Source of the DNA: a virus
Lineage: Duplodnaviria > Caudoviricetes
Virus record (IMG/VR): IMGVR_UViG_3300044564_000062
Location: 1 to 38,452 of that record
DNA length: 38,452 bases
Reading direction: 5' to 3' (one strand)
Of the stretch, positions 1 through 38,452 are shown piece after piece. How positions within the stretch are numbered: the stretch's first letter is position 1; the number at the start of each line of letters is the position of its first letter. Made by a program: the position numbers and the translations under genes. The notes under the pieces are model-generated. The model saw only the letters and a list, made by a program, of their open reading frames with translations. It had not been told where the DNA came from and did not search any database.

Positions 1-33
1 TTTAGTTTTTCTAAATATCGAAAGGAGCCACAC

Positions 34-246
34 ATGGCAAGCAAGACCAAGGACCTGCGCGCGGCCACCGAGGACATCGAGCGCGTGAAGAAGCTCGCGT
101 ACGGGCAGTTCGGCTTCCGCGAGTACCTGGTCAACCCGATCGAGATGGACGCGACCGACCCCTCGCACCACTGCCTCTTCGAGGTCAAGGGCGTCACCTA
201 CAAGGTGGCGGACGGTGCCATCTCCGTCGTTCCCGCCGAGGACTAG
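34..246 (+). CDS. Hypothetical phage protein
   Basis: 70-aa ORF, AAAGGAG RBS upstream, GC3-rich codons. Confidence 0.75.
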   Translation: MASKTKDLRAATEDIERVKKLAYGQFGFREYLVNPIEMDATDPSHHCLFEVKGVTYKVADGAISVVPAED

Positions 247-431
247 TGACGCCCTCGCAGGCGGCCATGTGCAGGCGTATTCGCGCGTCCATGGCCGAGT
301 TCTACAAGAGCCCCGAGAACGAGAGGAAGTTTCAGGAATGGAAGTCATCAAGGAAAGGAGGGAGCGCGTCCGGGTCGGCAAACGCGAGACGCGCCCCGTC
401 ACGGTTCACTACAGAACCATCCCCATGTTAA
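246..431 (+). CDS. Hypothetical phage protein
   Basis: GTG overlaps the previous stop; FYKSPENERKFQEW core looks protein-like; overlaps the next ORF, so the extent is uncertain. Confidence 0.45.
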   Translation: MTPSQAAMCRRIRASMAEFYKSPENERKFQEWKSSRKGGSASGSANARRAPSRFTTEPSPC

Positions 432-535
432 CAGACGAGCAGCGCGAGAACCTGCAGGGATGCCTCGCCCTCCTGCTCATCACCGTCTGCATCGTCATCA
501 CCGGGCTCATCGAGGGGTCGACATGGCCGGCGTAG
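338..535 (+). CDS. Small membrane protein
   Basis: ATG at 338; C-terminal hydrophobic helix CLALLLITVCIVITGLI. Confidence 0.5.
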   Translation: MEVIKERRERVRVGKRETRPVTVHYRTIPMLTDEQRENLQGCLALLLITVCIVITGLIEGSTWPA

Positions 536-924
536 AGCGCGCCCGCCAGATGGTCGCCAAGGCGTGCCACTGGGTGCGGCTGCACCCGGAGAAGTGGCAG
601 AAGCTCAAGGACTTCTGCGGCTACCTCATGGAGGAGGGCGACCTGATCCAGCGCGGCAACGTCTACGAGCTGGCGCGCCGCTACGGCATGGACGTGAGGC
701 TCGCGAGCGAGTTCAAGCGCGACCACAACCTGTGGAGCGTGCTCACCCGCTACATGGTCATGGAGCGCCCGTGCCTGCTGTCCGCCATCAGGTTCCGCGA
801 GACCCCCATCGACCAGGTGGACCTCGCCGCCTACTGGCGCGACATCGTGGGGGACGACGTGTTCGTGGCCTCCTCGGTCGCCGAGGCGCGCGCCATCTGG
901 GACATCCAGAGGGGCGTCAGGTGA
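523..924 (+). CDS. Hypothetical phage protein
   Basis: ATG 523 after GAGGGG; phage-like codon usage; stop overlaps the next start (GTGA). Confidence 0.7.
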   Translation: MAGVERARQMVAKACHWVRLHPEKWQKLKDFCGYLMEEGDLIQRGNVYELARRYGMDVRLASEFKRDHNLWSVLTRYMVMERPCLLSAIRFRETPIDQVDLAAYWRDIVGDDVFVASSVAEARAIWDIQRGVR

Positions 925-1286
925 TCGGCCGCATGGTCATACCCGGCCGCATGCCGGGGCTGAACGACTACGTGCGCGCCGAGAGGGCGAACCGCTACGC
1001 CGCCTCGACCATGAAGAGGCAGCAGACCGAGCGGGCTGGCGTCCTCGCCGTCGAGCAGGGCATGCCGAAGTTCTCCGGCACCGTGGACATCACGTTCACG
1101 TGGGTGGAGCAGAACCGCCGCCGCGACATGGACAACGTGGCGTTCGCCAAGAAGTTCATCCTCGACGGCCTCGTGCGCGCGGGAGTCATCCACGACGACA
1201 CGCCGCGCTACATCGGCAGCCTCACCGACAGGTTCGCCTACGACAGCAGGAACCCGCGCATCGAGGTGGAGGTGCGAGGGGCGTGA
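921..1286 (+). CDS. rusA: RusA-family Holliday junction resolvase
   Basis: RRRDMDN...KFILDGL...GVIHDD...PRIEVEV catalytic pattern; GTGA coupling. Confidence 0.85.
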   Translation: MIGRMVIPGRMPGLNDYVRAERANRYAASTMKRQQTERAGVLAVEQGMPKFSGTVDITFTWVEQNRRRDMDNVAFAKKFILDGLVRAGVIHDDTPRYIGSLTDRFAYDSRNPRIEVEVRGA

Positions 1287-1930
1287 CGGCAGGGAGGACA
1301 TGGACGACCGGCGACCTCAAGAGGGTCGCGGAGCTCGCGGGGACGATGCCGGAGCGGGAGCTGCGCAGGCGCTTGAAGCTGTCCAGCAACCAGCTCGCGT
1401 ACGCGGTGCGCACGCTCCGCCGCATGGGCGTGAACGTCACGACCCGCTACTACGAGCCGCGACTTGAGACCTGTCCCGTGTGCGGGTGCAGGCGCGCCAC
1501 CCTCGGCAAGGATGGCATCTGCGAGCCGTGCAGACTCAAGAGGCAGCTCGCCGACATCGAGTGGCGAATCTCCGACCTCATGAGGGGCCTCACGCCCGAG
1601 CAGCGCGCCGTCTACGAGCAGACGGAGGCGGAGCGCGAGTCGAGAGCCGACCCCATGCCCCAGCCGAGGCCGACGGACGGCCTCAACAGCTACGAGCGCG
1701 CCAAGGCTTCCGAGGACTACGACGCCGCCATGGAGCAGTGGACGGCGGCCTACCTCAAGCGCCGCGTCAAGGCGGCGCAGAAGCGCAAGGAGCGCATCCA
1801 GAAGAAGGTCAACGACAACGACAGGAGGAGAAATGTTCGACCGGAAGGGCAAGAAGGAGCAGCGGCTGACCATCAGCGTCAGGGCGCTGATCGTCAAGGA
1901 CATCGAGAAGGCCGCCGAACGCATCGATAG
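1283..1930 (+). CDS. Putative DNA-binding protein (N-terminal HTH-like region plus CxxC/CxxC zinc finger)
   Basis: WTTGDL...ELRRRLKLS helix pattern, CPVCG...CEPC; the 3' end overlaps the next gene by 98 nt. Confidence 0.6.
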   Translation: MTAGRTWTTGDLKRVAELAGTMPERELRRRLKLSSNQLAYAVRTLRRMGVNVTTRYYEPRLETCPVCGCRRATLGKDGICEPCRLKRQLADIEWRISDLMRGLTPEQRAVYEQTEAERESRADPMPQPRPTDGLNSYERAKASEDYDAAMEQWTAAYLKRRVKAAQKRKERIQKKVNDNDRRRNVRPEGQEGAAADHQRQGADRQGHREGRRTHR

Positions 1931-2168
1931 CGAGTTCCCCGACGAGGGTGCCGAGGACGCCCTGATCGCCGTGGCGCACGTGTGCGTGCAGGCAGGCGCT
2001 CGCATCATGGCGGACGAGATCATCCACGGGGAGCGCAGCGCCGAGGAGTACGCGGGCATGCGCCGCGACGTCAGCGACATCGCCGAGCTGACCGTCCTGA
2101 CGCACGCGCTCGACGCCAAGGGCAAGGGAGTCACGCTCGAAGACATCCTCAAGGAGGTGCTGGGCTAG
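1833..2168 (+). CDS. Hypothetical phage protein
   Basis: AGGAGGAG RBS, 111 aa. Confidence 0.7.
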   Translation: MFDRKGKKEQRLTISVRALIVKDIEKAAERIDSEFPDEGAEDALIAVAHVCVQAGARIMADEIIHGERSAEEYAGMRRDVSDIAELTVLTHALDAKGKGVTLEDILKEVLG

Positions 2169-3454
2169 TGCAGACCATGGAGCTGGTGGACATCGAGGAC
2201 GTCTACCCCTACGAGGAGAACGACGTGCGCATGAACCCGCGCGACGTCGACAGCAAGGAGTGCCGCGAGTACATCGCGCAGCTCGCCGAGCAGTTCAAGT
2301 ACAACCGCCTGAACCCCGGGCAGCCGCGCGTCCGCCCCATCCTCTACAAGGACGGCGGCATCTACCAGATCATCGACGGCGAGTGCCGCTACGAGGCCAT
2401 GAAGCTCATCGGCACCAAGCGTTTCTACGCAGACGTCTACGACGACCTGGACGATGCCGAGACCGCGCGGCGGGAGGCCGCCAAGGCCATGGTGGAGACG
2501 GACGCCAAGCGCGCCCTCACCGCCGAGGAGAAGAGCCGTGGCGTGCAGCAGATGCTCGCGCTCGACCTCCCCGACGAGGAGGTGGCAGCCGTCGCCCGCA
2601 TCGACACCGGCAAGGTGAGCCGCGCCCGCCGGGGCGCGAGGGTCGTGAGCGACGCCGCGTACGACATGACGCTCGAACGCCTCGCCGCCATCGCCGAGTT
2701 CGAGGGCGACGAGGAGGCCGTGGCCAAGCTGCGCGACTGCTCGCCGAAAGAGTGGTACCGCATCTACGAGAGCCTGCGCGCCGAGCGCGAGCGCAAGCAG
2801 GCCATGGACGAGATGGTGGAGGCCGCCAAGGCGGCCGGGGCCACCGTCGTGGAGAGGACGCCGGACGGCTACGTGGCCAAGCAGACGTTCAGCGCGTACA
2901 ACCGCGCGGCGTTCGACAGGCACGTGGAGGCCGGGTGCGAGGGCGAGATCGCCGTCGTGAGCGACTACGGCCTCACCTTCCTCGCGCCCGCCGCAGCCGG
3001 CGACGAGGTTGACGAGGAGAAGCAGCGCGAGGAGCAGGAACGCTCCGACTTCTACGCCGCATTCGATGACGCGCGCAGGGCACGCGCCGCGTGGGTCGGC
3101 TCGCACATCGGCGACGTGACGTCCATGCGCAAGACCGCCCGCTTCCTGACCGGCAAGGCGCTCATGAGCCGCGAGATCGGCGGCTTCGAGGACGAGACCG
3201 GCGCGAAGGTCGAGGCAGCCCCCTGCCCGCTCGCCGTCGCGCTGGGCTACCAGTCGCTGCAGGCCGTCACCTCGTTCGGCGTGTGGAACGCGCACCGCCA
3301 CGGCGACGGCAGCTACCTGTACGGCAGCGCCGCGCGCGACACGCTCGACCTGCTCGACGCCATGGCGGCGGACGGCTACGAGCTGCACGACGCGGAGGAG
3401 AAGACGGCGGCGGCCTGCCGCATCACCATCGAGGAGGAGAGCGATGAGCAGTAA
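2168..3454 (+). CDS. ParB/Spo0J N-terminal domain protein
   Basis: RVRPILYKDGGIYQIIDGECRYEAMKLIG resembles the ParB-N motif; a helix-turn-helix-like region follows. Start is GTG 2168 or ATG 2177. Confidence 0.75.
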   Translation: MQTMELVDIEDVYPYEENDVRMNPRDVDSKECREYIAQLAEQFKYNRLNPGQPRVRPILYKDGGIYQIIDGECRYEAMKLIGTKRFYADVYDDLDDAETARREAAKAMVETDAKRALTAEEKSRGVQQMLALDLPDEEVAAVARIDTGKVSRARRGARVVSDAAYDMTLERLAAIAEFEGDEEAVAKLRDCSPKEWYRIYESLRAERERKQAMDEMVEAAKAAGATVVERTPDGYVAKQTFSAYNRAAFDRHVEAGCEGEIAVVSDYGLTFLAPAAAGDEVDEEKQREEQERSDFYAAFDDARRARAAWVGSHIGDVTSMRKTARFLTGKALMSREIGGFEDETGAKVEAAPCPLAVALGYQSLQAVTSFGVWNAHRHGDGSYLYGSAARDTLDLLDAMAADGYELHDAEEKTAAACRITIEEESDEQ

Positions 3455-4511
3455 GGCAGACAAGCCCATCGAGGTCGAGGCGGAGGTAATCGAGGACAAG
3501 GGACTGACCGTTAGCTTCACCCCCGCCGCCATCGACGCCAACTTCGACGCGCTCGACGCGCGCGTGGAGGAGCTGATCGCGGGGTACGCGGAGGCGCGCT
3601 ACGACCTCACGGACTCCGACGAGATCAAGCAGGCGAAGCGCGACCGCACGTACCTCAACGGCATCGCCAAGGAGATAGACGAGCGCCGCAAGGCGGTGAA
3701 GCGCGAGTACATGCGCCCGCTCGATGACTTCGAGGCGCGCGCCAACGCCATCACCGCGAAGGTCAAGAAGGCGAGCGCCAACATCAAGGAGCAGCTGGAC
3801 GAGGCCGAGGAGCGCCGGAAGGACAGGGCCTACGCCATCCTCAAGGAGTACTACGAGGACCTTGCGGGCATGCTCGCGCCCGTTGTCCCCTACGAGCGCA
3901 TCCACGACGAAAAGTGGCTGAACAAGACCTTCGGCGAGATGAAGGCGAAGGCCGCCATTGACGAGAAGGTGGCCAAGGTCGCCACCGACTGGGAGACGCT
4001 GCAGGCGCAGCGGGAGACGCTGCCCCGCTACGAGGTCGCGGAGCGCGAGTTCTTCGCGTCGCTCGACCTGGGGGCGGCGCTCAACGCCGCCCGCGAGGCG
4101 CAGGAGGCCGACGAGCGCATCGCCGGCATGCGCGCCGAGATGGCCGAGTACGGACGCGACGAGATGCCGCCCGCCACCGAGCCGGAGACGGCACCCGAGC
4201 CCATGCCGGAACCGGAGCCGGCCCCGCAGGTCGCGCCCGCGCCGCAGGTCGCGCCCGCACCGCAAGTAGCAACCGCACCGCAGCCGGCAGCGCCGGTCGC
4301 CGTCCCCGGCGGCAGGTACGTGCCGTGCGTCATGGTCATCCAGGCGGCGAGCATCGAGCAGATGCAGCAGATCGGCCGGTTCTGCGGCGGCCTGAGCCCG
4401 CGCGTCACGGGCAAGTTCGTCACCGGCACGTTGGAGGAGGCGTACATGAAGGAGTGCGCCCAGACGGTCGCGGCTGCAGCCGCGCGGGAGGGGGCGGTCG
4501 CCAATGGCTGA
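3444..4511 (+). CDS. DUF1351-family protein
   Basis: AKRDRTYLN...IDERRKAVKREYMRPLDDFE pattern; typical position before an SSAP gene; P/E-rich linker with PQVAPA repeats. Confidence 0.75.
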   Translation: MSSKADKPIEVEAEVIEDKGLTVSFTPAAIDANFDALDARVEELIAGYAEARYDLTDSDEIKQAKRDRTYLNGIAKEIDERRKAVKREYMRPLDDFEARANAITAKVKKASANIKEQLDEAEERRKDRAYAILKEYYEDLAGMLAPVVPYERIHDEKWLNKTFGEMKAKAAIDEKVAKVATDWETLQAQRETLPRYEVAEREFFASLDLGAALNAAREAQEADERIAGMRAEMAEYGRDEMPPATEPETAPEPMPEPEPAPQVAPAPQVAPAPQVATAPQPAAPVAVPGGRYVPCVMVIQAASIEQMQQIGRFCGGLSPRVTGKFVTGTLEEAYMKECAQTVAAAAAREGAVANG

Positions 4512-5067
4512 GAGCGAGGCTCCGCGCAGCATCATGCAGGCCATCGCGCAGGTGCAGCGTTCCGTTGTCATCCCCAAGGGCAAGTACAACGAGTTCGGCA
4601 ACTTCTACTACCGCAGCTTCGAGGACATCGTGGCCGCGCTCAAGCAGCCGTGCGAGGAGGCCGGCATCAGCTTCTTCATGAGCGACGAGGTGGTGAACAT
4701 CGGCGAGCGGTACTACGTCAAGGCCACCGTCTGCGTGTTCTTCACCGACCAGCCCGGCGAGATGTTCACGGTGTCAGCCTACGCCCGCGAGGCGGAGCGC
4801 AAGAGCGGCAGCGACGAGGCACAGCTGACCGGCATGGCGTCGAGCTACGCGCGCAAGTACGCGCTGTGCGGGGCGTTCGCCATCGACGGCGAGCGCGACC
4901 CCGACGCGTTGGAGCGCGAGGAGCCCGCGCAGCCGCCCGAGGGGCCGTTCCTCGCCCACTGCCGCAGCTGCGGGACGCGCTACCAGTTCAACGACATGGC
5001 CCACTTCGAGGCGTTCACCGCCAACCCCGGATGCTGCCCCGCACCGTCGTGGGAGATCGAGGGGTAG
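4504..5067 (+). CDS. erf: ERF-family single-strand annealing protein
   Basis: KGKYNEFGNFYYRSFEDI and QLTGMASSYARKYALCGAFAID ERF motifs. Confidence 0.88.
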   Translation: MAESEAPRSIMQAIAQVQRSVVIPKGKYNEFGNFYYRSFEDIVAALKQPCEEAGISFFMSDEVVNIGERYYVKATVCVFFTDQPGEMFTVSAYAREAERKSGSDEAQLTGMASSYARKYALCGAFAIDGERDPDALEREEPAQPPEGPFLAHCRSCGTRYQFNDMAHFEAFTANPGCCPAPSWEIEG

Positions 5068-5070
5068 GCG

Positions 5071-5424
5071 ATGCAGGAGCTTCACGAGCAGCTGGACGAG
5101 CTCACAGACATGCTCATGGAAGAGCTCGCCACGTGCAGGACGGCCGGGTGCCAGTACGCCGAGAACGAGGCGGAGTACCGCAAGGCGCTGCGCGTCGCGA
5201 TTCTTGAGGAGCGCGACAAGGGCACGCCGGCAACGATCACGAGCGACCTGTGCAGGGGACGCCCCGACATCGCCGAGCTCAAGCGCCTGCGCGACTGCTC
5301 CGAGGCCATCTACAAGTCGAGCCAGGAGGCCATCAACGTCTACAAGCTGCGCATCAGGATGCTAGACGCCCAGATCGCCCGTATATGGAACAGCGGAAAC
5401 GTCACCCAAGGAGGATACCTGTGA
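5071..5424 (+). CDS. Hypothetical coiled-coil phage protein
   Basis: 117-aa ORF between erf and ssb. Confidence 0.7.
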   Translation: MQELHEQLDELTDMLMEELATCRTAGCQYAENEAEYRKALRVAILEERDKGTPATITSDLCRGRPDIAELKRLRDCSEAIYKSSQEAINVYKLRIRMLDAQIARIWNSGNVTQGGYL

Positions 5425-5957
5425 AAGACTTCACCATCGACGGCTACGTGGCCAAGAACGTCGAGACCCGCTCCACGCAGAGCGGGCAGCTCGTGACGCG
5501 CTTCACGGTCAACAGCCCGAACTACAACCGCGAGACGCGGCAGAGCACGCCCCAGTTCTTCGACTGCGAGTACTGGCACAGCGGGCAGCAGGACGACAAG
5601 GCCCGCAACATCGTGGAGGGCGCGCTGCTGCTCCTGTGGGGCAGCCTCGCCTACGACAGCTGGCAGGACAAGCAGACCGGCCAGAACCGCTCCAAGGCGT
5701 ACCTCAAGGTGCGCGAGATCGGCGTCATCAGGCCGCCGCAGCCCAAGCAGTACCAGCAGCCGCAGGGATACCAGCAGGCCGCCTACGCGCCGCAGCAGTA
5801 CGCCCCGCAGCAGGCGGCACCAGCGCCCCGCTACGGTTCGCAGCAGGTCGCCCAGGCACCAGCGCCCGCCCAGCGGCAGTACGCCCCGCAGGCGGCACCG
5901 CAGGCGGCGCAGCAGCCGCCCGTCATCGACGTGTACGACGAGGACATCCCGTTCTAG
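5421..5957 (+). CDS. ssb: Single-stranded DNA-binding protein
   Basis: OB-fold-like N-terminus, Q/P-rich linker, C-terminal DEDIPF; AAGGAGG RBS. Confidence 0.9.
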   Translation: MKDFTIDGYVAKNVETRSTQSGQLVTRFTVNSPNYNRETRQSTPQFFDCEYWHSGQQDDKARNIVEGALLLLWGSLAYDSWQDKQTGQNRSKAYLKVREIGVIRPPQPKQYQQPQGYQQAAYAPQQYAPQQAAPAPRYGSQQVAQAPAPAQRQYAPQAAPQAAQQPPVIDVYDEDIPF

Positions 5958-5967
5958 GAGGAGAGCA

Positions 5968-6102
5968 GTGAAGAGGTTCCAGCAGGTCGCGGCGGCGGCA
6001 ATCTGCGCGTCGCTGCTCCTGCTCGCCCTCCTCGCCGTCGCGCTGCTGTGCTCGATGCTCCTGGCGGGCATCGTCGGCACGCTGCGCGGGATAGCGTGGT
6101 GA
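5968..6102 (+). CDS. Small membrane protein (44 aa, not in the ORF track)
   Basis: AGGAGGAG RBS, GTG start, MKRFQQVAAAAICASLLLLALL..., TGATG coupling to the next gene. Confidence 0.6.
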   Translation: MKRFQQVAAAAICASLLLLALLAVALLCSMLLAGIVGTLRGIAW

Positions 6103-6803
6103 TGGGCGTGCAGGTATTGGATTCGCTCATCGACGGCCCCCTGCAGCTGGGCAACCGCCGCGAGGGCGACGAGCTCATCGGCATGATCGTGCGCTACCTC
6201 CGCACGGGAGAGGAGCCGTCGCCCCGCACGGACGCCCAGAGGATGGCCCTGGCCATGGTGCGCCCAGTGCTCGACAAGAGCCGCAAGCGCATCGTGGCAG
6301 GGAGCGAGGGCGGAAGCAAGTCGGTAAGCAGAACAGCAAGCAAACAGTCAAGCAAACGGCAAAGCAAACAGGCAAGCAAAACGCCAATCGAACCGGAAAG
6401 CGAAGAGGAAAGCAACGCCGAAAGCAAACAGGCAAGCGATATATATTCCTCTTCCTCTCTTCCTCTTCCAGATTCCCCTTCCGAGGAGGAGGGGTGCGGG
6501 GAGGAGGACGGCGCAATCCCCTACGCGGAGATCGTGGCTTCCCTCAACGAGGCGGCAGGCACGTCGTACCGCCCGACCTCGAAGAAGACGCGGCAGCTCG
6601 TCCACGCCAGATGGGCCGAGGGCTTCCGCCTACCCGACTTCGAGGCCGTCATCGGCACCATGTCGGCGGCGTGGCTCCACGACCCGAAGATGGCCGCGTA
6701 TCTGCGTCCCGAGACGCTTTTCGGCACCAAGTTCGAGAGCTACCTGAACAGGCCGAGGCCAAGGAAGGGGGCGCGCGATGGAGACCCGTTCGCAGCGTAC
6801 TAG
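6102..6803 (+). CDS. Phage replication initiator / replisome organizer (conserved phage C-terminal domain)
   Basis: C-terminal YLRPETLFGTKFESYLN motif; internal iteron array; followed by a DnaC-like loader. Confidence 0.85.
   Translation: MGVQVLDSLIDGPLQLGNRREGDELIGMIVRYLRTGEEPSPRTDAQRMALAMVRPVLDKSRKRIVAGSEGGSKSVSRTASKQSSKRQSKQASKTPIEPESEEESNAESKQASDIYSSSSLPLPDSPSEEEGCGEEDGAIPYAEIVASLNEAAGTSYRPTSKKTRQLVHARWAEGFRLPDFEAVIGTMSAAWLHDPKMAAYLRPETLFGTKFESYLNRPRPRKGARDGDPFAAY
6314..6450. repeat. 12-bp periodic iteron array plus AT-rich tract; putative phage replication origin
   Basis: AAGC at 6314, 6326, 6338, 6350, 6362, 6374, (AATC 6386), 6398, 6410, 6422, 6434, then GATATATATT. Confidence 0.75.
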
Positions 6804-7524
6804 CCGATGCCCGCACTGCGGGCGCGAGCTCAAGCCGATCGTGCTCCCCGCGCTCTTCGGGGCGAGGGAGCCTCACGTGGTCGGATTCGAGCCGTGCGGA
6901 TGCCCCGGGGCGGAGAGCGAGCGCGCCGAGCGCGAGCGCGAGGAGGCGGAGCGCAGGGCGCGCGAGGAGGCCGAGAAGCGCCGCAGGGACTACGAGCGCG
7001 CCGGCATCAGACCGAGGTTCGCGGGCGCGGAGTCGCCCATGGCGGCGGGCATCATGGAGGGCGTCCGAAAGGGGCGCGGGGCCTACATCTTCGGCCCCGT
7101 CGGCACCGGCAAGTCGCACCTCGCCTCCGCCGTCGCCCGCATGGCGGTGGACGAGGGCATGAGGGTGCGCGTCACGGACATGCCCGGCATCATCGCCAGA
7201 CTCAAGGGCACGTTCGGCACGCAGGCGAGCGAGGAGGACGTGCTGGCGGGCCTATCGAGGTGCGGCCTCCTCGTGATAGACGACCTGGGCAAGGAGCCGC
7301 CGACGGACTGGACGCTCACGCAGGTGTTCCGCGTAGTCAACGACAGGTACGAGACCATGAGGCCGGTGGTCGTCACATCGCAGTACGACCTCAAGGCGCT
7401 GGGCGGCAGGCTGTCTCGGAACGGGGACGTGGACACCGCCCTCGCCATCGTGAGCCGCCTCTCCGAGATGTGCGCCAAGCACGAGATGAGGGGCGCGGAC
7501 AGGAGGCTCCATGGCCAAGGTTGA
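6778..7524 (+). CDS. DnaC/IstB-like AAA+ helicase loader
   Basis: Walker A GPVGTGKS, Walker B LLVIDDLG, SRL...GADRR C-terminus. Confidence 0.9.
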   Translation: METRSQRTSRCPHCGRELKPIVLPALFGAREPHVVGFEPCGCPGAESERAEREREEAERRAREEAEKRRRDYERAGIRPRFAGAESPMAAGIMEGVRKGRGAYIFGPVGTGKSHLASAVARMAVDEGMRVRVTDMPGIIARLKGTFGTQASEEDVLAGLSRCGLLVIDDLGKEPPTDWTLTQVFRVVNDRYETMRPVVVTSQYDLKALGGRLSRNGDVDTALAIVSRLSEMCAKHEMRGADRRLHGQG

Positions 7525-7939
7525 CACGCTGCCCGCCATCCTCGTGCCGCTCATGAGCGCGCCGAGCATCACGCTCGACCGCTGCGCGGTGTGCGGGAGG
7601 CCGCGACCGCTGAACCAGCACCACATCGTGCGCAGGGGCGCGGGGAGGCTCTACCGCGCGGGCGTGGAGGTCGAGAAGCCCACGATCACGCTGTGCGGCT
7701 TCGGCAACAACCTCTGCGACGCGGACGGACGCCCCTACTGCCACGGCCTCGCGCACGCGAACAGGCTGCACTTCCGGTGGGTCCCGGGCGAGGCCGTGCC
7801 GGGGAACTTCGGAAACTACGGGCGGATGCTGGGCGGAGTCGGCGGGCACCTTGAGTACCTGCTGCTGGACGAGCCGACGAGCTACGCCGCCGCCCTTGAG
7901 ATGGAAGGGTGGAGGCCACTGAGGAGGTGGCGCGGGTGA
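7511..7939 (+). CDS. HNH-like zinc-binding protein
   Basis: CAVCG...QHHIV...ITLCG...CHGLAH. Confidence 0.6.
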   Translation: MAKVDTLPAILVPLMSAPSITLDRCAVCGRPRPLNQHHIVRRGAGRLYRAGVEVEKPTITLCGFGNNLCDADGRPYCHGLAHANRLHFRWVPGEAVPGNFGNYGRMLGGVGGHLEYLLLDEPTSYAAALEMEGWRPLRRWRG

Positions 7940-8181
7940 GCATGGACCAGTACGAGCCGCCGAGCGGCTGGAACCTCCCGCCCGGGTGCTTCGAGGGCGA
8001 CCCGCGAGCGCCGTGGAACGCCCCCGACCCGTGGGAGGGCAGATCGTGCGGCGAGTGCCGCAGCTGCAGCGAGTGCAAGCTGCTCGACGGGACGAAGGTG
8101 AGGGTCTGCACCTGCGACGGGTGCGACCTTGAGGAGATAGACCCGGAAGCCCCCGCATGCGAGGGCTTCGAGGACTGGTAG
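7936..8181 (+). CDS. Cys-rich hypothetical phage protein
   Basis: NLPPGC...DPRAPWN and CGECRSC motifs; GTGA coupling. Confidence 0.65.
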   Translation: MSMDQYEPPSGWNLPPGCFEGDPRAPWNAPDPWEGRSCGECRSCSECKLLDGTKVRVCTCDGCDLEEIDPEAPACEGFEDW

Positions 8182-8189
8182 GAGGAGAC

Positions 8190-8366
8190 ATGACGGAGCA
8201 GGACAGGGCGCGCGAGGCGCGCATCAGGCTCGACGCGGCGCGCAAGCACATCACCGAGGCCATCGAGGCCATCAGCGGCCCCAAGCCGGACTGGGTGCGC
8301 TGCGGGGCGTTCATCGACATGGCGGGCGACGTGATGCCGTTCGTCAGGGAGGTGGACGAGCGATGA
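8190..8366 (+). CDS. Hypothetical phage protein
   Basis: AGGAGGAG RBS. Confidence 0.6.
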   Translation: MTEQDRAREARIRLDAARKHITEAIEAISGPKPDWVRCGAFIDMAGDVMPFVREVDER

Positions 8367-8575
8367 GCGCGGAGCGCCGGGGCTGCGGGCAGATCGTGCG
8401 CTGCCGCGACTGCAAGTTCGGGGAGGTGGTCCCTTCGACCATGTTCTGCCGGCTGCTGTACGAGAAGCCGGACTGGGGTCTCCCCGAGCACTACGCGGGG
8501 AGCGAACCCTGCGAGCACCTGGAAGTTGGCCCCGACGACTTCTGCGCATGGGGCGAGAAGAGGCGGGAGTCGTGA
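8363..8575 (+). CDS. Cys-rich hypothetical phage protein
   Basis: VRCRDCK...DDFCAWGE pattern; ATGA coupling. Confidence 0.65.
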   Translation: MSAERRGCGQIVRCRDCKFGEVVPSTMFCRLLYEKPDWGLPEHYAGSEPCEHLEVGPDDFCAWGEKRRES

Positions 8576-8766
8576 GCCACGGAAGGCACCACCGCAGACG
8601 GCGCACCGCGCGCAAGCGCCGCATGTGCTCCGAGAAGACGCGGTTCGCGTGCGAGATGGCCGCCATGAGGGCGGGAGCGAGGCTGGGGATGGACTGGTAC
8701 CGATGCCCCTACTGCGGCGGATACCACCTCACGAGCAAGAACCGGATGAAAGGCACCGAGTCATGA
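8572..8766 (+). CDS. Small zinc-finger phage protein
   Basis: C..K.RF...YRCPYCGGYHLT motif. Confidence 0.65.
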   Translation: MSHGRHHRRRRTARKRRMCSEKTRFACEMAAMRAGARLGMDWYRCPYCGGYHLTSKNRMKGTES

Positions 8767-8918
8767 AGGAAGAGGAGATCAAGCGCAACCGCTACCAGCT
8801 CGCGAAGCACGTCTACCGCATGCGGGTGAAGAGCGGCTGCACGTTCGAGGAGATAGCCCGCGCCATCCGGTGCTCAGCCAAGGAGGCGCGCGAGCTGTTC
8901 AAGGAGGCCATGAGATGA
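8763..8918 (+). CDS. Small HTH-like protein
   Basis: GCTFEEIARAIRCSAKEARELF resembles a sigma-region-4-type HTH; coupled at both ends. Confidence 0.55.
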   Translation: MKEEEIKRNRYQLAKHVYRMRVKSGCTFEEIARAIRCSAKEARELFKEAMR

Positions 8919-9235
8919 GGCTGTACGTCATCGGCCCCGTGTCGGGGCATGAGGGGGACAACCGCGAGGCGTTCGAGGAGGCGCGCCGCGAGCTAGAGGC
9001 GGCTGGCTTCAAGGCGACCATCCCCCACGACAAGATCGCGGAGGGCACCGATTGGCAGATGGCCATGCGCCAGAGCATCCGCGAGATGCTGTCCGTCCGC
9101 GCCGGCAAGCCCGTGTACGGTGGCGTGGCGGAGCTGCGGGGCGTGTTCGGCTCGAAGGGCGCGCGCTGCGAGCGCGGAGTCTGCGAGCAGCTGGGCATCC
9201 CGCACAGGACCGTCGCGGAATGGTGCGGCCTATGA
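8915..9235 (+). CDS. DUF4406 / nucleoside 2-deoxyribosyltransferase-like protein
   Basis: MRLYVIGPVSG..NREAF...SKGARCE motifs. Confidence 0.75.
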   Translation: MRLYVIGPVSGHEGDNREAFEEARRELEAAGFKATIPHDKIAEGTDWQMAMRQSIREMLSVRAGKPVYGGVAELRGVFGSKGARCERGVCEQLGIPHRTVAEWCGL

Positions 9236-10350
9236 GGTACATAAGCCTGTTCAGCGGCATCGAGGCGGCGAGCGTCGCATGGGCTCCGCTGGGTTGGGAG
9301 CCGCTGGCCTTCGCTGAGATCGAGCCGTTCTGCTGCGAGCTGTTGGAGAAGCGTTTCCCCGGCGTCCCGAACCTCGGGGACGTGTGCGGGGTGGATTGGA
9401 GTTCATATCGTGGAAAGTGCGACCTCATCATCGGAGGCAGCCCGTGCCAGGCGTTCAGCGTCGCGGGACGGCGCGAGGGTCTGGATGACCCGCGTGGTCG
9501 CCTCATGCTCGAATACGCGAGGGCTGTTAGAGAGGTTGAGCCCAGATGGGTTCTCTGGGAGAACGTCCCCGGAGTTCTGTCGCAGGACGGGGGGGCAGCC
9601 TTTGGTACCCTCCTCGGGGTGCTGGAAGACTGCGGGTATTCTCTCGCATGGAGAGTGCTTGACGCTCAATTCTTCGGAGTACCCCAGCGCCGCCGCCGCG
9701 TGTTTCTTGTCGGACATACTAGAGCCCAGTGCGCCGCAGCGGTTCTATTTGAGCCCGAGAGCCTGCAGGGGTCTGCTCCGTCGAGCGCGGACAAAAGAGC
9801 GGAGCTTGCCGCCGGATCTGGAAGAGGCGCTTCTTGCGCAGGCTTCATCGCCGGAGTGAACCCGAGGGCGCGCGGGGTCGGATACGCCGAGGAGCAGTCC
9901 CCGACCCTCACCGCGGGGCAGACCGCAGAGGTGTTCGCAATCAACGGCAACGTGATAGGCCGCGAGCCCGAGAACGGCGGACACCAGCTGGGCATAACGG
10001 GGGACGGGGGTTCCCCCACGCTCACTACCGCAGACAGGCACGCCGTGGCCTTCGCGCAGAACCAGCGCGACGAGGTGAGGCTGTGCGGCGGGGACGGCCA
10101 GACGGTCGGCGCGCTCGCCGCCCGTCCCGGGGCGAAGCAGCAGAGCTACGTCTGCATGGCCGACCTCACGTCGAACGCCGCCATCGACTACGACCTCTGC
10201 GGGACCCTCAAGGTGAGCGGCGGCGAGCCCGTGGTCATGGCCCCGTCGTTCAGCCGCCGTCCCGCGCAGCAGCTCCCCACGAACGAGGACGGGCTGTCCT
10301 TCGCTTTGACGAGGGGGGGGGTGCCGCGAATATGCGAGACATGCGAGTGA
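9232..10350 (+). CDS. DNA (cytosine-5) methyltransferase, N-terminal part (motifs I-VIII and variable region)
   Basis: SLFSGIEA (I), GGSPCQAFS (IV), WENVPG (VI), PQRRRRVF (VIII); stops before motifs IX-X. Confidence 0.9.
   Translation: MRYISLFSGIEAASVAWAPLGWEPLAFAEIEPFCCELLEKRFPGVPNLGDVCGVDWSSYRGKCDLIIGGSPCQAFSVAGRREGLDDPRGRLMLEYARAVREVEPRWVLWENVPGVLSQDGGAAFGTLLGVLEDCGYSLAWRVLDAQFFGVPQRRRRVFLVGHTRAQCAAAVLFEPESLQGSAPSSADKRAELAAGSGRGASCAGFIAGVNPRARGVGYAEEQSPTLTAGQTAEVFAINGNVIGREPENGGHQLGITGDGGSPTLTTADRHAVAFAQNQRDEVRLCGGDGQTVGALAARPGAKQQSYVCMADLTSNAAIDYDLCGTLKVSGGEPVVMAPSFSRRPAQQLPTNEDGLSFALTRGGVPRICETCE
9485..9859 (+). CDS. Nested alternative-frame ORF inside the MTase (EcoHK31I beta-subunit-like candidate)
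   Basis: +1 frame open from 9410; ATG 9485 preceded by GAGGG; encodes LSDILE..PQRFYLSPRAC.GLLRRA; the MTase frame loses its GC3 bias here. Confidence 0.55.
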   Translation: MTRVVASCSNTRGLLERLSPDGFSGRTSPEFCRRTGGQPLVPSSGCWKTAGILSHGECLTLNSSEYPSAAAACFLSDILEPSAPQRFYLSPRACRGLLRRARTKERSLPPDLEEALLAQASSPE

Positions 10351-10550
10351 GGAAGCTGACTCCGACCGAGTGTGAGAGGCTGCAGGGCTTCCCCGACGGG
10401 TGGACCGACATCCGCGACGCGACCCCCGATACGCCGAGATGGCAGGCGCTGGGCAACTCCATGGCAGTGCCGGTCATCAGATGGCTGGGAGAGCGCATAC
10501 AGGCGGTTGATGAGATCGAGGTGGAGGTATATGGCCATCAGCAAGGATGA
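10332..10550 (+). CDS. C5 methyltransferase C-terminal part (motifs IX-X), out of frame after a G9 tract
   Basis: RKLTPTECERLQGFPD (IX) and ALGNSMAVPV (X); G9 at 10313-10321; ATGs at 10332 and 10341. Confidence 0.85.
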   Translation: MRDMRVRKLTPTECERLQGFPDGWTDIRDATPDTPRWQALGNSMAVPVIRWLGERIQAVDEIEVEVYGHQQG

Positions 10551-10713
10551 CTGGAAGATGGGCCACAGCGAGGCGAACCCGCCGAAGGGCTGCAACAAGG
10601 GATGCCTGCTGCTCGTCCTGCTGTGCGTCGCGCTCGACGTGGCGGCGGCGTTCATGGTGTGGGAGGTCGCGCAGTTCATGGCGTGGCTCGTATCGCTCAT
10701 GGCGTACGCGTAG
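10531..10713 (+). CDS. Small membrane protein
   Basis: GGAGGT RBS; long hydrophobic C-terminal half. Confidence 0.65.
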   Translation: MAISKDDWKMGHSEANPPKGCNKGCLLLVLLCVALDVAAAFMVWEVAQFMAWLVSLMAYA

Positions 10714-10731
10714 CGACACCTTCGGGAACAT
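10713..10731 (+). promoter_or_regulatory. Late-module motif copy 1 (GCGACACCTTCGGGAACAT)
   Basis: One of four intergenic copies of GCGACACCTnCnn(G/T)AnnnT; upstream of terS. Confidence 0.6.
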
Positions 10732-10835
10732 AGCCGTGCGGTCATCCTCCGCCGCACGGGGCACAGGGAGCCGTCCTTCCGGGGCGGCTCTCTGCATGGA
10801 TGGCCGGAACGCGATGCCATGGGAGGAGGCGAGGC

Positions 10836-11258
10836 ATGCCGAAGAAGCTCACGCCGAAGATGGAGCGGTTCTGCCAGGAGATGGCGAAGCCGAGGGCGAA
10901 GCAGCAGGACGCGTACCGCGCGGCCTACGACTGCTCGCGCATGAGCTACGCATCCGTCTCGGTCGCCGCGTCGCGCCTCATGGCAGACCCTAGGATCGCG
11001 CTAAGAATCAAGGAAATCCGCAACGACGCCGCCAAGGAGTGCCGCTGGGAGATACACGACGCCGCGCAGCCGCTGTTCGACGTGCTGGACGGCGCGCTTC
11101 CCATCTACAAGCGCAAGGCCGAGAACGGAGTCGTAGACGGAGACGCGCGCCTCGCCATCACGGAGAGCGTCAAGCTCCTGAACGACATGTTCGGCATCGA
11201 CGGCGCGAGGGAGGCCATGGACGAGGCGGGAGTGACCATTGTCGATGACCTCGGTTAA
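10836..11258 (+). CDS. terS: Terminase small subunit
   Basis: LTPKMERFCQE...DAYRAAY...AASRLMADPRI motif; lies directly before terL. Confidence 0.85.
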   Translation: MPKKLTPKMERFCQEMAKPRAKQQDAYRAAYDCSRMSYASVSVAASRLMADPRIALRIKEIRNDAAKECRWEIHDAAQPLFDVLDGALPIYKRKAENGVVDGDARLAITESVKLLNDMFGIDGAREAMDEAGVTIVDDLG

Positions 11259-12525
11259 GCTGTCCTCCATCATCGCCTCCGTGTTCTGGCCCGTCTGGCG
11301 CTCCATCAAAAGCCACGAGTTCACGCACTACTGGTTCAAGGGCGGGCGCAACTCAACGAAGTCGAGCTTCATAAGCATCGCCATAGTCCTGCTCATCATG
11401 GCGAACCCCGACGCAAACGCCGTGGTGTTCCGCAAGGTGGGCAACACGCTCGCCGACTCCGTGTACGAGCAGATCATGTGGGCGTGCGACATGCTGCACG
11501 TCTCGCACCTGTTCAACTTCGGCAAGTCGCCCATGAACATCACCTACCTGCCCACGGGGCAGGTCATCCGCTTCCGAGGGTGCGACCGTCCCGAGAGGCG
11601 CAAGTCGCCGAAGTTCAAGCGCGGCTACTGCGCCGTCGTGTGGTTCGAGGAGGTAGCCGAGTTCGGCTCCATGGCCGAGATTCGCAGCATCCTGGCGTCG
11701 TTCCTGCGCGGCGGCAGCCTGTTCTGGGTCTTCTACAGCTACAACCCGCCCATGAGCGCCCGCAACTGGGTGAACAAGGAGGCGCGCGACATCGAGGCGC
11801 ACCCCGGCGAGGACGGGCGCTTCATATGCCACACCACGTACCTCGACGTCATCGGTGAGCACCCCGAGTGGATAAGCGAGCAGGCGCGCATCGAGGCGGA
11901 GCGCAGCAGGCGCAAGACGCCGGACGCGTACCGCTGGGAGTGGCTGGGCGAGGTCATCGGCACGGGAGCGGAGGTGTTCCCCGACTCGCTCATCGAGATA
12001 AGGCGCATCACGGAGGAGGAGCGCGCGTCGTTCGGTGCCGTCTCGCACGGCGTGGACGCGGGCAGCGTGCATCCGTGGGTACATGAGTGCGTCGCGTACG
12101 ACGAGAACGAGCGCATCCTGTACGTCTTCGGCGAGGACGTGCGGCGCGGCATCGAGGCGCACGACAGCCGCACGGCGAAGGCGCTCATCGACAGGCTCGA
12201 CGCCATGGGCGAGCCCGACGCCGACGTGTGGTGCGACAGCGCAGCACGCGGAATGATTCTCTACTACCAAGACCAGGGCATCAACGCGCGCAAGGCGTTC
12301 AAGCAGGGGCTGAACTCGCCCGCCTCGCGCGTCAGGTGGATGCAGAACCTCGCGAGGATCGTCATCGACCCGGACGATGCGCCGCTCGCCGCGCGGGAGT
12401 TCCCCGAGTACGAGTACGTGGCGAACGCCCAGGGCGACATTACCGAGACACTGCCGAAGGTAGACGACGACGCCATCGATGCGGTCGGCTACGGCAGCGG
12501 AGTGTGGATAAGGAGCAACCTCTGA
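11245..12525 (+). CDS. terL: Terminase large subunit (PBSX family)
   Basis: KGGRNSTKS Walker A, WFEE Walker B, SYNPP, C-terminal DDDAIDA nuclease motif. Confidence 0.93.
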   Translation: MTSVKLSSIIASVFWPVWRSIKSHEFTHYWFKGGRNSTKSSFISIAIVLLIMANPDANAVVFRKVGNTLADSVYEQIMWACDMLHVSHLFNFGKSPMNITYLPTGQVIRFRGCDRPERRKSPKFKRGYCAVVWFEEVAEFGSMAEIRSILASFLRGGSLFWVFYSYNPPMSARNWVNKEARDIEAHPGEDGRFICHTTYLDVIGEHPEWISEQARIEAERSRRKTPDAYRWEWLGEVIGTGAEVFPDSLIEIRRITEEERASFGAVSHGVDAGSVHPWVHECVAYDENERILYVFGEDVRRGIEAHDSRTAKALIDRLDAMGEPDADVWCDSAARGMILYYQDQGINARKAFKQGLNSPASRVRWMQNLARIVIDPDDAPLAAREFPEYEYVANAQGDITETLPKVDDDAIDAVGYGSGVWIRSNL

Positions 12526-14030
12526 TGGAGAAGCGCGGAGACAAGGCCACTCACATCGAGACGTGGCTGCAGGGCCTCGGATACTCGCCTGACACCAGCA
12601 TGCGCGGGATGATCGGCGTGTGGTGGGGGTGGCTGCTCGCCGACAACAGCTGGTACCACTACAGCGAGCGCAGGGGCTTCCGCGTCTACAAGCGCGAGCG
12701 TGTGAGCCTGCATCCAGCCGCCCTCGTCGCCGACGAGTGGGCGAGCCTCCTCATGACGGAGGGCACCGTCATCTCTTCGAGCAACCCAGACCGCGCCGAG
12801 TGGATGGCCCGCCACTTCCCGAACCCGGACACCGGATCGCAGACGGATGAAGGGGAGCCGACCGAGGACATCGAGGAGCCGCAGAGCTTCGCCATGGACA
12901 ACGCCGACTTCATCTCCCGCGCCTTCGCCCTGGGGACCGGCGCATGGGTCATCGAGCCGCACGGCGTGACCGAGAACGCGACCACGCCGGACGCGGAGCT
13001 CCGCATCGTCGAGTACGACGCGACGCAGATATACCCGCTCACCTACTCGACAAAGGGATGCACGCAGTGCGCCTTCTCCGGGCGCGTGGAGGTCGGCGGA
13101 AAGGCGTACGACCAGTGCCAGGCGCACGTCATCATCGGCGGCGAGTACCACATCCTCACGCAGCTCTTCGGGGACAACGGGCAGAAGGTCGAAGTGGAGA
13201 GCATCATCGGCGACTTCAACACCCACTGCAAGAGGCCGCTGTTCTCGCTCGTGACCCCCGGCGTGCCCAACCACCACCGCGCGTACAGCGCCATGGGAGC
13301 GAGCGTGTACCAGAACGCGCTGGGCGCGATAAAGACCACGGACGAGGCGCTGACCGGGTTCCTCGACCACATGCGCGTGGGACGCCCCAAGACCTTCATA
13401 GATGACACGCTCATCGAGAGCAAGACCGAGAAGGACAAGAAGACGGGCGAGACCGTGAAGACCTACTACGCCTTCGGCGAGGCCGACGACTGCGTGTTCC
13501 GCATGCGGCCGGGAGACGAGGGCGGCAAGAAGATCGACGTGGTGCAGACCGACCTCAAGGTGGACGAGCTGACCGAGGCCATCAACACGGGCCTGCGCAT
13601 GCTGTCCCTCACCTGCGGCTTCGGCAACGCGCGATTCTCGTGGGACGCGCACACCGGCCTCAAGACCGCCAAGGAGGTGAGCGCGGACAACTCCATGCTC
13701 ATGAACAGCATCAAGAAGCACACCAACAGCCTGCGCAAGTCCATCGTCCGCCTCGTGAACGGCATGGCCGAGGCGTGCCGCAAGATTCGCGGCGAGAACG
13801 TGCCGTACGGCGACGTCACCGTGACGTTCGATGATTCCATCGTCACCGACACCACGAGCGCGCGCGAGATGGCCATGAGCGAGGTCGGCGCTGGCATCAT
13901 GCAGGCATGGGAGTACCGCAAGCGGTTCTACGGCGAGAGCGAGGAGGACGCCAGGGCCGCGCTCGAAGACGCCTCCCTGCATGAGCAGGGGCCAGACCCG
14001 TTCGACATGCTCGATGACGGGCTGTCCTGA
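12525..14030 (+). CDS. Portal protein
   Basis: About 500 aa after terL (TGATG coupling); KTAKEVS and VTFDDSI motifs of A118/SPP1-type portals. Confidence 0.88.
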   Translation: MEKRGDKATHIETWLQGLGYSPDTSMRGMIGVWWGWLLADNSWYHYSERRGFRVYKRERVSLHPAALVADEWASLLMTEGTVISSSNPDRAEWMARHFPNPDTGSQTDEGEPTEDIEEPQSFAMDNADFISRAFALGTGAWVIEPHGVTENATTPDAELRIVEYDATQIYPLTYSTKGCTQCAFSGRVEVGGKAYDQCQAHVIIGGEYHILTQLFGDNGQKVEVESIIGDFNTHCKRPLFSLVTPGVPNHHRAYSAMGASVYQNALGAIKTTDEALTGFLDHMRVGRPKTFIDDTLIESKTEKDKKTGETVKTYYAFGEADDCVFRMRPGDEGGKKIDVVQTDLKVDELTEAINTGLRMLSLTCGFGNARFSWDAHTGLKTAKEVSADNSMLMNSIKKHTNSLRKSIVRLVNGMAEACRKIRGENVPYGDVTVTFDDSIVTDTTSAREMAMSEVGAGIMQAWEYRKRFYGESEEDARAALEDASLHEQGPDPFDMLDDGLS

Positions 14031-15703
14031 TGCTCGACCCGGAGTACATAGACCGCTTCACGGACGCGGCGCAGGGCGCGATGGACGCGTACACCTTGCG
14101 CCTCGTCTGCATCTACTCCGCGCTGCTGGGTTCCATAGACTTCGAGGGAGAGGGCGCGTACCTTGAGGCCGCGAGGGAGGCCGCCAAGGCCGAGACGGAT
14201 GCCAAGAAGGCTATGAGCAAGGAGGGGCGCGAGGCCGCGAGGGAGGCGGCGCGGGCCGCAGCCGATGCGCTTGCGCAGTCCGAGGCCAACGATCTGGCCG
14301 CCATAGGCATGGCGGTCGCCGAGCTGTCCTCCATGGCGCGCAAGAGGCTCCACAACGCCGCGCGCGCAACCGTCGCGGGCGTGCAGGACATCATCACGCG
14401 GGACAACCTCAAGATGCCCGCAGCAGTCCAGAGGAACTACCTCGAAGTCGCCGCAGAGGCCATCGCGAGCGTCAACAGCGGCCTGTCGTCGTACGAGGAC
14501 GCCGTGCGCAGGGCGGTGTTGGAGCTGTCGAGGCGTGGGGTGTCCGTTGTCGAGTACAAGAGCGGGGCGAGGGCGCAGGCCGACGTGGCCATGCGCCGGC
14601 ACGTCCGAACGCAGGTCATGCAGGCAGGGGCGAGAAACACGCTCGCGCTCATGGAGGAGACCGGCCACGACCTCGTGCAGACTTCGAGCCACGGGGGAAG
14701 CCGTCCCGAGCACGCGAAGTGGCAGGGGCGCGTGTTCTCGCTCTCCGGCAAGTCTGACAAGTACCCCGACTTCCGATCTTCGACCGGCTACGGCAGCGTG
14801 GACGGCCTCTGCGGGGCGAACTGCAAGCACTCCTTCGGCATCTACGTCGAGGGCAGGAAGAAGCGTTACGAGAGCGACCCTGACGGCGGGGACGAGAAGA
14901 GGCAGGAGCGGTACGAGGCGTCGCAGAGGCAGCGCGAGATAGAGCGGAACATCAGGAAGTACAAGCGTGACTCCGCCGCCCTGCAGGCCGCCGGCATAGA
15001 CGACACGCCGGAGCGCATGAAGCTCGCCAAGTGGCAGGGCGAGCAGCGGGCGCACCTGGCGAAGCACCCGTACCTGACGCGCCGCTACGAGCGCGAGAAC
15101 CCGTACGAGACGCAGACGAGGGTGTACGCGCTCACGAGGCAGAAGGTGAGCCGCACGGCGTACATGGCGCACCCCAACACCAAGGCCATAATCTGCGACG
15201 CGGGTGTGAGCCAGAAACGCGTGGGCGAGCTGGTCAAGGCGTCCGGGGCGAACTTCGAGACCATGGCGGCGCGAGATCGCCGCGCGACGCTCGACGCCGC
15301 CATACGAAGGGCGAAGGTCGAGAAGCGCAGGGACGAGCGCGTCGCGGACAAGGCGGCGAACGTCGTGCTCGCGGGGAAGCAGAACAAGCACATCCCCGGA
15401 ACGAGGGAGTACCGGCAGCACCTTGAGAAGGTGAGGCGCGAGGGCGTGTTCCCGGAGCCGAGCGCGCTGACCGTGAGCGCCGAGGAAGCGCAGCGGCTCG
15501 TTGACGAGTACGCTGGCACCGGCGTGGTCATGCCGTCGAGGAACGGGGTGTGGAACTCGCGCGAGGTGTGCGAGGCGACGAGGGTGATAGGCTACGTCGT
15601 GACCGAGAACGGCGATAGAATAGACACCAACAGGTTCACCATCCACTACGCCAAGAACGGCGTCCACATAGTACCGGCGGCACCGAGGGAGGGGCAGGCA
15701 TGA
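14030..15703 (+). CDS. Minor capsid (MuF-like) protein with a C-terminal polymorphic toxin domain (Ntox50-like RNase)
   Basis: SSHGGSRPEHAKWQGRVFS...GLCGANCKH head domain; C-terminal KQNKHIPG...TIHYAKNGVHIVP. Confidence 0.82.
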   Translation: MLDPEYIDRFTDAAQGAMDAYTLRLVCIYSALLGSIDFEGEGAYLEAAREAAKAETDAKKAMSKEGREAAREAARAAADALAQSEANDLAAIGMAVAELSSMARKRLHNAARATVAGVQDIITRDNLKMPAAVQRNYLEVAAEAIASVNSGLSSYEDAVRRAVLELSRRGVSVVEYKSGARAQADVAMRRHVRTQVMQAGARNTLALMEETGHDLVQTSSHGGSRPEHAKWQGRVFSLSGKSDKYPDFRSSTGYGSVDGLCGANCKHSFGIYVEGRKKRYESDPDGGDEKRQERYEASQRQREIERNIRKYKRDSAALQAAGIDDTPERMKLAKWQGEQRAHLAKHPYLTRRYERENPYETQTRVYALTRQKVSRTAYMAHPNTKAIICDAGVSQKRVGELVKASGANFETMAARDRRATLDAAIRRAKVEKRRDERVADKAANVVLAGKQNKHIPGTREYRQHLEKVRREGVFPEPSALTVSAEEAQRLVDEYAGTGVVMPSRNGVWNSREVCEATRVIGYVVTENGDRIDTNRFTIHYAKNGVHIVPAAPREGQA

Positions 15704-15906
15704 AGATAACCGAGGCCATAGAGCACTACGGCAAGCGCGTCACCGTGCGCTGCACCGACGGCGAGGAGATCACCGGCAAGCTCGACTACTACCAGACGCA
15801 CGCCGAAGACGCCGACGACGCCGAGCGCATAGGCATCGAGGAGATGCCCGGGTTCCTCACCGACATACCCATCGAAGAGGTCGAGAGCATAACGCCGCTC
15901 GCGTAG
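15700..15906 (+). CDS. Putative immunity protein for the toxin domain
   Basis: 68-aa acidic ORF coupled (ATGA) to the toxin gene and followed by a terminator. Confidence 0.6.
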   Translation: MKITEAIEHYGKRVTVRCTDGEEITGKLDYYQTHAEDADDAERIGIEEMPGFLTDIPIEEVESITPLA

Positions 15907-15929
15907 CGACAGGCGCAGCAGAGACACCG

Positions 15930-15957
15930 AGCCGCCCCACGGGGCGGCTTTTTTGTT
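15930..15957 (+). terminator. Rho-independent terminator
   Basis: AGCCGCCCC-AC-GGGGCGGCT followed by TTTTTGTT. Confidence 0.85.
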
Positions 15958-15962
15958 CCCGA

Positions 15963-15981
15963 GCGACACCTGCGGGAAATT
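15963..15981 (+). promoter_or_regulatory. Late-module motif copy 2 (GCGACACCTGCGGGAAATT)
   Basis: Immediately after the terminator, upstream of scaffold/capsid genes. Confidence 0.6.
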
Positions 15982-16096
15982 ACGGGCACGCGAAGGCGGG
16001 GCGGCGACAACAGCCCGCGAGCGCGACCACGGCGACAACGGTGGGCCATCCAAGCGCGCAGGGAAGCGCGAAAACCAAACACGGAAGGAGACGGAG

Positions 16097-16645
16097 ATGG
16101 CGAACCAGAACACCGACCCCCAGAACACGGAGCCGCAGGGCGGAGACCCGCAGGAACCGAAGAAGGAAGTGGTGTCCCTCGCGAAGTACGAGCGCGAGAA
16201 GGCGGAGTGGGAGGCCGAGCGCGAAAGCCTCAAGGCCGAGCTCGCCAACCGCGACAAGCAGATCGAGGACATCACGGCGAAGGTCGGCGACACCGAGGCG
16301 ATGCAGAAGGCCCTCGATGAGGCCAAGGCGAGCAACGAGGCGTTCAAGGCGGACGCCGAGAAGCGCGAGGCAGCCATGCGCCGCGACTTCGCCATCGACA
16401 CGAAGCTGACCCAGATGGGCGCTCGCAACGTCAAGGCGGTGCGCGCCGTCATCCCGAACCTCGATGACGCGCAGCTCGATGACAGCGGCGACATCAAGGG
16501 CATCGACTTCGACGCCATCAAGAACGACAACGCCTACCTGTTCGCCGACCAGCAGCGTTTCGACACCGGCGGCGAGCGCAAGGGAGGCGCGAACGACGGC
16601 CCCGCCATGACCATCGGCGAGGCCCTGGCACAGATGGGAGACTAG
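16097..16645 (+). CDS. Head scaffolding protein (GP20-like)
   Basis: Coiled-coil protein before the MCP; GARNVKAV and NAYLF motifs; AAGGAG RBS. Confidence 0.82.
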   Translation: MANQNTDPQNTEPQGGDPQEPKKEVVSLAKYEREKAEWEAERESLKAELANRDKQIEDITAKVGDTEAMQKALDEAKASNEAFKADAEKREAAMRRDFAIDTKLTQMGARNVKAVRAVIPNLDDAQLDDSGDIKGIDFDAIKNDNAYLFADQQRFDTGGERKGGANDGPAMTIGEALAQMGD

Positions 16646-17791
16646 ATGATCACCCTCACCGACCTCGCGAAGAACGCCCAGGACAAGATCACCCAGGGCT
16701 TCATCAACGAGACCATCACCGACAGCTACCTCCTCGGCGCGCTCACGTTCGATGACTGCCTGAACTCCACGGGCACGTCCGACCTCGTGTACGGCTACAA
16801 GCGCGTCACCACGCCCATGGAGGCCGCGTTCCGCGCGCTCAACTCCGAGCCCGTCGTGAGCGAGCCCAAGATCGAGCGCATCACCACGCGCGTGGCCATC
16901 CTGTCCGACGCGTGGAAGATGGACCGCGTATCCAAGGACGCCGCGAGCGACCTCTACCAGCTCCATCTTGAGGAGTCCAAGAACGCCATCATCCGCAAGT
17001 TCAACAAGACCATCATCAACGGCGACACCGAGGTGGAGGAGAACGGCTTCGACGGCCTCAACAAGGCGCTGACCGAGAGCTCCACGGAGTTCCAGAGCGC
17101 CGTCGACCTCTCCACCATCACGCAGGCGTCCGCGCTCGCGTTCGCGGAGGAGATGGACAACATGCTCTCCGCCCTCACCCGCACGCCCGACGTGCTGCTC
17201 GTCTCCCCGTTCATGAAGGTCAAGATCAACGCCATCCTGCGCATCCTCGGCCTCGCAACCGCATCCGCCGATACCGCAGGCCGCCGCGTGTCCCAGTGGG
17301 ACGGCATCCGCATCGAGGAGCTGCGCGACGGCGCTCACACCACCAACGACGTCTACGCCGTCTGCCTCGGCATCAACGAGTTCCACGGCATCACGCTCAA
17401 GGGCGGCAGCGCCGTCAGCGTCCACCTGCCCAACTGGAACGAGCCGGGTGCCGTCAAGACCGGCGACGCCGAGTTCGTGTGCGGATGCGCCCTCAAGAAG
17501 ACCAAGGCCGCAGGCGTCCTCCGCGCCGCACCCGTGGCGGTGTCCAAGGTCACGCTCTCGCAGAAGACCATGAGCATCGGCATCGGTGCCAAGAAGACCC
17601 TCAAGGCTACCGTCGAGCCCGCCAACGCGACCGACAAGACCGTGACCTTCGAGTCCTCCGACCCCTCCAAGGCGACCGTTGACGCCAACACCGGCGAGGT
17701 CGAGGGCAAGGCCGCAGGCAGCACCAACATCACCGCCAATGCAGGCGGCAAGACCTCCGAGGCTTGCGCCGTGACCGTCAGCGGCGAGTAG
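16646..17791 (+). CDS. Major capsid protein with C-terminal Ig-like (Big_2) domain
   Basis: Position after scaffold; FRALNSE, INGD...FDGLNKAL; C-terminal LKATVEPANATDKTVTFESSDPSKATVD. Confidence 0.88.
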   Translation: MITLTDLAKNAQDKITQGFINETITDSYLLGALTFDDCLNSTGTSDLVYGYKRVTTPMEAAFRALNSEPVVSEPKIERITTRVAILSDAWKMDRVSKDAASDLYQLHLEESKNAIIRKFNKTIINGDTEVEENGFDGLNKALTESSTEFQSAVDLSTITQASALAFAEEMDNMLSALTRTPDVLLVSPFMKVKINAILRILGLATASADTAGRRVSQWDGIRIEELRDGAHTTNDVYAVCLGINEFHGITLKGGSAVSVHLPNWNEPGAVKTGDAEFVCGCALKKTKAAGVLRAAPVAVSKVTLSQKTMSIGIGAKKTLKATVEPANATDKTVTFESSDPSKATVDANTGEVEGKAAGSTNITANAGGKTSEACAVTVSGE

Positions 17792-17795
17792 CGGC

Positions 17796-18152
17796 ATGAA
17801 GCAGGGCAAGCCGACATACGAGCAGTACAAGGCTTCCGGCGGGGAGCTGGACGAGGCGGCCTTCGCCTCGTCCCTCCCCCACGCCCTGTCCGCCGTGCGC
17901 GACGCCATCTTCCCGAACGAGCCGGACGGCTCCGACGAGTGGATGCGCGCCGTGTTCGCCGCCGTGGCGGTGGACGCGTCGTACGGGGCATCCGGGGGCG
18001 TGGCCGAGGGAGGCTCGTTCTCCATCGGCTCGTTCAGCTACTCGGAGGGCTCTTCCGGCGTCTCGTCGTACCGGGCTGACATGGACGCCGCCATCAGGCG
18101 CGAGCTGATCGGCACCGGCCTCCTCTTCTCCGGCATCGGGGGCATCCGATGA
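17796..18152 (+). CDS. Head-tail connector protein
   Basis: Size and position; SFSIGSFSYS and TGLLFSG motifs. Confidence 0.7.
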   Translation: MKQGKPTYEQYKASGGELDEAAFASSLPHALSAVRDAIFPNEPDGSDEWMRAVFAAVAVDASYGASGGVAEGGSFSIGSFSYSEGSSGVSSYRADMDAAIRRELIGTGLLFSGIGGIR

Positions 18153-18478
18153 GGCCGATACCTCGCTCCGCGAGGCCGTCGACCGCATCTGTCAGGGTGC
18201 CGAAGGGCGGGGGCTACGGAGGCGAGTTCGAGGAGCCTTCCGCCATCGAGCGCGTGCGATTCGAGCCCGCGTCCGCATGGCTCGTCCGGCAGTACGGCCT
18301 CGGGGACGGGGCGCAGGGCCTCGTATTCATCGACGGGGCCGACAGCCCGGGAGCGTTCGAGGTTCCCGTCGGCTCGAAGCTGCGCATCGACGGCGGCGAG
18401 TGGATGAACGTGACCAGGTGCGCGACGCGCCGGGCGTTCGGCAGGGGCGTCCATCACTGGGAGATCGAGGTGAGGTGA
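18149..18478 (+). CDS. Head closure / minor structural protein
   Basis: RPIP...HHWEI pattern; synteny. Confidence 0.65.
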   Translation: MRPIPRSARPSTASVRVPKGGGYGGEFEEPSAIERVRFEPASAWLVRQYGLGDGAQGLVFIDGADSPGAFEVPVGSKLRIDGGEWMNVTRCATRRAFGRGVHHWEIEVR

Positions 18479-18479
18479 C

Positions 18480-18836
18480 ATGGCCAAAGCGTTCGACTGC
18501 GAGGTCGAAATCGACATATCCGCCCTTGAGGCGCGGTTCAGCGCAAAGGCCATCGCCGACGCTCAGGCGCTTCTCGTGTCCGACATCGCCGAGGATATGA
18601 ACGTCTACTGCATGCGCGACTCCGGCTACCTGCAGGAGCACATGCAGACGGCGACGGACGCTCGCGAGGCGCTGATCATCTGGGATGCTCCGTACGCGAA
18701 GTACGCGTACAACGCCGACACCGCCAAGACCGACAAGAACCCGAACGCGCACACGCACTGGGCCGAGTTCGCGAAGCAGCAGCACCTCGAAGAATGGAAG
18801 CAGGACGCCCTCCGGCTTCTTGAGGAGAGACCATGA
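18480..18836 (+). CDS. Neck / minor structural protein
   Basis: DSGYL...WDAPYAKYAY...NPNA..HW pattern; synteny. Confidence 0.65.
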   Translation: MAKAFDCEVEIDISALEARFSAKAIADAQALLVSDIAEDMNVYCMRDSGYLQEHMQTATDAREALIIWDAPYAKYAYNADTAKTDKNPNAHTHWAEFAKQQHLEEWKQDALRLLEERP

Positions 18837-19222
18837 GCCGCCCGGACGTTCCGGAGGCGGCGAAGAGCCTCCTGCAGGCTGATGGCTACTCCCCTGTCGT
18901 GGTGTCCCGCCTCGACGCCGTGAGCAAGAGGGAGGCCATCGTGCTGCGCCCCGCGCCGTCAACGACGAGCGCGCGGTACGTGGACGGCAGCAGGCGCGTC
19001 GCGTACGTGCTGCAGGTCCTGTGCAAGCGAGAGAGCGAGCTGCGTGCGATGGAGGAGTCCCACGGGATAGCCGAGCTTCTGGACGGAAGCTACCTCCCGT
19101 CCCCGACCGACTCGTACCAGTTCGTCAGCGCGGAAATCTACACGGAGCCGCAGGAGCTGGGCGTCGATGAGTCCGGCTTCTACGTATGGGAGCTTCGGAT
19201 AAGAGCAAACATCATCATCTGA
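18833..19222 (+). CDS. Tail terminator / minor structural protein
   Basis: Position immediately before the major tail protein. Confidence 0.65.
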   Translation: MSRPDVPEAAKSLLQADGYSPVVVSRLDAVSKREAIVLRPAPSTTSARYVDGSRRVAYVLQVLCKRESELRAMEESHGIAELLDGSYLPSPTDSYQFVSAEIYTEPQELGVDESGFYVWELRIRANIII

Positions 19223-19235
19223 AAGGACACACAGC

Positions 19236-19955
19236 ATGGCCAAGAAGAGCGACCTCGGCTTCGCGCCGAACTACGCAAACGCGCTTGAGGTTGACATCAC
19301 GCCCGACGCCTCCAACCCTACGTGGGCCATCCTCTCGCGCGGCATCACCAACATCACCCCGTCCCCCAACGAGAACACGGAGGACAAGGACTACTACGAC
19401 GGCTACGGCGTCCCCGAGACCAAGGTGACGAGCACGCAGATTCAGTACGAGGTCGAGGGAGACCGCTGCTACGGCGACCCCGCCCAGGACTACATCTCCT
19501 CCTGCGCGCTTGAGACCGGCGACGGGCGAAAGACCCGTTTCCGCCACACCGCCCCGAACGGCGACGTCATCGAGGGCGACTGCACCCTGCTCAACCTCAC
19601 CCCGAACTCCGGGCAGGGCGAGGCGAGCGCACCCGGCGCGTTCACCTGCACCGTCGCGACCGCAGGCTACCCCGAGTTCAAGCCGGCGAACAAGCTCAAG
19701 CTGCCCACCGCCGTCACGGCAGAGGACGTGAGCGTGGCGGTCGACGCCAAGGTGAAGATCGAGGCCACCGTAACGCCGGAGGAAGCCAACGGGAAGTGCT
19801 TCTTCGCCTCCGGCGACACCGACATCGCCACGGTCGACTCCGACGGCAACGTGACCGGCGTCTCCGAGGGCAAGTGCAAGATCGCCATCCGCGCGGCATC
19901 CAAGCCCTCCATCCTCAAGACCATCGAGGTCACCGTCACCGCGAAGACGGAGTAA
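19236..19955 (+). CDS. Major tail protein with C-terminal Ig-like domain
   Basis: YYDGYG...GDRCYGDPAQDYI; C-terminal ATVTPEEA...SGDTDIATVDSDGNVTGVSEG. Confidence 0.85.
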   Translation: MAKKSDLGFAPNYANALEVDITPDASNPTWAILSRGITNITPSPNENTEDKDYYDGYGVPETKVTSTQIQYEVEGDRCYGDPAQDYISSCALETGDGRKTRFRHTAPNGDVIEGDCTLLNLTPNSGQGEASAPGAFTCTVATAGYPEFKPANKLKLPTAVTAEDVSVAVDAKVKIEATVTPEEANGKCFFASGDTDIATVDSDGNVTGVSEGKCKIAIRAASKPSILKTIEVTVTAKTE

Positions 19956-19974
19956 GCGACACCTTCCATAACCT
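19956..19974 (+). promoter_or_regulatory. Late-module motif copy 3 (GCGACACCTTCCATAACCT)
   Basis: Directly after the major tail stop codon, upstream of the chaperone/tape measure genes. Confidence 0.55.
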
Positions 19975-19984
19975 CCGAACCACG

Positions 19985-20021
19985 GGGGCGCGGGCTTGTG
20001 AGCGGCCCGCGCCCCTCTTTT
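19985..20021 (+). terminator. Rho-independent terminator
   Basis: GGGGCGCGGGC/GCCCGCGCCCC stem followed by TCTTTT. Confidence 0.7.
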
Positions 20022-20056
20022 CATGCCTAGCTCACGGGCAGAGAAAGGAAAGCGAA

Positions 20057-20572
20057 ATGGAAATCCTGCGCCTAACGAGACCCTACGAGGACATCTACTT
20101 CGAGGACCCGGAGGACAATCCCGACACCCCGCGCTTCCGCGTGTTCTTCGATGACGACAGCATCGAGGAGATGCTGCGCAAGGTGTCCGACGCCATCGAC
20201 CGCGCACAGGCCATCGACAAGAAGCTGCAGGCAGCCCAGACCGCAGAGGACCGCGCCGAGCTGACCGAGATGATGACCAAGCTCGAGAAGCGCGTCATCG
20301 TCGCCTTCATCGGCGCGGAGGGGTACGACCAGCTGCTCGAATGGATGGGGGACGGCGAGCCGATCGACCCGTCAAATTACACGAGCATGCTGGGCGAGGT
20401 CATGGCCTCGTTCCTCATGCTGCTGGGGCGCAAGGCGACCAACGAGCATCTGCGCAAGTGCGGCCTGTACTACTCGAACGAGAGCGCGCAGACCAAGGCG
20501 TTCCTGCAGGCGCAGCGCAAGAACCAGCCCAAGGTCATCCAGGGCGGCAAGGGCAAGAAGAGCCGCAAGTGA
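20057..20572 (+). CDS. Tail assembly chaperone
   Basis: AAAGGA RBS; lies between the major tail and tape measure genes. Confidence 0.7.
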   Translation: MEILRLTRPYEDIYFEDPEDNPDTPRFRVFFDDDSIEEMLRKVSDAIDRAQAIDKKLQAAQTAEDRAELTEMMTKLEKRVIVAFIGAEGYDQLLEWMGDGEPIDPSNYTSMLGEVMASFLMLLGRKATNEHLRKCGLYYSNESAQTKAFLQAQRKNQPKVIQGGKGKKSRK

Positions 20573-21231
20573 ACGCCTGCGACCTCACATCCCGACGCGT
20601 AAGGCTCGAAGACGGGGGCAGCGCGACTCCGTATCCGTGGAACGGCGAGGAGGTGCTGGTGCGCGACGACGCCCTCACCGTGCTCAAGTGCATCGCCCTC
20701 CTGCAGGACGAAGGGATGCCGGAGGACGAGAAGGCTGCGGAGTTCATCCCAGCGTTCTTCGCCGACGCAGCCGATGCGTTCCTCGCGTGCGACTACGACC
20801 CGCGCGAGTTCGGAAGGCTCATCGAATCCGCCGTGTGGGACGTGTGCGGCATAGACCTCAAGGGGGACAAGCCGCACGAGGACCCGCTGTGGGACCCCGT
20901 TGAGGATGCCGCCTACATCCGCATCAGCTTCCGGGCTGAGTACGGCATCGACTGGGACGCCGTGCGCGGAGAGATCGGATTCGCCGAGTTCGTCGCGCTC
21001 GTCGGCGGATGCTCGATGGGCACCCCGCTGGGCAGGGCCATCTACTACCGCAACCCAAAGACGCGCCCGCAGCGCGCCAAGAAGAACGCGAACAAGAAGG
21101 AAATCGAGGAGTGGGAGCGCCTGCACAGGGCGTACGCACTCGGGAAGCGCCGGAGCTCACACGGCACGAACGAAGGGAATAACGCGGCGATGAACGATGC
21201 GTTCGCCGCCCTCAAGCGTGCAGCGAGGTGA
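20569..21231 (+). CDS. Gp15-family tail assembly protein
   Basis: WDPVEDAAYIRISFRAEYGID...F.ALV...TPL...I.YR motif. Confidence 0.75.
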   Translation: MNACDLTSRRVRLEDGGSATPYPWNGEEVLVRDDALTVLKCIALLQDEGMPEDEKAAEFIPAFFADAADAFLACDYDPREFGRLIESAVWDVCGIDLKGDKPHEDPLWDPVEDAAYIRISFRAEYGIDWDAVRGEIGFAEFVALVGGCSMGTPLGRAIYYRNPKTRPQRAKKNANKKEIEEWERLHRAYALGKRRSSHGTNEGNNAAMNDAFAALKRAAR

Positions 21232-23633
21232 GCATGGACGGCTCCGTCATCATCAAGGCGGTACTTGACTCCTCCGGCGTCGAGAAAGGCGTCAAGGGTG
21301 TAAAGAACAGCCTCAACAGCGTCACATGGGACGGGATAAAGAAGGGCGACGCGGCGGCGCAGAAGCTGTCCGGCTCGCTCAAGACAGCAGGCACCGCAGC
21401 GACCGTCGGCCTCACCGCGCCGATCGTCGCCGCCGGTGCCGCCGCGTTCAGCACGGCGTCGAGCTACGAGCAGGCGACCGCCCGCATACAGTCCGCCCTC
21501 GGCCTCACCGCCGACGAGGCCGAGCGCCTGGGCGACGTCGGCGAGGACATCTACGAGAACGGCTTCGGGGCGTCCCTCGACGCCGTTTCCGACGCGCTCA
21601 TCACCGTCCGCCAGAACCTCGGCGACCTCAACGACCAAGACCTCGAATACGTGACGCAGGCCGCGCTCACGCTCTCCGACACCCTCGGCATGGACGTGGG
21701 CGAGAGCGTGCGCGGCGTGAACGCCCTCATGGACGGCTTCGGCCTGTCCGCGCAGGACGCCATGGACCTGTTCGTGGCGGGCGCGCAGGACGGCCTGAAC
21801 TACTCCGGGGAGCTGGGCGACAACCTCGCCGAGTACGGCCCGCGCCTCGCACAGATGGGCTTCTCCGCAGAGGAGTACTTCTCAATCCTCAAGACCGGCG
21901 CTGACAACGGCGCGTACTCGCTGGACAAGGTGAACGACTTCCTCAACGAGTTCCAGACCTCGCTCACCGACGGGCGAATGGACGAGCAGATCGGGCGTTT
22001 CAGCGAGTCCACGCAGCAGCTCTTCGAGTCCTGGAAGCAGGGCGGGGCGACCGGGCAGCAGGTCTTCGAGGCGGTCATGGGCGAGCTCGCCAAGATGCCC
22101 GACGGCTACGAGAAGGCGAACATCGCCTCCGAGCTGTGGAGCAGCCTGGGCGAGGACAACGCCATGGGCATGATCACGAGCCTCGCGGGCGTGGAGAACA
22201 AGTACGGCGACGTGGCCGGAGCTGCGGGCGCGGCGGCAGACGCGGCGTCCGACAGCTTCGCGGGCAAGGCGCAGAGCGCCATGCGCGAGCTGCAGGGTGC
22301 CATCGAGCCGCTGGGGCAGCCGCTCCTCAACATCGCCACCAACGTGGCCGGCGTCGTCCGCTCCTTCGGCGAGTGGTTCGACGGCATCGGGGAGGGCGGC
22401 CAGATGGCCGTGCTCGCCATCGCCGGCATCCTCGCCGCCATAGGCCCGGTGCTGTCCGTCGCTGGCAACCTCGTGACGGTCATCCCCGCCATCACCGCCG
22501 CCCTGAGCGGCGCGGGCGGTGCCGCCGGGTTGTTCGGCGGCGCGCTCACCGCGCTCACGGGGCCGGTGGGCATCGTTGTGGGCGTGGTCGCCGGGCTCAC
22601 TGCAGCCATCGTCTACCTGTGGAACACGAACGAGGGCTTCCGCACGGCGGTGACCGAGGCGTGGAACGCCATCTGGGGAACCATCCAAGGGGTCATCGCG
22701 CAGCTGCAGCCGTACGTCCAGCAGGCGTGGGCCGCCATCTCCAACGCGGTCACGCAGGCCATGAACGTCATCATGCCCATCGTGAGCGCGGGCTTCCAGT
22801 TCATCATCGCCGTGGCCGTCCCAATCCTGCAGCAGCTCCTGCAGAACGTCGGCAACACGTTCCAGGTGATACTCTCCACCATCACCAGCATCATGAACGG
22901 CATCGCGCAGATCATCCAGGGAGCGTGGACGCTCATACAGGGAATCTTCCAGACCGTGCTGGGCCTCATCAACGGCATCGTGACGGGCGACTTCTCGCAG
23001 ATGCAGGCGGGCATCGACGGCATCATGTCCGGCATCACGGGCATCATCTCCGGCGCGTGGAACGTCATCGCGGGCGTGGTGAGCGGTGCCATCAACGGCG
23101 TGGTGACCACGGTGCAGAACGGCCTGAACACGGCGCTCTCCGTGGTGCAGGGCATCTTCTCCGGCATCGAGTCCGCCGTGAGCAACGCCATGAACGGGGC
23201 GAAGAACGTGGTCTCCGGCGTCATCAGCGCCATCAAGGGCTTTTTCAACTTCCGCATCTCGTGGCCGCACATCCCGCTGCCGCACATCCACTACGACCTC
23301 ATCGAGGTGCCGCTGCTGGGCAAGATTCCGAACCCGGCCACGCTGTCCATCAGCTGGTACGCGAAGGGCGGCGTCTTCAACGGGCCAAGCGTCATCGGCG
23401 TCGGCGAGGACGGACCCGAGGGCGTCGTGCCGTTCAACAAACGTGGGGCAGCTCCGCTCGCCGAGGGCATCGCCGAGCAGCTTGAGAAGCTGGGCGGGGG
23501 CAAGGGCGGCGACACCCACGTGACAATCAACCTGTACGCGACCGTGCGCGAGGAGGCAGACATCCACAAGCTGTCACGCGAGATCGCGAAGGAGATAAGG
23601 CGCACCGAGTTGAGGCAGGGGGCATACGCGTGA
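21228..23633 (+). CDS. Tape measure protein
   Basis: 801 aa, Ala/Gly/Ile-rich amphipathic repeats with periodic W/F; C-terminal WYAKGG...IGVGEDGPEGVVP. Confidence 0.92.
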   Translation: MSMDGSVIIKAVLDSSGVEKGVKGVKNSLNSVTWDGIKKGDAAAQKLSGSLKTAGTAATVGLTAPIVAAGAAAFSTASSYEQATARIQSALGLTADEAERLGDVGEDIYENGFGASLDAVSDALITVRQNLGDLNDQDLEYVTQAALTLSDTLGMDVGESVRGVNALMDGFGLSAQDAMDLFVAGAQDGLNYSGELGDNLAEYGPRLAQMGFSAEEYFSILKTGADNGAYSLDKVNDFLNEFQTSLTDGRMDEQIGRFSESTQQLFESWKQGGATGQQVFEAVMGELAKMPDGYEKANIASELWSSLGEDNAMGMITSLAGVENKYGDVAGAAGAAADAASDSFAGKAQSAMRELQGAIEPLGQPLLNIATNVAGVVRSFGEWFDGIGEGGQMAVLAIAGILAAIGPVLSVAGNLVTVIPAITAALSGAGGAAGLFGGALTALTGPVGIVVGVVAGLTAAIVYLWNTNEGFRTAVTEAWNAIWGTIQGVIAQLQPYVQQAWAAISNAVTQAMNVIMPIVSAGFQFIIAVAVPILQQLLQNVGNTFQVILSTITSIMNGIAQIIQGAWTLIQGIFQTVLGLINGIVTGDFSQMQAGIDGIMSGITGIISGAWNVIAGVVSGAINGVVTTVQNGLNTALSVVQGIFSGIESAVSNAMNGAKNVVSGVISAIKGFFNFRISWPHIPLPHIHYDLIEVPLLGKIPNPATLSISWYAKGGVFNGPSVIGVGEDGPEGVVPFNKRGAAPLAEGIAEQLEKLGGGKGGDTHVTINLYATVREEADIHKLSREIAKEIRRTELRQGAYA

Positions 23634-24343
23634 TCTACAACGGATTCGACTTCTCCCCCTGGTTCAAGACGAAGCTCATAACCCGCTCGCTCCTCCCCGA
23701 GTACGACGTCGAGACGCAGGACATCCCGTACCGACCGGGCGAGCGGGTCATGCACGTGAAGCTCAAGCCTCTACCGCTCAAGGTGCTCGCCGAGTGGCGG
23801 GCACGGCCTTCCGACGACATGGCGGCGCTCCGCCGCACCATGGCGGCGAGGCTCGTGTGCCTCAAGGAGGCACCGCTGTACCTCGATGACGAGCGCCATC
23901 TGGGCGTCTACTACATGGCCATGCTCACGTCCCCCAACGAGCTCGACACGCTGTGGCACACGGGGAGCGCGGAGCTTGACTTCACCGCGTACGACCCCAT
24001 CGCGTACGGCGCGAAGAGGAGCGGCGACGTCGGGTACAGCACGACGCTGACAGTGGGCGGCTCGTTCGAGACGAGCCCGGTCATCACCTGCAAGCCCGGC
24101 GGCTCCGTGAGCTACCTCAAGCTCACCAACATGGACACGGGCGAGTTCGTGCAGATCAACGAGAGCCTGAACTCGTCCACGTCCGTGGTCATCGACATGG
24201 AAGAGCAGCACGTGACCGTGAACGGCCAGACCCACGCGCCCACATACGAGAGCTCCTTCTTCCCGCTGCAGCCCGGGCGGAATAGCCTGCGGCTGTCCAG
24301 CGGCACGGGGACCATCGAGTGGACTGAAAGGCACATAGGCTGA
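23630..24343 (+). CDS. Distal tail protein (Dit)
   Basis: MIYNGFDFS start, FFPLQPGRNSL end; follows the TMP. Confidence 0.8.
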   Translation: MIYNGFDFSPWFKTKLITRSLLPEYDVETQDIPYRPGERVMHVKLKPLPLKVLAEWRARPSDDMAALRRTMAARLVCLKEAPLYLDDERHLGVYYMAMLTSPNELDTLWHTGSAELDFTAYDPIAYGAKRSGDVGYSTTLTVGGSFETSPVITCKPGGSVSYLKLTNMDTGEFVQINESLNSSTSVVIDMEEQHVTVNGQTHAPTYESSFFPLQPGRNSLRLSSGTGTIEWTERHIG

Positions 24344-26811
24344 TGCAACTGTGGGTTACGGACAGATGGGAGAACTTCAAGGGCCCCATCAAGACTCTCT
24401 TCGAGTGCGTGGACACGCGCGAGGTGAACGGCGAGAACGCGCTGTCCATCTCCTGCCTCGCCGCACTCGACAAGGGCGACCGCATCGTGTGGCGGGACAA
24501 GAAGGGGCGCTGGCGCGAGAACATCGTGGACGGCATCACCGAGACCCGCGCACGCGCCGGAATCGTCTACAGCTACTACTGCCCGAGCTCCGCACAGATC
24601 GAGCTGTCCGGAGACTACCTTGAGGACAAGCGGCCGCTACACACCACGGCGAGCGTCGCCATGGCCTCCGCGCTGTCCGAGAGCCGCTGGACGGTGGGAA
24701 CCGTCGCGAGCCTCGGGCAGAACGGGACGAACTTCTACCACACCAACGCATGGGCGGCCATCCACGACGTGGCGGACACGTGGGGCGGCGAGCTTGAGTT
24801 CGAGATCAGCGTTTCCGGCAGCAAGGTCACCGCACGCCGCGTCCACCTGCGCGAGCGCGTGGGCGCGGACACCGGGAAGCGGTTCACCTACACGAAGGAC
24901 CTCGTGAGCGTCGTGCGCGAGGTGGACGAGGGCAACGTCGTGACCGCGCTCTACGGCTACGGCAAGGCTCCGGAGAACACCGACGAGGACGGGAACCTCA
25001 CCGGGGGCTACGAGCGCAAGCTGACCTTCGGCGACGTCAACGGCGGGCAGAACTGGGTGGGAGACGCCGACGCCCTCGCCCGATGGGGCAGGCCGGACGG
25101 CAAGGGCGGCAAGTCCCACGTCTTCGGTGACGTCGAGTTCGAGGACTGTGAGGACAAGAGCGAGCTCCTTGCGCTCACCAAGGGAGCGTTGGAGGAACGC
25201 TGCACGCCGAAGGCATCCTACAAGGTAGACGCCATCGCGCTCGCCCGAGCGGGAGAGAACTTCGAGGGTGCCGACGAGGGCGACAGCGTGCTTGTCACAG
25301 ATAAGGTGTACGACCCTCCCCTGCGCATACAGTCGCGCATCACCAAGCTCGAAGAGAGCCAACTGACCGACGACGTGACCTACACCTTCGGCAACTTCCA
25401 GACCGTCGGAGAGATCATGGCCGCGCAGAAGTCGAACATCTCCAAGGCGACCTCGAACCTGCGCCAGACCATCACCAACGCCGTCAACGCGTCGAACGCC
25501 GCATCCTCCACCAAGTGGGGGGCGAGCCTCACCGACACCAAGGAGTACCTTGAGGCGTTCACCAGCGACAGCGTGGCGGGCGCGAAAGACTACACCGAGC
25601 AGATCGCCGAGGAGCTGGACGCCGCCCTCAAGGAGTACGCCGAGAGCGGCGACAGCACGCTCGAAGACCTGCTCAAGAAGTACACCGACGACGGCATGCT
25701 CGACCTTGAGGAGGTCCTGAAGCTCTACACGAACACGAAGGTGGAGCAGAGCGAGGAGGTGCTGCGCGCCATAGACGAGGCGAACAAGCAGTACCTCGAA
25801 GGAATCACCGACGCGCTCGACACCGCGCTCGACGCGGCCACGAACGCCATAGACGCACTCGAAGCCAACCTCGCAAAGGTGCCGGACGACATCCAGGAGC
25901 AGATCATCGAAATGCTCAACGCCGAGCTCAACACGACCGGCGGATGGGTCTACGAGGAGCCCGGCAAGGGCATCATGGTCTACGACAAGAAGCCCGCCTA
26001 CGCCACCAAGTGCGTGAAGATAGGCGGAGGCGTCATCGGCGTGGCCAACACAAAGAACTCGGCCGGCAACTGGGTTTTCAACACCGCCATAGACGGCGAC
26101 GGGATCGTGGCCAACAGGCTGACCGGGCGCATCCTTGTAGGCAACAACAGCTACCTCGACCTTGAGAGCGGCACGGTATACCTGCGCAGCGGCAACATCC
26201 TCATCACCGACAGCAACGGGAACAAGGTCTACATCAACGCGACCAACGGCTTCCAGGTGAGGGACAAGAACAGCCGCATCATAGCCGGAACCGTCATTAT
26301 GAACGACGGGACGGCGATGTTCCGCTGCAACATGGTCGGCACGTCCTCGACAAATTACATCACGACGGGGACGACGGCGAACGGCCAGCCCGGGGCTTCG
26401 TTCATAAACGGGAGCACCAACTACTTCGAGGTGGAGGCGCTTCATGCTGCGGATGACCCGACGAATGCCGTGTCGGCATGCGGCCTATCCGTTATGGATT
26501 ACGGATTCCTGTCCTCCAACCGCTACTACTACCAGACATGGCTCTCCACTCCCTACTACAAGGGGTTCATGAGCCACGCGAACGAGTACCTGTACATGCG
26601 CTCGGGAGGATCGCCCGACGGGGACCCCGCATACGTCGGCCTGCAATGGTCTGACAGTCGCGGGGTGTTCTTCGGGTCGGACTACGCAATGTTCAAATAC
26701 GACAACACGCACTATGTCCGCATCGACTCGTCTGGCGTCCAGTGCAGATGCGGCAGCAAGGGATTCGGCTGGTACAACGGCAGTTTCGCCGAGAGTCTTA
26801 CGTGGAGCTAG
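24343..26811 (+). CDS. Tail spike / Tal-like baseplate hub protein
   Basis: GKRFTYTKDL...VVTALYGYGK N-terminal hub motifs, coiled-coil middle, beta-rich C-terminus. Confidence 0.82.
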   Translation: MQLWVTDRWENFKGPIKTLFECVDTREVNGENALSISCLAALDKGDRIVWRDKKGRWRENIVDGITETRARAGIVYSYYCPSSAQIELSGDYLEDKRPLHTTASVAMASALSESRWTVGTVASLGQNGTNFYHTNAWAAIHDVADTWGGELEFEISVSGSKVTARRVHLRERVGADTGKRFTYTKDLVSVVREVDEGNVVTALYGYGKAPENTDEDGNLTGGYERKLTFGDVNGGQNWVGDADALARWGRPDGKGGKSHVFGDVEFEDCEDKSELLALTKGALEERCTPKASYKVDAIALARAGENFEGADEGDSVLVTDKVYDPPLRIQSRITKLEESQLTDDVTYTFGNFQTVGEIMAAQKSNISKATSNLRQTITNAVNASNAASSTKWGASLTDTKEYLEAFTSDSVAGAKDYTEQIAEELDAALKEYAESGDSTLEDLLKKYTDDGMLDLEEVLKLYTNTKVEQSEEVLRAIDEANKQYLEGITDALDTALDAATNAIDALEANLAKVPDDIQEQIIEMLNAELNTTGGWVYEEPGKGIMVYDKKPAYATKCVKIGGGVIGVANTKNSAGNWVFNTAIDGDGIVANRLTGRILVGNNSYLDLESGTVYLRSGNILITDSNGNKVYINATNGFQVRDKNSRIIAGTVIMNDGTAMFRCNMVGTSSTNYITTGTTANGQPGASFINGSTNYFEVEALHAADDPTNAVSACGLSVMDYGFLSSNRYYYQTWLSTPYYKGFMSHANEYLYMRSGGSPDGDPAYVGLQWSDSRGVFFGSDYAMFKYDNTHYVRIDSSGVQCRCGSKGFGWYNGSFAESLTWS

Positions 26812-26813
26812 TC

Positions 26814-27026
26814 ATGGAGAAATCAGAGGAGCACAACGCCCTGTGCGGAAACGCAACCGGGACAGAAACGACACCCGAGGCAGGCGGCTCATCGACCAGT
26901 GCAGTCGAGCAGGCAGTTGCCGCCATGGCGGCAGCCATGGCCGGCCTCGTGGGACCGACGGGGGCTGCGGCGCTGAACGATGCCGCCGCCGTCCTCATGG
27001 AAGGAGGGAACGATGGCGACGCATGA
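26814..27026 (+). CDS. Hypothetical protein
   Basis: 70-aa Ala-rich ORF filling the gap between tail genes. Confidence 0.5.
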   Translation: MEKSEEHNALCGNATGTETTPEAGGSSTSAVEQAVAAMAAAMAGLVGPTGAAALNDAAAVLMEGGNDGDA

Positions 27027-27924
27027 GATGACGCTGGACGTCAACAAGTCCGCCGCGCTCGCCGCCGAGATCATCACGGCCCGAGTGGGCGAGAGCGGAA
27101 CGGTCATCAAGGCGGCCCTGCTGAAAGACGGGGCGAACCTCACGGGGGCGACCAACGCGCGCTTCATCGCGCTGAAACCCGACCGAACCTACGCAGACCA
27201 GGCCGCGAGCGTGTCGGGCAACACCGTCACGGTCACGCTCGACCCGAAGTTCCTGAGCGCGAGCGGGGTCATCAAGACGGCCTACTTCCGCGTCACCGTG
27301 AGCGGGAAGACCGAGACCACGCCCGACATCTGGATAAACGTGCTGCCTGATGCCGAATCGCAGGCGGACGAGCCGACCGGGCCGTACGTCTCCGAGATCG
27401 AGAGCCTCATAGCGCAGCTCAACACCATCAAGTCGCAGATGCAGAGCGCGACGACCTCGGCGACCACCGCCGCAGGCAGGGCCAACGACGCGGCGGCGGA
27501 CGCAGCCGAGGCCGCAGAGGAGGCGCGAGCCGCTGCCGATTCCGTCGACGCTTCCAAGACCGCAGCGACGCAGGCGGCCAACAGGGCCAACGACGCGGCG
27601 GACGTCGCAGAGGAGGCCGCAGAGGCGGCGAACGGAGCGGCGGCAGACGCCACGGCGGCAGCCGAGGACGCGGATGACGCCGCGAGCGCGGCGAACGCGG
27701 CAACGAAGGCGGCGAACACCGCAGCGGGGACCGCGAACTCCGCCGCAGGGGCAGCCAACACGGCGGCGGGAAGCGCCAACGACGCGGCGGCGGACGCAGC
27801 CGAGGCCGCAGAGGAGGCGCGGGCAGCTGCGGGAATGGTATCGCAGGACAAGACCATCTTCCTGGAATACGAGCAGGTGGGCGACGTGAAGTACCTGACA
27901 CTGACCGACGAAAGCGAGGACTGA
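27013..27924 (+). CDS. BppU-like upper baseplate / fibre protein with Ala-rich coiled coil
   Basis: AAGGAGG RBS; N-terminal ARVGESG...KPD.T BppU-like domain; repeated ANDAAADAAEAAEEA. Confidence 0.75.
   Translation: MATHEMTLDVNKSAALAAEIITARVGESGTVIKAALLKDGANLTGATNARFIALKPDRTYADQAASVSGNTVTVTLDPKFLSASGVIKTAYFRVTVSGKTETTPDIWINVLPDAESQADEPTGPYVSEIESLIAQLNTIKSQMQSATTSATTAAGRANDAAADAAEAAEEARAAADSVDASKTAATQAANRANDAADVAEEAAEAANGAAADATAAAEDADDAASAANAATKAANTAAGTANSAAGAANTAAGSANDAAADAAEAAEEARAAAGMVSQDKTIFLEYEQVGDVKYLTLTDESED
27481..27821 (+). repeat. Perfect 47-bp direct repeat (27481-27527 and 27775-27821)
   Basis: GCCAACGACGCGGCGGCGGACGCAGCCGAGGCCGCAGAGGAGGCGCG twice, with a degenerate copy near 27586. 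Confidence 0.85.
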
Positions 27925-27925
27925 C

Positions 27926-29467
27926 ATGGCAAGCAAGACCCACATCATGAGCGACGAGACGGGGCAGCGCATCGCCGCCGCCCTTGAGGCGATGGCGCGC
28001 GGCTCCCTGCTCACCTACGACGACGAGGCGGGCGAGTACGCGGGCGTGGACAAGTGGCTGCGCTCCATGCGCGACGGGCGCATCTACAGCATCAAGGTGC
28101 CGACCGGCAGCGCCGTGGCGTGCGTGAAGGCGGACGCGAACGCGGGAGTTGCCGTTCCGACGCCCGGAACCAACTCCGCAGCCGCCATCGACCCCTATGC
28201 TGCGCTCGCCCCGTTCTTCCACATCGACTGCAACGCCACGGTTGACGCGGACGGCGTTCCTCACATCACGGCCATCTCCGGCGACGGCATGTTCGCCCGC
28301 ACGGGCGGGAACGGAAACGTGTGGGTGCTCGCCCCGGTGCTCTTCTGGAAGATCGCGGACGACGCGGACGGTGCCTACACGGTCATCTCCATCTCGGACA
28401 CGCAGCTCCCCGGCTTCTCCCCGCAGCCCGGGGCCATGCTACCGGACGGCAGCCTGCGCCCGTGCATGATCTACGCGAAGTACGCGCTCTCGACCTACGA
28501 CGGCGAGGCGGCGAGCGTTTCGGGCGCGCAGCCGCGCACGCGCGACGTGTCACACAACGCGCTCATTACCATCTGCAAGACGGCGACCACCGGCTACAGC
28601 GGCCGCAGCGTGGCGGATGACTGGTACCTCAAGGTCATGCTCCTGATGAAGTACGCGACCAAGAACTCGCAGAGTGTCTTCCAGGGTTGCGCGAGCTACA
28701 ACGTCATCAAGGCAGTGACTGTGGCGGCGAGCAACCAGAGCCACGTCATCGTGGCCAAGAACCACGGCTACCTCGCAGGCAGCGCCGTCATGATCGGCAC
28801 GCAGAACACCGACCGAGGCAACGCCGCCGCGCACGACGTGCTCGACTACGCCGTCATCAAGCGCATCGAGAGCCACGACGACAGCAACGACAAGCTCATC
28901 CTCAACCGCGCCGCCACCACCGCCGTGGGCAACTACGTCATCAGCGCCCCGTGGCCCACGGGATGCTGCGACGGCGTGCAGGGCGACGGTTCGCCCACAT
29001 CGCGCACGAGCGGCAAGGAGCCGTTCTCCCTGCAGGGCATCGAGACCGCCATGGGCATGTACGAGGTGATGAGCGGCGTAGCCCTCAAGTACGACGGCTC
29101 CGCCTGCAACGTCATGGTGCTGCACGACACGAAGAAGGAAGCCACGACCATCAGCGCCGACTACGTGGACACCGGCGTCGACCTTCCCGTGGCGGCCACG
29201 GAGGGGTGGAAGTACCCGACGAGGCTGTCGAACGCCAAGGGCATGCTCGTGGGGACAGGCTCCGGAGCGTCCACGACAACCGGGATGTGCGACGGCACGT
29301 ACACGAACGCCCAGGCGACGAACGCGGATCGAGAGTTCCCCTCGCTGGGCCACTTGTACAACGGCTCGTACGCGGGCTGGTGGTGCGTCAACGGCGACAA
29401 CGCCCTGTCGCACGCCTGGTGGAGCATCGGGTCGCGCCTCTCTGGCACTGGTCGCTCAAGGGGGTGA
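27926..29467 (+). CDS. DGR target protein; putative receptor-binding tail protein with C-terminal C-type-lectin-fold VR
   Basis: 513 aa in the tail module; C-terminus SLGHLYNGSYAGWWCVNGDNALSHAWWSIGSRLS matches the downstream TR. Confidence 0.9.
   Translation: MASKTHIMSDETGQRIAAALEAMARGSLLTYDDEAGEYAGVDKWLRSMRDGRIYSIKVPTGSAVACVKADANAGVAVPTPGTNSAAAIDPYAALAPFFHIDCNATVDADGVPHITAISGDGMFARTGGNGNVWVLAPVLFWKIADDADGAYTVISISDTQLPGFSPQPGAMLPDGSLRPCMIYAKYALSTYDGEAASVSGAQPRTRDVSHNALITICKTATTGYSGRSVADDWYLKVMLLMKYATKNSQSVFQGCASYNVIKAVTVAASNQSHVIVAKNHGYLAGSAVMIGTQNTDRGNAAAHDVLDYAVIKRIESHDDSNDKLILNRAATTAVGNYVISAPWPTGCCDGVQGDGSPTSRTSGKEPFSLQGIETAMGMYEVMSGVALKYDGSACNVMVLHDTKKEATTISADYVDTGVDLPVAATEGWKYPTRLSNAKGMLVGTGSGASTTTGMCDGTYTNAQATNADREFPSLGHLYNGSYAGWWCVNGDNALSHAWWSIGSRLSGTGRSRG
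29335..29445 (+). repeat. DGR variable repeat (VR)
   Basis: 111-nt match to 29562-29672; 12 mismatches, 11 opposite TR adenines. Confidence 0.95.
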
Positions 29468-29468
29468 A

Positions 29469-29501
29469 TCGCCGTAGGCGAGAGGGGGCGAAGCCCCCTC
29501 T
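29469..29501. promoter_or_regulatory. Tandem GNA-triloop hairpins after VR (putative DGR target-recognition cruciform)
   Basis: TCGCC-GTA-GGCGA (29469-29481) and AGAGGGGGC-GAA-GCCCCCTCT (29481-29501). Confidence 0.75.
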
Positions 29502-29515
29502 TAAAGGGTATGCGG

Positions 29516-29521
29516 TATAAT
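29516..29521 (+). promoter_or_regulatory. Putative -10 box for the TR-RT transcript
   Basis: Perfect TATAAT in GC-rich DNA about 40 nt upstream of TR; no clear -35. Confidence 0.55.
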
Positions 29522-29561
29522 CCCGCGCAGGGATTCGCGGCGACGGCTCCCGATGTTTTCT

Positions 29562-29672
29562 GTTCCACTCGCTGGGCAACTTGAACAACGGCTCGAACGC
29601 GGGCTTGTGGTACGTCAACGGCAACAACGCCCTGTCGAACGCCAGGTGGAACATCGGGTCGCGCCAATCTGG
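29562..29672 (+). repeat. DGR template repeat (TR)
   Basis: AAC-rich copy of VR (9 AAC codons in the VR frame, 24 adenines in total), located between the target and RT. Confidence 0.95.
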
Positions 29673-29831
29673 TTGACATGCGCCTCGCTCTCATTACGCC
29701 GCGTCTACCCGCGCCGACCCCACGAGGGCGAGGCAGCGGGCATGCCTCGTCAACCGACGGAAATGGCCACGACCACCGGGTTAGTAGCTTGCGAAAACTC
29801 GGACGGCAACCAGAGAGGTGAACCGGTCGGA

Positions 29832-30924
29832 ATGAAGACGTACTGCAGGGGCCTCGTGATAGACCGAGCCATCGTGGAAGAGGCGTACCGCGAGTGGAGC
29901 GAGGCCCCTGCGGGCAAGAAGAACGCGTGGCGCGTCAGGCAAGAGTACGGAAGCGCCGCGAACCTCATAGACGAGGTGGCGCGGGAGATCGCGGAACGCT
30001 GCCTCGTATTCGAGCCAATCCACCGATACGACCACATAGAACCGACGAACGGCAAGGTGCGCACCATCGGCGTGTCCTCTGTGAAGCAGCAGCTGGTCGA
30101 TTACGTCGTGGTCCACTGCTGCGCCGACTTCCTCAAGACGCGGGCAGGCCACTACCAGGCATCGAGCGTGAAGGGAAAGGGGGCGACCTTCACCATGCGC
30201 ACGATACGAAAATGGGTGACTGGGGGGGGGTCCTCGCTTCTTCGTCAAGATGGACGTCCGGAAGTGCTACCCATCCACCAGGCACGACGTCGTGCTGGGG
30301 ATATTCCGCAAGTACGTCGCGTCGCCTGACGTCCTCTACTGCATCGAATCGCTCCTCGCCACCTACACGGACGGCGGCCTTGAGATCGGCAGCTACTTCT
30401 CGCTGCGCGCCGAACAGCTCGTGCTGTCGTTCGCGTACCACCACGTCGAGGGGCTGCACAAGGAAAGGCGTGGAAAGAAACGGGCGCTGGTTGCGCACCA
30501 GCTGTGGTACATGGACGATGTGCTGCTGATGGGCAACGACAAGCGCGACCTCAAGGCCGCAGCCCGCTCGCTTGAGAGGTACATGAGGAGCGAGCTGGGT
30601 CTTGAGCTCAAGCCGTGGAAGATATGCCGCGTCGGCGAGGACGAGCCCATCGACATGGGTGGCTACGTCGTGCGCCCCTCGCACGTCGAGGTGCGCGCCG
30701 GCACGTTCCTGCGCGGCATGCGGGCGTTCCGGAGGTTCAAGCGCAAGCCCGGGCTGCGGCGCGCGAGACGCGTCACGAGCTACATGGGCTACTTCAAGCA
30801 CGCGGACTGCGACGACCTCATGGCGAGGAACGACATGCACGCTACGATGCGGGCCGCAAGGCGGTACGTATCGAGGAGCGCGCATGCAGCAAACAACATC
30901 GGCGACACCGCTCGACGCCGTTAA
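29832..30924 (+). CDS. DGR reverse transcriptase, frameshifted at G9 (30222-30230); 363 aa if the tract is G8
   Basis: N-half MKTYC...NGKVRTIG...KGKG; C-half in the +1 frame FFVKMDVRKCYPS, GLEIGSYFS, WYMDD, LGLELKP, IDMGGY. Confidence 0.9.
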
Positions 30925-31600
30925 GATCGAGCAGCGCCCAGACGGGCAGGCGGACGTTTGGCTCCGCAAGAACATCACCAAGGAGACGATCGAGGACGAG
31001 GCCTCCGGCGAGCAGCGCGAGCAGTGGGTCGCCGACGAGGTGCATCTCGTCAAGGCCATCACGCAGGAGGAGGCGGAGGCTTCCTTCGATGAGCTATGGG
31101 ACGAGGCGGAGGCGGCGGAGACCCCGCAGGACGAGCGCATCAAGGCGTTGGAGACCATCGCCAAGACGTTCACCGCGTCGGCGTCGCAGCTCGCGCAGAT
31201 TCGCACCGCCGCGACGCTCTCCATACAGACCATGGCCGCGAGCCTCACCGACGAGCAGGCCATCAGCGTCTCCGGCCTCATCCCGGCGTACGAGGTCGGC
31301 AGGGACTACAAGAAGGGCGACCTGCTCACGTACGAGGGCGAGGTCTACCGCGTTGCGCAGGACCACACCTCGCAGGCGCAGTGGGTGCCCGGGAACGGCA
31401 CGGAGAGCCTTTACACGCACATCACGCTCGCGGGCGACAGCATCCCCGTGTGGCAGCAGCCGACCGGCGCGCACGACGCCTACAACACGGGGGACAAGGT
31501 CCACTACCCGGACGAATCCGGTCCCGTGTACGTGTCCAAGATCGACGGCAACACATGGTCGCCGGACGCCTACCCGGCGGGATGGGAACTCTCCGAATAA
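30884..31600 (+). CDS. Protein with two C-terminal CBM5/12-like carbohydrate-binding modules (tail chaperone or DGR accessory candidate)
   Basis: GAGGAG RBS; YKKGDLLTYEGEVYRVAQDHTSQAQWVP and WQQPTGAHDAYNTGDKVHY...WSP..YPAGW; overlaps the RT 3' end. Confidence 0.78.
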   Translation: MQQTTSATPLDAVKIEQRPDGQADVWLRKNITKETIEDEASGEQREQWVADEVHLVKAITQEEAEASFDELWDEAEAAETPQDERIKALETIAKTFTASASQLAQIRTAATLSIQTMAASLTDEQAISVSGLIPAYEVGRDYKKGDLLTYEGEVYRVAQDHTSQAQWVPGNGTESLYTHITLAGDSIPVWQQPTGAHDAYNTGDKVHYPDESGPVYVSKIDGNTWSPDAYPAGWELSE

Positions 31601-31609
31601 CCCGAATCG

Positions 31610-31632
31610 AGCGCCCCTGCGGGGGCGCTTCT
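31610..31632 (+). terminator. Probable terminator hairpin
   Basis: AGCGCCCC-TGCG-GGGGCGCT followed by a weak pyrimidine tail. Confidence 0.55.
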
Positions 31633-31637
31633 CGTAT

Positions 31638-31656
31638 GCGACACCTCCGAGATGAT
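31638..31656 (+). promoter_or_regulatory. Late-module motif copy 4 (GCGACACCTCCGAGATGAT)
   Basis: After the hairpin, upstream of the lysis module. Confidence 0.6.
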
Positions 31657-31680
31657 GCAGCAGATCGGAAGGAGGTGACC

Positions 31681-32019
31681 ATGGACCCGTTTCTCTCGCA
31701 GATAGCCGTGACGGCCATCACCTCGGCGGTGAGCATCGCCGTCGGGTGGGCCATGGGCGGCATAAAGGGCGCGGCTAAGGAGCGCGCCGAGGCCCAGAAG
31801 GCGGCAATCGAGGACAGGGACACGACGCGGCGCATCCTGCGCACGCTCCTCTACTGCCGGCTCGCCGACATGCACCGCCGGTACGTGGTGGACGGGGTGC
31901 CCTGCACCCCTGCGGAGAAGCAGGAGGCCGAAGAGGTCTACAGCGAGTACCACGGCATCGGGGGCAACGGATCCGGGACCGCCCTCTACAAGGAGATCAT
32001 GGCCGCGCACGTGGCCTAG
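31681..32019 (+). CDS. Lysis-module membrane protein
   Basis: AAGGAGGT RBS; N-terminal TM helix; YHGIGGNGSGT motif commonly seen before holin/lysin genes. Confidence 0.75.
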   Translation: MDPFLSQIAVTAITSAVSIAVGWAMGGIKGAAKERAEAQKAAIEDRDTTRRILRTLLYCRLADMHRRYVVDGVPCTPAEKQEAEEVYSEYHGIGGNGSGTALYKEIMAAHVA

Positions 32020-32035
32020 AGGAAAGGAGGCCGAC

Positions 32036-32305
32036 ATGGCCGAGTACACGACACGCGACATCGACATCCCGGAGGACGCAGAGGTGCAGGACTATCCCAA
32101 GTACGTCCTCCCCGAGAAGCTGTACCTCGCCCTCAAGTGGGCGGCTCTCCTCCTGCTCCCGCTCATCGCCGTCTTCTACCAGGCGCTCGCGGGAATCTGG
32201 GGGCTGCCGATGCCGGATGAGATCAGCCAGACGTGCAGCATCCTCGGGCTCTTCATCGGCGCGCTCATCGGCGTGTCCGAGTTCAAGGCGCTCAAGAGCA
32301 AGTAG
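32036..32305 (+). CDS. Holin (Dp-1-like)
   Basis: LPEKLYLALKWAALLLLP...IWGLP...FIGALIGVS, two TM helices. Confidence 0.85.
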   Translation: MAEYTTRDIDIPEDAEVQDYPKYVLPEKLYLALKWAALLLLPLIAVFYQALAGIWGLPMPDEISQTCSILGLFIGALIGVSEFKALKSK

Positions 32306-32312
32306 GCGCGGC

Positions 32313-32990
32313 ATGTCGAGGCTCAAGCTGGCAGCCGCGCTCCTCACCGGCGCGCTCGCCGCGACCTGCTGGTGGGGATGGCTCATGCTCGACCACTCCG
32401 GGCAGGACGCGCAGGCGCTCGCCGAGACGCAGGAGCGGCAGGAGGCACGAGAGCAGAGCCAGATCGTCGTGCGCGACACGCCCGCCCAGGAACCCCCGCT
32501 CTACTACCAGGCGGACGAGCGGTGGGGAGGGCTTCCGTACGCGACAGCCGATGGTTGCGTCGCCGAATCCGGGTGCGGCCTTTGTTGCGCCGCCATGGCC
32601 GCGAGCTACCTGACAGGCGAGGAGATTACCCCGCCCGTCCTCCTGAACCTCGTCGGCAACCGCTGCATCGACGGCGGCGTGAACCACATGGGGCGCTTCT
32701 GCGAGGAGCTTCAAGCCCTCTACGGATTCGAGTACCGAGACCTATGGACGCTCGAAGACGCCGAGAGCCACCTGCGCGACGGCTGGATGCTGTTCGCCGG
32801 CATGGGGGGAGCCGTCTACGAGGGCGGCAAGGAGTACGGCGGCCACGTCCTCCTCATCTGGAAGTGCGACGAGGAGGGCGTCTACATCAGAGACCCCGAC
32901 GACCCGACCCTGCAAGCACCCATCAGCTGGGAGCGGTTCAGAGCAATCGAGTGGGGCTCCTACTTCTACGCGATCAGAGAGGGGAACTGA
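32313..32990 (+). CDS. Membrane-anchored peptidase C39-like protein
   Basis: N-terminal hydrophobic segment; YYQADERW..SGCGLCCAAM..GGHVLL..IRDP (Cys-His-Asp). Confidence 0.78.
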   Translation: MSRLKLAAALLTGALAATCWWGWLMLDHSGQDAQALAETQERQEAREQSQIVVRDTPAQEPPLYYQADERWGGLPYATADGCVAESGCGLCCAAMAASYLTGEEITPPVLLNLVGNRCIDGGVNHMGRFCEELQALYGFEYRDLWTLEDAESHLRDGWMLFAGMGGAVYEGGKEYGGHVLLIWKCDEEGVYIRDPDDPTLQAPISWERFRAIEWGSYFYAIREGN

Positions 32991-32991
32991 C

Positions 32992-33099
32992 ATGAGCGAC
33001 GAGAACAATATCAAGACCATCTTCGATGCGCCCGGCGAGGACGAGCAGGAACCGGAGAACTGCAAGATGGGCGACAAGTGCGAGGAGGGTGATGAGTGA
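32992..33099 (+). CDS. 35-aa acidic micro-ORF (not in the ORF track)
   Basis: GAGGGG RBS, MSDENNIKTIFDAPGEDEQEPENCKMGDKCEEGDE, TGATG coupling to the endolysin. Confidence 0.5.
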   Translation: MSDENNIKTIFDAPGEDEQEPENCKMGDKCEEGDE

Positions 33100-34142
33100 T
33101 GGCGGGAATCCTTCCAACCATCATCGACATCTCCGAGTGGCAGGGCGGGATCGCGTGGGCGACCGTCAAGGGCAACGTCCACTTCGCGATCATCAGGGTG
33201 CAGGACGGCACCTATCTTGACGAGCGCCTGCGCCAGAACATCTCGGGCTGCGAGCAGCAGGGCATCCCGTACTACCTCTATGGCTTCTACCGCAACGGCG
33301 GAGCCGTCGAGGCCGCTCGCATGGTGTCCCGCGCGAAGGAAGCCGGAGCCACCAAGCAGCGCGGCTACGTGCTGGACGTCGAGGTGTCCGGCCAGAGCAA
33401 GGCCAACATCAAGAGCGCCATGGCCACGCTCAACGCCTCCGGCCTCGACAACGGCATCTACATCGCCAACCACCTCTATTCCGAGTACGGCGGCGAGGAC
33501 TACGGCGAGAAGTGGCGCTGGATTCCCACCTACGGCGTGAACGACGGCAAGGCGCACACGCCCCCGAAGCACTACTGCGACCTCTGGCAGTTCACGAGCG
33601 CGGGCGAGGTTCCCGGAATCAGCGGCAACGTTGACTGCAACGCGCTCAACGGGGACCGGACGCTCGCCAGCTTCACCACGGACGCGGTTTCCGGAAAGCC
33701 GACCGGCGGGGACGTGGCGGACGATACGACTCTCGACCTCACGCGCAGCGCCTCCGAGCTCGTCGGTGACGTGCTCGCCGGGGACGCCGGCAACGGGGAC
33801 GTTCGCAGGGCCAAGCTCGGCAGCCGATACGACGAGATTCAGGCGCTCGTCAACCACGTGCTCACCGCCAGCGCGTCAACGCTCGCCCAGGAGGTCATCG
33901 ACGGCGAGTGGGGCAACGGCGAGACCCGCAAGCGCGCCATGGGCGCTCGGTACGACGAGGTTCAGGAGAAGGTCAACGCAAAGCTCGGCGCTTCGTCCGC
34001 CAAGACCTACACCGTCAAGAGCGGCGACACGCTGTCCGAGATCGGCGCGGAGCTTGGCATCGACTGGAAGGGCATCGCCGCGAAGAACGGCATCTCCGCG
34101 CCGTATACAATCTATCCCGGGCAGCAGCTCGTGATAGGATAG
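33099..34142 (+). CDS. Endolysin: GH25 muramidase, two CW_7-like repeats and LysM
   Basis: IDISEWQG, LDVE, LWQFTS..VPGISGNVDCN; GNGDVRRAKLG.RYDEIQALVN twice; YTVKSGDTLSEI...IYPGQQL. Confidence 0.93.
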   Translation: MAGILPTIIDISEWQGGIAWATVKGNVHFAIIRVQDGTYLDERLRQNISGCEQQGIPYYLYGFYRNGGAVEAARMVSRAKEAGATKQRGYVLDVEVSGQSKANIKSAMATLNASGLDNGIYIANHLYSEYGGEDYGEKWRWIPTYGVNDGKAHTPPKHYCDLWQFTSAGEVPGISGNVDCNALNGDRTLASFTTDAVSGKPTGGDVADDTTLDLTRSASELVGDVLAGDAGNGDVRRAKLGSRYDEIQALVNHVLTASASTLAQEVIDGEWGNGETRKRAMGARYDEVQEKVNAKLGASSAKTYTVKSGDTLSEIGAELGIDWKGIAAKNGISAPYTIYPGQQLVIG

Positions 34143-34328
34143 TCACAGCGTCGCACCCGTGACGAGCAGGGCGAAGCCCCTGCGCAGACCGTAGGCGTAG
34201 GTGTTCGCGCTAACTCGCACGTAGCCCGCCAGAGTATTGACGTACAGGCTTGGCCCACAAGCAAGGGCCGTTAGTTTGGACGTGAGCATAGGGGACCGGA
34301 GGCGGTAGCGCCTTCGGTCTCTTTTTTT
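34142..34328 (+). ncRNA. Candidate structured non-coding RNA after the endolysin
   Basis: Several hairpins and long-range stems with G-U pairs, no credible ORF, ends in a terminator; family unknown. Confidence 0.4.
34291..34328 (+). terminator. Rho-independent terminator (end of phage late transcription)
   Basis: GGGACCGGAGGCG-GTAG-CGCCTTCGGTCTC followed by T7. Confidence 0.88.
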
Positions 34329-34381
34329 GCCGGCCACGGATGTGGCGGCTTTGCGACAAGTATGTGTGCAGAGAAAAGTTC

Positions 34382-34410
34382 TTGACTGGCGCCCGCAATC
34401 GTGCCATATT
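34382..34410 (+). promoter_or_regulatory. Sigma70-type promoter of tRNA-Arg
   Basis: TTGACT-17 bp-CATATT with a TGn extension. Confidence 0.6.
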
Positions 34411-34422
34411 ATCTAACCGCAC

Positions 34423-34499
34423 GCGCCGTTACCTCAGCTGGATAGAGGACCTGACTACGAATCAGGGCGTCATAGGTTCGAATCCTATACGGCGCACCA
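34423..34499 (+). tRNA. tRNA-Arg(ACG)
   Basis: Cloverleaf: GCGCCGT/ACGGCGC acceptor, CCTGA-CTACGAA-TCAGG anticodon arm, GGTTCGAATCC, CCA end. Confidence 0.96.
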
Positions 34500-34508
34500 C
34501 GAACGCGC

Positions 34509-34541
34509 AGGCCAGACGAGTTTTTCTCGTCTGGCCTTTTT
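34509..34541 (+). terminator. tRNA-Arg terminator
   Basis: AGGCCAGACGAG/CTCGTCTGGCCT followed by a T tract. Confidence 0.85.
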
Positions 34542-34555
34542 CTTATCCGATAAGC

Positions 34556-34957
34556 CTAAATCTCCTCTGCTGCGGGCCGATACGTCACGCCCGTGGCGGG
34601 TCCTAGCGCCTGATACGAGTACGGCACGCCCTTGGCATCGCAAAGATCCATAAGGTCGATGAGGGCATGCCTACCACCCTGGAAGAACGAGCCAAGATGA
34701 GTTCTTATCTCCCCTTCTGCTTTGGCGCCATTTCCCAGGAGCTGGGCAAGTCCGTCCATGGCCTCTGGCGAGAAGACAACACGTACCTTATGCGAGGACT
34801 CCCCATACGCTACGCTTGCGGAGGGACCGCTAACCTCCTCGCTTACCATGAGGGACCCGTCCTCGGCGTAGCCGGACGTGACCACGGAGACATCCCCAAG
34901 CCGCTCCTCGCGGGCGACAACCTGCATCCCGTTCTTCTGCTTGTCCTTCGCTGTCAT
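34556..34957 (-). CDS. Hypothetical host protein, possibly LexA-regulated
   Basis: 133 aa with GGGAGGGG RBS; SOS-box-like site upstream. Confidence 0.7.
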   Translation of the reverse strand: MTAKDKQKNGMQVVAREERLGDVSVVTSGYAEDGSLMVSEEVSGPSASVAYGESSHKVRVVFSPEAMDGLAQLLGNGAKAEGEIRTHLGSFFQGGRHALIDLMDLCDAKGVPYSYQALGPATGVTYRPAAEEI

Positions 34958-35018
34958 TTTTGCCCCTCCCCTTTGGATTGTGTGTTTCACTCAGTCTACC
35001 TCATTGGCACCAAGAATG

Positions 35019-35032
35019 CGAACATATGTTCT
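35019..35032. promoter_or_regulatory. LexA (Cheo-type) SOS box CGAACATATGTTCT
   Basis: Perfect GAAC-N4-GTTC palindrome in an intergenic region. Confidence 0.65.
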
Positions 35033-35143
35033 TATCTGTCATTCACCGGCAATTCCCTTCGGCGAGCGGCATGCACCCAAGGCTACAGAGGGCGTTTTCT
35101 CCGGGTACCTTAGAACATAGTTGTCTTGTGGACGGAGGAATGC

Positions 35144-36109
35144 ATGAGCAAGGTCGACGGAGTGGGCGTTGCGTTCTGCGGTGGTGGCTTTCGCTCGTAC
35201 GCCGAGGTCGCGGTTGTCGAGAATCTAGCCCGCGAGGGAATCACCATTGGCGCCGTTGCTGGAACCTCGATGGGATCGCTTGTCGCGGCCCTTGTGGGGG
35301 CGGGGCTCTCGCCGCAGCGGGTCGCCGAGCTTCTTGTGGAACTTGATCACCGGGTTGTGGAGACGGGCACCCTCAAGAACCTGCGCCTGCGCGTAATCAA
35401 CATGGTGACCTCGAATGGCATTGTGGAGTCCGAGAAGATGCAGGAGCTTGCCCGTGGCGTTCTTGGCGAGGCGGGCATCCATACCTTTGGCGACTTCATC
35501 ATGCCAGTGGCCATGCCGGCCGTAGACATTGTCTCGGGCGAGCTCACCGTGTTCACGAACGACCCGGAGCTCTTCAAGAGTACAGGCGCTGGCTGGACCT
35601 GCATCTCGGGCGATGATCTTGACGTGGCTAGCTGTGCCTGCGCCTCGGCCTCGTATCCCCTGGTCATTGCACCAACCGCCTACAGGGGACACGTCTACAT
35701 GGACGGCGGCTGCCGCATGAACCTCCCCACACCTCTATTCGACCGCAGCTCAGTCGACGCCGTGGTGGGCGTGGGAATGATTCGCCAGCTCGAGCCGCTC
35801 AACGACCTCAAGCCGCTTGCCATTGCACAGAGAACCATGTCGTGCGGCGCAAATCAGCTCGACCGTCTGCACGCTCAGGCCGCCGACATCTACGTCAACC
35901 TGCCAGTCTCGGGCGCAGACGCCTTCCAGGCGGGAACCGGTCAGCAGGTCATCGACGAGGCGCGTGAGATGCTCCGCGCCAATCCGGTTGACTGGAGCCC
36001 CGCGCGTCCCAGCGCCTTCTCGGCCATGCGACGCGCCGCCGTCGACGCCATCGCCAGCATGGTCCGCGGCTGGCAGAGCTCGCAGCAGAACTTCCAGCAG
36101 AACTCCTAG
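35144..36109 (+). CDS. Patatin-like phospholipase
   Basis: GGGFR glycine loop, GTSMG nucleophile motif, ASAS.P, DGG. Confidence 0.92.
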   Translation: MSKVDGVGVAFCGGGFRSYAEVAVVENLAREGITIGAVAGTSMGSLVAALVGAGLSPQRVAELLVELDHRVVETGTLKNLRLRVINMVTSNGIVESEKMQELARGVLGEAGIHTFGDFIMPVAMPAVDIVSGELTVFTNDPELFKSTGAGWTCISGDDLDVASCACASASYPLVIAPTAYRGHVYMDGGCRMNLPTPLFDRSSVDAVVGVGMIRQLEPLNDLKPLAIAQRTMSCGANQLDRLHAQAADIYVNLPVSGADAFQAGTGQQVIDEAREMLRANPVDWSPARPSAFSAMRRAAVDAIASMVRGWQSSQQNFQQNS

Positions 36110-36194
36110 CGCAGCAACGCATTGCAGCACAAGAAAGGGGATGCCGCCACCAGGCGACACCCCCTCAATGAGACAAAGGAAAACTCCCTTTGTC

Positions 36195-37481
36195 TCACGC
36201 CAGCGGCTTGATGACTTCTATGTCGCGCATATAGGGACGCAGAACCTCGGGCACCGTGATGGAGCCGTCGGCGTTCTGGTAGTTCTCCATGATTGCGGCC
36301 ATGGTGCGCCCAACGGCAAGGCCAGAACCGTTGAGGGTGTGGACCAGGCGCGTACCCTTGAACTCCGCGGGGTCCTTGTAGCGGATGTTCGCGCGGCGTG
36401 CCTGGAAGTCCCAGCAGTTGGAGCAGGAGGAGATCTCCTTGTAGTTGTTGTAGCTGGGCAGCCAGACCTCGAGGTCGTAGCACTTGGTGGCCGAGAAGCC
36501 AATGTCACCAGTGCAGAGCGTGACCACGTGGTAGGGCAGGCCAAGGAGCTGCAGGCACCTCTCGGCCTCGGCGACCATGCTCTCGAGCTGGTTCATCGAG
36601 TCCTCAGGCTTGGCAAACTTGACCATCTCGACCTTGTCGAACTCGTGCACGCGGATGATGCCGCGCGTGTCGCGGCCGGCGGAGCCAGCCTCCTCACGGA
36701 AGCACGGCGTGAAGGCGGTGTACCAAAGCGGCAGCTTGTCACCGTCGAGAATCTCGTCCCTGTGGATGTTGGTGAGCATGACCTCAGCCGTAGGGATGAG
36801 GTACATTCCGCCGCTCACGTGATAGAGGTCCTCGTCGAACTTGGGCAGCTGACCCGTGCCAAAGAGGGAGTCATAGTTGGTGATGACGGGCGGCCACCAC
36901 TCGGTGAAGCCGGCCTTCACGTGCGTGTCGATAAAGAAGTTGATGAGAGCGCGCTCCATGAGGGCACCCGCGCCACCAAGCAGGTAGAAGCGCGTGCCGG
37001 CAAGCTTGATGCCACGCTCGAAGTCAATCATGCCGGTGGAGGGGCCAAGGTCCCAGTGCGCCTTGGGCTCGAAGTCGAACTGCGTGGGCTCGCCCCAGCG
37101 ACGGACCTCGGGGTTGTCGGAGTCGTCGACGCCATACGGCACGGACTCATGCGGGATGTTGGGGATGGCCGCGACCAGGTCAAACAGGTCCTTCTCGACC
37201 TTGGTGCGCTTCTCGTTAAGCTCGGCGATGCGGTCCTTGCTGGCCGCGACCTTGGCCTTCGCAGCCTCAGCCTCGTCCTTCTTGCCCTCGCGCATGAGCT
37301 GGCCCACCTGCTTGGAGATGGAGTTGCGGTCTGCCTGAAGCTGCTCAACCTCGGCGATGACCGAGCGACGCTCCTCGTCAAGCTCGAAGAAGCGCTCGCG
37401 ATCCCAATGCGCGTTCTGGCGAGAGGCGCAGGACTTGTCTACGAGGTCTGGATTCTCTCGCACGAACTTAATGTCGAGCAT
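36195..37481 (-). CDS. serS: Serine--tRNA ligase
   Basis: [57 protein letters not shown]. Confidence 0.98.
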
Positions 37482-37628
37482 GTGTGAACTCCCTTGCGTA
37501 TGTGCGACGATATGCCGCAGCGATGTCCGGCGCGCCAAAGCCGCTACTGCGGCTCGGCGGCGCTCCAAGTATATACTTGTGCGGTATCCGTTGGCCCCTT
37601 GCGGGCCCAAAGCCCGGGAGGCTTACGT

Positions 37629-37826
37629 ATGGACTTCTTCACCTGGCTCTTCAGTGATAGGACCGGCGTGGTGTGCCTGGTGATTGGCGGCATGCTGGTA
37701 TGCCTGCTCATCTCGTTTGTCCTTGAGCGCCGCACGCGCAAGGAATACTACAACCACGAGAAGTCCGACGACGACTGGGACCTCTTTGACGATGACGACG
37801 ATGAGGACGAGGACGCCGACAAGTAA
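37629..37826 (+). CDS. Small membrane protein with acidic tail
   Basis: GGGAGG RBS; single TM helix; Asp-rich C-terminus. Confidence 0.7.
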   Translation: MDFFTWLFSDRTGVVCLVIGGMLVCLLISFVLERRTRKEYYNHEKSDDDWDLFDDDDDEDEDADK

Positions 37827-38102
37827 CCTCATGGGGCTGTAGGGCTGAGAAGAACTGCGGTACCGGTGCGACGAGCGACGGTACCGCTTGTTGTATGTAC
37901 GAAACCCCAGCTCCGACGCCATTTTGCCGCCGGAGGGCAGGTTTTAGCAGCAAGTTTGTACAAAAGGGGCTCTCAGGCGGCAATTTGTCTCCGGAAGGCG
38001 CGTTTTGGCAGCAGGTGCGTACAAAATCCTTGTTCCGGCGGCATTAATTCGCCTGAGTGCGCATTTCCGTGTTGCGCCGTGCGAGAGCCGACCGGGCAAC
38101 TG

Positions 38103-38143
38103 AAAAAAGAGCTCCTCCGCTGGAAACCCAACGGAGGAGCTCT
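38103..38143 (-). terminator. tRNA-Leu terminator
   Basis: AGAGCTCCTCCG/CGGAGGAGCTCT stem with an A6 run on the + strand. Confidence 0.85.
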
Positions 38144-38152
38144 AACATTTCA

Positions 38153-38239
38153 TGGTGCGGGCGAAAGGACTTGAACCTTCATGAGATTGCTCTCATACGG
38201 ACCTGAACCGTACGCGTCTGCCAATTCCGCCACGCCCGC
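38153..38239 (-). tRNA. tRNA-Leu(CAG)
   Basis: GCGGGCG acceptor, TACGG-TTCAGGT-CCGTA anticodon arm, long variable arm, GGTTCAAGTCC, CCA. Confidence 0.96.
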
Positions 38240-38302
38240 GTGCTGGGATATATTACAGCATCCGACCGAAAATGCCAACAGAAGTTTGGCAAAAACGGGT
38301 CT

Positions 38303-38452
38303 TTACTCGCCCATCTCCGCGCGGATCTCGTCGATGATGCGGCGCACCTCGGCGGCGTTCTTGGCGATGTCATCCGCGGAACCCTTGGTGAGCAGGCTCC
38401 CCATGCCGCAGGTGTCAACGCCGGCACGCACCCACTCGGCAAGGTTGTCGAG
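38303..38452 (-). CDS. KDPG/KHG aldolase, C-terminal fragment (truncated by the window edge)
   Basis: LDNLAEWVRAGVDTCGMGSLLTKG...* resembles the Eda C-terminus. Confidence 0.6.
   Translation of the reverse strand, partial: LDNLAEWVRAGVDTCGMGSLLTKGSADDIAKNAAEVRRIIDEIRAEMGE

Follow-up and report, generated by a model that had tools for sequence, protein, structure and literature searches.

The reverse transcriptase (RT) gene of a phage DGR contains a run of G's that, in the alleles compared here, is a recurrent, length-variable gate of the enzyme at the level of the reading frame. We lean slightly towards the view that this tract is a heritable, reversible on/off switch of the RT operated by replication slippage. 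The DNA analyzed, a 38,452-base virus record referred to below as the window, is a temperate phage encoding terminase, portal, tail, and lysin proteins, and it carries nine G's in the tract (G9), an OFF allele. The right end of the window enters host genes for tRNA-Arg, patatin, seryl-tRNA synthetase, and tRNA-Leu. The genomes bearing close RT relatives carry the names Collinsella, Olsenella, and Coprousia, suggesting that the host of the prophage is likely a gut bacterium of the Coriobacteriia. Elsewhere in the phage genome, a gene at positions 14030-15703 (+) encodes a minor capsid protein (Phage_min_cap2) fused to the Pfam Ntox50 domain (E 1.9e-24), and by domain content this fusion resembles a polymorphic antibacterial toxin carried by the phage. 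The DGR comprises the following features.

27926..29467 (+): DGR target gene of 513 aa in the tail-gene region, matching PHROG 5302 tail protein (E 1.3e-23), with the variable repeat at its C-terminus
29335..29445 (+): variable repeat (VR) of 111 nt, 89% identical to the template repeat
29469..29501 (+): two GC-rich hairpins downstream of VR/IMH in the centroid fold, TCGCC-GTA-GGCGA and AGAGGGGGC-GAA-GCCCCCTCT
29516..29521 (+): TATAAT, candidate -10 box for the TR-RT transcript and the sole plus-strand TATAAT in the window
29562..29672 (+): template repeat (TR) with 24 adenines, forming the repeat pair with VR
29832..30221 (+): N-terminal part of the RT, 130 codons from ATG 29832, matching PHROG 1423 reverse transcriptase (E 3.3e-9)
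30222..30230 (+): G9 tract, candidate slippage site, at which G8 encodes Gly-Gly-Gly in frame
30232..30924 (+): C-terminal part of the RT with all catalytic aspartates (KMDV, YMDD), out of frame here, matching Pfam RVT_1 (E 6.5e-7)

The VR encodes the last ~44 codons of the target gene and differs from the TR at 12 of 111 sites, 11 of them at TR adenines. Two of these 11 adenine-site differences recur unchanged in every relative and are probably what distinguishes IMH from IMH*. Where a related locus has a full VR/TR pair, its mismatches are all at A. The non-adenine mismatch at position 29379 (T in the TR, G in the VR) is absent in every such locus; two further sequencing runs described below, X2 and X5, have T at this site. 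The VRs of relatives differ from one another at TR-adenine sites, which indicates past DGR activity only. In one relative (L072), the VR has a 10-base gap in the alignment with the window's TR, which suggests an insertion made during retrohoming. The AlphaFold model of the target protein (pLDDT 93) had only three Foldseek matches at E<=0.001, all of them chains of the DGR variable protein TaqVP (5vf4), with a best E of 1.2e-6 and modest TM scores of 0.34-0.47. The 513-aa target is predicted to be a receptor-binding protein of the C-type lectin-like variable protein type. The gene overlapping the 3' end of the RT, at 30884-31600 (+), contains a CBM_5_12 carbohydrate-binding module and is possibly a tail-associated partner of the DGR target.

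The hairpins at 29469-29501, with a putative IMH/hairpin role, were kept in all 11 relatives shown, and the 86-nt hairpin region folds no better than shuffled sequences (z -1.24). The TATAAT was likewise kept in place between the VR hairpins and the TR in 11 of the 11 relatives shown, with variable spacing. A sigma-70 scan yielded no full promoter, and the conserved box is likely a dedicated promoter element for TR-RT. No Avd match was found among the 28 window ORFs scanned, and the 95-nt gap between the target stop codon and the TR leaves no room for avd. A full-length relative of the RT (P0130) had the Bordetella bRT (8ub7) as its best PDB match (E 4.9e-11), with group II intron RTs ranking lower. 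A search of GenBank phages returned only a 59-nt TR-like match. By its parts, the element appears to be a complete avd-less DGR apart from the out-of-frame RT, and its layout fits the avd-less architecture A as outlined in the consulted portions of PMC5758913.

The G9 tract lies directly 5' of FFVKMDVRKCYPS, in agreement with the sequence-only reading, which had placed it just before a catalytic motif. The computed ORF lengths are 362 aa for G5, 164 for G6, 231 for G7, 363 for G8, 165 for G9, 232 for G10, and 364 for G11, and every out-of-frame tract length gives a product that has neither KMDV nor YMDD. The G9 frame terminates at TGA 30327-30329, and the C-terminal half runs to TAA 30922-30924. 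These values reproduce the earlier proposal that G8 or G11 would give a 363/364-aa RT and that G9 ends it at 30329. Both RT halves are free of stops, and the TR, VR, and hairpins are intact in the window sequence, also as first read.

The proposed mechanism can be outlined as follows. Replication slippage would shift the run between G8 and G7 or G9. With G8, the 363-aa RT would be made, the VR adenines rewritten, and the predicted tail receptor-binding protein diversified. With G6, G7, G9, or G10, the frame ends before both catalytic motifs and the current VR would be frozen. An OFF prophage keeps the TR, VR, hairpins, and both RT halves and would presumably lose RT activity, which the loss of one G from G9 would restore. 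Selection would retain the tract for the benefit that such toggling may bring. The frame effect, the allele series, the recurrence across lineages, and the intact cis elements are the observed part of this model.

The recurrence of frame-shifted RTs was assessed in protein records. The protein clusters of the first lineage comprise 288 members that are mainly full-length, 53 that are mainly C-halves, and 27 N-halves; those of a second lineage have 293 and 18 members. Among the matches listed (up to 15 per cluster, from queries that enriched halves, and thus not allele frequencies), 73 close homologues cover the site; a frameshift occurs at the tract in 35 of them and not in the other 38. As read from the peptides, the 35 shifted products include 27 of the G9 type, six of the G6 type, and two of the G7 type, two of the 35 being this genome's own allele. 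Among the listed C-half records, six have a start that corresponds to the G7 frame and one a start that corresponds to G10. In the survey of homologous RTs for variable tract length that had been suggested earlier, the homologues keep the tract, and its length varies from six to ten G's. OFF forms occur in about six lineages with 73-100% identity to P0121, and the ON/OFF label requires 16 changes on a quick tree with few well-supported branches, at least 8 of the changes being forced by branches of that kind. Five sets of identical N-halves contain both ON and OFF forms, and an ON protein with 99-100% identity exists for 11 of 14 OFF C-halves. Away from the tract, the matches listed for this clade included only two proteins with a clear internal break (P0184 and P0197). 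In tract-less clusters, four of the 75 members among the matches listed were shortened, at differing places, a weak control given that fragments often cluster apart. A second candidate slippery site near RT codon 35 (P0078 cluster) was rejected because it reflected alternative start calls.

At the DNA level, 15 of the 16 tract-bearing database loci left after removal of duplicates have G8, and the remaining one (L006) has G10. Two further loci (L063 and L064) have no tract, their codons for these three glycines being GGC GGC GGC. The OFF state was found in 2 of 18 independent records. Since the relatives have G8, this length is the normal one, and the window's G9 represents the gain of a single base. 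The sequence-only reading had pictured a phase-variable switch that turns receptor diversification ON in a subpopulation. Its core is retained, in that the tract varies in length and gates the frame, but most records are ON (G8) and only a minority OFF, and the tract would act more to switch off than to switch on in a subpopulation. The VR-TR mismatch counts do not separate OFF loci (12 and 9) from ON loci (5-18). VR mismatches also failed as an OFF marker, with a non-A mismatch in the window's OFF allele and none in the OFF locus L006.

Several comparisons bear on whether the tract is maintained. Three lineages all keep GGG GGG GGT despite synonymous divergence at 32-50% of their four-fold sites (0.32-0.50), and GGG is a minority codon, accounting for 110 of the 534 Gly codons counted in 12 ORFs of the window. 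The tract loop accepts other residues in homologues. Against maintenance, the tract is dispensable: some sister lineages lack it, L063 and L064 with their GGC codons and five protein lineages (P0001, P0002, P0005, P0006, and P0012) with other residues at the tract site. Alignment of four related phage genomes sharing 80-95% identity gave 26 alignable G/C runs of at least 5, of which 7 were kept in all four, namely the RT tract and six runs in hairpins or a likely ribosome-binding site. The RT tract is the sole G/C run of at least 8 in three of these four genomes. In a four-fold test that left out the tract-less L063 and L064 and the broken L067, 32 of 114 four-fold columns were invariant, so that retention at the two silent tract sites is modest, with p about 0.08. 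More distant RTs had no G/C run of at least 6 in the RT match, either in 43 loci (L010-L052) or in 37 further loci at 38-54% identity, so that the tract is specific to this clade.

The main rival to a reversible switch, possible though not probable in our judgment, is that the tract is a knockout hotspot. According to this explanation, DGR activity is often costly, and RT-null prophages arise and spread locally, most easily by changes at the G8 run; with similarly tentative standing, the run itself would persist through inheritance and through slippage that removes interruptions. However, a needed gene would be expected to shed a run prone to frameshifts through synonymous change, as happened to all 19 of the other plain coding G/C runs in at least one of the related phage genomes. 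Among the other Gly columns with any GGG, none of 11 is GGG throughout, and the OFF halves show little further decay, both of which also speak against a hotspot. Weighing against a switch, four of the 15 G8 loci were broken by other means: L065 by a frameshift, L067 by a stop together with VR/TR collapse, L068 by a missing TR, and L070 by VR/TR collapse. L067 and L070 have a single merged copy of VR and TR; these mergers and the TR loss in L068 may represent irreversible recombination between repeats or assembly collapse. That the DGR is shut off is evidently a common event, one expected under the switch and the hotspot alike, and it is reversibility and selection on the tract that separate the two.

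An unlikely alternative is that G9 acts as a leaky dimmer, in which slippage of the ribosome or RNA polymerase on the tract still gives a low level of full-length RT. G9 reads as GGG GGG GGG, which makes perfect tRNA re-pairing possible in the +1 frame, and low-level +1 shifting on G strings has reportedly been seen in work on herpesvirus thymidine kinase. However, the common allele is in frame, and alleles of both the +1 and the -1 type occur, which fits slippage on DNA better than programmed shifting. As a stimulatory structure, the weak stem that spans the tract is not convincing.

Very unlikely is a homopolymer error of sequencing or assembly. The platforms are off record for the four runs that were compared, all as contigs (X1, X2, X4, and X5), as well as for the protein records, and the consulted portions of PMC9187656 warn that G-tract lengths in databases may err and that Illumina reads may stop at G tracts. 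The X5 contigs break at the tract, which is uninformative because a drop in coverage would look alike. Against an error, the contig from X1, a possible source run, matches the window in 1751 of 1751 bases with G9 at a depth of 49.5. The tract-bearing X4 contig has one difference from the window in 849 letters and has G8. The X2 contig, from another study, has 26 differences in 829 (~3%) and no gap at the tract, corresponding to an out-of-frame length. Because of these three contigs, the G9 allele is probably not a sequencing error. In addition, OFF alleles are found on contigs of up to 94 kb from Logan, ENA, NCBI, and JGI, and five pairs of N-half and C-half records have an equal-sized longest contig, suggesting one contig per pair. 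A four-glycine in-frame form was absent among 37 full-length close homologues. The earlier caveat that a platform under-calls homopolymers, in the form of G11 read as G9, does not fit these data and is rejected because of the G8 of the relatives. Accurate-looking assemblies do not turn out to be uniformly in frame, as an artefact would have it, and instead mix in-frame and shifted alleles. No mixture of tract alleles was seen within one sample in the contigs, a form of data that hides rare variants.

The window has only two G9 runs, and the second lies in another gene.

9232-10550 (+): C5 DNA methyltransferase gene with two G runs, at 9589-9595 (G7) and 10313-10321 (G9)

In this gene, G7 is in frame and the C-terminal motifs are lost through G9; the last 72 aa could be restarted from an ATG at 10332, just 3' of the G9 run. 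The second tract was found only in the window (G9) and in one relative (L116), which has G6 at the first tract and G8 at the second, both out of frame. Two other relatives (L117 and L118) have G7 at the first tract and lack the second, and their N and C parts share one frame. A distant methyltransferase locus (L188) packs seven G runs, each 7-10 bases long, into about 1.4 kb, reflecting either many tracts or poor sequence. The sequence-only reading had paired the RT and methyltransferase runs as lying in two host-adaptation enzymes. Its count of G9 runs was right, but the pairing is unsupported: the window has 4 G8 matches versus 1.95 expected for its composition, and 17 of 100 shuffles scored as high, so that enrichment is not significant. 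Coordinated switching of the two genes is likewise unsupported, the second tract being present in one relative only and out of frame there too.

By analogy with characterized systems, the tract resembles a poly-G contingency locus placed inside a standard avd-less DGR. On the contingency side, an intragenic homopolymer sets the frame, and its length polymorphism recurs among near-identical strains (X4 versus the window). On the DGR side are the adenine-site TR/VR differences, a DGR-type RT next to the TR, a C-terminal VR in the target gene, and hairpins after the VR. The BPP-1 DGR, known for Mtd tropism switching, has the same C-terminal VR target, TR, adenine-specific differences, GC-rich hairpin after the VR, and phage tail context, together with the bRT that best matches this RT family. 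In contrast to BPP-1, the window has no avd between the target and the TR, and the RTs of its clade have the in-frame G8 tract where bRT has ELRRTRATH. According to the consulted portions of PMC8778435, the prophage DGRs of Eggerthella lenta are also found in Coriobacteriia, have tail-region targets, and have demonstrated activity in one case; however, most of them have a predicted avd, the term "phase variation" refers there to VR diversification, and those portions mention no RT tract.

The nearest measured case, to judge from the consulted portions of PMC9187656, is that of the pilus G-tracts of Bifidobacterium breve (bbr_0113 and bbr_1889), likewise from a gut actinobacterium, in which a G run of comparable length divides an ORF or makes it whole and single-base changes toggle expression. 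The B. breve tracts differ in being G10/G11 and chromosomal, in governing a surface structure directly, and in that their slippage was measured, whereas the gene gated in the window is a prophage mutator whose switching is deduced from allele distributions. The poly-G/C contingency loci of Campylobacter and Neisseria, as far as the sources consulted describe them, share translational phase variation by homopolymer length, with tracts of about 8-10. Those loci switch surface or methylation phenotypes, whereas the window's tract would set how fast a different locus mutates, a control of second order. No report of a repeat-tract switch in a DGR RT was found in the main texts of the open-access literature, and the consulted portions of PMC8144416, PMC8867640, PMC8778435, and 10.1101/2024.11.15.621889 make no mention of one.

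DGR carriers have to weigh bursts of mutagenesis against the loss of working variants. The consulted portions of a bioRxiv preprint (10.1101/2024.11.15.621889) note that the controls of retrohoming, in signals and mechanisms alike, "await discovery" and expect bursts to alternate with quiet periods. A one-base RT switch is a simple candidate mechanism for such burst/quiet control. We give about an even chance to the broader proposal that a clade of gut Coriobacteriia phages evolved a phase-variable mutator, in which a selectively kept G8 tract toggles the RT and the VR is locked and then diversified again. The idea can be tested directly: Collinsella is among the hosts, nature provides G8, G9, and tract-less GGC alleles, and the diversity of the VR can be read out. 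If true, and the case is evenly poised, the phase-variable mutator would be a cis-encoded, heritable regulator of phage DGR activity, and some of the frameshifted DGR RTs dismissed as dead in surveys may be in the OFF phase.
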